A stretch of DNA of 64,000 nucleotides from Nitrospirales bacterium (lineage in GTDB: Bacteria > Nitrospirota > Nitrospiria > Nitrospirales > UBA8639), in assembly GCA_963422365.1 (NCBI GenBank), contig OY729426.1, positions 160,001 to 224,000 on the forward strand. Direction: 5' to 3'. The notes under the pieces are model-generated. The model saw only the letters and a program-made list of their open reading frames with translations. It was not told where the DNA came from and did not search any database. A program made the position numbers and the translations under genes. Positions 1 through 64,000 of the stretch are shown here, one piece after another. The stretch's first letter is position 1. Each line of letters opens with the position of its first letter.

Positions 1-666
1 CCGGTGATGCAGTTGCCCATCACACAGATCGTACACGTGATCGGCGCTCTGTGCCGCTGATTCCGAATGGGTGACGAACATGACGGTTTGGGATTCTTCC
101 TTTGACACACGCCGAATAAGCGCCACGATCTCTTTGGCGGTCTGAGAGTCAAGATTTCCCGTCGGTTCGTCTGCCAACAAGATACGGGGTTGATGGACGA
201 GCGCGCGAGCCAGGGCCACGCGTTGTTGCTCTCCTCCGGATAATTCCCAGGGTCGATGACCGGCTCGATCTTGGACCCCTACTCGTTCAAGCATCTCCCC
301 GACACGTTGTCGAATGAATGTCGAAGCCATCTTCTGAAGCCGTAAAGGCAACCCGACATTGTCGGCAGTCGTCAACCCCGGCACTAAGTGGAACGCTTGG
401 AAGACCATACCGATCCACTCACGTCGATACCTGGTCCACTCAGCATCGGTAAATCGGCGGGTCGATTGGCCATCGAGACGAATGTCACCGGCGGTCATAC
501 TGTCCAGGCCCGCAATCAAATTGAGCAGCGTACTTTTCCCGCTTCCACTCGGGCCCATGATGACACAAAATTCTCCAGCCGCGACCAGGAGGTCCGCTTC
601 TCGAAGCACAGGCAGCGTGAGGCTTCCCCGTTTATAGACCTTGCAGACACGATCCAAGGTTACCAT
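1..666 (-). CDS. ABC transporter ATP-binding protein (LolD/MacB-like), runs off the window start
   Basis: Manual translation from ATG 666: MVTLDRVCKVY..GPSGSGKST (Walker A), LSGGEQQRVALARAL (signature), ILLADEPTGNLDS (Walker B), VTH. No stop before position 1. Confidence 0.9.
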   Translation of the reverse strand, partial: MVTLDRVCKVYKRGSLTLPVLREADLLVAAGEFCVIMGPSGSGKSTLLNLIAGLDSMTAGDIRLDGQSTRRFTDAEWTRYRREWIGMVFQAFHLVPGLTTADNVGLPLRLQKMASTFIRQRVGEMLERVGVQDRAGHRPWELSGGEQQRVALARALVHQPRILLADEPTGNLDSQTAKEIVALIRRVSKEESQTVMFVTHSESAAQSADHVYDLCDGQLHHR

Positions 667-858
667 AGACACCGATGCCCCTTCTCGAGTCCGGTACGGT
701 GCGATTGAGATTGTGGAGGCTGCCTTGTCATGACGACTCGCGCGATCCTCTATCACATATCACATGATTAAAACATCCAACAACACAAGGAAAAAACTTG
801 ACAGGGATGCGGGTGGTTCCTAGGGTTTTCCCAAGCTTCTCACCTCAATCCACATACC

Positions 859-1599
859 ATGAAAAGCATGACCTCTCGATTTCTTCGCCGTCTCCTACAC
901 ACCGTGTTTCCCATGAATTGTCGCATGTGCCACAATGCCCTCGGGGATGACCCCATTCCCTTCTTTTGTCAACCCTGCTGGAACCATATTACTCCTATTC
1001 TTTCGCCGACCTGCCCTCGTTGTTCTTACCCCTTTCCTTCTCCGGATTCGCTATCCCATAGTCCCAGGCATGTGTGTGGATCTTGTCGAAAACACCCTCC
1101 AGCCTATAACCAAGCGTGGACGCCTTATGCCTATCAATCCCCATTGAAGGAGGCCATCGGTTTCTTGAAGTACTACGGAAAAACGCAATTAGCCCCATCG
1201 CTTGCTCAACTGATGGCCCAGGCGACTCCCGCCCCGACGAACATTGATGCGATTATTGCGGTCCCGTTACACCCCGATCGACTCAGGGAACGGGAATTCA
1301 ATCAAGCCCTCCTGTTAGCGTACCATTTGGGCAGACAATGGAATCTCCCCGTTCTCACCAATGTCCTCAGCCGAACAAAGCCTACCCAACCACAAACGTC
1401 CCTCACGCGACGAGAGCGTTTAAAAAATCTTCGAAAATGTTTTTCCGTGACGACTCCTTCCGTCATTGAGGGGAAAACCATCTTGGTCGTGGATGATGTG
1501 TTCACCACGGGAACCACGGTCAATGAATGTGCCAAAGCGCTAAGAAAGGCCGGAGTTCACGCCGTCTATGTTCAAACCCTGGCCAGGATAGTAAGCTGA
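859..1599 (+). CDS. comF: ComF family protein (double zinc ribbon + phosphoribosyltransferase)
   Basis: CxxC pairs at the N-terminus, VPLHPDRLREREFNQA, VVDDVFTTGTT PRPP-binding loop. Confidence 0.88.
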   Translation: MKSMTSRFLRRLLHTVFPMNCRMCHNALGDDPIPFFCQPCWNHITPILSPTCPRCSYPFPSPDSLSHSPRHVCGSCRKHPPAYNQAWTPYAYQSPLKEAIGFLKYYGKTQLAPSLAQLMAQATPAPTNIDAIIAVPLHPDRLREREFNQALLLAYHLGRQWNLPVLTNVLSRTKPTQPQTSLTRRERLKNLRKCFSVTTPSVIEGKTILVVDDVFTTGTTVNECAKALRKAGVHAVYVQTLARIVS

Positions 1600-1829
1600 C
1601 TCCTCGTAATCTCGAGTGGCGTGAAACAAAAAGATGATGTACCCGGTCAGCCTGCCTCCGCCCGTGCGGAGAGAGGAAAGAGAGAAGAAGCCTTCCTTGG
1701 CGTCAAGGCTAGGCGAAAAGAATTTCTTGACTTTGTAGATGGTTTTCTCTAGCCTAAACACCTGATTTTCGGTGTCCACCGTGGACCCACGGCGGTGAGA
1801 TCTACGGCGGGCTATAATGGAAGAGCCCC

Positions 1830-2270
1830 ATGTTTGCCGGACAATATCACTGTAAACTCGACGAAAAAGGTCGATTCATCCTTCCGACTCCCTTGCGCGA
1901 GCAATTGGAGGGCGAGGGAGATCGCGTGATTTTCGTCAAAGGGCAAGAACTTCCGTTGTCAGCCTACTCGGTTCAAGAATGGGAGAAAGTCCTCACGCGC
2001 GTCAAAGAGACATTCAATGAAGAACAAAGTCGGCTCTTCATGCACTTTGTCGTGGCTGAAGCCGCATCTTCTGAAATCGACAAGACGGGCAGAATCCTTA
2101 TTCCCGGCCGGCTGAGAAAAATCATCCCGCTGGAAGACGATTTGGAAATCGTGGTCGTGGGGATGTATCACCGATTGGAGATCTGGAATCCTTCAGAATG
2201 GCGCCGCTACCTCATGAAGCATGGTGAGCAATTGGAAGAAAATCTTGGGAAAATGCTCAACCTTCTCTAA
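1830..2270 (+). CDS. mraZ: MraZ family transcriptional regulator
   Basis: MFAGQY..LDEKGR and IDKTGRILIP (two DxxGR motifs), LEIWNP. Confidence 0.88.
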   Translation: MFAGQYHCKLDEKGRFILPTPLREQLEGEGDRVIFVKGQELPLSAYSVQEWEKVLTRVKETFNEEQSRLFMHFVVAEAASSEIDKTGRILIPGRLRKIIPLEDDLEIVVVGMYHRLEIWNPSEWRRYLMKHGEQLEENLGKMLNLL

Positions 2271-2562
2271 CCGAGGTCGCCAAAGCCCATCCTCCGGCGA
2301 ATCGTTGACACGCTCTGCGAATTGCACCTGCGTCCTCCTCGGACCGACAGGCAGGCCTTCTTCAACACGTTTTGAACAACCGTCGTTCCAACGGTGAATC
2401 ATCCAAGTTGACGGATGTCTCTGTTTGGCTGAGGTCTCAAATTTCACGGAAGCCTGCCATTGACGCTTCATCAAGGGCTCGAAAGAAACACCAGTGGCCC
2501 AGCCTATCCCCTGACGCCTTCTCCCATGCAACGCATTTCTCCCTGACCAAGAACGCCCTTTC

Positions 2563-3040
2563 AATGACCTTACCCATTCCGCCCAGCATCAACCGACAAT
2601 ATGCCACGGTCAATGGACGCCGAGTGTTGTCGGCAACGGGGCGTCGCTACAAACAGACGATCGGTCAATTGCTCATGACAACCGGTGCCACCTCTTCCGC
2701 CAAGTGGGACACTTTCTTGCACACGGCACAAGAACAGTACCTGACACTGACAATTTATTTTTATTTTCCGACACTATTACGACGAGATCTTGACGGTGGG
2801 CTCAAAATCGCTCAAGACGCCCTATGTGAAGCCATGAGCCTCAATGACAATCGAATTATCGAAATCCACCTGTATAAGTCATTAGATCGAGACAATCCCC
2901 GACTTGAGTGCACCCTGGCCTTTACGACTCCGCGGCCGGAGATTCGCCAACACTCCGCGGCCCGTCGCTCCAACCGAACCCTTGCCACCCCTCTTCGCAA
3001 CGCTTCAAGGCAGGCCCGAGATAAGCAGATTCCGCGTTAA
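2563..3040 (+). CDS. RusA-family Holliday junction resolvase-like protein (start uncertain, could be upstream)
   Basis: LPIPPSIN, RRDLDGGLKIAQDAL, LNDNRI match the RusA catalytic Asp pattern. Confidence 0.75.
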
Positions 3041-3163
3041 TACGGGATCTCTTCATCAACCAGTCCCAATGCTTAATTCCCAATTTCTCATTCAGATTGA
3101 CCAGACGCTGATGAAAAGGCTAGAATTTTTTTGACTTGAATCGTCTTTGGCAAACCTCCTCGG

Positions 3164-3318
3164 ATGGATACCACGACACTCTCAGAAGAGCTACAAGACG
3201 CCGGGTTGCCGGAGCAGCCGGCCAAGCAGATCACCAGGGCGTTTCAGGATCAGCAATCCGAACGTCTTGAACAGTTTACGACAAAACGGCATTATCCTGG
3301 CTGTTCTGAAATTTCATA
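3164..3318 (+). pseudogene. Internally deleted DUF1640/CCDC90-like remnant
   Basis: N-terminus MDTTTLSEELQDAGLPEQPAKQIT..FTTK joined directly to an out-of-frame C-terminal GIILAVLKFH-like end. Confidence 0.4.
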
Positions 3319-3437
3319 ATTCTTAATTGAAGACCATTCAAGTCCTTATGCGTTCTCTCCCTTCTACCATGGTGATCTTAACCGTCACGGCTAGGCCCTG
3401 CGACAACGCCTGGATTTCAGCATGGAGCACACCGGGC

Positions 3438-4523
3438 ATGCGTACCCGATTATTCTGGCTTATCAGTCTTGTGCTTGTAGGAACCTGTTATGTTCCGGAA
3501 CACGTTTCAGCCAATCGGATCCTCTTCAACCCGCAACAGAAGTTGCAGCTTCAACAAGCAGAGAAAGTTTTTATCAAGGCTCTTGCGCTGACGGAAAAGG
3601 GATTGGTCGATCCAATCCTTATCCAGAAGGCGGCGTCTGAGCAGCTGACCGCAATCGGTTTCACGGTCATTGCGACACAGAGTGAGCCATCTGACGTCAT
3701 GCTGAAAATAAAGTGCGACGAGCGAAAACCCTGGGGGGGAGTCAAGAAAACCGATGGAGATATCCAGCAACCGGGAGCGCCTTCCCGAAATTGGAAAGGA
3801 CCGGCCTGTCAATTAAGCTATTTTTTCGATGGCCAGAAGGGGCCGTGGCAGTATGAGGTACGCACCACATTTGAAAATGCGTGGGAGGCCTCCCGATCCA
3901 ACGGACACAAAGATTCAGGCCAATTCGCTTTACAGCACCTCAGTCTGGCATTGCGGGAAAGTTACTTCCCGCTTGATCTTGCAGCAGAATGGCAACAAGC
4001 TCGTCGGCTTTCTTCCCTTTTGACCGATTCCACAACCGACCAAGCCACAAAACTCAAAATTTTATCGCTGGCCGGCCACATGCAGGGAGACACCATGCTG
4101 CAAGCCCTGCAACAAATCAGAACCCAGACTCACTTCGCCATCCCCGCCACGGTGGCCTTAGGGTTTATGGGCGAACCTGCCATTCCGACCCTCATGGATC
4201 TCTTATCTGATCCGTTCTCTTCAGTGGACATTCAAGCCGCGGCAGCGGAAGCGCTCGGCGAAATTGGAGCCCATAGCGGCAACGTCCAAATCCTGCCGCC
4301 CCTCCTGGCCATGATGCAAGCGCCCGACGTTCACCTTCGCGTTCAGACGGAACTTGTGAGAGCTATTGGGAAAACGCCTGATCTACGGTCGGTTGAACCC
4401 CTTCAACAACTTGGGCTCAAGGCATGGACCGCCCGGTCGAATGATCCACTCATGCAAGAACTCAGAAAAGCCGTCGATTGGAGCCTCTGGCAAATCAATC
4501 CCTCCGCTCACACCGATGAGTAG
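3438..4523 (+). CDS. Exported HEAT/PBS-lyase repeat protein
   Basis: Signal-peptide-like MRTRLFWLISLVLVG; C-terminal AAAEALGEIG and ELVRAIGK HEAT-like repeats. Confidence 0.65.
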   Translation: MRTRLFWLISLVLVGTCYVPEHVSANRILFNPQQKLQLQQAEKVFIKALALTEKGLVDPILIQKAASEQLTAIGFTVIATQSEPSDVMLKIKCDERKPWGGVKKTDGDIQQPGAPSRNWKGPACQLSYFFDGQKGPWQYEVRTTFENAWEASRSNGHKDSGQFALQHLSLALRESYFPLDLAAEWQQARRLSSLLTDSTTDQATKLKILSLAGHMQGDTMLQALQQIRTQTHFAIPATVALGFMGEPAIPTLMDLLSDPFSSVDIQAAAAEALGEIGAHSGNVQILPPLLAMMQAPDVHLRVQTELVRAIGKTPDLRSVEPLQQLGLKAWTARSNDPLMQELRKAVDWSLWQINPSAHTDE

Positions 4524-4553
4524 ACCAGCGCTTCGTTGCAGCGGGGCTTGAAA

Positions 4554-4629
4554 TGGCGCGCCCGAGAGGAGTCGAACCTCTAACCTCTTGATCCGTAGTC
4601 AAGTGCTCTATCCATTGAGCTACGGGCGC
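4554..4629 (-). tRNA. tRNA-Arg(ACG)
   Basis: GCGCCCGTAGCTCAATGGATAGAGCACTTGACTACGGATCAAGAGGTTAGAGGTTCGACTCCTCTCGGGCGCGCCA; cloverleaf, anticodon ACG, encoded CCA. Confidence 0.97.
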
Positions 4630-4737
4630 GATGCCTAGCCGTTTGATGGAATGGTCAGATCGTCCCTTAACAAGGAAAATTTGATCCATTTGATCCGTAT
4701 GGAAGGTAGCCCATTTTATACAAGTCCCTGAGGAACT

Positions 4738-4872
4738 AGGTCAACCAGCCGTTCAGGGGCGGGAACCCACCAGGCTTCAAGACCCGCCTCTCATATGGTC
4801 TTTGTAGCCGCAGCATCTCATGCTGTCTTCCTGCAGCCAGAAGAGGGCCCCATGAATTGTTCGGCATGACCT
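4738..4872 (-). ncRNA. Candidate structured RNA, unidentified
   Basis: Nested helices AGGTCA/TGACCT, GCCG/CGGC, TTCA/TGAA, GGGGC/GCCCC, TGGCTGC/GCGGCTA, CAGCAT/ATGCTG. Confidence 0.4.
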
Positions 4873-6200
4873 TAGACAACGGAAACGAGGGGGGAAGCAG
4901 AAGTCCCAAAGAGCGTGGAGGCTGAAGCATCATCAACCTTAATCATGACCAGATTTCCGAGGGTGAGAGGGGCCGCGACTTTGTCCCAGACGACGGTCAC
5001 GTTCCTTTCCGTGTGTCCCATCCATTGTTGGGAAGACTTTTTCGCATTGCCTTCCACCAGCACCTCTACTTCCGTTCCAATAAACTGCTGATTGTTCTTG
5101 GCAGAAATCGCTCGCTGGAATTCGACCAACCGCGTGACCCGCTCTGATTTGACGGCATCGAAAACGTCATCGGGAAATTTCCGATAGGCAATGGTGTTCT
5201 TTCGTTCTGAATATTTGAACACATAGGCCGATTGAAATTCGATATCTTGCACAAGCTCATACGTGTCGAGGAATTCCTCGTGTGTCTCAGTGCAAAAACC
5301 CGCAATGATATCCGTGCTGAGGGCAATATCGCCCTGCTTCCGGATTTCCGCTACCAATGTGCGATAATCTGCTCGCGTATACGACCGTCCCATCAGGTCG
5401 AGGATTCGGTCGTTTCCCGATTGAAGGGGAAGATGAATGTGCCGACACACGTTCGGATGATGCGCCACCACCTCTATCAGGGCGGGCGGAAAGTCCTTGG
5501 GGTGCGGAGACGTGAATCGGACTCGTTCGATTCCAGGAATATCGGCAACGTCTGAAAGGAGCTGGGCAAACGTGCTATCGTCGCTATGATACGAATTGAC
5601 GTTTTGCCCCAAAAGCGTGACTTGTCTGTACCCTTGAGCCGCGAGGTCGGACGCTTCTTCGAGAATCCCTTGCGCGGGGCGAGACCGTTCTCTTCCGCGA
5701 GTATAGGGCACCACGCAGAAACTACAAAAATTATCACACCCTCGCATAATCGCAATCCAGGCATTGACTCCGGGCGTGCGCTCAGGAAGAATCGATTCGT
5801 AGGTTTCGTATTCCGACAAATCCACGGCCATGGACTGTTCACGGCGTTCCAAGGCCTTCGTCAGCAACTCCGGTAAGTGTCGATAGGAATCCGGCCCGGC
5901 CAGCACGTCGATGATGGGTTGCGCATCCATTAATTCTTTTTTGAGATTTTGGGCCATACATCCCAACACGCCGATCACCACAGGTCGTGATGGCTTCCTC
6001 GCCTTCCACTCGGCCAAATGGCCGTAGACTCGATTATGGGCATTTTCTCGAATCGCGCAGGTATTCATCAAAACTACGTCGGCCTGCTCGTGGGACGGTG
6101 TAAACACAAACCCGCGATCTTGTAAAAGCGACCGCACCAATTCGGTATCATACTCATTCATCTGACAGCCGAATGTCTGCATGTAGACGCGATAGGACAT
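4872..6200 (-). CDS. miaB: tRNA-i6A37 methylthiotransferase MiaB
   Basis: TFGCQMNEYD, NTCAIRENA, radical SAM motif CDNFCSFC, C-terminal TRAM domain. Confidence 0.93.
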   Translation of the reverse strand: MSYRVYMQTFGCQMNEYDTELVRSLLQDRGFVFTPSHEQADVVLMNTCAIRENAHNRVYGHLAEWKARKPSRPVVIGVLGCMAQNLKKELMDAQPIIDVLAGPDSYRHLPELLTKALERREQSMAVDLSEYETYESILPERTPGVNAWIAIMRGCDNFCSFCVVPYTRGRERSRPAQGILEEASDLAAQGYRQVTLLGQNVNSYHSDDSTFAQLLSDVADIPGIERVRFTSPHPKDFPPALIEVVAHHPNVCRHIHLPLQSGNDRILDLMGRSYTRADYRTLVAEIRKQGDIALSTDIIAGFCTETHEEFLDTYELVQDIEFQSAYVFKYSERKNTIAYRKFPDDVFDAVKSERVTRLVEFQRAISAKNNQQFIGTEVEVLVEGNAKKSSQQWMGHTERNVTVVWDKVAAPLTLGNLVMIKVDDASASTLFGTSASPLVSVV

Positions 6201-6239
6201 GGGAGAATCTCTTGAACCGTGGCTTCCTTTAGAATTTCG

Positions 6240-7634
6240 TTACGTGCGAGACAAACCTGTTCCTGAAAACACGGCTTCCTTCTCAAAAGACTGGAACACC
6301 GGAATTGGGGTTTTCTTGGGCCGCGGCGGATGCTCATCCACCAATTTTCCTAAGGCCACATGTTCCATGGCCCCGGTCAGCCTGACCCGCCTGATCTGAT
6401 TCGCTAACGAGCCGGAAGAGGCGACTCCCACTCGAATAAAATTATCCGTCACGCCGGTCCATAGGCCATCTTTGCCGATCGATTCAAACAGCGTCAGACA
6501 GTCCTGATTGAGAAACCGTTGATAGAACTGTACCCGCTTGCTTCGGGATAGCTGTGAGAGCAGTTGGTTCCGGGCTTTGATCACCGCCTGAGGCACGGGA
6601 CTGCCCAAACGAGCGGCCGGCGTTCCCGGTCGAGCGGAATAGCTGAAGACGTGGGCATAGGCCAATGGCAGTTCTTGGACCAGCCGACAGGTCGCCGAAA
6701 ACTGACGGTCCGTTTCCCCGGGAAATCCTACGAGCACATCGGTCCCCACGCAGACGTCCGGGATTTTTTGCACGACATGTTCCACCCATACCCGATACTC
6801 TTTCACTGAGTATCGACGATTCATTGCAGACAAAATCTCATCATGTCCACTCTGTAAGGGAACGTGGAAGAACCGGCACAGCTTCCGAGAGGTGCGCATA
6901 TACTCAAGGAGTGCAGGCGGAATGGTCGTCGGCTCAATAGAAGAGATGCGGATGCGTGCCAATCCGGGAATGGCTTCCAACCGCTGGATCAGATCGAGAA
7001 GCCCTCTGGGTCCATTCACAAATCGCCCGATATTCACCCCGGTCAACACCAGTTCCTGATGCCCTCGTTCCACGAGTTGTTCAGCCTCTCGAACCGTGTC
7101 ATCGAGCAATCGGCTTCGTTCACGTCCTCTGGCAAAAGGAATCAGACAAAAGGAACACATAAAATTGCAGCCATCCTGGATTTTCAGATTGGCTCGAGTG
7201 GTCGCATATTCCCCCACCCCATCCTGAACAAAATCTTCTCTGCCCATTGATCCTGAATGCTGGACGAACGTTGATGAGAGTTTTTGAACACGCGGCATCT
7301 CTTCTAAATAGTCCGGCAACAGCATTTTGTATTGGTTGCCCAACACGAGATCCACTCCCGGAAGGTGCGGCAACGTCTTGATCCCTGTTTGCGCATAGCA
7401 TCCCGTGACCGCGACAAACGCATTCGGAGAGTGGCGCAACGTCCGACGAATGATCCTTCGACAATCGGCCTCGGCATTCTCGGTCACGGTGCAGGTATTC
7501 AAGACAAGCAAATCGGTTGGCTCTCCATGGGCAACCTTTTGGTAGCCCATTCTTGTCAAGCGGTCAGTCAGCACAGCGGTCTCCGATTGATTGAGACGAC
7601 ATCCGGCCGTGTAAAATGCGACTTTTTTCTTCAT
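6240..7634 (-). CDS. mtaB: tRNA-t6A37 methylthiotransferase MtaB
   Basis: GCRLNQSET, NTCTVT, KIQDGCNFMCSFC, RIRISSIEP, HVFSYSARPGTPAA. Confidence 0.9.
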   Translation of the reverse strand: MKKKVAFYTAGCRLNQSETAVLTDRLTRMGYQKVAHGEPTDLLVLNTCTVTENAEADCRRIIRRTLRHSPNAFVAVTGCYAQTGIKTLPHLPGVDLVLGNQYKMLLPDYLEEMPRVQKLSSTFVQHSGSMGREDFVQDGVGEYATTRANLKIQDGCNFMCSFCLIPFARGRERSRLLDDTVREAEQLVERGHQELVLTGVNIGRFVNGPRGLLDLIQRLEAIPGLARIRISSIEPTTIPPALLEYMRTSRKLCRFFHVPLQSGHDEILSAMNRRYSVKEYRVWVEHVVQKIPDVCVGTDVLVGFPGETDRQFSATCRLVQELPLAYAHVFSYSARPGTPAARLGSPVPQAVIKARNQLLSQLSRSKRVQFYQRFLNQDCLTLFESIGKDGLWTGVTDNFIRVGVASSGSLANQIRRVRLTGAMEHVALGKLVDEHPPRPKKTPIPVFQSFEKEAVFSGTGLSRT

Positions 7635-8100
7635 GAGTCTCAGGTCTCGTGTAAGCAGCCGTATTATAGAGAACACGCCCTCAAGCCGACAACCAAGGAT
7701 CTCGGCTTTGAAAAAACAGTGACTTTGCGTCGCTCAGGACAAGCACTGTGCTCAGAATTGTCAATGTTCACTCATTCGTTCACAAAATCAGGGCTGTCTG
7801 TCTTCTCCTTCTTTTGTAGCTGTGTCATCTCATGGCACTTTCTGCTGACGACATAAGATGCCGCCCTACACAGGCACTGGATTCCCGATGACAAATGTCG
7901 GAATGACACGAGGAGAGAGCCTGCGGGGATGACAAGAATCTGGGGCCTGGACTGATCATGTGTCATCAACACTGGACAACTTGACGTGTTAGTGACGGAA
8001 CCTCAAAAACAAATTGCCGATGCGAAGAGTTCGGAGTAAAATGGATAAAAGTTTCAACAGGAACGGCTGCAAGATGTCTCTTCTTGATGGAAGGTGCCGC

Positions 8101-8511
8101 ATGCCCCACCCTTTTTCGATTGCACCAATCTTCCTCTCATTGCTACTGGGTCTTTTCCCTCCCAGCCTGAGTGGGGCGCAGTCTCCCCTTCCCATTGAGC
8201 CGGATGAAGAAACCCGATTAGAGGAAATTTATGACCAGGAGACGCTTATGGTCATGTTTTTGTATTCCTTGGAAGGGACAGAAGAAGTGGATTATGTGGT
8301 CGGCAGAAAAGTCTGGAAGCACCAGCAAAGTGTCTATGGGAATCCCGTGTACTACCTTGAACCCTATCCTTTGTTTTATTGGTGGGACCATACGATGTGG
8401 AATGACCCTGAACAAGATGGGGTAAATGGCAACGAACTCATCTATAAAAAAGACGTTGATTTTGATGTCACCCGCTATAAACCCTGCCTGTTTAACGGGC
8501 AACGCTGCTGA
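8101..8511 (+). CDS. Hypothetical exported protein
   Basis: Signal-peptide-like N-terminus followed by an acidic/aromatic domain (YPLFYWW, DPEQDGVNGNE). Confidence 0.6.
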   Translation: MPHPFSIAPIFLSLLLGLFPPSLSGAQSPLPIEPDEETRLEEIYDQETLMVMFLYSLEGTEEVDYVVGRKVWKHQQSVYGNPVYYLEPYPLFYWWDHTMWNDPEQDGVNGNELIYKKDVDFDVTRYKPCLFNGQRC

Positions 8512-8611
8512 ACTCTTCCATCCTCCCTTGCCCTTCAGGGGATTGCCACACTCTCTCAGACGCGCATAGACAAAAACCCATTCATCAGCACTGTGATGCC
8601 GGCCCCACCCC

Positions 8612-10006
8612 ATGCCAGTTCTTGAACAGTCCCACACGGCACCATCCTCTCTTCTCCACCGTCTGACATCCGTTCAATTGTTGCCCGGTCAGATCGTTGC
8701 ATTAGCCGCTGCCGCTCTGATTTTCATCGGTGCAGCCCTCCTCATGCTCCCATTCGCCACCCCGGAGGGAGTGGAATTACGGTTTCTCGACGCCTTGTTT
8801 ACCGCAACCTCTGCCGTTTGCGTGACCGGGTTGATTGTGATGGATACGCCTCATGAATTCACCACCTTTGGGCAACTAATCATTGCCCTGCTCATTCAAA
8901 TCGGCGGACTGGGATATGCCTTGCTGGCGACTTTCATTCTGCTGGCCTTAGGACATCGCATTGGATTACGCGATCGGATGATGCTGGCTGAAACCTTAAG
9001 CACGTTTGATATGGCTGGATCGATTCGCTATGTCAAAATTGTGGCCATCGCCACCGTGTCTGTAGAAGGATTGGGGTTTCTCTTTCTCGCCTTACGTTTT
9101 TCACAAGACATGTCATGGGGGGAAGCCCTCTACTCAGGGGCATTTCATTCCATCTCCGCCTTTAATAACGCGGGCTTTTCCTTGTTTTCCGATAGTCTCA
9201 TTTCCTATCAAGCCGACCTGTCCATCAATAGCATCGTGACGATCTTGGTCCTTTGGGGAAGCATTGGATTCTTGGTCTTTCAAGACGTGTGGGACAATCT
9301 CAAAGGCACCCGTTTTCGGCTCCAGACGCATACGAAACTCGTGGTCGTGGTCACCCTGATCATTCTTGCGTCAGGCACCGTAGGCATCACCATTCTCGAA
9401 TGGAACAACCCGCAAACGTTGCAACCCTTGAGCATTGGGGAACGCCTGACCGTCGCGCATTTCCACGCGATGTCCCGTACCGCAGGCTTTACGACCATTG
9501 ATATCAGTACGATGAATGACGCCACCCTGTATTTTCTGCTGCTCTTGATGACCATTGGCGGATCACCCGGCAGCATGTCTGGCGGCATCAAGACCACGAC
9601 GTTTGCCATTATATGGCTCACGATCTGGGCAGTGCTTCGACGCCGACACGATGTCGAAATCTTTCACCGGAGGATCCCCAAAGAGTTGGTGGTACGCGCT
9701 TTTTGTCTTTGCATCTTGGCATTCACTGCCATCACTCTGTTCACCTTAGCCCTCGCCTTTACGGAAGAGCGCCCATTTTTGAGCATCATGTTCGAAGTCA
9801 CATCGGCAATGGGAATCGTCGGCATGTCCCTCGGAGATGGAGAGGGACGAAGTTTCTCCGCCCTGCTCACCGACTTTGGCAAGGTGGTGATCATCGCCTC
9901 TATGCTGATTGGCCGTTTCGGGCCGCTCCTCATTGGACTGTTTGCCATTCACACCACGACCCGGCCCCGGTATCGCTTTCCAGAATCTCGAATCATGATT
10001 GGATAA
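8612..10006 (+). CDS. Trk/Ktr potassium uptake membrane subunit (TrkH/KtrB)
   Basis: FTATSAVCVTGL, SAFNNAGF, RTAGF, IGGSPGSMSGGIKTTT pore-loop motifs. Confidence 0.92.
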   Translation: MPVLEQSHTAPSSLLHRLTSVQLLPGQIVALAAAALIFIGAALLMLPFATPEGVELRFLDALFTATSAVCVTGLIVMDTPHEFTTFGQLIIALLIQIGGLGYALLATFILLALGHRIGLRDRMMLAETLSTFDMAGSIRYVKIVAIATVSVEGLGFLFLALRFSQDMSWGEALYSGAFHSISAFNNAGFSLFSDSLISYQADLSINSIVTILVLWGSIGFLVFQDVWDNLKGTRFRLQTHTKLVVVVTLIILASGTVGITILEWNNPQTLQPLSIGERLTVAHFHAMSRTAGFTTIDISTMNDATLYFLLLLMTIGGSPGSMSGGIKTTTFAIIWLTIWAVLRRRHDVEIFHRRIPKELVVRAFCLCILAFTAITLFTLALAFTEERPFLSIMFEVTSAMGIVGMSLGDGEGRSFSALLTDFGKVVIIASMLIGRFGPLLIGLFAIHTTTRPRYRFPESRIMIG

Positions 10007-10024
10007 GAAAGACCTGGGGGGCTG

Positions 10025-10315
10025 TTATTTCAGCCGGCGCTGAAGGATCAAAATAAACGCCATGAGGGTGGGCAGCGGGGCGATCAGAAGGGGAACCAGC
10101 CAGACCCACGCATTCTTCCCACGGACGCGTGCTTGGTCAAACATCCAGACAAACACCCATACCACCAGCAAGCAATAGTTCACCCCAGACCAGTGCGTGA
10201 TGCGCGTGGCGAGATCACTGCTGCTCCCATTTGTCGCGGTACTCCAAAACACAATTTCCAAGACGCCAAACATCACCAATAATGTGATGACAATCTGTTT
10301 ATTCCACACATACAT
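10025..10315 (-). CDS. Small hypothetical membrane protein
   Basis: 96 aa with three hydrophobic segments; GGAGG RBS upstream. Confidence 0.65.
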   Translation of the reverse strand: MYVWNKQIVITLLVMFGVLEIVFWSTATNGSSSDLATRITHWSGVNYCLLVVWVFVWMFDQARVRGKNAWVWLVPLLIAPLPTLMAFILILQRRLK

Positions 10316-10628
10316 AATTCACGGCCTCCTTTGTGAGAGAGAGCATGTTTCGGATTCGATGGTGGATCGAAGCGTCCCCCTTTTGGGGAATCAGCAGAAT
10401 AGTATGGATATCGGCAAAAAGCGAGATTCAAAGGCGATACAATGTCAAATTCTTCAATTTTTTCCCTATCCCTCTTGAGCAGATTCGAGCAGGACAGCCA
10501 ATGCGTTCCGAGTGATGGCTTCTTCGCCGAACGGACAACGCGTCGTCAAGAAAATCTGACGTCCATCTCCATCGGTCTGGATTCCAGGGCCATCCTGTTG
10601 ATGAGAAGAAAGATTCTCTTTCCCGCCC

Positions 10629-10637
10629 TGTGGATAA
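10629..10637 (-). promoter_or_regulatory. DnaA box (TTATCCACA) upstream of nrdJ
   Basis: Plus strand TGTGGATAA is a perfect consensus match; imperfect CTATCCACC and GTATCCCCA lie near 10693-10711. Confidence 0.5.
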
Positions 10638-10726
10638 CCAAAAAATCCTCGTTCCAACGCTTTGAATTACAATAGCTTTATGTGTTCCCAGGCTATCCAC
10701 CTGTATCCCCAGTTTTGAGACAAAAA

Positions 10727-10774
10727 ACACAATATTTAGTATTGACAATTCATTTTTGACTCTATAAATTGTGT
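10727..10774 (+). promoter_or_regulatory. Tandem NrdR boxes overlapping a sigma70 promoter of nrdJ
   Basis: ACACAATATTTAGTAT (10727-10742) and ACTCTATAAATTGTGT (10759-10774), 32 bp apart; TTGACA (10742) - 17 bp - TAAATT (10765). Confidence 0.8.
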
Positions 10775-10984
10775 CACCTGCAAGAAACAGGCTCTAGAGT
10801 AAAAACCATTGAATTTCCGCTCCAGGCGCAAAAATTGAACCGTCATGTGTTAGATTACGCTATGTCTCACAACTCGCGCATGTTTGATCGAATCGACATG
10901 AACTCGGCCTATGGGCCTCATGCTGATCGGACTTCGGGTGCGCATGGCGCATGAAGTGGATTGCCGAATTAAAGGACAAGTGCT

Positions 10985-13900
10985 GTGAAAATTGACCGTC
11001 GGTTTACCCGAGCCGGAGAAACGCCCTACAAGGACATTCCTTTTTCCACACGCTCTTCGGCAATCAAGAATCCAGACGGCTCCGTGGTGTTCCAGCTTGA
11101 TGACATTCAGGTTCCCAATCAATGGTCCCAACTGGCTGTGGACATTCTAGCGCAAAAATATTTCCGAAAAGCCGGAGTACCGCAACGCGACGCCAATGGG
11201 GAACCTGTCAACGATGATCAGGGGAACCCCGTTGTGGGTGGCGAACGTGATGCACGGCAAGTGTTTCATCGACTGGCAGGATGCTGGACTCAGTGGGGCA
11301 AGACCCATGGGTATTTCGATACTGACCAGGATTCCCAGGCCTTTTATGCTGAACTGTGTTTTATGCTGGCCAAACAAATGGCCGCACCCAATTCTCCCCA
11401 GTGGTTTAATACAGGCCTCCATTATGCGTACGATATTAGCGGCCCTTCTCAAGGTCATTATTTTGTCGATCCCCAAACCCAGAAACTCAACCGATCCCAG
11501 AATGCCTACGAACGCCCACAAGTTCATGCCTGTTTTATCCAATCCGTTAATGACGACCTCGTAAACGAGGGAGGGATTATGGAGTTGTGGGTCCGGGAAG
11601 CCCTATTATTCAAATACGGATCAGGGACCGGGACCAACTTTTCCAAGCTTCGGGGAGAGGACGAGCCGTTATCGGGTGGGGGGAAATCCTCTGGTCTTAT
11701 GTCCTTCCTCAGAATCGGAGACCGTGCGGCAGGCGCAATCAAATCGGGCGGCACCACCAGACGGGCCGCCAAAATGGTCTGTTTGGATTTGGACCATCCT
11801 GATATTGAAGCCTTCATTGACTGGAAGGTGATCGAAGAGCAAAAGGTGGCCGCCATGGTTACCGGATCCAAAATATGCGCCCAACAGTTGAACGCGATCC
11901 TGAAAGCCTGTCATCAAAAAAACACCGAAGGTCTTGATACGGTCGAACTTAACCCCGAACGAAACCATGGGCTCAAAGAAGCCATCCACTCGGCTCGTCA
12001 ATTAGGCGTTCACGAAGCCTACATTCAACGAATTTTTGCCTATGCTCAAGAAGGCTATACCCATTTTGTGTTTCATGAATATGATACGAACTGGGATAGC
12101 AAAGCCTATCAAACGGTGTCCGGACAAAACTCCAATAACAGCATTCGAATCCCCAATGAATTTTTTCATGCGTTACAAAAAAAAGGCGAGTGGCATCTCA
12201 CCCGTCGGACGGATGGAGTCGTCACCAACACGCTCAAAGCCAAAGAGCTATGGGACCGAATCTGTTGGGCAGCCTGGATGTGTGCCGACCCCGGCATTCA
12301 GTACGATACCACGATCAATGAATGGCATACGTGCCCGGAAGACGGGCGAATTCATGCCTCCAATCCGTGCAGCGAATACATGTTTTTGGATGATACCGCG
12401 TGTAATTTGGCGTCTCTGAACTTAGGCGCCTTTCTCACGGCAGAGGGTGAATTCGACATCGAAGCGTATCGACACGCCATCCGACTTTGGACCGTCGTCC
12501 TGGAAATTAGCGTGCTCATGGCTGGATTCCCGAGCAAGCCCATTGCTGAGAAAAGTTTTCTCTTTCGAACGTTGGGACTGGGGTATGCCAACCTCGGATC
12601 GCTGCTTATGCGGCTAGGTATTGCCTACGATTCTCCGCAGGCGCTGGCTATCTGCGGAACCCTGACCGCCATTCTGACTGGCGAAGCCTATGCCACCTCT
12701 GCAGAGATGGCGGCAGAACTCGGCCCATTCCCCGGGTTTGCCAAAAACCGCAACCAGATGCTGCGGGTCATGCGAAACCACCGAAGGGCTGCGTATCAGA
12801 CCAAAATTGACGACTATGAAAATCTGACGATTACGCCAAAAGGCATTGACCCAACTTCTGCCCCTGCCGCGCTCTTGCGTGCCGCGCAAGAGACCTGGGA
12901 TCGCGTTATCGAATTAGGCGAAGCCCATGGATTCAGAAATGCTCAGACCACGGTGATTGCCCCCACGGGCACCATTGGATTGGTCATGGACTGTGATACC
13001 ACGGGGATCGAACCTGACTTTGCTCTCGTCAAATTCAAGAAATTAGCCGGAGGGGGCTACTTCAAGATTATCAATCAAAGCCTCCCGCCGGCGTTAAAGA
13101 AATTGGGGTATTCCCCAGCACAGATCCATGACATTATCACCTATGCCACAGGAACCCGAACCCTGAAACAAGCGCCGTGCGTGAATCATGAATCGCTTCG
13201 GGCTAAAGGGTATACGCCGGCGATGCTTGATCGCCTGGAATCCACCTTAGATGAGGTATTTGACATCCAATTCGCCTTTAATAAATGGACATTGGGCAAG
13301 GATTTTTGTCAAGACACACTCGGCCTCTCTGACCCCCAACTCACTGATCCTCAGTGTAATATTCTCGACGTGTTGGGGTTTACCCAAGAAGAGATTCTCG
13401 CTGCCAATAATTTTTGCTGCGGGACCATGACCGTGGAAGGGGCTCCTCATCTTCAACCCGAGCACCTTCCGATTTTCGACTGCGCCAATCGGTGCGGCCG
13501 GATCGGGAAACGCTCTATTTCGACGCAGGCGCATATTCGAATGATGGCAGCGGCACAGCCGTTTATCAGTGGCGCAATCAGCAAGACCATCAATATGCCT
13601 TCGGATTCTACCGTCAGGGATGCGGAAGTGGCGTACCTGATGGGGTGGCAGCACATGCTTAAAGCCGTGGCCTTGTATCGAGACGGCTCTAAACTGAGCC
13701 AACCCTTGAAGGCCTCCGTTGACCTGACCGGAAAATCCGAGCTTCACAACGACATCCTGAGGGCGGCCCACCAGGTGACGGAAAGAGTGCTGGTTCGGTA
13801 TCTCGCTAAACGCCGCCCTCTGCCCTCGCGACGCGGAGGGTATACGCAAAAAGCCATGATCGGCGGTCACAAAATCTATCTTCGCACGGGTGAATACGAT

Positions 13901-14518
13901 GATGGAACGCTTGGGGAGATCTTTCTTGATATGCACAAGGAAGGCGCGGCGTTTCGGAGCCTCATGAATTGTTTTGCCATTGCCATTTCGTTAGGACTCC
14001 AACACGGCGTCCCCCTCGAAGAATTTGTCGAGGCCTTCTTGTTCACTCGCTTTGAACCCAATGGCCCGGTCAATCTCAATGATCATATTAAAATATCGAC
14101 TTCCATCATTGATTATATCTTCCGCGAGTTGGCCATTACCTATCTGGGGAAGAAAGAACTCGCCCAGGTGAACCCGGATGACCTTCGTGGGGATTCCGTC
14201 AAACACGACCCCGAATGCACGGATGAGGCACCGGCCGATCCCCGAACCATCACCACGGCCAATATTAGCCCGAAGCTGTTTCCTGCCCGACAGACCACGC
14301 CAGACGACACTACAGGCGGAAATGGCCACGGCAATGGGACGGTCTCACACAAACTGGAAATGAAACGGGAAACGCTCACCTATACCACGGAGATGGATTC
14401 CGTCTACCAGAAAGGCTTTGAAGGCGATCCGTGTCCCAATTGCAAACAGTTCAAATTAGTCCGCAACGGGATGTGCTTGGTCTGCCGAAACTGCGGCGAA
14501 ACCACGGGGTGTTCGTGA
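10985..14518 (+). CDS. nrdJ: Class II (adenosylcobalamin-dependent) ribonucleotide reductase
   Basis: [49 protein letters not shown]-like C-terminal domain and terminal Zn ribbon CxxC..[11 protein letters not shown]. Confidence 0.95.
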
Positions 14519-14712
14519 TGGGGACAAAGACAGAATTTTCGTATTGTCAATATTGCAGCAAGCGGTTTCTACTCAAAAAGAAAATTTTCTCCTTCTTTTG
14601 TGACAGAAACATGCCCCTCTTGCAATCGACCGGTTGGTGAATACAATCCTCTAAGTGGGCCAGAAAAAACGTGAATCGCCACTTTTCTGTTTTATAACGG
14701 TGGGCATACAGT

Positions 14713-15615
14713 TCACTCTTTTTTCACATCCATCACGCAACGAAACCCAATGGTCAAATCATTGGCATCAATGGGGAAATTCGGCTCGGCACTTCGTCGG
14801 GCAGTCACTTGCAGCCATTTCGGGGGATCTTCCCACGATCCGCCTCGATAGACTTTCCGCGCTCCTTCTATAGGCCCGGGTGGATTTTTCTCAGGGCTCT
14901 CTTCGTAATACATTCGATCATACCAATCCGCTACCCATTCCGACGCGTTCCCTGCCATGTGGTATAACCCATAAGGACTTTTCGTTCCTTGCTTTAATCC
15001 ATGGCGAATACTCATTCCCGACACTCCACTTATCACGGACGCTAACGTCACATCGTAGCTGACCCATCCCGTTGTCCCAAAGTTATACCGTGCAATATCA
15101 ACAAACGGCTGCATATGCCCCCAGGGATACCGACGACCATCGGTTCCTCGAGCAGCCTTCTCCCATTCGGCTTCAGTCGGCATCCGCTTCTCCGCCCATT
15201 CACAGTAGGCTTTTGCACTTTCCCACGCCATGCCGACAGCCGGGCGATCTCTCGCCTTTTCAAGGGCCGCATAATCATCCCACAGAGGAGGGAACTCGTG
15301 CTTGGTCTCATCGAGAAATTTCTGATACCGCTCCATCGTCACTTCAAATTGATCGATATAATAATTGTCCAACCATACCAGATGCTCGGGACGTTCATTC
15401 CTCGATCCATTATTGGCTCCCATCAGAAATTCCCCCTCAGGGATTTTGATCATCGGAGCCCCATCCTTCCCTATGACCCTTTCAAATTGGGATTCAATCT
15501 GGGGTTCCGATGAAGAAGTTTCGGCGACACCCACGGCTGGTTGCCATCCCAGGACAATCCCCATCACTCCAAGGACAAGGGCCAACCGCGCTCCACGCTC
15601 TTTAGACCAATTCAT
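14713..15615 (-). CDS. Formylglycine-generating enzyme (FGE/SUMF1) domain protein, exported
   Basis: GEFLMG, RMPTEAEWEKAARG, YGLYHMAGNASEWV, RGGSW, IGFRC. Confidence 0.9.
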   Translation of the reverse strand: MNWSKERGARLALVLGVMGIVLGWQPAVGVAETSSSEPQIESQFERVIGKDGAPMIKIPEGEFLMGANNGSRNERPEHLVWLDNYYIDQFEVTMERYQKFLDETKHEFPPLWDDYAALEKARDRPAVGMAWESAKAYCEWAEKRMPTEAEWEKAARGTDGRRYPWGHMQPFVDIARYNFGTTGWVSYDVTLASVISGVSGMSIRHGLKQGTKSPYGLYHMAGNASEWVADWYDRMYYEESPEKNPPGPIEGARKVYRGGSWEDPPKWLQVTARRSAEPNFPIDANDLTIGFRCVMDVKKE

Positions 15616-15786
15616 GATTATCCTCCATCCACAACCCAATGTCGTTCTATTCTTGAATTCTGTCAGAATACCGGGGAGTGCATGCCCTTCAGAGCTGCTT
15701 CTCCATTCTACAAAGCGAGATCGGGAATCACAACCGATAAAAACCCTATCTTATGGGGATGCTTTCTGTACCTGAATCATGTCCAC

Positions 15787-15828
15787 CATAGAACAGCCGA
15801 TGGACCATGTTTCAGCGGCTGTTCTATG
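15787..15828. terminator. Perfect 13-bp inverted repeat just downstream of tRNA-Glu
   Basis: CATAGAACAGCCG ... CGGCTGTTCTATG. Confidence 0.55.
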
Positions 15829-15829
15829 T

Positions 15830-15907
15830 TGGTGTCCCCAACGGGATTTGAACCCGTGTTGCCGGCTTGAAAGGCCGGCGTCCTAGGCCAAGCTAGACGA
15901 TGGGGAC
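15830..15907 (-). tRNA. tRNA-Glu(TTC)
   Basis: GTCCCCATCGTCTAGCTTGGCCTAGGACGCCGGCCTTTCAAGCCGGCAACACGGGTTCAAATCCCGTTGGGGACACCA. Confidence 0.97.
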
Positions 15908-16012
15908 ACAAAACAAATTATTAGAGAGCAGGAATGGTAACAATGGGGGTCAGACCGAGTCAAACATCCGCATGGGTCGACGACCTTTGGCATTCGGGAC
16001 GGGTTGATGAGA

Positions 16013-16177
16013 TTCCCTCCCCTTTGTAAGAGAAGGCTAGGTTGGGTAGAGCCGCCCAACCAAGGATCCTCGATTCAGACCTCCAGCCAGCGTGGTCTGG
16101 TTCATAACGCAGCTTCTTCGGGGGCAAGGTTTCCAATCCTGCAAACGATCTCCGCCCCCCCCTTACAAAATGGGGAA
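16013..16177. repeat. REP-like inverted pair
   Basis: TTCCCTCCCCTTTGTAAG.. at 16013 versus ..CTTACAAAATGGGGAA ending at 16177. Confidence 0.4.
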
Positions 16178-16211
16178 CAGCGGGTACTGTTCAGGCTCCA
16201 ATTAAAAAGGT

Positions 16212-16670
16212 ATGGGGTGGGTCGATAAGCCGGATTCTGTTCCGTGTCGACTGTCCACACGGTGGTGACCATGTCTCTACAGCTTATGTTACCATACGCT
16301 TCCAGCGACCTACCCGAGAACCTTGGTCGGGCCGACCTTTCCCGAACAGCACTGAATCATCCTCGCAAACGGATTTCCATATGCGAAGCCCATCAGGCCG
16401 TTCAGCACGTCCTCCTATTTGGTCTTGCTCCGGGTGATGCTTACCCTGCCATCCATGTCGCCATGGACGCGGTGGGCTCTTACCCCACCATTTCACCCTT
16501 GCCTCAGCAAGCCATCCAATACTGGACCGATCATCTGAGGCGGTTTGTTTTCTGTGGCGCTCATGTCGGATTCCTCCGCCTGGGCGTTACCCAGCACCCT
16601 GCCCTTTGGAGTCCGGACTTTCCTCTCACCCGTGCGACTCGGTGAGCGGCCACCTGACCCACGCCCTCAT
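16212..16670 (-). ncRNA. rnpB: RNase P RNA (type A)
   Basis: [80 protein letters not shown]1 formed by GTGGGTC/GACCCAC. Confidence 0.96.
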
Positions 16671-16749
16671 ACCCGAGAACTATGATACGCAATGCCTGTC
16701 TTCGAAACAAGAGACTCGAGGAAAACGGAAGGGAGCCGTTCGGATACGG

Positions 16750-17520
16750 TTATCCGTCCCTATGTTCTTGAGCGACGTGTTCTTGGACGCTCAAGCATTC
16801 AGGGACTTCATCAAGGGCTTTTTCATAATACAAAATGCGATGGCAGTAGGGACAGGTTAACAGCTGATCGGCCCGCTTCACACTGGCGACTAACTGGAGG
16901 GGAATTTGCAGTTGACAACCTTGACAGGTTTCACCGTGAACCGTGGCAACGACCACGAGTTGCAAGGAAGATTTGAGTATCAAGTAACGAGTATAGATCC
17001 GTTTTTCCAATGAGGCTACCAAGCGTTCCTTCTCTTGCTCAATCTGTGTGACCTCATCCGTTAGTTTCGCGGATAATGACTCTAGCTCAACCTTTTCTCG
17101 CTCTAAGGTTTCTGCCAAATCCTGAAGAAATTTCTCAACTTCTTCTAATTCTTTCTCTTTATCTTCCGCCCGCTCCATGGCCAGGAGGACTCGTTCTTCC
17201 AGTGCATCCTTTTTCTTATTGGCCAATTCAATTTCAAATAAATGGGCTTGATACTCTTTATTCGTTTTCAACTCGTTTAACCGTGCGCGCATTTTATGGA
17301 CATGACTTTCATGAGCACTTAAGTCTTGTTCACTGCTTCGCCGCTCAGATGCAAGAGTCTCCAACAAGGCCTTCAGGTCTTCCAAGCGCTTCCGAGCCTG
17401 TGTAACCGGTAACTGCACGGCATGAAGGCGTTGAGGAATCTGTTGTCGCTGTTTTTCAAGACCGTGCAGCTTAAGGTCGAACCGTTGAAGTTGCACGAGG
17501 AGGGAAAGTTGAAAATTCAA
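16750..17520 (-). CDS. Coiled-coil protein with C4 zinc ribbon (DUF164/CT398-like)
   Basis: Long coiled coil, KTNKEYQA, CQGCQLQIP..CPYCHRILY; usual position between rpoD-tRNA and rnpB. Confidence 0.85.
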   Translation of the reverse strand: MNFQLSLLVQLQRFDLKLHGLEKQRQQIPQRLHAVQLPVTQARKRLEDLKALLETLASERRSSEQDLSAHESHVHKMRARLNELKTNKEYQAHLFEIELANKKKDALEERVLLAMERAEDKEKELEEVEKFLQDLAETLEREKVELESLSAKLTDEVTQIEQEKERLVASLEKRIYTRYLILKSSLQLVVVATVHGETCQGCQLQIPLQLVASVKRADQLLTCPYCHRILYYEKALDEVPECLSVQEHVAQEHRDG

Positions 17521-17600
17521 AAATGCCTCTACGTGTTAGACATGAGTGAGGACCTTCATCATCAGATACCTTAACGCATCCACCATGGAAATAGCAAAAT

Positions 17601-17677
17601 TGGTGGGCCCACCAGGACTTGAACCTGGGACCAACTGATTATGAGTCAGCCGCTCTAACCAACTGAGCTATGGGCCC
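17601..17677 (-). tRNA. tRNA-CAT, most likely tRNA-Ile2 (lysidine)
   Basis: GGGCCCATAGCTCAGTTGGTTAGAGCGGCTGACTCATAATCAGTTGGTCCCAGGTTCAAGTCCTGGTGGGCCCACCA; paired 1-72, no GGG/CCC initiator anticodon stem; downstream of rpoD. Confidence 0.92.
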
Positions 17678-17784
17678 TGGAGAATGTTGAAAACCCAGCG
17701 ACTTTTTCGTGTATTCGATCAAGGAGGGTACACGCAGAAAAACGGGCCGTTTAAACGCCCTTTTTCATAATTAGCCGTCTTGAT

Positions 17785-19491
17785 TTAAAATCCTTCGGCG
17801 AAACTGCGCAATTTTTTGCTCCGGGTCGGGTGGCGGAGTTTGCGTAAGGCCTTGGCTTCAATCTGCCGGATCCGCTCCCGCGTCACCTCAAAGTCCTGCC
17901 CCACTTCTTCTAACGTGTGATCCGTCGCCTCCCCGATCCCAAACCGCTTCCGCAACACCTGCTCCTCCCGCGGCGTTAACGAGTCCAACGACTGCCCAAT
18001 GTGCCGCTGCAAGTCATACCGCACCGCCGCCTCTAACGGCGACACCGCCTTCTTGTCTTCAATGAAGTCCCCTAAATGACTGTCTTCTTCTTCGCCAATC
18101 GGCGTCTCCAGCGAAATCGGCTCCTTCGCAATCTTCAAAATCTTCCGGACTTTCTCTAACGGCATCTCCATCCGCACCCCAATCTCTTCCGGGGTCGGCT
18201 CTCGCCCCAACTGTTGCACCAAATGCCGCGAGGTCCGTACCAGCTTGTTGATCGTTTCGATCATGTGCACCGGAATCCGGATCGTCCGAGCTTGGTCAGC
18301 AATCGCTCGCGTGATCGCTTGCCGAATCCACCACGTCGCATACGTGCTGAACTTGTACCCCCGCTGGTATTCAAACTTGTCCACGGCTTTCATGAGGCCA
18401 ATGTTGCCTTCCTGGATCAGGTCTAAAAACTGCAACCCCCGATTCGTGTATTTCTTGGCAATACTCACCACTAACCGCAAATTCGCTTCGATTAACTCCG
18501 CTTTCCCCCGCTTCATCTTTTCTTCAGCCCCTTCTAACCCCGCCAGCGCGCAGGTAAACTCGGCGGTCGGTAACCACGTCTCTTCTTGCTCTACCCGCTT
18601 GAGCGTGGCCTGCGCGTCTTGCCGCCTCGTCCCCCCCGGCCGGCCCGGCCCCTCTCTCCTCTCCCGCAACACCCGCTCCGCACTCCGCACCGCCCGGCCC
18701 GCTTCTTTGATCTGCATGACCAACTGCTCTCGCACAGCCGGTTGCAAATGCAACGCCTCCACCCGGGCCACCACCTGCTGCTGCACCGCCTGCACCCGTT
18801 TGGCCCACCGCACGTGCTGCTCAGCCGGGGCCGCCCGCCGCCGCTCATACAGCCGTCCCAGGGTCTTGCCTAACCGCCTCACCTCCTCCAGCCCGATCAG
18901 CGCCTCTTGCCGAAGCCCTTCTTCTTGCGCTTCCGCTAACTCCGGCTCCTCCAGGTCTTCGTCTTCCGCAGGATCACGCACCAGAACCACCTCGCCCACG
19001 CGCACAACTCGCTTCTTCAGTTGCCCCCTCCACCTGTCCAGCCCCTCCCAGGTCATCGGCAGCCCCGCCAGCACCAACGTCATCTCATCTTTGCCTTCCT
19101 CAATCTTCTTCGCTACCTCAATCTCCCCTTCCCGGGTGAGAAGAGAAAAACCAGCCATCGCATTGAGGTATAAACGAACGGGATCGTCAATCCTATTGAC
19201 GGCACCAGGAGTCAAATCAATTTCTTTTTCAGAATCCGGTAACGCTTCACCAAGGTCATTGACTGGCGTCACATCGACAGGCTCCGTCTTTAATTGGGAA
19301 TTGGGGTCTTCATTGTGAAAGGTGACCGTATCCTCGACGGTTTCTTCTTCACGCCCGGCAAACAAGGCAGAAAACTGTTCGGAAGAGCCCTTCTCTCCAG
19401 GCAAGGGCTCTCTCATCACTTCGAAATTCATTTGTTCTTTCTCCACACCGCTTATCGGTTTAATATTTCGGAGACCACTGTTTTTCGGCAT
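17785..19491 (-). CDS. rpoD: RNA polymerase sigma-70 factor, RpoD type (degenerate region 1.1)
   Basis: [81 protein letters not shown]. Confidence 0.9.
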
Positions 19492-19595
19492 CTCTTCTTC
19501 CTCTTCCACTCTTTTGCAATGAATAATGACTGCAGACCTCGTTGCAGAAGGCTCAGGTATGACGAAACTCCCCAATCCCTAACACGAAGCGCATG

Positions 19596-19627
19596 AAGGT
19601 CTGATGCGCGTTAGCGCATCAGACCTT
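19596..19627. promoter_or_regulatory. Perfect 14-bp hairpin in the rpoD upstream region (terminator or operator)
   Basis: AAGGTCTGATGCGC-GTTA-GCGCATCAGACCTT. Confidence 0.5.
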
Positions 19628-19771
19628 TCTTCGAGAATCTATCAAAGGATAGATCGTGTAAAAAGCCAAATGACTCTATCGTATTCAAAAGGAAATGACT
19701 AGTGCAAGAAACACAACCAAACGAGAGACAGGCACTCAACACCCATTTTTATCGGGTTCTCTTGTCTCTCT

Positions 19772-20239
19772 TCAATCACTCGGCGGTTCAAAATGACCGG
19801 AAGGACGATTCTGCCAGGGAACAGTCGCCATCTTGGCCTGCTTGAGGAGACTGCGAAGATTGACTTCGGCCGCACGGAGGAGTTTGGGTTCACCATGGCG
19901 AAGCAAGGCCGTGAGGAGCACGTACAAATCCCGCTCGGTCTGATTCCCTTGGAGAATCCGCTCGGTCACGGGATCAGGAGAATCACAGTTCGGAGAGAGG
20001 GAGCCTTCTCCATCAGGATCTCCCAATAATAAGTCGATAGCCTGAGGGGAGCTATACAACCAGGATGGAGGAAGCGCGAGCGCCTTGGCCAATGCCTCCA
20101 CCGTTGAGACAGAGGGGTCCGTCTCTCCAGCTTCAATCGCTTCAATCGCGGAGCCCTCAACACCGGACTCAGCGGACAACTGGACGATAGAGCACCGTCG
20201 AGCCTTCCGCCACGTTTGCAATGATTGGTCAAGAGGCAT
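19772..20239 (-). CDS. XRE-family HTH transcriptional regulator
   Basis: WRKARRCSIVQLSAESGV..IEAGETDPSVSTVEALAKAL HTH_3 pattern. Confidence 0.8.
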   Translation of the reverse strand: MPLDQSLQTWRKARRCSIVQLSAESGVEGSAIEAIEAGETDPSVSTVEALAKALALPPSWLYSSPQAIDLLLGDPDGEGSLSPNCDSPDPVTERILQGNQTERDLYVLLTALLRHGEPKLLRAAEVNLRSLLKQAKMATVPWQNRPSGHFEPPSD

Positions 20240-20357
20240 GTTCGTGCATCATAGCGAAGAAGGGCATTGATGTCTATCGTATGTGACGAAACCTGCAGGC
20301 CATGAAAAGAATGGAAAAGCCCATGCCTCGTCAGGATGTCTAAGCTCTCAGTACCCT

Positions 20358-21596
20358 TTACTGGCCAGACGATGGAAGGCGAAACTGATGGACCAGCCCG
20401 GCATCGGGCATCGCGTGAAGGTCTCCATAGGGCGAGCCCACGGCTATGTCCTTCCCTTCTCCACTCAAGGAAAGTCCAAAGAGGTCGGCAACTCCGGTTG
20501 TTGCCGAAGGATTGGCAATCTTCGATTGCAAGGTTCTGGTTTTTCGGTCAAAGACAAAAACCGTCCCGGCATCGACGCCGGCGAAATCATGTCCAGGCGC
20601 TCCAACGACGATATGATCAGGGAGAAGAGCCACGGCCTCCCCAAAGTGATCGCCCTTCTTCGGTTCGGGGACTTCCAATTGTTGCAAGAATTTGCCGGTC
20701 TTTGTATAAAGATAAACAACTCCGGCGTCTGGTTTTCTCGTTCCCCATCCCAAGGCACCGACAACCAACAACTCCGCATCACTTGCCAAAGCCCATCCAA
20801 AATACTCATTTGTCTGCGGATTAGGGGATTCAAGGATATGTTGCAACCGCCCACTTTTTCGATCAAAGAGAAACACCTGTCCATGATCAACAGGGTCCGT
20901 ACCGCCGAGCGGGGCGCTTATTGCAAGAGTGGATCCTAGAAAAGTCACCGCATGCCCAAAACCATCTGAGTCGCCGTTCTCCGCGTGTGGAGAGGCAAAG
21001 GTCCGACGGACCTCCCCATTGGTGACATCAACCAGATAGGCTTCCCCTACATCAAAATTCTTGGAAGTGCTCGCCCCGGGATCCCCAATGGCCACCAGCA
21101 AATCCTGCGCGGCCACGGCATGTCCAAACGCTCCTGCAGCATGATTGGGGCTGGTGACGACCTGTCGTAATTTTCCTGTGGCTCGGTCGAAGATGGATAC
21201 CGAGCCCACCGATCGCCGCAAGGTCCCTTTTCCCCTGGGAGCGCCGACAATCACATCGTGCGTGGTGAGGCTCACAGACAGACCAAATAAATCATTTCCC
21301 ATCGGCGAAAGGGGCACGAATTCCTGAAGCAGTTTCCCTGACTCACGCGCGAACAAGAAAACTTTTCCCGTTTGTCCACGGGCCCCTGCCGCATGGGGAG
21401 CGCCAACAAGAATCTGAGCCCCTTCGCTGGATACTGAAAATCCAAAGCCATCTAACAACGTCGGGTTGGAAGAGTGGAGACTGGGGTCCTGTTCGGAGGA
21501 TTGCTGCCCCGAGGCGTCCACACTCACAAGCAACAGACATATTGAGGCCATACAAAGAAAAACGACCAAAGACAGGGAGGAGGCTTGGACTGTCAC
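20358..21596 (-). CDS. Exported FG-GAP/integrin-like beta-propeller protein (probable GTG start)
   Basis: Seven repeats of FGxxV..VGAP..GxVxxF; signal-peptide-like N-terminus. Confidence 0.8.
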   Translation of the reverse strand: MTVQASSLSLVVFLCMASICLLLVSVDASGQQSSEQDPSLHSSNPTLLDGFGFSVSSEGAQILVGAPHAAGARGQTGKVFLFARESGKLLQEFVPLSPMGNDLFGLSVSLTTHDVIVGAPRGKGTLRRSVGSVSIFDRATGKLRQVVTSPNHAAGAFGHAVAAQDLLVAIGDPGASTSKNFDVGEAYLVDVTNGEVRRTFASPHAENGDSDGFGHAVTFLGSTLAISAPLGGTDPVDHGQVFLFDRKSGRLQHILESPNPQTNEYFGWALASDAELLVVGALGWGTRKPDAGVVYLYTKTGKFLQQLEVPEPKKGDHFGEAVALLPDHIVVGAPGHDFAGVDAGTVFVFDRKTRTLQSKIANPSATTGVADLFGLSLSGEGKDIAVGSPYGDLHAMPDAGLVHQFRLPSSGQ

Positions 21597-21729
21597 AAAG
21601 TGACCCCGGGCTCGTTCTCGACGGTTGCGATGTGGAAAAATCTGGCACGTCATACAATTACACGATATCCTACCAAACCCTGCGTAGCCCCGCGATGCCT
21701 GTGACGGCACCACGAATGAACCGATGCAA

Positions 21730-22088
21730 TCAGGAGGCGGCCGATTCTTCTTGTTCAGAATGAAGAGAAGGCAAATCAATGACGTGACGCTTTGGCGCGT
21801 CCGAGTCCGAATCGCGCCGATACAATTCAAAAGGCGAAGATCGACTTGTAACCGCTTCAACAACCGGCGCATGAATTTTTCTCCCGGAGCTTCACAGATC
21901 CACACATCCATGCCCGTTTCGAATTCGTGAAGATGCCGCTTCAGCCGAAAGCCTGCATCTTCCATGAAATAGGCCGACAAAAACCCCGTAATCGCTTGCA
22001 TGACCCATTCATGCTCTTGCGCGTAGCGGAAACTCACGCCGATTTCGAAGATCTTCCAGGATCCGTCCGTCTCCATAGTCTTCACCAA
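21730..22088 (-). pseudogene. Small hypothetical protein, apparent 1-bp deletion near 21836
   Basis: After ..RLQVDL the shifted frame reads PFELYRRDSDSDAPKRHVIDLPS..AAS-TGA (21730). The uncorrected frame runs on into the FG-GAP gene. Confidence 0.55.
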
Positions 22089-22396
22089 TTTTTTTGAAAC
22101 TCACATCTGCGCCATACCGGAACAAAATTTCCCACAAATAATGGGAGAAAACTCGCCATTTTTAAAAGATGAGCAACCTGCGTTCCAAACCGAATATCCA
22201 GCTCGTCTGAATTTGCCCGCCGGCGCATGACCTCTGGATACAACTTTCCGCCTTCATACCTGGAAAAAGAGAAGCTAAATGTCTTAAAATGTCTGAAAGT
22301 GTACCAAACTGGCAAAACGACTTGCTCAGGAACCGTTCCGATTCTTCTTCGATTGACGACATAACGGGCGATAAGGGGAGACCACGTGTGAATTTC

Positions 22397-22609
22397 ATGA
22401 TCCAACCCAATATTTGGATTGCACGAATCATCGGTATTATGGCGATTGCGTCAGGCTTCCTGCTCGGGATCGAAGGCTTGAATCAGCCGGATTCGATTTG
22501 GTTGCCTATAGCGCTTGCCCTCATTGTGACGGGTTTATGCGCCCAAGTCTATGCGTTCTACCGAGCCATTACCAGGAAAATAACTGCACGGAATAACCAG
22601 GACTCATGA
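22397..22609 (+). CDS. Small two-TM membrane protein
   Basis: Two hydrophobic helices; GGGGAG RBS-like sequence upstream. Confidence 0.6.
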   Translation: MIQPNIWIARIIGIMAIASGFLLGIEGLNQPDSIWLPIALALIVTGLCAQVYAFYRAITRKITARNNQDS

Positions 22610-22637
22610 TCCGGCTACTGAAATGACTTTTATGTTG

Positions 22638-22718
22638 CCGTCATCCTGAACGAAATGAAAGATCTGTTTTTCCTGAGGTGACGCGAAGCGAGATTCTTCG
22701 CGTGGCTTAAAATGACGG
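22638..22718. repeat. Intergenic REP-like palindromic element
   Basis: CCGTCATCCTGAACGAAATGAAAGATCT ... AGATTCTTCGCGTGGCTTAAAATGACGG imperfect inverted repeat. Confidence 0.6.
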
Positions 22719-22795
22719 GAGGTGGTTCGTTCATGACGGACTTTTTCTATAAGCCTATGATGAATTCTCATTTCCGCAATACCCGTTCACGCCAC

Positions 22796-23221
22796 ATGCC
22801 GACGCGGCTCGTGTGGCCTGTTCTCCTTTTCCTTGTCCTCTCTCTCTCAGCCTGTAGTTCCTGGCGAGATTCATATCTCAAAGGTGCACTAAAGAAAGCC
22901 TCGCAAGAAGAGGTCGTTGCAAAGCTCGGGGAACCGTGGAAAAAGAAGACCTCGCTTTTGAAGAATCAAACGACGTGGATCTATCGCTATGCGCTCACCA
23001 AGGACGAACTCGACCCCATGGGTGTCAACACGCTGGGACGAAGCGTGTTTCAAGCCACCGAAAACGTGGGGGCCATGATCGGACTCGCCGCTGGCAACGC
23101 TGCCAACCCGCTGAATCCAAGTGGTAAGCCCGCCTGTTTTCACTATGTCCTCACGTTTGATGAAGCTACCAAAGTCCTCCAACGTTGGGTGCGAGAAGCA
23201 TGCGCTGACACGGCTCTATGA
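22796..23221 (+). CDS. Lipoprotein (SmpA/BamE-like)
   Basis: Lipobox LSAC; SQEEVVAKLGEP..WIYRY..YVLTFD. Confidence 0.65.
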   Translation: MPTRLVWPVLLFLVLSLSACSSWRDSYLKGALKKASQEEVVAKLGEPWKKKTSLLKNQTTWIYRYALTKDELDPMGVNTLGRSVFQATENVGAMIGLAAGNAANPLNPSGKPACFHYVLTFDEATKVLQRWVREACADTAL

Positions 23222-23341
23222 TCTCGTCACCATCCAAGACCCTTGGAGCCGGTCCATCCACGTTCAGACACCCGTTCCTCATCTCCTTTCCCACGTGTGG
23301 GTCCTCGATGGGTGAACGTAACCACAAGGAAGAAAACCCGT

Positions 23342-23689
23342 ATGGCTCACGTGTTTCAATCCGGCGCGTTTTTACAACAATGCTTTTCCGTCCATCCCTT
23401 ATCGTTGAGTTTTAAGCGGTTCACGACACCCGACACGATCGGTATTTTTTGCATACATTGCAAATCTCGGCACCGCCTGACCGTTGGAACCATTACGCGC
23501 GTCCTTGGGGATTCGGAATTGTGCGAGGAAGGTGCCGGCACGAAGCTGGAGGCCTGTGCCAACCACCATCAAGAAGCCCTGCACGTCACGGAAGTGAGCG
23601 TAGACCGAGACATCGTCCAATTTCGTTGCCGTGAATGTAGAGCCGGCTTTCAGACGACGATCTCCCTGTTCGAAACCTACCAGCCTTAA
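23342..23689 (+). CDS. Cys-rich hypothetical protein (possible Zn-binding)
   Basis: CIHCKSRH, CANHH, CRECR motifs. Confidence 0.6.
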   Translation: MAHVFQSGAFLQQCFSVHPLSLSFKRFTTPDTIGIFCIHCKSRHRLTVGTITRVLGDSELCEEGAGTKLEACANHHQEALHVTEVSVDRDIVQFRCRECRAGFQTTISLFETYQP

Positions 23690-23848
23690 CCCTGTCGCTT
23701 TCTTCGTATCCTATGCGCCCAGCTATAAACAATCTGGAGTGGCAGCATCTTATACTGCCAAGAAGAACAAGCGCGAAAAAGCACATCCCTGCCTCTGAGC
23801 AGGGATCGCGCAAGCTACAGAGTGCAACCGACAGGGAACCTCTTCCTC

Positions 23849-23883
23849 AAAAAAGAGAGCCGCCCCTTATGGGGCGGCTCTCT
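23849..23883 (-). terminator. Rho-independent terminator of the peroxiredoxin gene
   Basis: AGAGAGCCGCCCC-TTAT-GGGGCGGCTCTCT with an adjacent A-run (U-tract on the minus strand). Confidence 0.85.
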
Positions 23884-23912
23884 CGGAATGAACGGAGGCC
23901 TACGAGAAGGCC

Positions 23913-24548
23913 TTATTTGTTAGGCTGTGGCGTGTACCGAAGATACGGCTTAACCGCCCGGTGGCCTTTGGGAAACTTGGAGGGAATTTCCTCATCCTTC
24001 ACCGCAGGGACAATAATACAATCTTCCCCGTCCTTCCAATTAGCAGGGGTAGCCACCTGATGCTTGGCCGTCAGTTGCAACGAGTCCACTACACGAAGAA
24101 TCTCATCAAAATTCCTTCCAGTCGATGCTGGATAGGTGAGAGTCAATTTAACTTTTTTATCAGGCCCGACGACAAAAACGGACCGCACGGTCATATTATC
24201 CAACGCATTGGGGTGGATCATGTCGTACAAATTCGCAACTTGTCGATCGGGGTCGGCGATGATCGGATACTGAACCGTACATTGTTGCGTTTCATTGATG
24301 TCGTTGATCCAGCCTTTATGTGAGTCCAATGGATCCACACTCACCGCAAGGACTTTTACATTACGCTTCTTAAAGTCATCGGTAATTTTTGCGACGGTCC
24401 CCAACTCTGTGGTACACACCGGAGTAAAATCTTTGGGATGAGAAAACAAAATACCCCACCCATCACCAAGCCATTCATGAAAATTTATTGTTCCTGCCGT
24501 CGTTTCAGCAGTAAAATTTGGAGCTTCATCCCCTAAGCGAAGTACCAT
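23913..24548 (-). CDS. 1-Cys peroxiredoxin (Prx6)
   Basis: FSHPKDFTPVCTTELG, YPASTGRNFDEILR, ATPANW. Confidence 0.93.
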   Translation of the reverse strand: MVLRLGDEAPNFTAETTAGTINFHEWLGDGWGILFSHPKDFTPVCTTELGTVAKITDDFKKRNVKVLAVSVDPLDSHKGWINDINETQQCTVQYPIIADPDRQVANLYDMIHPNALDNMTVRSVFVVGPDKKVKLTLTYPASTGRNFDEILRVVDSLQLTAKHQVATPANWKDGEDCIIVPAVKDEEIPSKFPKGHRAVKPYLRYTPQPNK

Positions 24549-24823
24549 GCCGTCTCTCCTCCTTTGAAAACTTCCAAAGAATCATCACCGGTAAAAACAT
24601 CATCACATCTTATCTTTTAAAAGATGGGCAAAGCATACACTTCCCCGAAAAAGCGAGTCAACTAGCTGGGCTGGTTCAGACCCCCACCCCTCAGCAGAGG
24701 CTTAACCCAATAAAAAAACCAAAAAGGGCGGTAAACAGATCTCGATTTTTAGCCTTTTGGGTTTCAATACATTCCGCAAGCCAGCGAGGCTCGCTCTTTT
24801 TCAAAAATTATTCTATTAGGCTA

Positions 24824-25054
24824 TTAGGCTGACTGTTGAGCCTCAGCCGTTCTGATCACGTTAGCCGCTTGTGGCCCTTTGGCCCCTTCCACGAGATCAA
24901 ATTCAACCAGTTCACCTTCTTTCAGTGTTTTAAATCCCTCACCCTGAAGCGCTGAATAGTGCACAAAGACATCTTGTTCCTCTTCGACTCGAATAAATCC
25001 AAAGCCCTTTCGATCATTAAACCATTTGACTATCCCAGACTTTCGATCACTCAC
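24824..25054 (-). CDS. Cold-shock protein
   Basis: [35 protein letters not shown] before GTG 25054. Confidence 0.93.
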
Positions 25055-25435
25055 AAACACCTCCCTTATCATGGACCAGGGAAAACCGTGGTTTTACCCA
25101 AAAAGGCCCTAAAAAAACAAACCGCAGACAGGCTTTTGCCTTCTGCGGCAGATCTTATAAAATAAACTTCATTATCAATAAAGTCCTAAAAATATTTTAC
25201 AATCGTCTACCATAGTTCGAGAAATCTGTCAACATGACACCTAAAACGAGAGACGTCGCAGCAAATCTTGCGGTCTGGAACAAGAGTCGTGATGTGCCTG
25301 CCACACTCAACTGTTTGATTTATAAGCAGTTCATGTAACACCTTCCACTCAATTTGTCCCTGAGTCTGTCGAAGGATTACGTTTGTGTTGGTGGCATCCT
25401 AGACGAAGCACGATGACTCTCATCCTGTCAACAAA

Positions 25436-27163
25436 TCAAATTTTGAATTGCGCTTCATACAAATTGGCATAGATCCCCTTTTCGTCCAACAACTCGGCAT
25501 GAGTTCCCTCTGCAACCACTCGTCCTCGCTCAAGCACAATAATCCGATCAACTTGTTGCAACGTGGTAAGACGATGCGCGATAAAAATGGTGGTGCGCCC
25601 TTGAGTGAGAACAGTCAACGCTTCGCGAATTTTCACTTCCGTCTCCGTATCAATATTCGATGTGGCTTCGTCGAAGACAGCAATGGGGGGATTTTTCAGT
25701 AACACCCGGGCAATGGCCACCCGTTGTTTTTCACCAACAGACAATTTCACGCCCCGTTCCCCAATCCAGGTTTCGTATTGTTCCGGGAGCTCCATGATAA
25801 AATCATGAGCCCGCGCCGCGACGGCGACTTGTTCGATGGTCTGATCGGTGGCATCAAGATCGCCGTAGATGATATTTTCTCGAACCGTCCCATTAAAGAG
25901 AAACGGCTCCTGTTGCACCAACCCGATTTGTGAACGCAAAAACGCCAGCGGCATATTTCGGACATCCATGCCATCCAACGCCAGCGTGCCTCCCTTCACG
26001 TCATAAAAACGCATCAGGAGTTTGATCAGCGTACTCTTTCCTGCGCCACTCGGGCCTACTAAGGCAACGTGCTCTCCCGCCTCCAAGCTGAGGGAGACCC
26101 CGTGCAAGACCTGCACCTCCGGCTTATACGCAAAGTCCACGCCTTCGAACTGCACACTCCCACGAAAACGAGCAGTCGGCGCCACCACCCCTAGGCGATC
26201 CTCGACATCGGACTTAGTATCCAAGACATCAAATATTCGTTCACTCGCCGCAAGGGCATGCTGAAGCATATGGTTGACGGAATGGATTTGATTCACCGGA
26301 ACATAGAACAGCGCCAAATACGCCACAAACATCACGAGTTCCCCTACTTTCAGATGCCCTTGCGCGACCTCCGTTGACCCAACCCACAGAATGAGTACCG
26401 TGCCCATGGCCCCAAGAAAAATCATCCCCGGTGAATAGACGGACCAAAGAAACATGGCTTTGAGATTACTCTGACTGACCTCGCGATTTTTGGCATCGAA
26501 TCGTTCCCGTTCAAACGAATGGCGATTAAAGGCCATGGTTTCTCGAATGCCTGAAAGCGCGTCTTGAAGATAGCCGCTCAGATCGGCCGTATTCTTCCGA
26601 ATTTCGTGGTAATATCCATGGACCCGACGAGAAAACTTCACAGCAGACAGCATCAAAATCGGGATGGGAACCAGCGCCAAAAGCGCCAACTTCCAATTGA
26701 CCACAAAGAGGACAACGGTGATACCGATCAGGGTCAATGATGCCGTCAACATGCCCTCCAACCCATCGATAAAAATACGCTCGACGTGTTCGGTATCATT
26801 CATGATTCGCGACATAATTTCTCCGGTCGATCGATCCTCATAAAAATTGATCGAGAGCCGCTGCAAAGCATGAAACACTTGTTGCCGCAGTTGAAACACG
26901 ACGCGTTGCTCCAAGATATTGTTAAACCGAATTCGCAGCGAGTTCGCGACATTCTTGAAACCATAGGCCAGGACTAATCCGCCTAACACCCACGGCAATA
27001 AGGAGAATTGGTTCTCCTGAATCACGTCGTCGATCAGCACCTTCACCAGCCAAGGCGGCAAGAGATCGAAAATCGTTGCCAGGGCTGCGAAGGATAAGGT
27101 CGTCAGGACAAGAGGCCGGTGGGGCCGCAAATACCCGAAAATGCGGATGAGAACGTTCATCAC
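25436..27163 (-). CDS. ABC exporter, fused permease/ATPase (MsbA-like)
   Basis: N-terminal TM domain, GPSGAGKST, LSVGEKQR, FDEATSNID. Confidence 0.92.
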   Translation of the reverse strand: MMNVLIRIFGYLRPHRPLVLTTLSFAALATIFDLLPPWLVKVLIDDVIQENQFSLLPWVLGGLVLAYGFKNVANSLRIRFNNILEQRVVFQLRQQVFHALQRLSINFYEDRSTGEIMSRIMNDTEHVERIFIDGLEGMLTASLTLIGITVVLFVVNWKLALLALVPIPILMLSAVKFSRRVHGYYHEIRKNTADLSGYLQDALSGIRETMAFNRHSFERERFDAKNREVSQSNLKAMFLWSVYSPGMIFLGAMGTVLILWVGSTEVAQGHLKVGELVMFVAYLALFYVPVNQIHSVNHMLQHALAASERIFDVLDTKSDVEDRLGVVAPTARFRGSVQFEGVDFAYKPEVQVLHGVSLSLEAGEHVALVGPSGAGKSTLIKLLMRFYDVKGGTLALDGMDVRNMPLAFLRSQIGLVQQEPFLFNGTVRENIIYGDLDATDQTIEQVAVAARAHDFIMELPEQYETWIGERGVKLSVGEKQRVAIARVLLKNPPIAVFDEATSNIDTETEVKIREALTVLTQGRTTIFIAHRLTTLQQVDRIIVLERGRVVAEGTHAELLDEKGIYANLYEAQFKI

Positions 27164-27269
27164 GTTTCACACAACGACAACCCGACCAGGGTCCAGCCTT
27201 TCAGAAGCGGTCGCGTGAGAGAAGGCAAATCCCAAGACCGACGGTGGGAACAAAGCAGGAGAACAGTGC

Positions 27270-27800
27270 CTAAATAACTGTAGCAGGTTCTTGTTTCCAG
27301 TACGCGTCAAATTCCTTTAACTGAGTCAACGTCGACAGATCTGCCATTCTGTCCAAAAAGAGTTTTCCGATCAAATGGTCCATTTCATGTTGGATGCACA
27401 CGGCAAACAAACCCGACGCGTCAAAATCGACGGCACACCCCTCCCTGTTCAAAGCTTGGACCCGAATAGAAGACGGACGAGTCACTTTTCCGCGCAGCCC
27501 ATCCACGCTTAAACAACCCTCCCACATTTCGACTTGAGCAGGGCCATAAAACACAATCTTGGGATTGATCAAGACCGTCTCGGGAAACGTATCCTCGCCT
27601 TCACATCGCATCACAACAAGTTGTTCGGAACGTGCCACTTGGGGAGCCGCTAACCCAATCCCATCGTTCTCAGACATCGTGTCAAACATATCGTCGATAA
27701 ATTGTTGATAGGCACGCGTGGGGATGATCGCCTGAACAATCGGCGCAGCCATTTTCCGTAAGACAGGATTCCCCATTTTTGCAATCGGCAAGGTTGCCAT
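27270..27800 (-). CDS. def: Peptide deformylase
   Basis: GIGLAAPQV, EGCLSV, QHEMDHL. Confidence 0.95.
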   Translation of the reverse strand: MATLPIAKMGNPVLRKMAAPIVQAIIPTRAYQQFIDDMFDTMSENDGIGLAAPQVARSEQLVVMRCEGEDTFPETVLINPKIVFYGPAQVEMWEGCLSVDGLRGKVTRPSSIRVQALNREGCAVDFDASGLFAVCIQHEMDHLIGKLFLDRMADLSTLTQLKEFDAYWKQEPATVI

Positions 27801-27865
27801 CGTGGTCTCCCTTTAGGCCCACATATCAGGGCATCATTCTGTCAGAGTCCTCAAAAACCGTGTCA

Positions 27866-28669
27866 TTAGGAAACAGGCTCGGATTGTTGCGTGTTCGGCG
27901 GAGCCCCACGATTCTTGAGGGCCCTGTCCCACCATGCCTTCCATTCCTGAGCCCACGCGATTCGTTGCTCATGGGTCGAGCCTTGCCAATCACGTGGCGG
28001 GCCACCCCATCGGGTTAACCGCCAGAACGACTCAAGGGCCGTGACGGACACATATTTTTCCTGATCAGCCAGCAACTCGATAAGGAGCGACACCGCTTCC
28101 GGACGTCTCACGTGGCGAGACTCAAAAGCCACTGTTCGCCGAATGGTATCATGCTCATCCTTCACTAACTCTTGCAGCGTTGACAGCACCTCCATAGGCG
28201 CCAACCGGACAGCCACGCGAAGGGCATGAGCCCGCACCCTCGTGACTTCCTCTCTATCCCTCGCAGCGTCAAGTAAAGCCGGCACGGCTTGTGGATCTTT
28301 AATAATCGACAGCGTTTCAATTGCATTATAACGAAGCCGGCTCCCAGGCAGTTTGAGGGCTTTCACTAAGACGGGCACAACGGGTTTTCCCAAGTGTACG
28401 AACTCAGCGATCACATACAGTTCTTGCTGTCCTTCCAATAGAGGCAACAAGGCTTCTGCCCGTTTCAACTCCTTTTCAGAAAGGACTTCCGGAGCAGGGG
28501 CGGCTTGTTCGACTTCTGGAAATTCTGGCTGGGGTGGGGCGTTATAAGGGATTTGGACCGGAAGAAGAGAGGCCGATCGAGAAACCATTGTGCCAACGTC
28601 CGCAAGGGAGATCGACGCACAAAAGAGGCTACTCCACCCCACCACGATCCATACGATACCGACTCTCAT
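27866..28669 (-). CDS. Exported HEAT-repeat protein
   Basis: Signal peptide; VPVLVKAL, AVPALL, AVSLLIELL repeats. Confidence 0.7.
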   Translation of the reverse strand: MRVGIVWIVVGWSSLFCASISLADVGTMVSRSASLLPVQIPYNAPPQPEFPEVEQAAPAPEVLSEKELKRAEALLPLLEGQQELYVIAEFVHLGKPVVPVLVKALKLPGSRLRYNAIETLSIIKDPQAVPALLDAARDREEVTRVRAHALRVAVRLAPMEVLSTLQELVKDEHDTIRRTVAFESRHVRRPEAVSLLIELLADQEKYVSVTALESFWRLTRWGGPPRDWQGSTHEQRIAWAQEWKAWWDRALKNRGAPPNTQQSEPVS

Positions 28670-29068
28670 ACACCCTCTCCTTTTCTAGGGAATGATGAAC
28701 GACATGCTATTTTAGTCTAGTGCGTTCCCCTCAAGTGGGTCAAGGCAAAGAGGACCGCCATGAACCCCAGAGACTGCGTGAGTGCCCTTCTGTGGTCATC
28801 CTGAACAAAACGCCAATCCTGTAAGGCGCCATCTCATGGCGCCTCCTTCTAGCTCTTTTCTCTTGTGCCATTCCCAATGCTTGTCCCCGACCTGCTCGGT
28901 GATCTAATCGGGAATCCAGTCCATGTGTAGGCCGGATAATTTCGAGATCTTGGGGGTATTGATAACAAAATTACCATTCTTTAATCTTGATCCTATGAAT
29001 GTTAAAATTAGTGTTCTGCGTTTTCATGATGATGTTCATGACGACTTTCTGGAGAAGGAGGGTTCCAT

Positions 29069-29980
29069 ATGAGATCAGTGAGATTTCTCCTTGGCTTAGG
29101 ATTAGTGATCGGACTGAGCACAAGCCCAAGCTGGGGATATGAAGAAACCACCGTATCCAACGGCGGAACCTTACAGGGGATGGTCAAGTTGCTCGGAGAA
29201 GTCCCCAAACCCAAGGGATACAACCTCGTCACCTTGCCGGACGCCGTGTATTGCGGCCGCATCTCGACCGGAACGGGCTGGCGTCTCCTGCAACCCTTTG
29301 TCATCGGACCCACCGGAGGATTTAAAAATGTGGTCATTTACATTGGAAAAATCCACAAGGGGAAACCCTTCAGCTATGTCCCGCCCCAGATCAAGGCGAT
29401 CGACTGCACATTCGAGCCTTATATCACCATCGTCCGAGACAAGCACGACATCGAAGTAGTGAATATGGACCCTGTTTTTCATGATATTCAAGGATATGAA
29501 ACCTCAACGTTCGGAGCCCGGGTCCTCTTTAATGTCCCCTTGCCGATGAGTAAAAAACTGCGTAAAGAAGTGTTCCTTGCCGGCAAGACGGTCAAAGATC
29601 GAGCAGGCAAGGTGTTGACCCAACGCATCAACATGGGGAAACAGCGAAAGCTGTTTGTAATGCAATGCGGATTTCACGCCTACATGGAAAGTTGGGGGTT
29701 TGCGGTCACAAACCCCTACTACGCACTCACGGCGAAAGACGGCTCGTATTCGATTACGGATATCCCGCCCGGAACCTATAAGGTACAGGTCTGGCATCCC
29801 ATGGTTCAGAAAGAATATACCGTGACGATCACTCCCAACGGCACCACCGAATTGCAGATTGAGATCAATGCGCCGAAAGGCCGACTCTACGCCAACGAAA
29901 TGAGTGAAGGAACACGCTTCGGCATGGAATTGCTTGGGGACGTCACCGTTAAACCCAGTGTGGAACGCCAAACCTATTAA
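29069..29980 (+). CDS. Periplasmic carboxypeptidase-regulatory-like/cupredoxin-like domain protein
   Basis: Signal peptide, CTFEP, NMDPVFH, CGFHAYM, DIPPGTYKVQVWHP. Confidence 0.7.
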   Translation: MRSVRFLLGLGLVIGLSTSPSWGYEETTVSNGGTLQGMVKLLGEVPKPKGYNLVTLPDAVYCGRISTGTGWRLLQPFVIGPTGGFKNVVIYIGKIHKGKPFSYVPPQIKAIDCTFEPYITIVRDKHDIEVVNMDPVFHDIQGYETSTFGARVLFNVPLPMSKKLRKEVFLAGKTVKDRAGKVLTQRINMGKQRKLFVMQCGFHAYMESWGFAVTNPYYALTAKDGSYSITDIPPGTYKVQVWHPMVQKEYTVTITPNGTTELQIEINAPKGRLYANEMSEGTRFGMELLGDVTVKPSVERQTY

Positions 29981-30052
29981 GAGACACCGTAACGCCTCAG
30001 GACAGCCCCAGCCGATTTTCTTCTGACAGGCGAAAAGAAGGGCGGCTCGCCA

Positions 30053-30778
30053 ATGGCGAACCCCGAACATATCACCGTACTCAAACAAGGGCCACGCCAG
30101 TGGAATGCCTTTCGAAAGAACAATCCTTCAATGCGTCCCGATGTATCGAGTGCCGATCTTTCGAGATGGGATTTATCGGAAGCCGACCTGACCGGAGCCA
30201 ATTTAAACGACGCGAATCTGAGTCACGCCAACCTTTCGCATGCTCGTCTTGACGGAGCCAATTTAGGGGAAGCCAATCTTCTCAATGCGAAGATGACGGG
30301 AGCGAAGGGGCACCACACCAATCTGAGTGAAGCCGACATCGGCAACGCCGATCTCAGCAAGGCCGACTTTCGGCACAGCACGTTCTTGAAAGCCGATCTG
30401 TCCGGGGCCAATCTGTCGAACGCCACGCTTTCACATGCGAACTTCCATTTTGCCAAGTTAGAACATAGCATCCTCAATGCGTCGGATCTCAGGCATGCCA
30501 AGCTGCGGGAGGCCTCTCTCACTCACGCGCAAATGGAACACGCTCAATTAGACCATGCCGATCTGGCCCATGCCTCGCTCGCCCAATCGAATCTTCGCCA
30601 TGCCTCCTTCCAGAACACCTCACTCATTCAAACCAACCTTGAACAGGCGAATATAGAAGATGCGCAACATCTCGGGCATAAGCAACTCGCCAAAACGCGA
30701 AGCCTTGTCCATACGATCGCAGACCAAGCTCTTCTTGACAAAGTCGCCATCGCCAACCCTAAGTTGTTCACCACTTAG
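30053..30778 (+). CDS. Pentapeptide repeat protein
   Basis: MANPEH..WNAFR leader followed by tandem A(D/N)Lxx repeats. Confidence 0.92.
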   Translation: MANPEHITVLKQGPRQWNAFRKNNPSMRPDVSSADLSRWDLSEADLTGANLNDANLSHANLSHARLDGANLGEANLLNAKMTGAKGHHTNLSEADIGNADLSKADFRHSTFLKADLSGANLSNATLSHANFHFAKLEHSILNASDLRHAKLREASLTHAQMEHAQLDHADLAHASLAQSNLRHASFQNTSLIQTNLEQANIEDAQHLGHKQLAKTRSLVHTIADQALLDKVAIANPKLFTT

Positions 30779-30875
30779 GGCACCCCTTCGACCGGACACA
30801 TGGTTTGTTCCGCAACCCTTTTGCTGATTGAAGCTGCATCGCAGACGGCGGTGGTGCTGTGTTCGCAAAGGATCG

Positions 30876-31256
30876 TTAGACCTGGAATCCGAGTGCTGCG
30901 GCTACAGTCCGCTGCCGATCGTCGAGCGTGATGAACGAAATTTCACTTGGCTCGCTGGCGAGGTAGAGGGCCGTCGCGACATGCCACAGATCGGCACCCC
31001 GCAAGTAGCCGACCTGGAGCACCGTCTCGAACTCGTGGGTCAGCGGACGATCCGGCAGGACCCACTCGATGCCTGAGACAAGATTTGGTGCAAAGCAGTG
31101 TCTCGCGCGCGTGAATGCGGCCCACAGTTCTGCATCGAGCAAATTCGAGGACAGAAGACGCGAAAACGCGTCCGGACGCCGGGCGAGGGCAGCCGCACCT
31201 TGCTCGTTGAATGCAATGGCAACGAATGTGAACGTGTCGACGTAGGCGACGCTCAT
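30876..31256 (-). CDS. PIN-domain (VapC-like) toxin
   Basis: YVDT..E..LRGADLWHVATA..FITLDDRQ acidic PIN motifs. Confidence 0.8.
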   Translation of the reverse strand: MSVAYVDTFTFVAIAFNEQGAAALARRPDAFSRLLSSNLLDAELWAAFTRARHCFAPNLVSGIEWVLPDRPLTHEFETVLQVGYLRGADLWHVATALYLASEPSEISFITLDDRQRTVAAALGFQV

Positions 31257-31517
31257 TCGTCGCGTTCGGCGAGAAATCGTTCAAGGGCGCCTGGCGCCGC
31301 CCTACCACTTCCATGGGCTTCCTGGGCTCGCCCGAGCCAACCAAGATCCCTTGCCGTTCAAGGTCATCGAGTCGCACTTCGATCGTCGCAGGCGGGTGCC
31401 TGACCGCGCGAATCTCGGCTACGGGCTTTCCCCGATAGGAAGCCGTGACCATCTTCCCATCGCGCACCTGCCGGAGAACCTCGCCTTAACGTCATATGCC
31501 GAATACGTGATACCCAT
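31253..31517 (-). pseudogene. Phd/YefM antitoxin with two frameshifts
   Basis: MGITYSAYDVKARFS / RQVRDGKMVTASYRGKPVAEIR / GALERFLAERDE-TGA; corrected stop overlaps the vapC ATG (ATGA). Confidence 0.8.
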
Positions 31518-31587
31518 GGCCATTATGTTCACTGGTCAGACTATCAAGCAAATTCGTCCATGATTGACACCGCCAATGTGACGGTAT

Positions 31588-31700
31588 CTTCTTCACCTCA
31601 GACACGTACGGTGGCAGCCTGGCTTTTTTCTCGAAGCGCTCGATCAACTCGCAGGCGGCTTCGACCATGGCCTGCTCGGTCTTGATCTCCGTGGCGATTA
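31588..31700 (-). repeat. hsdM-S 3' tail copy 5 (most decayed)
   Basis: IATEIKTEQAMVEAACELIERFEKK / QAATVRV*GEED. Confidence 0.75.
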
Positions 31701-31851
31701 GGGAACGGTTAGGCAAGAGGTGGGTGAGGGTGAGTGTTGATACTTGGTCAAAGACTCTCTTCTTACTCTATGACGATCTGCGTTTTCCTTATCTCCCTTA
31801 CAATAAATCTCGATACATTCAATGCGTTGCACTTGCTCAAGATACGAGTAG

Positions 31852-32624
31852 CTGACGCGAAGTGACAATCCCTTCAAATATCGGCAACCTCATACGAAAG
31901 CGGCTTGCGTCTTGCGCGGATTTCCACGGAATATCCTCGTGGAAATCATTGTCTATCTCTTTCGCATTTTTATCGGAGAGACGGGCTAACACACCATCAC
32001 GCTGCTCAACGTCACGAGCAAAAAATATGTCAAGGTTGGGACACTTGAGCGGGAGGCATTGCTTCTGACTATATTGGAATTATTGACTATTGACCGCCTC
32101 AATGTCTCCACTCTCTTGCATGCTTTTCAGAATTGAATCTCATGCAACCGACGTGGGACCGTGCTGATTTTTGAGGTACGTCGCACCCATGAAGGTTTTC
32201 TCGAATTTTTCGTAATATTCAAAATCAATACAATACAGCAGGTTATGAAAGACGATCTCACCAACATTCGGCTTGCCGCCAATTTCATTCAAGACAGAAA
32301 GAAGTACTTGCTTGAATGTATCCAGATTTTTTTCCTCAACGCGAATCCGGAGGTCTCCGGTTTTTCGCACAGACTGTTTTGTGAGTGTCACGGTATGCTT
32401 CGGCTCGCGGCCCGCCAAAAAATCTTCAGCGACAGATCAAAAATCCCCGCCTATCTACTGGCCTCGCCCACCTTAAGCTCCTGCTCATCTCGCTCGCTGT
32501 ACACATAGGTAGAACGAGACATCCCAAGCTCGGACGCAAGGCGTTCTTATGTCATGTTGCGCTCGGTGCGTTGCCGTTGAATGTTAGTTTATTCTTCTTG
32601 AGATATAGTAAAATCAACTGCCAC
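31852..32624 (-). pseudogene. HTH + DUF4065 (Panacea/SocA-like) protein, multiple stops
   Basis: HTH remnant MT*ERLASELGMSRSTY; KFKQVLL-like TFKQVLL..GGKPNVGE..LLYCIDF..MGATYLKNQHGP, later HEDIPW; interrupted by stops. Confidence 0.7.
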
Positions 32625-32740
32625 CGGAAGCAAGCTCTGTTTATAACAGGGCAATTGCTTGTGTTGACCAGAAAATTCACTCCATAAAGCCATAATTACT
32701 CCGTTTGAAGTGAACTGAAGATACAATTGGAATAATCAAA

Positions 32741-33868
32741 TTGAGAAAACCCATTCTGTCCACAAAACTATCCAGCGAAGGGCTTCACCTTCCTAGTCTG
32801 TCGGTCAAAGGATTTCGTGGGATTGAAGACCTTTGGATTCCACACCTAGGCCGCGTGACCCTCATCGCCTGAAAGAACGGAGTCGGCAAGACGACTCTCC
32901 TGGATGCCGTCCGCCTCTATGCCGCACGTGGCCATTATCTCGTTATTATGAACATATTGCAGAACAGGGAAGAGCTTATTGGCGTTGTTGACGAGAAGGA
33001 CGGTGATGAGACCTTTGCCTTCGGTCTTGAGGCTATCTTCCATGGTCGGCACCTTTCGTCAGAAGCCTGCATTTCAATAGGTTCAAGGAGCGAGGCCCAG
33101 CAACTTCGCATCAAGTCTGCTTTGAATATACAACAGAGGCTGTTGTTCCCTGAGAATTTTTCAAACAGAGATGAGCCGTTAATCGAGATCAAATTCCAAG
33201 GCAAAACACAAGAAATTCCTGTGAGTTCTTTCTTGCCTACACCTCGGGTCCCATATCGCAAATTGAGGGATGACGAATCCGAATATCCACCTGCGATTTA
33301 CTGCAAGTCTTTGGGCCCGAGTTTGCTGGGCAATGCTGATATAGCACGATTCTGGGATAAGGTGACACTTACAAATGATGAAACCCTGGCAGTACAGGCA
33401 CTGCAATTGATTTATGGTGAAGAAGTGGAACGTGTTGCAGTAGTCGGAAACGATGCCCCACGTTCTATAGGTCGACGGGCAATTGTCAAAATGAAAGGAC
33501 AAGAGCATCCTGTTCCTTTGAAGAGTCTGGGTGATGGAGCAGTGCGCTTATTCGGTACCGCCTTGGCACTTGCCAACAGTAGAGATGGTTTTCTGGTTAT
33601 AGACGAAGCAGAAAACGGCATCCATCATTCAGTCCAACCTGATTTCTGGAAGATGGTTATGAAAACTGCGCACGAGAACAATGTGCAGGTTCTCTCAACA
33701 ACACACGGCTGGGATTGCATAGCAGGTTTTGCTCAAGCAGCAACCGATTCACAAGAAGTGTACGGAGTTCTCGTTCGTCTTGAACGGGACGACGACAGAA
33801 TCCGTGCGGTGGAATACTCTGAAGACAACCTCAAAGCCGCAGCCGAGTATGGCATCGAAGTTAGGTAA
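32741..33868 (+). pseudogene. AAA_15/AAA_21-type ABC ATPase with a nonsense codon in Walker A
   Basis: In frame from TTG 32741: VKGFRGIEDL..VTLIA-TGA(32870)-KNGVGKTT; signature SLGDG, Walker B LVIDEAENGIH, STTH. Confidence 0.85.
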
Positions 33869-33871
33869 TAC

Positions 33872-34518
33872 ATGGCTCTTCCTAGAGCGTCCCCACCAAA
33901 CCCCCGCGTTCTTTTAGTCGAGGGACAGGACGACAAGCACGTTATTGCGAATCTCCGCAAACGTCATCAATTCACACCAGATTTTGATATTCTGGCTAAA
34001 GACGGCCTTGACACTCTACTCGAAACTGTTGGCGCTGAGCTGAATGTTCCTGGACGTCAAGCTATCGGTATACTCATAGACGCAAACGACGATTTGACGG
34101 CACGTTGGAATGCTGTCAAAGACAAGCTTCCCGACCAATACCGAGATTCACTTTCGTCTCTTGATCCAAACGGGACCATCATTCAAGTCAAGCCTCGCAT
34201 CGGCATTTGGTTGATGCCCGATAATACTCATGCCGGCGAAATTGAAGACTTCGTTATTAAGATGATTCCCGAAGGTGACCCGGTATGGTCACTTTCCGAA
34301 CGCGACATAACAGGTATTCCGGAAACAGAGAGAAAGTTTTCAGAAGTAAGACACAACGAGCCAAACTGTATGCGTGGCTCGCAGCCAGGAAGGACCCCAG
34401 GAAAATGGGTTTAGCTATTCGCGCACATGACTTGAACGTTGACGGTATCCTCTGCCAGGATTTTCTAGCTTGGCTTAAGGCAGTTTTTGATGAGTCGGCT
34501 TTGATTCAACCCCACTGA
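33872..34518 (+). pseudogene. DUF3226 (TOPRIM-like) partner of the ATPase, frameshift near 34350
   Basis: LLVEGQDD, GILIDAND, IWLMPDN..GEIEDF; C-terminus KAKLYAWLA-like (RAKLYAWLAARKDP) in another frame. Confidence 0.75.
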
Positions 34519-34739
34519 CGGCTGATTTTCATTCTCTAAGATACCATGATCCCCCCAGGATAGGAATAAGAAACACCCCTCCCCAAACCGCAAGAAAACA
34601 CCTCTTCAAGAAACGATTATATTAACTTCGATGCGGCAGAGTCTTTCGGGGATGTACTAGACAACGAATCCCGTTTCATAACGAGTTTTGCCATCTTGTC
34701 AAGTGCGGCACGCCCACATTGAATGTGAAGCTGTTTCTC

Positions 34740-34895
34740 TTACGTTGTAGCCTTGACCCAAACTCGGGCGATGGTCGCCCGAATCTTCTTCTCAAAACGT
34801 TCAATCAGTTCGCGGTTAGCGTTGACTAGACTTTGTTCAGCTTCAATCTCGGCGACAATGACTTGCTGGTATTCGAGGGATGGCAGGGCGATGCC
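34740..34895 (-). repeat. hsdM-S 3' tail copy 4
   Basis: IALPSLEYQQVIVAEIEAEQSLVNANRELIERFEKKIRATIARVWVKATT-TAA, no start codon. Confidence 0.9.
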
Positions 34896-35083
34896 GTTTC
34901 CTTACGGTTCAGGTCATCATTCATGCGATTCCATAATTGATCAACATCGTCGGCAAGGTTATCTATCCTCTCCGTAATACGTTTATAGTAAACAGAACCA
35001 ATGAATGCAATGCACCTAGGGACGGCTAAGGCAATAACGCCCATGAATATGGAAATGACTTGCAGATATAAGCTGTTGTCCAC
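34826..35083 (-). CDS. Small single-TM hypothetical protein or remnant, truncated by tail copy 4
   Basis: Hydrophobic N-terminus and short coiled coil; C-terminus runs into the tail copy. Confidence 0.35.
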   Translation of the reverse strand: MDNSLYLQVISIFMGVIALAVPRCIAFIGSVYYKRITERIDNLADDVDQLWNRMNDDLNRKETASPCHPSNTSKSLSPRLKLNKV

Positions 35084-35089
35084 CGAAGA

Positions 35090-35305
35090 CTAGCCTCTTC
35101 GGGTAGGATTTCCTCTTTTTGCCTGTTCGCTCTCCCACTTCAAGGCAGCATCCTTGGTGGTTGCGTGACCGACCTGTTTGATGTGACCGCTTTCCGCCAA
35201 AGTCTGCTTATGTTCTTGTTCACGCCTTTCAAGATCGTTGGTTATGCCAGTGTGAACAATCCTATTACCCTTTTTGAAGTGATATTTGTAGGTGTTTCTA
35301 GCCAT
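35090..35305 (-). CDS. Minimal GIY-YIG-like nuclease
   Basis: YKY..IVHTGITNDLERREQEH; AGGAGG RBS. Confidence 0.75.
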   Translation of the reverse strand: MARNTYKYHFKKGNRIVHTGITNDLERREQEHKQTLAESGHIKQVGHATTKDAALKWESEQAKRGNPTRRG

Positions 35306-35428
35306 TCCAAGAACCTCCTGATCTAAATCGATGATTTCGATTACAACACAAACAAGTACCGCACAAATGGCTGATTTTTTTCAATCCATGGTGAAGCAGA
35401 AAAAGCTGTATATTCTGTGACTCACCAT

Positions 35429-35560
35429 TTACTCGTCCCAGAACGCAGTAACTGCTTAAAGTACGTATTCCTTTTTCTTTCCTGACAAGTGCTGATAAAG
35501 CCGCACGACCCTAACGGCAAACGCGTAGCTTTTTCCCTGAGCGGCATTATCGGTCTTCAT
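35429..35560 (-). pseudogene. Four-helix-bundle protein (TIGR02436/IVP-like), frameshifted and truncated
   Basis: KSYAFAVRVVRLYQHL..KKEYVL / KQLLRSGTS then ends. Confidence 0.75.
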
Positions 35561-35608
35561 TTGCTGTCTTCCATGCCTTGTTAATCGCTTCAGTAATGTT
35601 TTCGCGAC

Positions 35609-35640
35609 AATTCCTAATTCTTCATTCGTAATTCCTAATT
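35609..35640. repeat. Heptamer tandem repeat preceding the four-helix-bundle gene
   Basis: AATTCCT AATTCTT CATTCGT AATTCCT AATT. Confidence 0.7.
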
Positions 35641-35642
35641 TC

Positions 35643-35713
35643 CTCCCCCACACCCGCCCAATCGCCGCCTGTATCTTCTTCTCAAAACATTCAACCAGTT
35701 CCCGATTGGCGGA
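35643..35713 (-). repeat. hsdM-S 3' tail copy 3
   Basis: ANRELVECFEKKIQAAIGRVWG. Confidence 0.85.
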
Positions 35714-35742
35714 GACTTCTGAATACATTCGCCTTCGCCGGT

Positions 35743-36810
35743 TCAGTGGTTGATATCCGATACGCACGAATTCTCAAGCCAATCCAGTTGTGAGAGTACA
35801 TCGACTGCCAAGTGAATCTGGCGGCGAGGGGAAAACTGCTGTTTCCTGTCATTCCAGGCGTAGGTTGCCTTCACGACGTCTTCCCAGGTTCGAACCGGTT
35901 CATGGCTGGCAACCCAATGAACCGTGGAGAGCAGTTCCAGGCCGAACGGCGACTCGAATCCTTTGACGAGTTTGGAAACTCTTTCAAAGCGGGCCCGGGT
36001 TTCGGCACCGTTCCGGAGAAACATGTGAGCATCCTCAAGCGCACCCGGCACCAGTTCTAATTGCTTATCAGGCGCATCGCCTCCGTCGGCGTAGCCTGAC
36101 AACAAGTGTCCCTCAACGGCATTCAGCACGTGCCGAAGGTTTGCGGCATAAGGCCCGTAAGGACCTTTGTCAAATTTCAGATTCAACGGCTCGCCCGCAA
36201 CCTGCATGAAATACATGAGCTTGTGCACTTCCAGCAGCGTCACGAACGGATCCAACAGGCCGCGAAGATAACAATCCATCAGTCCGACCAGCGCGGCTCG
36301 TCCGGCGGTCATTTCCGGAACATCACGCGAACGATTGGCCCGCCCGTCCACCGGTCTGCCGCCCGGGTCAAAGATGACGATCTTCACACCATCCAGTTTT
36401 CCCAGAGCCGCTTCCATGCGAGCACGCACGTCTTGCCAGTCTAATAACCCCAGCCCGCTGCCGAGCGGCGGGATGGCAATCGATCGGATGTTGCGCGTCC
36501 GGATCTCCTCCGCCAGCGCGGCAAGGCCGGTTTCGATATCCTTCAGGCGACTCTTACCTCGCCAGTGCCTCTTGGTCGGAAAATTGATGATGTAACGCGG
36601 GAATAGCGTCCGGCGGGTCTCGAAGACGAACATCCGGCCCGGTTGCACCTCGTTCCGCTTGCAAGCGTCGGCATAGGATTTGAAGTTTTCAGGAAAGGCT
36701 TTCCTGAACTGAAGCGCGATCCCGCGCCCCATGACGCCGACGCAGTTGACAGTGTTGACCAGGGCTTCGGCCTCTTCCGCAAGAATATCGCCTGTTTTGT
36801 ACTCAATCAT
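35743..36810 (-). CDS. darG: DarG antitoxin (macrodomain DNA ADP-ribosyl glycohydrolase)
   Basis: VNTVNCVGVMGRGIALQF, IINFPTKRHW, IAIPPLGSGLG; C-domain HKLMYF..YGPY..GLELLSTVHW. Confidence 0.9.
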   Translation of the reverse strand: MIEYKTGDILAEEAEALVNTVNCVGVMGRGIALQFRKAFPENFKSYADACKRNEVQPGRMFVFETRRTLFPRYIINFPTKRHWRGKSRLKDIETGLAALAEEIRTRNIRSIAIPPLGSGLGLLDWQDVRARMEAALGKLDGVKIVIFDPGGRPVDGRANRSRDVPEMTAGRAALVGLMDCYLRGLLDPFVTLLEVHKLMYFMQVAGEPLNLKFDKGPYGPYAANLRHVLNAVEGHLLSGYADGGDAPDKQLELVPGALEDAHMFLRNGAETRARFERVSKLVKGFESPFGLELLSTVHWVASHEPVRTWEDVVKATYAWNDRKQQFSPRRQIHLAVDVLSQLDWLENSCVSDINH

Positions 36811-36827
36811 AGCGGCCTCCCCATTCG

Positions 36828-37023
36828 TCAATAATACCACTCGCACCTGATTTCGGCATGTGGTTGATGCACGGCAGCTGCAATGGCCGTTCTGGTCTGT
36901 TGCGCAGTAGGCTCAGACCGTACTGATCTTCGCATCACACCAGAGAAAACCGTCTTTGATAATGGAAGGCAAGCGGTCTGCGTGGACAATGTGATAAATC
37001 TTCGGATTAGTGGGTATTGACAT
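36828..37023 (-). pseudogene. darT: DarT toxin (DUF4433) with a large internal deletion
   Basis: N-terminus MSIPTNPKIYHIVHADRLPSIIKDGFLWCDA joined to the C-terminus HQPHAEIRCEWYY; the catalytic core is absent. Confidence 0.8.
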
Positions 37024-37079
37024 GTTTTGTTCTGAGCACTTTGTTCATGACTCAGTCTATGAAGAAATAGAGGCGTCAT

Positions 37080-37143
37080 CCCCACCCGCGCGATGATGGC
37101 TTGGACTTTTTGCTGAAAACGTTCAATCAGTTCGCGGTTGGTG
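37080..37143 (-). repeat. hsdM-S 3' tail copy 2
   Basis: NRELIERFQQKVQAIIARV; 24 bp (37116-37139) identical to copy 4 (34794-34817). Confidence 0.88.
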
Positions 37144-37189
37144 CTATCAATCCTGCCCGATTAAGGGTGAAATAGTTATTTGCAATTCT

Positions 37190-37750
37190 TTAATACAATA
37201 GTCGCTTAATATCATCTATCGCCTGTTGGATTTTATTATCGGTGAAATTCTCTTTGTGTAGTTTCTTTTCCCATTCATTGTCACTTGCAATATAGGTCTT
37301 CACCGCATCCAAGTTGATTTCTTTGCCAGTCTTTTCTATTTCAATCATGGAGTAATCCACGGTTGCAAGTACTTCCAATTCACGATCATTTTTATAACGC
37401 AGATTGTCAGCAACCCAGTCCAAGGCTGGTTGCAAATGATCAGGAAAGTATTTTTCTGCTTCTGTGATGTGCTTCCCTACGCCTAAAGCAGTATCAGATT
37501 TTTTTATGACGTAATTTTTACGAACAGCAATGCTCTCCGCCTTGTATCTTGCCTGAGGATTATAAGGCCCTGCTGCTTTTTTCAAGTAATCATCTGTTAC
37601 GTCCATTCCAGCTTTTCTTTTCACAAAATAGGCCATTTTTTGCTGTCGAAATCGTCCCAGTGGGTGGTCTTCATCGCTAAATTTTCGAGTCAAGACAGAA
37701 AGCAATACTGCTTCCTGAAAATCTGTCGGTACTTTTTTAGAAATCGCAGG
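37190..37750 (-). pseudogene. C-terminal extension of HsdM-S (DarG-C/Panacea-like), separated by an in-frame TAA
   Basis: Open and in frame directly after TAA 37751-37753 (PAISKKVPTDFQEAVLLSV..QKMAYF..AAGPY..ELEVLATVDY); no ATG or RBS at its front. Confidence 0.65.
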
Positions 37751-40245
37751 TTAGGCAGTTACTCCTTCGTCTTTCTGCCAAACCGTTTCAAGCCTCTCCT
37801 TGATTTTTTGCTCCATCCTCCCGATGAGTTCGCGGTTAGCATTAACGAGGGCTTGTTCGGCTTCAATCTCGGCAACGAGGGCTTGCTGAGTGGGATGGGG
37901 AGGGAGAGGAATGCGAAGTTTGCTGAACCTTGATTTGATAATTTCCTTGTAAGTCGCGCCACTTGCTTGGGCTTGCATCACTGGTACGAGTTTAGTCAAC
38001 GCCAGCGCGACATATTCGGGGATTACTTGGGTAGCGTCTTTAATAATAACGTTCTTGAATCCTTGATTGGTCGCAAGCGGTATCCTGTTGATGCCGATAC
38101 GGCCAATGGTTGCTCTTGATGACACCACCACAGAATTGGCCGGAATTACCTTTGCTGCTGATTTCTGCAAGCCTGCGTCACTTATAGTTCGTTGCGTAGC
38201 ACTGATTTCGGTGATGAGGTCATCTGGCGGTAAATCCGCTAATGTGATCCACGGCACATCGCCATCCCAATATTCTCTCACATGAGACTTTGGGGTGCCG
38301 CCGCTCTCTACTTGGAATAACGCCGAATTCCCCAATTCCACCATCGGCCACTCAGGATCAATCGCAATCTGCGGTCGGTAGTTGTCAATGACGGCACGGG
38401 CACCGTCGATGACTTTCTGGTAGCCCTCAATCTCTGCCACGATTTCCTGCTGGATTTTCAGGGGTGGGAGGGGGATTTGGAATGATGACAAATCCTTAGG
38501 GTAGACATGTGGCTGCCCCATTCCAACTTGAAGTTGGTAGATTTCTGATTGCTTAAATTTCATCATGTGAAAGACAAACGTACTGGTAATCCGTTCGTCC
38601 CTGGGTTTGATTGTTGAGCAATCGGAAGCAAATATCGGTTCATTGAAGTATGCAACAAAACCGGCGTATGCTCCCGATGCACTTACCGTGATTGTCTCGC
38701 CTGTGCGGTTAGCTTTATTGTGAAAAGATGAAGGACTTTGGCCACCTGCTATTACAGGAATCGTTCCTGCTACGACTTCTTTTCGAGTAATCGCAGTACC
38801 CTTTCTAACTTCACAAAGCTCACCGAGAGTAACTATATCAAATTTAGAGTTTATGGTTGCACTCTCCCGATACCGATCGCTGTTCAGGTTGTACTCGCCG
38901 TCTGCTGCGATTTTTGTTTTCTCGGCGACTCGTCTTTTCATGGCAGGTTCGTCTATCGCGTACTGTGCTTCGGGTTCTGCCACGCGAGCGGTGGGCACTG
39001 ATTCGCTTGCGCGTAGTTTTCCCAGATAGTCGGTGATTTCAGCCTGTACTTGCGGTAAATCGTTCTTGTCTATCTCCCGCCGTTGTGCCCCTAGGGCAAA
39101 GCCATCGTTTTCCACTTTGAAGAAGGCGATGCTGTCGGTCTTTTTCGCCAGTGCCTTGTCCAGTATCAGGATGGAGGTCTTAACACCGGAATAGGGTTGA
39201 AACACACCGGCCGGCAGGGAGATAACGGCGATGAGGTAGTTTTCCACCAGCAGCTTGCGCAGTTGCCTGTAGGCGTTCTGGCTCTGGAAGATGATGCCTT
39301 CGGGTACGATGATGCCGGCGCGCCCGGAGGGTGTCAGGTGCTCGGCGATGTAGTCCACAAACAGGACTTCGCTACGCCTGGAGTTGACCGAGAAACGCTT
39401 GTGTGGACGGATGCCGCCCGTAGGCGACATGAAGGGTGGATTGGCGAGGATGACGTCGGCATATTCGTTCCAGCGGTCTTCGCTGGTGAGGGTGTCGTAT
39501 TCAAAGACGTGGGGGTCAACAAAGCCGTGCAGATAGAGGTTGACCAGCGCAGACGCACCATGTCGGGGGAGATGTCGTAGCCTTTCAGGTTGGTAACCAA
39601 GCGGCCCCGCTCATCGGGCGTGAGGGTGTTGTGACCATGCTCATCGGTGTTGTTTTTTAAGATATGTTTGTAGGGTGAGATGAGGAAACCAGCAGTGCCG
39701 CAGGCCGGGTCGAGGATGGTTTCGTCTTTTTTGGGATCAATGACGGCAACGATGAAGTCGATGATGTGGCGCGGCGTGCGGAACTGCCCGGCGGCACCCT
39801 GCGAATCGAGGACGGAGAGCAGGTACTCGAAGGCATCGCCTAGGCGTTCGGAGTGGTCATACTCAAACTCGTCGATGAGTTTGAGAAAAGCCCGCAAAGT
39901 CTCCGGGTCGCGGTAGGGCAGAAAGGCGTTCTTGAAGATATCGCGGAACAGGGGCGGAATGCCGGGGTTCTCCGGCATTCGGGCGATGGCCTCGGCGTAC
40001 AGGTTCAGGGTCTCGTGGCCACCCAGTCCTGCGCGCATGAGCCGCGCCCAGCCATAGCGGGCAAAGTCGCCGGCAAAGAACGTGCGCTGGCCGCCCAACT
40101 CCTCGCTCTCGGCGTCGATGTCGTCCATGAATTTGTAGATGAGCGCGATAGTGATCTGCTCCACCTGACTTTTCGGATCGGGCACTTTGCCGACGAGAAT
40201 GTCGCGGGCGTTGTCAATGCGGTGTTTGGTAGCTTTATCGAGCAT
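37751..40245 (-). pseudogene. Fused type I-like N6-adenine methyltransferase + specificity subunit (HsdM-HsdS), frameshift near 39550
   Basis: GQFRTPRH, DPACGTAGFL, MVRL / LVNLYLHG, ILANPPF; two TRDs each followed by IPLPP..QQ.IVAEIE. Confidence 0.88.
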
Positions 40246-40304
40246 ATTGTCTGGACTGTGGTTTATGGGATTTGGGATTACCCTGATTTCTTATCTAAGC
40301 TTCC

Positions 40305-42892
40305 TCAGACGAACTGGTTCAGTGGCACGTAATCCTTCACGTACTCGGGAATGAGGGTGCGGTATTTTTCAGGAACGGCTTTGAAGTCGCTGGTAGAAAA
40401 GGCCTGGTTGGTGGCCAGACCGGTGAACTGTCGTCTGTCAATGATGTCTCGAACATAGACGCTGGTGACGTAAGCCTTAAAGTAGGTCTTGAGGACAGGA
40501 ATGGCTTTGGCGTCTCCAGGCTTGTCATCCGCTACGAACTTGGCGAATTCCTCTTCCAGCAGTTCATCCTTGGATTTGAAGCAAGGAATGAGGTCGAAGA
40601 CCTTTTCCAGAATCTCGCGCAGGGTCGTCGGCGGTCCACGGCGGCAGCCTGGCGCAGCTTCTCCAGCGTGTAATACTCAACGGGTTTGTCGAACACCTCG
40701 CGATTGACATAGTCGATCACGCGGTCCCACTGCCCGGCTTCGACGGCCTTTACGATGATCTCGTCTTCACGTACCGTCTCCGCGAACCGGTCAAAGAACA
40801 TCCGGTCAATCTTCATGCCCGCGTAGCCGATGGTCTCCTCCCGGATGGAAGCAATCAAGTCGTCGCCGAGATGTTCGTACGCGCCGGCGTATGTGAAAGG
40901 CGCGGCGTCTTTGCTTTTGCTGACGCCTTTGTGGGGCCGCGGCAGTTCAATGACTTGGTCGTAGTTGAATTCGGTCTCGAAGTATTCGCAGTTACCAAAG
41001 AAATCGAACAGCTTGAACGCGGTTTTTTCCGTCAGTGCGATCCCGTCCCCCGTTTCGGAGTCCGGGGCGGGCCCTGTATCGGAGTCCGGGGCCTGCTTGA
41101 GACTATCGTCAAGGAGTTGGTCGGGGAAGTCGTGCCTGCGAGTGCCGCGTCCTTTGATCTGGATGAAATCCGTTGGCGAGAAGATGGGCCGGAACAGGCC
41201 CAGATTCAGGATGTCCGGGCAGTCGTAGCCGGTCGTCATCATGCCGACCGTCACGCACACGCAGGCCTTACTGGTTTTATAGTCAGACAGGAAATTGCCC
41301 GAGCCGAGCAAATTATTATTGGTGAAGTTGATGGTGAATCGCTGGGCGTCCGCTATCTGTGACGTGACCTGTACGGCGAAGTCGGACTGGTACTTTTCGG
41401 GGAACAGACGGTCGGCCATCTGATTCAGGATTTGTGTCAGCCTGGCGGCGTGGTTCTGACTGACGGCAAAGATGATAGATTTGCCGACCTCACCGCTGAT
41501 GGGATCGCGCAGTGCGTTTTCGAGGAACGTCTTGCAAAAGAGCGCGTTGGTGGCATCGGCAAAGAAGCACTTCTCAAACTCACGCTGCTTGTAAACTTGC
41601 TCGTGATCCTCGCCCGCGTCGTCGTTGAACGACACAATGAACCCCCTCTCGGACAGGAGTCGGGTCGTGACTTCCGTGCGGGCGTCTACCACGGTCGGGT
41701 TGATCAAAACGCCATCCTGAACACCGTCGAGCAGCGAATAGCGGAAGGTGGGCTGGCCGCTCTCGCAGCCGAAGGTGCGGTAGGTGTCGAGGAGGAGGCG
41801 CCGTTCGGCATCACGCGGGTCGCGCACCGCAGAGTCTGGACTATCAAAGCCCATAAGATAATCACGCGGTGTCGCCGTCAGACCGAGTTTATAGCCGATG
41901 AAATAGTCGAACACTGCGCGGGCGTTGCCTCCGATCGAGCGATGCGCTTCATCCGAGATCACCAGATCGAAGTCCGTGGGTGAGAAGAGATTTTCGTACT
42001 TGTTGTTGAACAGCAGGGATTGAACAGTCGTGACGACAATCTCTGCGCGCCGCCAGTCGTCCCGTCGTTCCTTGTAGATCACTGTGTCAAAATCATTGGC
42101 GAGCAGTTCTTTGAATACCTTTTCAGCCTGATTTTCCAGTTCCAGCCGGTCGACCAGAAACAGAACACGGCGCGCGTTGCCGGTACGGAGAAACAATTTG
42201 ATGACGGCGGCGGCGGTGAGCGTTTTACCTGTGCCGGTCGCCATCTCAAACAGGAAGCGGTCATTGCCGTCAGACACGGCCCGTTGCAAGGCGTGCAGGG
42301 CACGAAGCTGGTAATCCCGCAGGAAGCGCAACCCGTGGGTGCGGATGAAGCCGGGGCGTTCAGATACGTTGCGCCACCCGACCTCGGCCGCATAGTTGGG
42401 GCGCTGGGTGAGGACGATGTAGTTGTCGCCGACCCGTTCATTGATCAGGCGCTGCGGATTGGGCGAGACCTGTTTGTACCCTTCCACCGAGTCCGGCGAC
42501 GGGAACGCTGTAATGATATGCGGGTTGCCGCGTTCGAGGTCCCAGAAGTAGTGCAGATTGCCGTTGGAGAGGATGACGAAGCGGCAGTTTTGCGAGCGAG
42601 CGTACTTGCGTGCCTGTTCCTTGCCGACCAGCGGGTTCTTATCTTCGGACTTGGCCTCCAGCACGATAAGCGGGGCGCCTTTGGTGTCGAGTAGCAGGAA
42701 ATCGATGAAGCCCCTGGAAGTCTTCTCGAAGTCGTTGCCAAGGTCGTCCAGATCGGACGCCTGAATCGTAACGTTCGGTTCCAGTAAGATGTTGGCGGGT
42801 TTGTCCTCTTCGGCAAAAAAACGCCACCCTGCAGCCTCGAGCCGTTTGTTGATCGTGATGCGGGCAGTCGCTTCTTTCATATGCTTCCCCAT
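40305..42892 (-). pseudogene. Type I restriction subunit HsdR, frameshift near 40627
   Basis: IDFLL..LEAK nuclease motif, MATGTGKT, DEAH, GLTATP, TTGYD, QIKGRGTR; C-terminus TLREILEK..LNQFV-TGA(40305) in a shifted frame. Confidence 0.88.
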
Positions 42893-43274
42893 CGATTATC
42901 GTTCTGGTCCTGATTGGTTGACACAGCCATCTTCTTGGCCGCATGAGATGCAACCCTACAAAGCATCTGATGGAGGCTGCTCATCACCAGCAGGTGGGTA
43001 TCCTGGACAAGTGGGCCCGACCAATACACAATGATATCTGATGGAGGGCTACAATCTTCTCCCTCTCCACTGGCTCACCACCTGTGTTTCTCATCTGTTC
43101 TTCTATTCACAATGATAGGCCAAGAGCCTGTTTAATCCGTTTTGATTCTTCAGCCCACTCACACAACAGGTGCATTCATCACTCCGGTGAGCGGAACTTT
43201 CGTTGAATGGTTTCGCCCATCAATGCAGACAAAGGCAGGGAAAGCCGACCGCGGGGTTGCTGTTGCAAGTCTGT

Positions 43275-44750
43275 TTAAGGCAGCGAGGCAGAAGCCGTAA
43301 ACGAGACGAGAGGCCACGGATAAATCCCGAATATCACGACACCCGCAACGGCAAACGCCAACACGACGGTCGCGGTGGGGGACAGGGCCAGGCGCGTTTC
43401 GAGTTCCTGGTCGGCAGTCGGCTCGCGCATGTACATGACCATCACGACGCGCAGATAGTAGAACGCAGAGACCGAGGCAAAGATCAACCCGACCACGGCC
43501 AGCCAGGTCAAGCCCGCATCGACAGCCGCCATAAAGAGGTAAAACTTGCCGATGAATCCTGCAGTCGGAGGAATGCCTGCGAGAGAGATCAGAAAGAGCA
43601 GCATCAAAAACGCCGCGCCTTTGTGGCGTTTGGCCAACCCGGTAAAGTCGTCCAGGTCTTCTCCTTCACACCCCCCTCGTCGAAGAATCGCAATAAGGGA
43701 GAATGCCCCAAAGGTCATGAAGGAATAGACGGCCAAGTATAACATCATGCTGGACACGCCTTGTGCCGACACCCCGGCTTTTGTTCCGACCCATCCCGCC
43801 ACGACCAACCCGATCAACGCATAGCCGGCATGCGCGATACTCGAGTATGCCAGCATACGCTTCACATTCGTTTGCACGATTGCCACGAGGTTCCCCAAGA
43901 TCAAGGTCAGGACACACATGCCCAAAATCAGCCCGATCCAATTCGGTTTCATGCCCCCAAAGCCTTCAAGCATCACCCGAAGGAACGCCCCGAAACTCGC
44001 GGCTTTCGATGCCACGGCCATAAACGCGGTCACCGACGTTGGCGCGCCTTGATACACATCCGGGGTCCACATATGAAAGGGCACAGCCGCCACTTTAAAG
44101 CCGAACCCCACAATCATCAGCATCAGGGCGATGAGTATCACCGAATCGTCAAGACCCCGCGCATCGACCACTGTGGCAATTTCCACCAGACGCGTGCTGC
44201 CGGCGGCTCCGAAGATGAGTGAAATGCCGTAGAGCAAGAGGCCCGATGAGAACGCGCCCAAAATAAAATACTTGGCCGATGATTCAACGGACTTGGCTTC
44301 AAACCGCTTGAATCCCGCCATCACGTAGAGCGAGATGGACATCAATTCAATGCCCAGATAGATGACCAACAGGTCGGCGCTGGAGACCATGATCATCATG
44401 CCCGTCAAGGAGAGCAGCACAAACCCGTAAAATTCGGCCAGATCGATCCGCTCTTCCTTGAGATATCCGATGGAGAGTAAGATCGTCATGCCACTCACGA
44501 TGTAGAGCAACAGTTTCCAAAACGAGGCATACCCGTCCACCACCACGAGATCGCTGAACGCATATACCCGGTCACCCATGTTGCTCGCCGTCACGATAAA
44601 ACACACCACAAGCGTGGCGACGCTCATCCACGCCAGCAGATCTTTCTTGGTCGATGGAGTGATCGGATCCAGGACCAACAAGAGGCAGGCGACGAACACG
44701 ACGATCATCTCTGGTAAAATCGTGACCAGATCTGCGAGAGGAATCGTCAT
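43275..44750 (-). CDS. nuoN: NADH-quinone oxidoreductase subunit N
   Basis: FKVAAVPFHMWTPDVYQGAP, KRMLAYSSIAHAGY. Confidence 0.95.
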   Translation of the reverse strand: MTIPLADLVTILPEMIVVFVACLLLVLDPITPSTKKDLLAWMSVATLVVCFIVTASNMGDRVYAFSDLVVVDGYASFWKLLLYIVSGMTILLSIGYLKEERIDLAEFYGFVLLSLTGMMIMVSSADLLVIYLGIELMSISLYVMAGFKRFEAKSVESSAKYFILGAFSSGLLLYGISLIFGAAGSTRLVEIATVVDARGLDDSVILIALMLMIVGFGFKVAAVPFHMWTPDVYQGAPTSVTAFMAVASKAASFGAFLRVMLEGFGGMKPNWIGLILGMCVLTLILGNLVAIVQTNVKRMLAYSSIAHAGYALIGLVVAGWVGTKAGVSAQGVSSMMLYLAVYSFMTFGAFSLIAILRRGGCEGEDLDDFTGLAKRHKGAAFLMLLFLISLAGIPPTAGFIGKFYLFMAAVDAGLTWLAVVGLIFASVSAFYYLRVVMVMYMREPTADQELETRLALSPTATVVLAFAVAGVVIFGIYPWPLVSFTASASLP

Positions 44751-46348
44751 CGCGTCTCAGGCTCCATGGATTTTACCCTCACCCCTGCCCTCTCCCGTCG
44801 AGGGAGAGGGGATACCTCGTCTGACGTCATAGGCATTGGCGAGAAGGATAAGGGCTCGGCTTCCACCATCATGACTTTCACTTGCTTTTGAACAAGCTGA
44901 TCGACACTGGCATGCATCACGTCCAGCAGCGGCTTGGGATAGAGCCCGATCCAAAACACGAAGAACGCCAAGGGTACCAACAGGCCGATTTCACGCCAGT
45001 TCATATCGTAGAGCTTCGAGGCCACGTGTTGCGCCGGGGCCCCGTACACCACGCGTTGTAACATCCATAAAATATACACTGCCGCGAGAATGACCCCTAA
45101 GGCCGCCACCATCGCGACCGCCTTGTTCCACAGAAAGGTCCCCACCAGCACAAAAAATTCGCCGACAAAACTATTCATGCCCGGCAACCCCACAGAGGAC
45201 AACGCGAAGATCACGAGGAACGTGACATAAATCGGCATGGACGCGGCGAGCCCTGAATTATCGACGATCTCCCGGCTGTGCGTCCGTTCATACACAATGC
45301 CCACGCACAGAAAGAGCGCACCGGTGGTGATGCCGTGATTGACCATTTGCAAAATCGCGCCTTCGATCCCTTGGGCGTTCAACACAAACAGGCCCAGCGT
45401 GACGAATCCCATGTGGCTTACGCTGGAATAAGCGATCAGTTTTTTGAGATCGGCCTGGGCAACGGCCATGTAGGCGCCGTAGATGATCGCCACCACCGAT
45501 AGGAAGAGCACCACCGAGGCAAACTGCTGCGTGGCATCCGGCAGCATGGGCAACGAGAAACGCAGAAATCCATAGGCGCCCAATTTGAGCAACACACTCG
45601 CCAGCATCACGCTGCCGGCGGTCGGAGCCTCCACGTGGGCATCCGGCAACCACGTATGAAACGGAAACATCGGCACTTTCACGGCAAACGCGGCGAAGAA
45701 GGCCCAAAACACCCACGCCTGCAGCGAAGGCGGATACTCGGCGTTGCTCAGCGTCAGGATATCGAAAGACTGTTCGCCGGCATAAAAATAGAGCACGATA
45801 ATCGCCACGAGCAGCAAGACGCTGCCGGCCAGGGTATACAGAAAAAACTTCATGGCCGCGTACACGCGATTGGGTCCACCCCAGATCCCGATCAAGAGAT
45901 ACATGGGGATCAGCATCGTTTCCCAGAACACGTAGAACAGCACAGAATCCAACGCGACAAACACGCCCAACGTGGCAGTTTCCATCACGAGTAAACTGAT
46001 CATGAATTCTTTGACTCGCGTCTCGATCGACATCCAAGAAACCAAGACGCAGAGTGGAGTCAGCAAGGTGGCCAGCAACACCAAGGGCAAACTAATCCCA
46101 TCCACGCCCACCGCGTAGTTGATGGGAGGCGACGCAATCCATTGATGCGTTTCGACAAACTGCATGGCAGGCGTGGATTCATCAAACAACGCCCACAGTG
46201 GGAGAGAGACCAGGAACACCAGCGATGAGACTCCCAAGGCTACCCATCTGGCCAGCGCTTCTTGGGTCAAAAGAATCACCGCCACGCCCAATAACGGCAG
46301 GAAGACCACCAGGGTCAGCCAAGGGAATCCGCCGGAGGACACGGTCAT
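44747..46348 (-). CDS. nuoM: NADH-quinone oxidoreductase subunit M
   Basis: FYVFWE, KVPMFPFHTWLPDAHVEAP, KKLIAYSSVSHMG. Confidence 0.95.
   Translation of the reverse strand: MTVSSGGFPWLTLVVFLPLLGVAVILLTQEALARWVALGVSSLVFLVSLPLWALFDESTPAMQFVETHQWIASPPINYAVGVDGISLPLVLLATLLTPLCVLVSWMSIETRVKEFMISLLVMETATLGVFVALDSVLFYVFWETMLIPMYLLIGIWGGPNRVYAAMKFFLYTLAGSVLLLVAIIVLYFYAGEQSFDILTLSNAEYPPSLQAWVFWAFFAAFAVKVPMFPFHTWLPDAHVEAPTAGSVMLASVLLKLGAYGFLRFSLPMLPDATQQFASVVLFLSVVAIIYGAYMAVAQADLKKLIAYSSVSHMGFVTLGLFVLNAQGIEGAILQMVNHGITTGALFLCVGIVYERTHSREIVDNSGLAASMPIYVTFLVIFALSSVGLPGMNSFVGEFFVLVGTFLWNKAVAMVAALGVILAAVYILWMLQRVVYGAPAQHVASKLYDMNWREIGLLVPLAFFVFWIGLYPKPLLDVMHASVDQLVQKQVKVMMVEAEPLSFSPMPMTSDEVSPLPRRERAGVRVKSMEPETR
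44776..44810. repeat. REP-like palindrome inside the nuoM 3' end
   Basis: CCCTCACCCCTG-CCCTCTCCC-GTCGA-GGGAGAGGG. Confidence 0.7.
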
Positions 46349-46367
46349 GTCGGTCAGAACCCCCTCA

Positions 46368-48263
46368 TTAAAACAGCAGGTACGCGGTTAAGATCATGAC
46401 CGCCCCCATGGTCATGCTCAGTGCATAATTTTGCGTTTCGCCGGTCTGAATCAGGCGGGCCATCCAGCCCCACCAGGCAAACCCACGGGCCACGCCGTTC
46501 ACCGCATTATCAATGATGGCGACGTCCACTTTTTTCCACATCTGATCCGCAAGCACAAACGTGGGATTGACAAACGCCTTGTCATAGGCTTCATCCACGT
46601 ACCATTTGTTGAGCGAGCCGCGATACAACACGTGCCAGCGGTTCATCAGACGATCGGGATAGTCCGGTGATTTCACATAGAGGACATAGGCCGTTGCAAT
46701 GCCGATCAAGCCGGCTACCGTCGCTGCCAGCATAATGCCCGTGGCAGCTGCGCCATGGTGCCCTCCGCCTTCACTGCCGGGGAAGGCCTGTTGCAGAAAG
46801 TCCGGAATGCCCACATACCCCGTCGCAATACTGAGGGCCGCCAACACCAACAGAGGGGCGGTCACGACGAAGGGTTGTTCCCGCACATGGTCGGCATGAT
46901 GCAGATCGACTCGGGACTCTCCCCAAAAGGTCACGAACACCAAGCGAAAACTATAAAACGCCGTCAGCCCCGCCGTGAGGATACCCGCAACCGCGAGGGT
47001 TTGACCCAAGGCCCCCGCGTTCCAGGCGGTCAGCAACAAGGCGTCCTTACTGAAAAATCCTGCGGTGAGGGGAAATCCGGCCAGCGCCAACGAGCCGATG
47101 ATAAAGGTCCAATAGGTGATGGGCATTTTATCTTTCAGCCCGCCCATTCGTCGCATGTCCTGCTCATGATGAACAGCCAAGATCACGGACCCGCATCCCA
47201 GGAAGAGGAGCGATTTAAAGGCGCCATGCGTCAGCAAGTGATAGATGCCAGCAACGTATCCGCCCAACCCGCACGCCATCATCATGTACCCGAGTTGACT
47301 CACGGTTGAATAGGCTACCACACGCTTAATATCGTTTTGTGTCAGAGCAATCGTGGCGCCGATCAACATGGTCACCCCTCCCACGACCGCCACGACGTCC
47401 ATGGCCACGGGAGACACATTATACAGGGGAGCAAACCGCGCCACCATAAACACGCCGGCGGTCACCATGGTCGCGGCATGAATCAAGGCGGAAATGGGCG
47501 TGGGGCCTTCCATGGCATCCGGCAGCCACACATGCAACGGGACTTGAGCGGACTTTCCGACGGCACCCACAAACAGCAGCAGGCAAATCAGGGTCATCGC
47601 GGACACGGCCCACCCACCGCTGACGGCTCCCAGCCAATCGATCGTGACCCCGGCTTTGGCCGCGGCCTCAGTGAACACCGGTTGGTACTGCAAGGTTCCA
47701 AAGACCGCAAACACCAACAGGATGCCGAGCAGAAACCCAAAGTCGCCGATCCGATTGACGACAAAGGCCTTGGTTGCCGCAGCCCTTGCCGTGTGCCGTT
47801 CATACCAATGGCCGATCAGCAAATAGGAGCACAGCCCGACCGCTTCCCAGAACACAAACAGTTGGAGGAAGTTATCGGACATGACCAACATCAGCATGGA
47901 GAACGTAAACAACGCAATGTTGGCAAAAAATCTCGCGTAGCCAGATTCGCCACGCATATACCCAATAGTATAGACGTGCACCAACCCACTGACGATGGTC
48001 ACCAACAGCAACATGACCGCCGTCAACTGATCGACATAGAGCCCAAGACGAATGGTGAGATCACCGGAAGCCCCCCAGGTATACAAAGGAATTTCCAGCA
48101 CGTGGCCAGAGACCACTTCGGAAAAGGCGAGAACCGATAACAGGAAGGATGCCCCTACGGCAGGCACGGCGATCAGATGGGCACGATTCTTCAAGACGTG
48201 TCCGGTCAGGCCGATCACGATGAAAGCCAGAAGAGGCAAGAGGGGGATCAAGGCATACAGCAT
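46368..48263 (-). CDS. nuoL: NADH-quinone oxidoreductase subunit L
   Basis: GKSAQVPLHVWLPDAMEGPTPISALIHAATMVTAG, AYSTVSQLGYM. Confidence 0.96.
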   Translation of the reverse strand: MLYALIPLLPLLAFIVIGLTGHVLKNRAHLIAVPAVGASFLLSVLAFSEVVSGHVLEIPLYTWGASGDLTIRLGLYVDQLTAVMLLLVTIVSGLVHVYTIGYMRGESGYARFFANIALFTFSMLMLVMSDNFLQLFVFWEAVGLCSYLLIGHWYERHTARAAATKAFVVNRIGDFGFLLGILLVFAVFGTLQYQPVFTEAAAKAGVTIDWLGAVSGGWAVSAMTLICLLLFVGAVGKSAQVPLHVWLPDAMEGPTPISALIHAATMVTAGVFMVARFAPLYNVSPVAMDVVAVVGGVTMLIGATIALTQNDIKRVVAYSTVSQLGYMMMACGLGGYVAGIYHLLTHGAFKSLLFLGCGSVILAVHHEQDMRRMGGLKDKMPITYWTFIIGSLALAGFPLTAGFFSKDALLLTAWNAGALGQTLAVAGILTAGLTAFYSFRLVFVTFWGESRVDLHHADHVREQPFVVTAPLLVLAALSIATGYVGIPDFLQQAFPGSEGGGHHGAAATGIMLAATVAGLIGIATAYVLYVKSPDYPDRLMNRWHVLYRGSLNKWYVDEAYDKAFVNPTFVLADQMWKKVDVAIIDNAVNGVARGFAWWGWMARLIQTGETQNYALSMTMGAVMILTAYLLF

Positions 48264-48267
48264 GGCA

Positions 48268-48573
48268 CTACCACTTCAACAAGCGGAAATCATCGACATT
48301 GATGCTGGCATGATGGCGATACAGGGCAATTATAATGGCAAGGCCCACGGCCACTTCGGCGGCAGCCACCGTCAAGGCGAAGAACACAAAGACTTGCCCT
48401 GCCAAGTTGCCGAAATGGGAGGAAAAGGCCACAAAATTGATATTCGTGGCATTGAGCATCAATTCAATAGACAACAAGATGATAATCAGGTTCTTTCGGA
48501 CCAGGACGCCGACGAGACCAATGATGAACACCAGCCCGCTCAACACCAAGTAATACTCCACTGGCACAGTCAT
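48268..48573 (-). CDS. nuoK: NADH-quinone oxidoreductase subunit K
   Basis: [18 protein letters not shown]. Confidence 0.95.
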
Positions 48574-48610
48574 GAGGATGCCTTATCGCGTCTTTTAATG
48601 GCCCTAAGTC

Positions 48611-48666
48611 TCATAACGTAAAAACTCAGCGTCGGCGAAGTCATCCACTGGGGTGACTTGTTAGCC
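48611..48666 (-). mobile_element. attC-like integron cassette recombination site
   Basis: GGCTAAC-AAGTCACCCCAGTGGATGACTTCGCCGACGCTGAGTTTTTAC-GTTATGA; the R'' box contains the REase stop TAA; imperfect palindrome of about 56 bp. Confidence 0.7.
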
Positions 48667-49330
48667 CCAAATAGCCTCGCGCGATTCCCAATAGGCTTTA
48701 ACGTTATCAAATCGTCCCATTCGTTCTTTGATTTTCAGAATTTCTTTGGGATAGAAATCAAGCATTCTCTCGCAAACCTGAAGCATCCATTTCTTGCGCA
48801 AATATCCATGAATCAATTTGATCTTGTTTGAATTGGCTATTTGAATCTGTCCCCATCCCAACCCGCCTACAGTCAAACATTCCCAGTCCAAGTATTCGAT
48901 AGGGGAAAACGTGACGTCTGTTACGGTCAACAGGGTGTTGTCAATAGTGTACTTGACCATTATTAACGAAAAAAACATTTGTGTCCGATTCATAAAACCT
49001 TGCCAATCTTTCTACGGACGTCAGATTCGGCATATTGAATTGAGTATCTTCTCTGTGGGTTTTGACATCAACCACTGAATAAAAACCTTCTTGATCAGTG
49101 AAAGCGAGGTCAGCCATTGCCCTGCGTGCAAAGTCTTTCGAATATTCACTGCACCAGTCCTGTAAAAACTCATTGAATGTTTCTGAGATCAAGGATTCTA
49201 TGGCGTCTCCGGCAGACCTTGTGCTAGGGACGGTTTGAACAGACAGAAAATCTGGCGATGAATTGATGGAATCTTTGATTTTTCCTGCCACTTCTAAATG
49301 GTGACCATCATAGTAGAAAGAAGATTTCAT
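48661..49330 (-). pseudogene. Putative type II restriction endonuclease, frameshift in a T7 run near 48970
   Basis: Two overlapping ORFs join if one T is removed; MADL..VDVK PD-(D/E)xK-like motif; start overlaps the MTase stop (ATGA). Confidence 0.7.
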
Positions 49331-50303
49331 GATGCGAGATATTCTTGTTTGAAGGACTGTGATTTGCTTGCAGGCTGATTATTGAGGGAATTGCGTTCCC
49401 AGAAAACACTGTCTGTATATCCCTGAATCGTTGAATCAGAAGCGACCATCTCCAAGCGTTTCAGTGCCCAGCAACAATATTCCTTATTAAGCTCTATGCC
49501 ACAAAAATTTCTACCTAACTTTGCTGCAGCTGCGACTGTGGTGCCACTACCTAAGAAAGGATCAAGGACAAACCCGTTTTTCTTTGAACTAGCCAGAATA
49601 AGTTTTGCTATCAATTTTTCAGGTTTCTGTGTTGGGTGGTTAGTATTTTCTGGCATAGACCAAAATGGGATGGTCATATCCGTCCAGATGTTAGATGGGT
49701 GCGTGAGGCGATAGTTTCCGTTCTCTACTTCATCCCAATCCTTTGGCTTCCCATTGACCCTATAAGGCGCGATGACCTTTCGTTTTAATTTCACAGAATC
49801 CACGTCAAAGTCGTAGTCATCGGAAGCAGTACAAAACCAAATATCCTCCGTATTATTCTTCCAATTTAATTTCGCACCGCGTCCCTTTTCTCTTTCCCAC
49901 GTAATCCGATTTCGAATATGGAAATACGCTTCAAGAATCGGAGCAATAAGAACGGAAGTCTTCCAATCGGAGCACACATAAACCGTTGCCGTTGACTTGA
50001 GAGTCGGGAGTAAGGCTTCAACCGCGCGCTGAAACCATTGCTGATAATCCGCCTTCTCTTTTTCTTTGAAGATGTGGCCGTTATAGTCTTTGGCAAGATT
50101 ATAGGGTGGGTCCAAAATAAGGAGATCAACAAACCTCTTAGGTAATTTTTCTGCCACATTGAACGTGTCGCCACAAATGATTTTCTCACCAATATCCTTG
50201 ATGCTCACTAGGGTATCGACGTAACAAATATCAACTGATAGTCGGTCAATTTCTTCTTTGTTACAAATCAGTGTTCGGTTTCTTGGAGACTTTTGTTCCA
50301 TCA
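49327..50303 (-). CDS. Site-specific DNA methyltransferase (N4/N6, beta class)
   Basis: DPPY before HPTQKP..LDPFLGSGTT; start may lie between 50300 and 50343. Confidence 0.92.
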
Positions 50304-50371
50304 TCAGATCATCATTCAATTTTTCAGTTATCGGAGGAAACACGAGAGGCTGAACCGTTTTACCAAATTCC

Positions 50372-50893
50372 TCAGCTAGAGGACTTCGACTCCATGATTC
50401 CCTTTTTGGATAAGATCACGGCGCCGATCATGGCCACCAACAAGATGAGCGAGGCAATTTCAAACGGGAATAAATAGGTGGAATACAAGACCTCCCCGAT
50501 CGATTCCGTGTTCCCCACGGCTTTGGTCGCCCCTTCCGGCCCGGGACCGGGCGACGCCACGGTGAATCCACGACTGACCGCGAGCAACACGGCTTCGGTC
50601 AACAACACCACACCGAGAAACAACGCCACCGTCCCCTGTTGGTTATAGTGCTCTTCACGTTTCACGTTCAGTAACATCACGACGAACAAGTAGAGCACCA
50701 AGATCGCCCCGGCATACACAATGAGTTGAATGGCGGCTAAAAACTCGGCATGCAGCGTGACGTATAACCCTGCCACGTGAAAAAACATGACCAGTAAGGA
50801 CAGGGCACTATAGATGGGGTTGCGAAACAGGACAACGAGCGAAGCGGTAACTAGAATGACTGCGGCAAAGTACAAGAAGACGAATGTGGCCAC
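50372..50893 (-). CDS. nuoJ: NADH-quinone oxidoreductase subunit J
   Basis: NPIYSAL, VYAGAILVLYLFVVMLL, PFEIASLILLVAMIGA. Confidence 0.95.
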   Translation of the reverse strand: MATFVFLYFAAVILVTASLVVLFRNPIYSALSLLVMFFHVAGLYVTLHAEFLAAIQLIVYAGAILVLYLFVVMLLNVKREEHYNQQGTVALFLGVVLLTEAVLLAVSRGFTVASPGPGPEGATKAVGNTESIGEVLYSTYLFPFEIASLILLVAMIGAVILSKKGIMESKSSS

Positions 50894-50976
50894 CGTTACA
50901 CGTTGCTCCCGTTAACGACACCTGCGCATTGACGAGACAGGGGAAAGGACATCGGAACAGGCAAATCGAGCGAAAA

Positions 50977-51522
50977 CTAAAATTCCTTTTCCGGAATATC
51001 TTTGAAGGAAACGTTAAAATAGGCAACGTTGGGATGCTGAAATTCCAATCGTTTTTCCCGTTCCGGAAAGGCTCGATCTCCAATTGCCAACAGTTGTTTT
51101 TTGTTCAGATGTAAATTGCGTTTATCGTACACGGCCCACTCGAATTCCTGCGACATGCCTAAGGCATCCACCGGACAGGCCTCGACGCACATCCCACAGA
51201 ACAGACAACGGGTCATGTCCATATCATATTCTTTGGCGTACCGTTTGGTGGGCTCCCCTGGCACCTCGGCACTCACCACGCGAATCACACGAGAGGGACA
51301 AGCCGCCGAACACAGATCACACCCCACGCATTTCTCCGTCTCGTCGTCGTACCGCAGCAGCCCCAACATTCCTCGATAATTGGCCGGCAGATGTTTCTTG
51401 ACATGAGGATATTCCAAGGTAATGGGACGATATCTCAGCAAATGCTTAATCGTCTCTTTCATGCCCATAAGGATTTCAAAAAAGATGAGAGACTGAACCC
51501 ACTTTTTGAGTGTCATCGACAT
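50977..51522 (-). CDS. nuoI: NADH-quinone oxidoreductase subunit I
   Basis: CVGCDLCSAACP and CLFCGMCVEACP 4Fe-4S motifs. Confidence 0.95.
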   Translation of the reverse strand: MSMTLKKWVQSLIFFEILMGMKETIKHLLRYRPITLEYPHVKKHLPANYRGMLGLLRYDDETEKCVGCDLCSAACPSRVIRVVSAEVPGEPTKRYAKEYDMDMTRCLFCGMCVEACPVDALGMSQEFEWAVYDKRNLHLNKKQLLAIGDRAFPEREKRLEFQHPNVAYFNVSFKDIPEKEF

Positions 51523-51535
51523 CTCGACCTCGGCG

Positions 51536-52600
51536 TTACGAATTGGGGAAGATGTAGGCGAAAAGCGACGTCACCACCACATTCCCCAAGGCAATGGGCA
51601 ACAGCACCTTCCACCCAAACCGCATCAACTGGTCATACCGTAATCGCGGCAGCGTGGCACGTATCCAGAAAAATAAAAACAAAAAAAAGTAGACTTTCGC
51701 CGTAAACCAGAAAATCCCCGTCATCCAGGCAAAGTCCCCGGGCGCCTGCAAAAACGAAAAGGGAGCATGCCAGCCACCGAAGAACAAGACGGTGGCCATG
51801 CACGAGACCAGAATCATGTTCGCGTATTCCGCCAAAAAGAAAAACGCGAAACGCATGCCACTATATTCCGTAAAGAAACCCGCGACCAATTCGCTTTCCG
51901 CTTCGGGCAGGTCAAAAGGGAGCCGATTGGTTTCGGCCACGGAGGCAATCAAAAATACGACAAAGGCAATGAATTGCGGAAAGGGTAAGGGATCGAAAGC
52001 AAACCAATTCCAAAAACCGCCGGCTTGCGATTCAGTGATGACGACCAAGCTCAAACTCCCCGACAACAATAAAACCCCGACAATCGCCAACCCCACGTTG
52101 AGTTCATAGCTGATCAACTGGGCCGCCGACCGGAGTCCGCCCAACAATGAGTATTTACTGTTGGAGGCCCATCCACCGAGGATGACCCCGTACGCCCCGA
52201 TTGACGCAAACGCCAAAACGTACAGTACGCCGATATTGATATCGCTGATCACAAAGGGCTTAAATTCAACACCCAGAACCTCCACCGTCCAGTTCGGACC
52301 GAACGGAATGACGGCAAACCCGATCAAGGCCGGCACCAACACGATAAGAGGGGCCAGACTGAACAGAATCTTGTTCGCACCGGCCGGAATGATGTCTTCC
52401 TTGAAAAACAATTTCAGCCCGTCAGCCACCGGCTGCAAAATCCCATACGGGCCCACTTCCATCGGACCCATACGGTCTTGCATCCAACTGAGCACTTTTC
52501 GTTCCAATAGGGTCAGGAGCGCCACGGTCAGCAAGACCACGCCCATCACGGCCCCAATTTGCGATAAGGTCAAGGCCAATTTAATGCTGGTCTCAAGCAC
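51536..52600 (-). CDS. nuoH: NADH-quinone oxidoreductase subunit H
   Basis: [40 protein letters not shown]. Confidence 0.96.
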
Positions 52601-52695
52601 AGAAACGCTCCTCGTGTTGATCCCGGGTCATGGCCCGGGAGAGGCTTGGGGTAGACAAAGGGATGAATACGATCATCCGGTTTCCGAACATGCCG

Positions 52696-55371
52696 TCAAT
52701 GAACCTTGACGATAGTGACTGCCGTCGCCTTCCACTCGGGCACATGGTTCTGCGGATCGACCTTCAACGAGAATAACGCCCGCATGGATTGATCGAAGTG
52801 TTCAGGAAACCATGCGACGGCATCGGGCACACGATCATTCAGTTTCACAGAAGCGGTGGCTTGTCCGCAATCATTCGAGAGCCGAACGGGATGACCTTCT
52901 TCAATCCCCAATCGTCGGGCCTCATCGGAATTGATTTGAAGAAGACCTTCTCCTTGAATTTCCATCAATCCCTTCGCGCGTGTACTGTATTTTCCAGAAT
53001 GATACAGCGACTGGACCAACCGCAACGTCATCGACCCTTGTGGGACGGAGGAGGGCAGATCGATCGTATACCGCCGATCGATATCCTCCTTGAACCCCCT
53101 TGTCACGTAGTGCGCAACCACATCCGCATTGACTCTTGGCGGTGTGGCAGCCAAGCCCAGGAGCCCATACCCTGGAATCACGCCACGTATTTCCTTGAAG
53201 ATGTCTTTCACTTCACCGTACTCCATGGGATGCCCCATCAACACCGACAAGGCCGAAAACATTTCCCAATCAGGGCGACTCTCCCCTACCGGCTCAATCG
53301 ACTGGCGAACGGGCTGGACGTGGCCTTCCGTATTGGTAAACGTGCCATCCTTTTCCATGGCCGAACACGCCGGAAAGACGACATGCCCCCGCTTCGCGGT
53401 TTCCGTTAAAAACAGTTCCTGGCAGACCAACAACTCCAACGCATCAAGCGCCTCGGTCACATGGGCATCGGCCGGCAACGATTCAACCGGATTTTCTCCG
53501 ACGATAAACAACGATTTGATACTGCCGGCCTTGGCCCGACTCAACATATCCGGCAAGGTGGCCGAGGCTCCTCTAGGAACCGCTTGCCCCCAGGCTTGCG
53601 CGAAGACCGCCTGCCTCTCTTCATCATGAAGATCGGCGGGACCTGGAAAATATTCGGCAACGGCACCCATTTCCACGGCGCCCTGCTCATTATTCGCTTC
53701 AGCCAAGCAGCCAAGCCCCGAGCCCCGACTCTGGAGATGCCCCGTGAGGATCTGAAGATCGAGGAGGTTGGTCACCACCCCTTCTCCTCCAAGCGAACGA
53801 AGGACATCCCTGCCGACCAAGATCACGACACGTTGAGCCTGCGTATACGTCCGGGCCGCCACTTCAAAATCCGTTTGCGGGAGACCGGACTGTTCTTGGA
53901 TCGTCTGCCAAGCAACCTGGGCCACGTTGGTCCGTATCGTTTGCACAAACTCCGGCGCCTGTTTGGCGATCTCCTCATGGACCAGGGGTAACTCGACCAC
54001 GGCCTTCAAAAGCCCTAGGATGGCCGCGGCAAACTGTCCGCTCTTCACCGTCAAGTGATGCCGGGAAAGCGTCGCAATATGACTCACCGTCGAGCGGACC
54101 GGAAGCTGTGATTCAAGTGTGATCAGTTGCGCTCCACCGCGTTTCACGGCTTGCTTCACCTGCAGGGCCGTAATGGGATTGGCCTCATTGATGGTCGTGC
54201 CAACCAGCATGATACCGTCGGCTTGGGCTATGTCCTCATATCGAACCGTCCATCGATGGGTGCCCTGCACCCGCCGTAGCGCTCGTACGCCGTTGATATA
54301 CCCGTACCGTGGGCTGCTATCGATCTGATTCGTCCCGATCACGAGACGCATGAATTTCTGAAACAGATACAGATCTTCATTGGTACATCGAGCCGTCATG
54401 AGCCCACCGATCGCATCAGCCCCATGCGCCGCCTTAATAGCCATGAACTGCCGGGCCACGTATTCCAACGCTTCTTCCCACGTGACTTGGGTAAAGGAGC
54501 CATCGGCCTGACGCATGAGCGGATGCTGCACGCGGTCGGGATGGACACTGGCATGATAGCCGAAATACCCACGGACGCAGAGATCCCCGTTGTTTCGGCC
54601 GGCCCCCAACGCTGAATTCACTTCGATCAATTGATGATCTTTTCGCTGAACCGTAATCTGACACCCATCCCCGCAATAGGAACAAATGGTTTCCGTTCGT
54701 TTCAGCATCCACGGACGAAAGTCATACATCGACAACCGACTGGTAATGGCCCCGACCGGACAAATCTGAATACACCCGCCACACATATCACACTTAAGCT
54801 CATTGCCGGCCCAATGCGTAATCTGCGTGAGCGTGCCACGCCCTTCAGCCGCCAACGCTTGGGCGTCCATCACTTCGTCGCAATACCGCACACAGCGCAT
54901 GCACGACACACAACGATTCATTTGTGTTTCAATGACCGGGCTGAGGTATTGTTTCGGAAACACCCGCTTCAATTCATGAAACCGGCTGACGGTGGGCGTG
55001 TACTCATGAGAAAAATCCTGCAGGTCACAGCGGCCGCCCTGATCGCACACCGGGCAATCGAGGGGATGATTGCCTAACAACAACTCCAACACTGATTTCC
55101 GCGCGGTCTCGACAGGCGGCACCGACGACCGCACGACCATGCCTTCGGCCACCCGCGTGCTGCACGAGGTCTGGAGTTTGGAAATTTTTTCGATTTCCAC
55201 CAAACACATCCGACAATTGGCGTCAGGCTCCAACTTAGGGTGGTAACAAAAATGCGGTACCATCACGCCCACTTGTCGTGCCGCCTCGATCACAAGCGTA
55301 CCTTCCGGAACCCGTGTCTTGATTCCATCGATCGTGACCGTCAGCATGTTGGGGGATTGTGGGCTCGACAT
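52696..55371 (-). CDS. nuoG: NADH-quinone oxidoreductase subunit G
   Basis: PHFCYHP..CRMCLV, HPLDCPVCDQGGRCDLQ, CVSCMRC, CSYCGDGC; molybdopterin-like C-terminal domains. Confidence 0.93.
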   Translation of the reverse strand: MSSPQSPNMLTVTIDGIKTRVPEGTLVIEAARQVGVMVPHFCYHPKLEPDANCRMCLVEIEKISKLQTSCSTRVAEGMVVRSSVPPVETARKSVLELLLGNHPLDCPVCDQGGRCDLQDFSHEYTPTVSRFHELKRVFPKQYLSPVIETQMNRCVSCMRCVRYCDEVMDAQALAAEGRGTLTQITHWAGNELKCDMCGGCIQICPVGAITSRLSMYDFRPWMLKRTETICSYCGDGCQITVQRKDHQLIEVNSALGAGRNNGDLCVRGYFGYHASVHPDRVQHPLMRQADGSFTQVTWEEALEYVARQFMAIKAAHGADAIGGLMTARCTNEDLYLFQKFMRLVIGTNQIDSSPRYGYINGVRALRRVQGTHRWTVRYEDIAQADGIMLVGTTINEANPITALQVKQAVKRGGAQLITLESQLPVRSTVSHIATLSRHHLTVKSGQFAAAILGLLKAVVELPLVHEEIAKQAPEFVQTIRTNVAQVAWQTIQEQSGLPQTDFEVAARTYTQAQRVVILVGRDVLRSLGGEGVVTNLLDLQILTGHLQSRGSGLGCLAEANNEQGAVEMGAVAEYFPGPADLHDEERQAVFAQAWGQAVPRGASATLPDMLSRAKAGSIKSLFIVGENPVESLPADAHVTEALDALELLVCQELFLTETAKRGHVVFPACSAMEKDGTFTNTEGHVQPVRQSIEPVGESRPDWEMFSALSVLMGHPMEYGEVKDIFKEIRGVIPGYGLLGLAATPPRVNADVVAHYVTRGFKEDIDRRYTIDLPSSVPQGSMTLRLVQSLYHSGKYSTRAKGLMEIQGEGLLQINSDEARRLGIEEGHPVRLSNDCGQATASVKLNDRVPDAVAWFPEHFDQSMRALFSLKVDPQNHVPEWKATAVTIVKVH

Positions 55372-55380
55372 GGTCAGTTT

Positions 55381-56691
55381 TTACGACACACTGAGGACAG
55401 GGATTTCTTTTCTGCTCGCCTTGAGTGCCTCAGCCTCTTCAATCAAGACCTCATACTCATCCCGCCAATATTTCAACGTACTTTGAACCGGGGCAATTTC
55501 CGCATCTCCAAACGCACAGACCGTTCGACCACCGATGTTTTTGCAAATTTCCGCAAGCGTCTGTAAATCTTCCGGTCGTCCTTGTTTGTTCAGCACTCGT
55601 TGTAAAATCTGGACAATCCAGGCACTGCCTTCCCGACAAGGCGTACACTTTCCACACGATTCATGATAGAAAAATTCCATCAATCGAAGGGCCGCCCACA
55701 CCATGCTCGTGCCTTCTTCCATCACGGTAATCCCACCAGACCCAGACATCGAGCCCGCCAGGGCCACCGACTCGAAATTCAATTGAACATCGACGTGTGC
55801 CGGGGTCAAAAACGGCGCTGACGCCCCGCCAGGGATAAATGCCTTGAGCGGCTTTTCAGACCTCATGCCTCCCCCAAGCTCATAAATCAAATCTCGGAAC
55901 GTCGCGTTCACGGGCAATTCATAATTCCCCGGATGTTTCACATGGCCACTCAAACAAAAAACCCGTGTTCCCGTGCTCTTGGGCGGCGCACCAATCGAGG
56001 CATACCATGCTGCCCCTCGATTCACGATATGGGGGATGTTGGCCAACGTCTCGACATTATTGACGACTGTAGGTTTCTGATAGAGACCATGCGTGGCAGG
56101 GAACGGCGGCTTCGTCCGAGGTTTCCCTCGTTTTCCTTCCAATGATTCGAGCAGCGCGGTTTCTTCACCACAAATATAGGCGCCAGCCCCTGCATGCACG
56201 TAGATATGAACGGTGACCCCGCTGCCGTAAATATCGGAGCCTAAGTGCCCGGCCTGGTTTGCTTCGGCAATCGCATGCTCCAGGATTTTCGTGGCAAGCC
56301 GAAATTCACCCCTTATATAGATATAGGCCGTTTTCGCCCCAATGGCATAACAAGAGATGGCAATGCCTTCAAGGATTTGGTGGGGATCTCGCTCCATCAA
56401 TTGACGGTCTTTAAACGTACCCGGCTCACTCTCATCGGCATTACAGCAGAGGTATTTGGGACCGGGATGGTTTTGGGGAATAAAGCCCCATTTCACCCCG
56501 GTGGGAAAGCCTGCACCGCCCCGACCCCGCAGGCCGGATTGTTTCACCATCTCGACAAGGTCATTGGAAGACACCTTCCCCAGAACGGTTTTCAACGCCT
56601 GATACCCACCGCCCTCTTCATAATCCGAAAGAGACCCCGTGTAGCCGGGTTGTTCCATATTGGTTAAGAGAATCTTTTCAAAGGTCTTCAT
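55381..56691 (-). CDS. nuoF: NADH-quinone oxidoreductase subunit F
   Basis: GLRGRGGAGFPTG, NADESEPG, GAGAYICGEETAL, ESCGKCTPCREG. Confidence 0.96.
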   Translation of the reverse strand: MKTFEKILLTNMEQPGYTGSLSDYEEGGGYQALKTVLGKVSSNDLVEMVKQSGLRGRGGAGFPTGVKWGFIPQNHPGPKYLCCNADESEPGTFKDRQLMERDPHQILEGIAISCYAIGAKTAYIYIRGEFRLATKILEHAIAEANQAGHLGSDIYGSGVTVHIYVHAGAGAYICGEETALLESLEGKRGKPRTKPPFPATHGLYQKPTVVNNVETLANIPHIVNRGAAWYASIGAPPKSTGTRVFCLSGHVKHPGNYELPVNATFRDLIYELGGGMRSEKPLKAFIPGGASAPFLTPAHVDVQLNFESVALAGSMSGSGGITVMEEGTSMVWAALRLMEFFYHESCGKCTPCREGSAWIVQILQRVLNKQGRPEDLQTLAEICKNIGGRTVCAFGDAEIAPVQSTLKYWRDEYEVLIEEAEALKASRKEIPVLSVS

Positions 56692-57224
56692 TGTGGCACA
56701 ACGCCCTCGCCCCGTTCGGGGAACATAAAGGGACCGCTTTTCAGTGAACAATCGCCGGACTCTCGTAAGGCTTGGACAATCTGTCCGACTTTTTCTTCCG
56801 TAAGCCGCTCATAATAGTCGTCATTAATTTGCATCATCGGCCCGGTTCCACACGACCCTAAACATTCTACCGTACTCAGGGTAAACAGTTTATCCTTGGT
56901 AGTCTGGCCGACACCAACATCCAAATGGTTGCGCAACCATTCAATCAGGGGGTCGGCCCCAACCAGCGCGCACATTAACGACCGGCACACTTGGACATGG
57001 AATGTCCCAATCGGTTTGAGATTGAGCATGGTATAAAACGTCGCCGTCTCAAACACTTGGGGAGGGGTGAGATCTAAAATGCCGGCAATCTCCCGCATGG
57101 CGGCTTGGCTCACGTACCCCTCTTCCTTTTGCGCCAAATTCAACAAGGGAAGGAGGGCCGAACGCTTCACCGGATATCGGCTCAGAATTTCATCAATGGT
57201 GTCTTGATGTTTCTCGAAGACCAT
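56688..57224 (-). CDS. nuoE: NADH-quinone oxidoreductase subunit E
   Basis: ATFYTM, CRSLMC, ECLGSC 2Fe-2S ligands. Confidence 0.95.
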   Translation of the reverse strand: MVFEKHQDTIDEILSRYPVKRSALLPLLNLAQKEEGYVSQAAMREIAGILDLTPPQVFETATFYTMLNLKPIGTFHVQVCRSLMCALVGADPLIEWLRNHLDVGVGQTTKDKLFTLSTVECLGSCGTGPMMQINDDYYERLTEEKVGQIVQALRESGDCSLKSGPFMFPERGEGVVPQ

Positions 57225-57275
57225 GCTGCCTTATGGGACATCCTGCGTGATGAGATGTCGTCGCTCGCCGACCAT

Positions 57276-59027
57276 TCACCGATCACATTCACCCATGACG
57301 ATGTCATAGGTGCCGAAAATAGTAATAATATCAGAAATCAGAGAGCCGCGGGCCATAAAATCAAACGCACCCATATGGACAAACGAGGGTGAGCGGATTT
57401 TCATCCGATAGGGCCGAGGGCTCCCGTCACTAATCAAGAAAAACCCCAGTTCACCTTTGGGCACCTCCGTCCCGCAATAGGTCTCCCCCTTCGGTGGCTT
57501 AAACCCCTGTGTAAAGATGATGAAATGATGGATCAAGCTTTCCATGTCCCGCATGACCTTGGGTTTGGCCGGGGGAATGACTTGTGGCCTATCCGCCATA
57601 ATGGGGCCCTCCGGCAACTGATCCAAGCATTGCGCAATGATTCGAGCACTTTGCTTCATTTCTTCGACGCGAATCCAATACCGATCATACGTGTCTCCGT
57701 CTTTGCCGACCGGCACGTCCCAGTCCACTCGGTCATAGACACCATACGGCTCGAGTTTGCGCACATCATAGGCCACTCCCGAGCCACGAAGCGTCGGCCC
57801 CGTGAGCCCGAAGTTAATCGCATCTTCCCCGGACACGACAGCCACGCCCTTGGTTCTGGCCACCCAGATCCGATTCTTTTTCAGCAACGTGTCATATTCC
57901 TGCACGTGTTGAGGAAACGTTTTCAAAAAACCACGAAGGCGTTCAATCAGTTCCGGAGTGAGATCACTGTCCACCCCTCCAATGCGATAATAATTCAGCG
58001 TTAATCGCGCGCCACATAATTGTTCAAAGAAGTCGAGCAACACTTCCCGCTCACGAAACGTCCAAAAGAATACCGTCATGGCCCCAATATCCAAAGCTTG
58101 TGTGCCTAACCAAAAGAGGTGGCCGACAATTCGCTGGACTTCGGCCACGATCGTCCGGACATACTCGGCCCGCTCCGGCAGTGTCACGCCGACCATTTTT
58201 TCAACGGCGCGAACGTAGGCATAGTTGTTCGTCATGGCACACACGTAATCCAAGCGATCCGTATGCGGGATAACCTGCATATAATGGAGACCTTCAGCGA
58301 GTTTTTCGACGCCGCGATGCAGATACCCCATGTCGGGAATGGCTTTGGTAATTCGCTCGCCATCTAGTTCCAGCACCACCCGCAAGACGCCATGAGTGCT
58401 AGGGTGCTGCGGTCCCATATTGAGCAACAATTCGGTCGTGCGCTTGGAGGAGTCAGGATGATCCCCAGCCAGAAAGACGTGCCGCTGATCGTGCGGAAGG
58501 TCGCGTTCGGTCCATGCACTCTCCGGTTCATCCAAGCGGGGAAGAAAATCGAAGGTACTTCTCCACCCTCTGCCTTCGGTGGGAAAATCCTTTCGCAGGG
58601 GATAGCCTTCCGCATAATCTTCCGGCAAAAGAATCCGCCGTAAGTCCGGATGCCCCTCAAATGTGATCCCCATCAGATCGAACACTTCGCGTTCGAGAAA
58701 ATTCGCGCCTTTCCAGATGGGCGTAATGGATCCAATGGTGGGACGATCTTCGGACACGCGGGCTTTCACGCGAATCCGGGTGTGATGCGGGAGGGAGAGA
58801 AAGTGATAGATGACTTCAAACCGTTCCAGGTCATCAGGATAGTCGGCTGAACAAATGTCGGTCAGATGGTCGAAGGCCATGCCGGGATCATCATGAAGGA
58901 ATCGCGCCACGTCCACGAAATCCTGCGCTCGCACCTGGGCTGAGAGGTCTCCCTGCTTGGGATCCTCGCGAACAGCCAGGACGGCCTCGGGAAAACGCTC
59001 GTGTAAGATTTCAAGAACTCGATGCAT
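57276..59027 (-). CDS. nuoCD: Fused NADH-quinone oxidoreductase subunit C/D
   Basis: EREVFDLMG..PLRKDFP (C domain); NMGPQHPSTHGVLR, HRGVEK, GECDR (D domain). Confidence 0.95.
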   Translation of the reverse strand: MHRVLEILHERFPEAVLAVREDPKQGDLSAQVRAQDFVDVARFLHDDPGMAFDHLTDICSADYPDDLERFEVIYHFLSLPHHTRIRVKARVSEDRPTIGSITPIWKGANFLEREVFDLMGITFEGHPDLRRILLPEDYAEGYPLRKDFPTEGRGWRSTFDFLPRLDEPESAWTERDLPHDQRHVFLAGDHPDSSKRTTELLLNMGPQHPSTHGVLRVVLELDGERITKAIPDMGYLHRGVEKLAEGLHYMQVIPHTDRLDYVCAMTNNYAYVRAVEKMVGVTLPERAEYVRTIVAEVQRIVGHLFWLGTQALDIGAMTVFFWTFREREVLLDFFEQLCGARLTLNYYRIGGVDSDLTPELIERLRGFLKTFPQHVQEYDTLLKKNRIWVARTKGVAVVSGEDAINFGLTGPTLRGSGVAYDVRKLEPYGVYDRVDWDVPVGKDGDTYDRYWIRVEEMKQSARIIAQCLDQLPEGPIMADRPQVIPPAKPKVMRDMESLIHHFIIFTQGFKPPKGETYCGTEVPKGELGFFLISDGSPRPYRMKIRSPSFVHMGAFDFMARGSLISDIITIFGTYDIVMGECDR

Positions 59028-59096
59028 GGTGCATCCTCTTGGCAATTTGATCATGCCAGAAAGTTCTACATTTGACTTTTCTCTTTTATAAACAAC

Positions 59097-59828
59097 CTAG
59101 AATTCAACTCTGACTTGTGCACCTAACCATGCCCCATACATAAAAATTGGGATAAAATGCAACGTTACAGCTATCGCGTGGACAATCTCCAATTCGTAAA
59201 GGACACTTGTTTTCTCTGCTAAGGCTTCAAACAGAGGACTCACCATTGCTCCAATCACAAACATGATCCCACTGATTACGATCAAACCTATAGAGAACCA
59301 GAAACTGGGAACAAAATCTACGCGCCCCTTGACTATGCTTGGCACAGTCCAAAGCGAGAGATTTGATGAATCAAGAATTCCGAGTATAGACATATCACTC
59401 AATAAAAAAATGAGTACTGTGCCACCAAGCAAGGGAATGTTTAGTGGTATCCACACCAAACCACCTAGTATTGGGATGAAAAGCAGAATGCCATTTATTA
59501 CAAACAGAGTGCCAATAAGCATGAAAAATTTTCCTGGTTCCACGGCTATAAATTGCCATGGGAAACTCCATGCCGCATCCTCGGCAAAGCCGAAGATTAT
59601 AGGAGCAAGGGTAAAGATCATTACTACCATTCCTCCTAATTGGAATGCAGGGCGTAGAAACCCATAAAGACAACCAACAAAATCGCCATGAACACCTTCG
59701 CTCTTTCCCACAACCATGAATGCAATGCCCGTTGGGATTACGTAAAAAGCAAGATACTCAAGTCCTGCAACATATGTTTCCCAGTATGTCAGTACCATAA
59801 GGCCAGCAAGTACGGAATCCCAAAACAT
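59097..59828 (-). CDS. AT-rich hypothetical multi-pass membrane protein inserted in the nuo operon
   Basis: 243 aa with about six hydrophobic segments; composition visibly more AT-rich than the flanking nuo genes. Confidence 0.7.
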   Translation of the reverse strand: MFWDSVLAGLMVLTYWETYVAGLEYLAFYVIPTGIAFMVVGKSEGVHGDFVGCLYGFLRPAFQLGGMVVMIFTLAPIIFGFAEDAAWSFPWQFIAVEPGKFFMLIGTLFVINGILLFIPILGGLVWIPLNIPLLGGTVLIFLLSDMSILGILDSSNLSLWTVPSIVKGRVDFVPSFWFSIGLIVISGIMFVIGAMVSPLFEALAEKTSVLYELEIVHAIAVTLHFIPIFMYGAWLGAQVRVEF

Positions 59829-59846
59829 GGTTATTCGCTTTTTGAC

Positions 59847-59918
59847 ATCTAACGTCAGGAGACATCAAAAAATTGCTCGGTGCAAAGCGAATTTCCGTCT
59901 ATCCTGATCTTCATATGC
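59847..59918 (-). mobile_element. Degenerate attC-like palindrome
   Basis: Minus strand ends in GTTAGAT 18 nt before the ATG; arms ATCAGGA/TCCTGAC and AAATTCGCT/AGCAATTT; R'' box degraded. Confidence 0.45.
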
Positions 59919-59930
59919 GGCCCTCTCTTC

Positions 59931-60410
59931 TTACTTTACAAAGACTTTTTCTTTTTGAATTTTCTCTTGTAACTTAATCAAGGCATCCAACAGCGCTTCC
60001 GGACGCGGGGGACATCCCGCCACGTAGACATCGACCGGCACGATTTGATCCACCCCTTGCACCACACTATAACTGTTGTAATGATTGCCTGAGGTCGCAC
60101 AGGACCCCATGGAGATCACATAGCGCGGTTCGGCCATTTGATCATAAATGCGCCGAATCACTGGCGCCATCTTTCGACAGACGGTTCCGGCCACGATCAT
60201 GACGTCGGATTGTCTGGGAGAGGCACGAAAGACCCCGGCCCCGAATCGATCGATGTCATACCGGGAGGACACCGACGCAATCATTTCAATGGCACAACAG
60301 GCGAGCCCGAACGTCATCGGCCATAAGGCCGACTTCCGGCACCAACTCACCAGAGAATCAAGATTGGTGGTAAGAATATTGGGTTCAAACTGTCGTTCAA
60401 GCATACTCAT
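59931..60410 (-). CDS. nuoB: NADH-quinone oxidoreductase subunit B
   Basis: [24 protein letters not shown]. Confidence 0.96.
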
Positions 60411-60738
60411 AGTTGTCACTCCACCGAAATTTACATTTCGTCATTCTGATTTCTTTCTTGTCAGCCTCGCAGGCGCTCTTTCTGTCATCCCCACAGTTTT
60501 CAGCAGGGGTCCAGGCAGGTGTAGCGCCGCATCCCGGGTCACCTGTCTGCGTGCGGACACGCAAAGGCAGACGGCTCAGGACAGGCCTCATGCGGCCTTT
60601 CCTTGTAGGGTGGCATCTTATACCGCCAGGAAGAAGCCAACCACCAACGCCAGAACTACCCGCCCCACCACGGCCCACAGAAAAAGCAAACACACGTGCA
60701 TGGGGCGGAACCGTAGCACACGGAACAACATCTGGGCC

Positions 60739-61110
60739 TCACTCCCATTCCAACGCCCCTTTTTTCCAGACGTACCAAAACCCAACCACTAAGATGGCAA
60801 TAAAGACCCCCATTTCAATGAGTCCCAACAATCCCAACTTGTGAAACACCACCGCCCACGGAAACATAAAGACGATTTCAATATCAAACACGACAAACAA
60901 CATCGCGATAATGTAATACCGCATCGGAAACTGAATGCGGGCATCCATAAAGAGTGGGCTCCCGCTCTCATACGGAAGAAGTTTCGCGCGATAGGGCCGA
61001 CTAGGTCGCGCGATCCATCCTGCCACCAGCGACACCACGCCAAACCCCAGCGCAATGATGGCAAAGATGGCGATGGGGATATAATTGAGAGGAACCGACT
61101 CGCCGCCCAC
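60739..61110 (-). CDS. nuoA: NADH-quinone oxidoreductase subunit A
   Basis: PYESG, FVVFDIEIVFMFPWA, KKGALEW. Confidence 0.95.
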   Translation of the reverse strand: MGGESVPLNYIPIAIFAIIALGFGVVSLVAGWIARPSRPYRAKLLPYESGSPLFMDARIQFPMRYYIIAMLFVVFDIEIVFMFPWAVVFHKLGLLGLIEMGVFIAILVVGFWYVWKKGALEWE

Positions 61111-61189
61111 CTCAGTACACCCCCCGCTTTCGCGAGGGCAGGCTCATGTAACCGATGTTGATCATCACACTCCTATCCGATCATTACAG

Positions 61190-62371
61190 TTAATGGACTG
61201 TCGCGAACACCGAATCAAAAAACGGACGATGTCGCAAGCCACGAAGCGTTGAGATGACAAGCCTTTTGTGTTGCATCAAAATTTTAAAGGTGGTGCCCAT
61301 CCCATGAGGTCGCAACAACTGGGCTGTGGCTTGGACCACTGTTGATTCTTGGTCACACCCCTGGACCAATTCATCGATCCCTACGCTCATCAAAAAATGC
61401 TGCAGATTCGTAAACCCCGTCGTGGTCAATCCGACCCGTTCGCCGGCATGAGCAAGACTTGAAAAATTCACATGTGCCGTCAAATCCTGTTCCCCGACAC
61501 GTGTATAGGGATTCGTCGACACTGTATGTCGGTGGTACCCCATCAAAGTCCCGTTCTTTCGTTCAGGCGCAAAATAATCCTGGGCCGTGTGGCCATAATC
61601 AATCGTGATCACAACTCCACGATCAAGCACCCTGGCGACCTGTTTGACCCACTCCACGGCTTCCAAGCTGATTTCCGTGGTAAACCCGCCCGGCAATTCC
61701 ACGCCCAGGTCGGATAAGAACGATGACAATTCAGGCGTCGACGGCTCTCCCCATTGTTCCTGCAATGCATGGTTCTGGCTGGCCACGTACAATTCCTGGA
61801 GACCGTCTTGCCCCATGCGAATTCTGTGGACTGGGAACGCATCCACTAATTCATTCGAGAGCAACACGCCAGTCAGGCTTCCATTCGAAACCGTCTGAAG
61901 CTCGTCAACCCATCGAATCAGCCCCTCTTGCTTATCCCAGACAGCCAGCGTTTCCCGTTGTCGACGGCGAAAGGCCGGACTGCGTTCGACCAGGATGCAG
62001 GACAAACGGTGAAAAAGTGAAGCCTGTTGCTCGTGACATTCTTGCAACATATCTCTGAACAACACCCCTTCTCCTGGTCCCATTTCCAGAAGATGAAAAA
62101 CAGGGGGATGGCCGAGTCGTTCATCGATCTCCGCAAGCTGACGGACCAGACACTTGGCCAACACAGGGGAAAGACACGGGACGGTAAAAAAATCGCTCCC
62201 CTCCCGACCAATAGGAAAAGCCGTGGCAGAAGACCGTCCCCCGCCCGTCATATAGTACCCATGCTCGTCGTCATAAAGGGCAAGTTCCATAAAACGCGCA
62301 AACGTCAGAGAGCCTGTTTCCTGAATGAGCCTGGTCATTTTCTGCATTAAAGAAAAATCCGGCGATTCCAT
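61190..62371 (-). CDS. SAM-dependent methyltransferase, MidA/NDUFAF7 family
   Basis: FARFMELALY..GYY, DFFT, EMGPGEG, SNELVDAFP, IDYG, QDLTAHVNF. Confidence 0.9.
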   Translation of the reverse strand: MESPDFSLMQKMTRLIQETGSLTFARFMELALYDDEHGYYMTGGGRSSATAFPIGREGSDFFTVPCLSPVLAKCLVRQLAEIDERLGHPPVFHLLEMGPGEGVLFRDMLQECHEQQASLFHRLSCILVERSPAFRRRQRETLAVWDKQEGLIRWVDELQTVSNGSLTGVLLSNELVDAFPVHRIRMGQDGLQELYVASQNHALQEQWGEPSTPELSSFLSDLGVELPGGFTTEISLEAVEWVKQVARVLDRGVVITIDYGHTAQDYFAPERKNGTLMGYHRHTVSTNPYTRVGEQDLTAHVNFSSLAHAGERVGLTTTGFTNLQHFLMSVGIDELVQGCDQESTVVQATAQLLRPHGMGTTFKILMQHKRLVISTLRGLRHRPFFDSVFATVH

Positions 62372-63182
62372 TCCTCCTTACCAGTACCCCAATGTCCCTA
62401 TTCTCTTCGGCATAGCTCAGGGCAAGCAGGACAGGTATACCACTCAGTACAAATAGGCTTCATAGGCCAACAGACGCATGAGGGACATTTTTCATTTGCC
62501 GTCGAGAAAAGTTCGCGAGGGCTTCTCTGTGTCAAAGTTTTTTAGTGGGAAAATGATCCTTCCACCATCTTCCATTCGAAACATGCCGTACATGGTATAC
62601 GAGCCTCGACAGACCCAGGATCCCCCCGCAGCAGGAAATCTCAACGAGATAAGATTTGGGGCACTTTCCAGGCAGGTTGGGAGCAAGGTTTTGACATCGA
62701 TCAGGGGAAACCTTTGCCAAGATCGAACATTTACGAGATTCTCTCCCACGAGATTCTCTCCCGTCTGTGTCTGGATAAACATCCAAAATGGTCGAATCTC
62801 TAATCTATGCTCGGCGCAGGCAGGCCATGCTCTGTTCACGACCCCTGTTACACACACCTGTTTAACGAACACTGACCCCATAGGACCCAAGAGAATGCTC
62901 TCCATGGGCCAAAAGATCTATAAGTTAGCTATCCGTCAACTGTTAGTCAAGAAAAGTCTGGGGAATTCTATCGTTTAGTTGACAGGCCGTGAAACCGTTG
63001 CGGTCTTCCTCGTGAATGCACGACCTGACATTGATGGTTTTACGCAGTTTCATGGAGGTCACGGGCAGGATGAAACAACCTTTCAGGAATGTCATCGGAG
63101 CCGTCATCGGGGGGCACGCTTGCAGAGATCCTGCTTTTTTTAGCATTTCAGGTAGGGCTCATACGTGAAGAAATGGGGAGAA

Positions 63183-63709
63183 TTAGTCCAGTGCCGGACG
63201 GCGAATAGAACCAATTTGCCGCTTGGAGGATAGAGGAAGTTCTAAGAGCTTTTTGAGATAGTCATACAGGACCGTAATCTCTTCATCGTGTTTTCCCACC
63301 ATGCGAGCAAGGGCCTTGTTAGTCACCAGCACTTCACGCATGCGGATAAATGTCCGAATTATCCCGATATTCACCGCTACCGCTCTTTCGCTATGTAACA
63401 CTCTTGAAAGCATGGCCACGCCAGGTTCTGTAAAGGCCAGCGGCGCTTTTCTGAGACTCATTTTCATGGATGAATTGGATGTCGCAATTTGCGATTTCCA
63501 ATTTTCCATCTTTTTTTGGATAATTGAAACATGCAGTCGCTTGGAAGCGATTGATATTTCGTTTGACCTGCTCATTCAGTCACCCCGTGGGCGCACCATA
63601 CAATGCAGCCAAATCACGGTCGAGCATCACCTTCTGGCGACGACAGAATATACATACGGCTTGCAATCTGCTCGACTGGAATAATGGATTGTAACACTTT
63701 CTTTGGCAT
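63183..63709 (-). pseudogene. ORF6N-domain DNA-binding protein pseudogene
   Basis: Across frames: QKVMLDRDLAALYG, LNEQVKRNINRF, KSQIATS..LRKAPLAFTEPGVAMLSRVLHSERAVAVNI; frameshifts and a stop. Confidence 0.8.
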
Positions 63710-63788
63710 GGACTGGGGCTGGAAGCGGTTCCCAAGTATCAAGCCAATCCCAGACCCTCTCAGGGGAGGAAGACTGACGTTTCGTCAC

Positions 63789-64000
63789 TCACGCCCCATG
63801 ACATTTTTTGTATTTTTTGCCGCTGCCACACGGACAGGGCTCGTTTCGGCCAACTTTTGCCTGAGCCCGTTGGACCGGCCGTGACACAGACTCACCGTCT
63901 CCACGGTTGAAGACCATTTGGGAGGGCAGAGCCGTTTCTTCTTCAATGGGAGGTCGTTCCCCTTTGACCACTTGGACTTTAAATAATCGCTCGAGTGAAT
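63789..64000 (-). CDS. secA: Preprotein translocase SecA, C-terminal end (partial)
   Basis: [34 protein letters not shown] motif at the C-terminus. Confidence 0.85.

Follow-up and report, generated by a model that had tools for sequence, protein, structure and literature searches.

The hsdM-S locus and its repeated gene end

The window analysed here, a stretch of 64,000 nucleotides from a Nitrospirales bacterium, contains a type I restriction-modification (R-M) locus with its usual parts, an HsdR helicase-nuclease, an N6-methylase and two S domains in a fused HsdM-S (Table 1). Compared with an intact homologue, hsdR is spread over two frames, and since hsdM is frameshifted as well, the R-M genes of this genome are not intact. 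The letters of the hsdM-S frameshift region are matched gap-free by a contig of sequencing run X3 (38877-39741). Most of the cargo genes that follow are broken too: the AAA ATPase is open only from 32948 and its DUF3226 partner is frameshifted; the PIN-domain gene is open (30876-31256; Pfam PIN, E 1e-5). With R-M genes and most cargo broken, what the locus preserves is mainly the trace of earlier traffic.

Table 1. Genes, remnants and terminal conserved regions of the locus, in window coordinates.
Feature	Position	Strand	Evidence
hsdR, type I restriction subunit, frameshift near 40626	40305..42892	-	Pfam ResIII/HSDR_N; PADLOC REase_I
Fused hsdM-S, two target-recognition domains (TRDs), frameshift near 39550	37751..40245	-	TAA at 37751-37753
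CR1, central conserved region; internal paralogue of the tail 5' half	38406-38476	-	profile positions 1-71, 32 bits; tblastn
T1 = CR2 (terminal conserved region), inside hsdM-S	37776-37912	-	profile 93 bits, tblastn
DarG-C-like domain, same frame as M-S after one TAA	37190..37750	-	translation; PADLOC DarG 171-326
T2, orphan tail, 5' end at ANRE	37080-37142	-	profile 35 bits
Putative darT remnant, about 70 codons, internal deletion and frameshift	36811..37023	-	three-frame translation
darG, open frame, ATG at 36810	35743..36846	-	NCBIfam NF048014, 450 bits (cut-off 250); PADLOC DarG
T3, orphan tail	35645-35717	-	profile 54 bits
Putative four-helix-bundle gene remnant after short low-complexity repeats	35430..35560	-	translation
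Small GIY-YIG-like gene, open	35090-35305	-	Pfam GIY-YIG E 0.007, under cut-off
Small membrane gene, stop lost	34895-35083	-	translation
T4, orphan tail, CR2 at full length	34751-34891	-	profile 116 bits
AAA ATPase and DUF3226 pair, inverted	32759..34518	+	PADLOC candidate PDC-M38A/B; Pfam
HTH-Panacea (SocA) gene, frameshifted, and 42-codon remnant of a small partner gene	31761..32582	-	
T5, orphan tail, frameshifted	31588-31727	-	profile 63 bits
Putative vapB-like antitoxin (frameshifted) and PIN-domain gene	30876..31517	-	translation

Some labels in the table are presumptive. The darT remnant is presumed to be such from sequence likeness and position, and the open reading frame overlapping it had no family match in Pfam, PADLOC or NCBIfam. 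The remnant at 35430..35560, for which Pfam and NCBIfam gave no match, is taken by us to be a four-helix bundle; the small partner of the HTH-Panacea gene is presumably RelE-like, and the antitoxin presumably vapB-like. The GIY-YIG-like gene and the membrane gene form a block (34895..35305) common to the homologous loci L039, L050, L038 and L202. The DarG-C-like domain had been read as a first, separate cargo module. Of 117 longer homologues, 115 carry Methylase_S, and in protein P0001, an M-S fusion of 972 aa, the domain follows the tail; on this sequence comparison it is most likely the severed C-terminal domain of an M-S fusion, that is, of HsdS itself.

The last part of hsdM-S that relatives across phyla have in common is a terminal conserved region of 147 bases. 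A DNA profile made from the gene ends of homologues, with the window sequence left out, recovered five copies of it, all on the minus strand, as the earlier note had described from the letters, and far above chance; the same profile gave no match of at least 14 bits in shuffled downstream DNA. Its identical 14-mer at 37827 and 34807 and 24-mer at 37116 and 34794 (T2 and T4) are exact, and the copies are indeed diverged alleles, with 24 to 39 of 48 bases identical counted from the ANRE codon. Elsewhere in the 2.5-Mb genome only one further copy was detected, weak and remote (C1:1,067,500).

Other details of that description need revision. T2 and T3 were both said to begin at ANRE; alignment to the tail of locus L031 suggests that the 5' part of T3, with internal deletions, probably reaches back to about 35762, and thus T2 alone clearly starts there. 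T3 and T5 lie inside open frames having GTG or TTG starts, with no sign of use, and the lack of start codons that had been claimed is not confirmed. T5 is the most decayed copy if scores are taken per base (0.45 bits, the lowest); by total score T2 and T3 rank below it and T4 is highest. Counterparts of two tails adjoin stop codons directly: that of T4 in L039 begins at the stop of the small membrane gene, and those of T5 in genomes G030 and G007 begin at the stop of the partner gene. Downstream, T5 runs into an ATG at 31561 which matches the start of the third gene usual in this family (L118, 35/51 ungapped).

Chimeric co-assembly of strain variants could in principle build such an array, and the sampled communities do contain other organisms with related alleles; contigs break at T4, and the contig joints touching tails, with their short sides and additional letters, look like alleles of other organisms. 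The contigs of three runs from two studies (X3, X6 and X7) have no mismatch to the window in the matched pieces, and X3 pieces, even in depth (72-90), overlap across 28500 to 38465 and 38877 to 44000, spanning all five tails; a further run, X1, covers small parts of the locus only and carries no weight. Independent genomes, including those of distant bacteria, present the same architecture, and an assembly artefact, which the earlier note had named as a possible refutation, is extremely improbable. The contigs, which lose rare variants, showed neither a circle nor a tail-to-tail deletion from this organism.

Recurrence of orphan tails in homologous loci

Homologous loci were drawn from the best 80 of 564 and the best 80 of 583 matches, giving 151 counted loci. 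The predicted recurrence was found: 21 of them carry 31 extra tails, every one downstream of the gene and on its strand, and 130 have none. No extra tail occurred on the opposite strand or in 519 kb of upstream DNA. Six loci with two TRDs (L072, L111, L124, L129, L150 and L192) were typed by eye, and six false tails were removed. The cargo across loci consists of unrelated defence, toxin-antitoxin (TA) and insertion-sequence genes, and six genomes of the genus have lost the R-M genes and retained the array. Orphan tails were found in 8/12 loci with single-TRD alleles, mostly carrying a foreign last helix, vs 13/102 loci with two TRDs, a difference whose p value (1e-4) ignores kinship among loci.

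Remnants of the gene body are nearly absent. Across about 1.05 Mb of downstream DNA an hsdM profile had no match and an hsdR profile had one, a second copy in L039; a TRD remnant, of 31 bases, is kept by one of 44 tails. A small exception is a 25-aa M-S piece in L059. Random deletion scars of whole tandem operons, the other refutation that had been foreseen, are thus out, with no hsdM remnants and a single second hsdR.

By their junctions the 44 tails sort into 31 groups. In 8 of its 29 copies, the third gene usual in this family has been shifted downstream without a tail that the profile could detect; insertion therefore needs no tail. Sharing within the genus is often at 78-88% identity, close to that of the core flanks, and vertical descent may explain it. 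The order of modules is not the same between genomes, and decay does not increase with distance from the gene (rho 0.10, p 0.59); in all seven multi-tail loci the first orphan tail is outscored by the second. With no decay gradient and differing module order, the array is not the clean chronology that the earlier note had envisaged.

Junctions, displacement and a probable route of insertion

Comparison of locus pairs revealed that the 5' part of a tail is linked to the gene upstream and that the 3' part stays with the gene downstream. Because of this tie, the mobile unit is not simply a tail with the cargo following it, as first supposed. For one block, 97% identity to a gammaproteobacterial copy is kept up to a point within the tail, where it falls off; T2 and the block upstream of it are nearer to that copy than to any tail of the window. 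Against L039, the window is identical at 483/500 positions left of 37129 and at 28/39 to the right; within the non-coding part only, the switch is from 57/61 to 28/39 (p 0.004, at a breakpoint picked by eye). Other shared blocks diverge elsewhere within the tail (T4/L039, L036/L167). Displacement can also be followed between genomes: a DUF3644 gene stands behind the gene tail in L060 and behind an orphan tail in L065 (tail 51/56, gene 378/400), and a TIR gene has the same pattern in L061 and L051. These pairs, and T5 running into the third-gene start, support the idea that older ends are pushed downstream.

The reading that we hold to be probable is that orphan tails are displaced old ends of hsdM-S, the new end and its passengers having entered by RecA-type recombination at the terminal region; the proposed role of the tail as a recombination anchor is thereby retained. 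A first insertion would be anchored through homology in hsdM-S, with an illegitimate joint on the far side, inside the tail and often at the stop codon of the cargo. The resulting block of cargo plus tail would bear tail homology on either side and could therefore be moved again by RecA, as a circle or by double crossover, to a place ahead of the recipient's existing genes. Movement via the tail would make its 5' part travel with the upstream gene and leave its 3' part with the downstream gene. Later deletions would wear down tails and cargo, and the R-M genes can vanish while the array remains, as in the six genomes of the genus. Matches to recA and comEC are present in long open frames of the genome. 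Against this route, present-day tails, 50-81% alike across 48 bases, are poor RecA substrates, and new tail origins are more frequent than the spread of existing blocks, because 44 tails form 31 junction groups, which weakens the second step.

An alternative that we consider rather unlikely, though the most serious of the rivals, regards the tails as erosion scars. Entry would likewise be homology-anchored and illegitimate, with a random far end, and deletions would trim the old gene as far as the upstream stop codon and the signals of the downstream gene allow, the tail being passive and never reused as an arm. It would account for tail starts that are scattered over positions 1-88 and lie near upstream stops: 13 of 44 are within 15 bases and 31 of 44 within 60 bases, vs 8% and 28% of random positions, a lenient control that takes in coding positions. 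Homologous tails also carry differing secondary deletions (L050/L110, L198/L035). Trimming should leave intermediates, however, and these are absent, TRD sequence being found in a single tail and hsdM in none; moreover, a crossover within the tail is needed for the identity switch in T2 and for the occurrence of one junction in two phyla.

A trans-acting site-specific recombinase recognising a site in the tail, comparable to TvrR at the pneumococcal tvr locus and yielding an integron-like array, is improbable. The starts of the 31 junction groups form two mild humps, with 8 at positions 1-13 and 10 at 61-75 (uncorrected p 0.08 and 0.03), cargo frequently abuts the tail as single genes, and four tyrosine recombinases exist elsewhere in the genome. 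The nearest of these is at least 57 kb off, and none is at the locus; none was matched in the 21 tail-bearing loci vs 4 of 130 others, in a search that overlooked a 94-aa integrase fragment in L039, detected by Pfam. The genome has no resolvase-family match, and ten of ten tail folds were no better than shuffles (z -1.3 to +0.3), so no attC-like hairpin was seen. Junctions and switch points are scattered, and the profile-derived starts are biased to the conserved ANRE motif. Of the 31 groups, 4 start at 70-75, and the expected clustering of breakpoints at ANRE did not materialise. The claim of an array lacking attC-like sites and an adjacent integrase stands; with no fixed crossover point either, an integron or CALIN reading is not supported. 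The same is true of an hsdS shufflon of the tvr/ivr kind, 43 of 44 tails having no TRD upstream and no dedicated recombinase being present.

Local tandem duplication of tail plus cargo, with one cargo copy later replaced or decayed, is very improbable. Duplicated cargo blocks do occur in L059, L091 and L110, and T2 and T4 have their 24-mer in common; the divergence among the window tails and the closer kinship of T2 and its upstream block to the gammaproteobacterial copy speak against it, and recombination at the terminal region remains the preferred account.

Relation to known arrays and biological meaning

The search of the literature, mostly of open-access main texts, found no account of repeated hsdS tails between cargo genes. 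The earlier note knew of no description of the architecture; for hsdS the search agrees, and counterparts have been published for rhs genes and the type VI secretion system (T6SS). For rhs arrays, homologous recombination via circles has been proposed, with old ends shunted downstream and decaying, in the account available to us (Jackson et al. 2009, PMC2935791). As in that account, fragments of the conserved region, variable in length and with different genes attached, follow an intact gene on its own strand. According to the same source, the repeated rhs core precedes a variable toxin tip, orphans are silent alternatives for the end of the protein, and exchange is confined to one clade. In the present family, by contrast, the repeat is the terminal helix after a variable TRD, whole defence or TA genes of unrelated kinds serve as passengers, and Nitrospirales and a gammaproteobacterium have one block in common. 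T6SS immunity arrays of Vibrio cholerae are described as growing by stepwise insertion with upstream homology and an illegitimate far joint; older genes are shifted back and whole arrays are later transferred through homologous recombination (Kirchberger et al. 2017, PMC5361080). The authors drew a comparison with integrons and found no integrase. The anchoring, the sequential backward movement and the lack of an integrase are alike here; in the T6SS arrays the cargo is cognate immunity genes, and the available text does not describe a short repeated arm between all modules. Fragments here are downstream only and on the same strand, and a module that adjoins the gene in one genome is found displaced in a second; the orphan modules are not alternative toxin tips with cognate immunity genes. 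By analogy, the locus appears to work like the rhs and T6SS C-terminal displacement arrays without being a member of that class, because its cargo comprises unrelated defence, TA and insertion-sequence genes.

Other systems resemble it in part. In hsdS domain movement, TRDs are replaced, deleted or duplicated through recombination at the conserved repeats on either side of them (Furuta et al. 2011, PMC3077401); single-TRD alleles arise in both cases, and in the portion of that paper at hand TRDs move within genes and passenger stacking is not described. The pneumococcal tvr locus also has hsdS-linked direct repeats, with a TA pair between them and excised circles; as reported in the text available, its own recombinase TvrR shuffles a fixed TRD set, whereas here there are neither a recombinase nor spare TRDs (Kwun et al. 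2018, PMC6265443). R-M genes can insert with long target duplications, leaving repeats of tens to hundreds of bases and no mobility gene (Furuta et al. 2010, PMC2853133), and type I R-M loci accumulate defence cargo (Payne et al. 2024, bioRxiv 10.1101/2024.01.29.577857). In the accessible parts of these two reports it is the R-M genes that insert, and the repeats are almost the same in sequence; in the present family the R-M gene receives the insert, and its repeats have diverged as alleles. The words 'recombination', 'hsdS' and 'remnant' are absent from the main text of Payne et al.

How chromosomal defence islands without integrases gain and stack genes is described as poorly understood (PMC12829572, in the text available). 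This locus family offers a concrete route in which a short conserved gene end serves as the joint and each junction is legible to the base. To judge by the 97%-identical block found both in a Nitrospirales genome and in a gammaproteobacterium, the route seems able to cross phyla. The mechanism class had already been proposed for rhs and T6SS arrays, the present copy is largely dead and the evidence is that of sequence. Tail recombination would likely allow defence genes to accumulate and to pass between phyla with no integrase involved, and orphan tails provide a means of finding defence cargo at sites that have lost the R-M genes. More tentatively, the terminal region might serve, across phyla, as an attachment site that propagates itself and needs no integrase, any defence gene becoming a cassette once it has acquired a tail behind it. 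Such a cassette could enter any bacterium bearing the family, even at an orphan tail and with the resident cargo kept; there would then be a community-wide network of defence-gene exchange, in which tails mark new defence candidates.

Tails in the window and in homologous loci

The window lies on the single contig (2.5 Mb) of its genome, and a housekeeping protein from it falls in a 90% cluster with Nitrospirales proteins. On the minus strand, hsdR and a fused hsdM-S are followed by about 7 kb of cargo, the whole lying between nuoN and a pentapeptide gene. A DNA profile of the tail, for which the gene ends of homologous loci other than the window were used, recovered the gene's own tail (T1) and the orphans T2-T5 where the earlier note had placed five copies. 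The 14-mer and 24-mer identities between tails are both exact, and the tails are diverged copies, as proposed, sharing 24-39 of 48 bases counted from the ANRE codon; local duplication appears most improbable. Elsewhere in the genome only one remote, weak copy was detected.

The window is matched without mismatch by listed contigs from three runs in two studies, one of which runs may be the source sample. Contig pieces of run X3 overlap over all five tails at a depth of 72-90, and an artefact can be considered practically negligible. X3 depth rises in two segments, and other alleles are present in contigs of run X6, which suggests that organisms whose DarG-C-like and hsdM DNA is nearly identical occur together. 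A short repeat beside hsdR, probably a REP-like element, leads to a short-sided 14-kb joint in contigs.

Recurrence was examined in 151 loci, comprising the window, six genus regions and whatever could be scored among the best 80 of 564 genome and the best 80 of 583 metagenome matches; 15 loci had no usable gene end, a duplicate and a contig-end region were also left out, and six mis-typed loci were re-assigned by eye. With a threshold of at least 20 bits, 31 orphan tails were found in 21 of these 151 loci, best-80 sets included, over 1.05 Mb of downstream DNA. Position and strand are constant, with no tail on the opposite strand in the 151 loci and none on either strand in their 519 kb upstream, and shuffled DNA gave no match to the profile. 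The repeats consist of the tail only: a remnant of the target-recognition domain (TRD) is present at one of 44 tails (the 31 plus 13 in regions without the gene), and downstream DNA of the 151 loci gave no match to an hsdM profile and one to an hsdR profile. The tail-cargo architecture predicted for homologous loci is real and recurrent.

Among loci with at least 3 kb downstream, orphan tails occur in 8 of 12 with a single TRD versus 13 of 102 with two. The two-TRD loci with tails comprise 11 of the 38 that come from chromosome-level MAGs and genus relatives, against 2 of the 64 others, the kin not being independent; some taxon names in the former group may point to sponge symbionts. Natural single-TRD M-S alleles, of about 630-700 aa and with a different last helix, show a strong association with orphan tails. 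Six genomes of the genus (G030, G019, G014, G002, G061, G007) have the same cargo, together with tails (four in G002), at the flanks of the window's site or next to them, and hsdR and hsdM are absent from their fetched regions.

Coordinates of features at the locus and in compared loci (window positions unless a contig or locus is named)
Feature	Location	Remark
Window	C1:160001-224000
DarG-C-like domain	37190-37750
Raised X3 depth	37224-37703; 38877-39741	88-90, versus about 75 in flanks
Repeat of 31-39 bases	42926-42965 (beside hsdR); 28820-28850	at least four further genome copies
Remote orphan tail (L205)	G000:C1:1067444-1067540	27 bits; no R-M gene within the 20 kb fetched
245-aa gene	L034:6094-6831	and 28 other loci
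Repeats abutting orphan tails	35560-35640; L065:11540-11575; L154:7170-7260; L163, L167, L036, L031, L063
Single-TRD M-S alleles	L127, L153, L163, L167, L049, L065, L070, L069, L071, L139

Gene content and linkage of the tail halves

The locus is largely dead in the window genome. Frameshifts interrupt hsdR and hsdM, the AAA ATPase, DUF3226, HTH-Panacea and vapB-like genes are broken, and only remnants persist of darT, a RelE-like gene and a four-helix-bundle gene; the darT, RelE-like, four-helix-bundle and vapB labels are our assumption, made without a family match. Open frames are kept in darG, a GIY-YIG-like gene and a PIN gene. The DarG-C-like domain, formerly counted as the first cargo, is most likely not a separate one. 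It is in frame with M-S, with one TAA between, Methylase_S is present in 115 of its 117 longer homologs (P0001-P0117), and in P0001, a full M-S fusion, the domain comes after the tail; on these sequence features the best interpretation is that hsdM-S was cut off here and the domain was its end. A DarG-C/Panacea-like domain is found at the C-terminus of many HsdS proteins, a lead to a putative built-in antitoxin-like or guard domain of the specificity subunit.

Sharing crosses phyla. The window and L039, a gammaproteobacterial MAG, have in common the DarG-C-like domain with T2, identical at 483 of 500 bases up to 37129 and then at 28 of 39 (non-coding part alone, 57/61 versus 28/39, p 0.004, with the breakpoint chosen by eye), and also a GIY-YIG/small-gene block with T4 (80%). 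In L039 the T4 counterpart starts at the small gene's stop codon, and in G030 and G007 T5 starts at the stop of its partner gene; the 5' part of a tail thus goes with the gene before it. The 3' part remains with the gene that follows: DUF3644 lies behind the gene tail in L060 and behind an orphan in L065 (51/56 and 378/400), and a TIR gene is placed likewise in L061 and L051. Since the 5' part goes with the upstream gene, the mobile unit is not simply the proposed tail plus following cargo.

T5 runs into an ATG matching the start of a 245-aa gene (35/51, ungapped) that in 21 of the 29 copies found lies directly behind the tail. This makes T5 the likely ancestral end of the gene and speaks for front insertion. 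This closely coupled gene, without a match in Pfam and NCBIfam, is a candidate third component of the hsdM-S R-M family.

Breakpoints and mechanism

Sorted by junction, the 44 tails give 31 groups, whose 5' starts span positions 1 to 88, with 8 at 1-13, 10 at 61-75 and just 4 at 70-75, so that breakpoints are not fixed at ANRE. Decay rising with distance was not borne out either, as score per base does not fall (rho 0.10, p 0.59); in multi-tail loci the first orphan scores under the second in 7 of 7. Module order is unlike among the window, L039, L035, L202 and L031, contrary to an ordered array, and 8 of the 29 copies of the third gene (245 aa) have been displaced with no tail detected. "Integron-like" would suggest more precision and order than the array has. 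With so many independent junctions, lying close to stop codons, the tails could also be scars of plain erosion, which is conceivable though rather unlikely.

Orphan tails often abut short tandem repeats, which we take to be of the four-helix-bundle or GxxExxY types, and hairpins that we take to be REP-like. In L104, an IS200-like (Y1) gene with a truncated copy stands immediately before an orphan tail.

As the earlier note stated, attC sites and an adjacent integrase are lacking: tails fold no better than shuffles, and the 21 tail-bearing loci gave no tyrosine recombinase beyond a 94-aa fragment in L039, which makes a site-specific recombinase acting in trans improbable. The somewhat favored mechanism is insertion anchored by homology, with the far joint inside the tail, which could later serve again as a second arm of homology or as the joint of a circle. 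First joints might avoid the TRD, at a guess, because pairing, hence the exposed strand, would be confined to the conserved region. The genome has recA and comEC matches; no excision joint from the window organism was seen in matched contigs.

Relation to known arrays

Cargo at type I loci is already known, according to the accessible parts of bioRxiv 10.1101/2024.01.29.577857 and a review (PMC12707154). The literature search turned up no account of hsdS tails that recur between cargo genes. Judged by the accessible portions of the respective papers, the array works like rhs C-terminal displacement (PMC2935791), yet is not an rhs member, and like T6SS immunity arrays (PMC5361080); it uses the repeats responsible for domain movement in hsdS (PMC3077401), and is not a tvr-type shufflon (PMC6265443). 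Nor is it an integron. New among displacement arrays are whole defence genes as passengers and the evidence of cross-phylum exchange.
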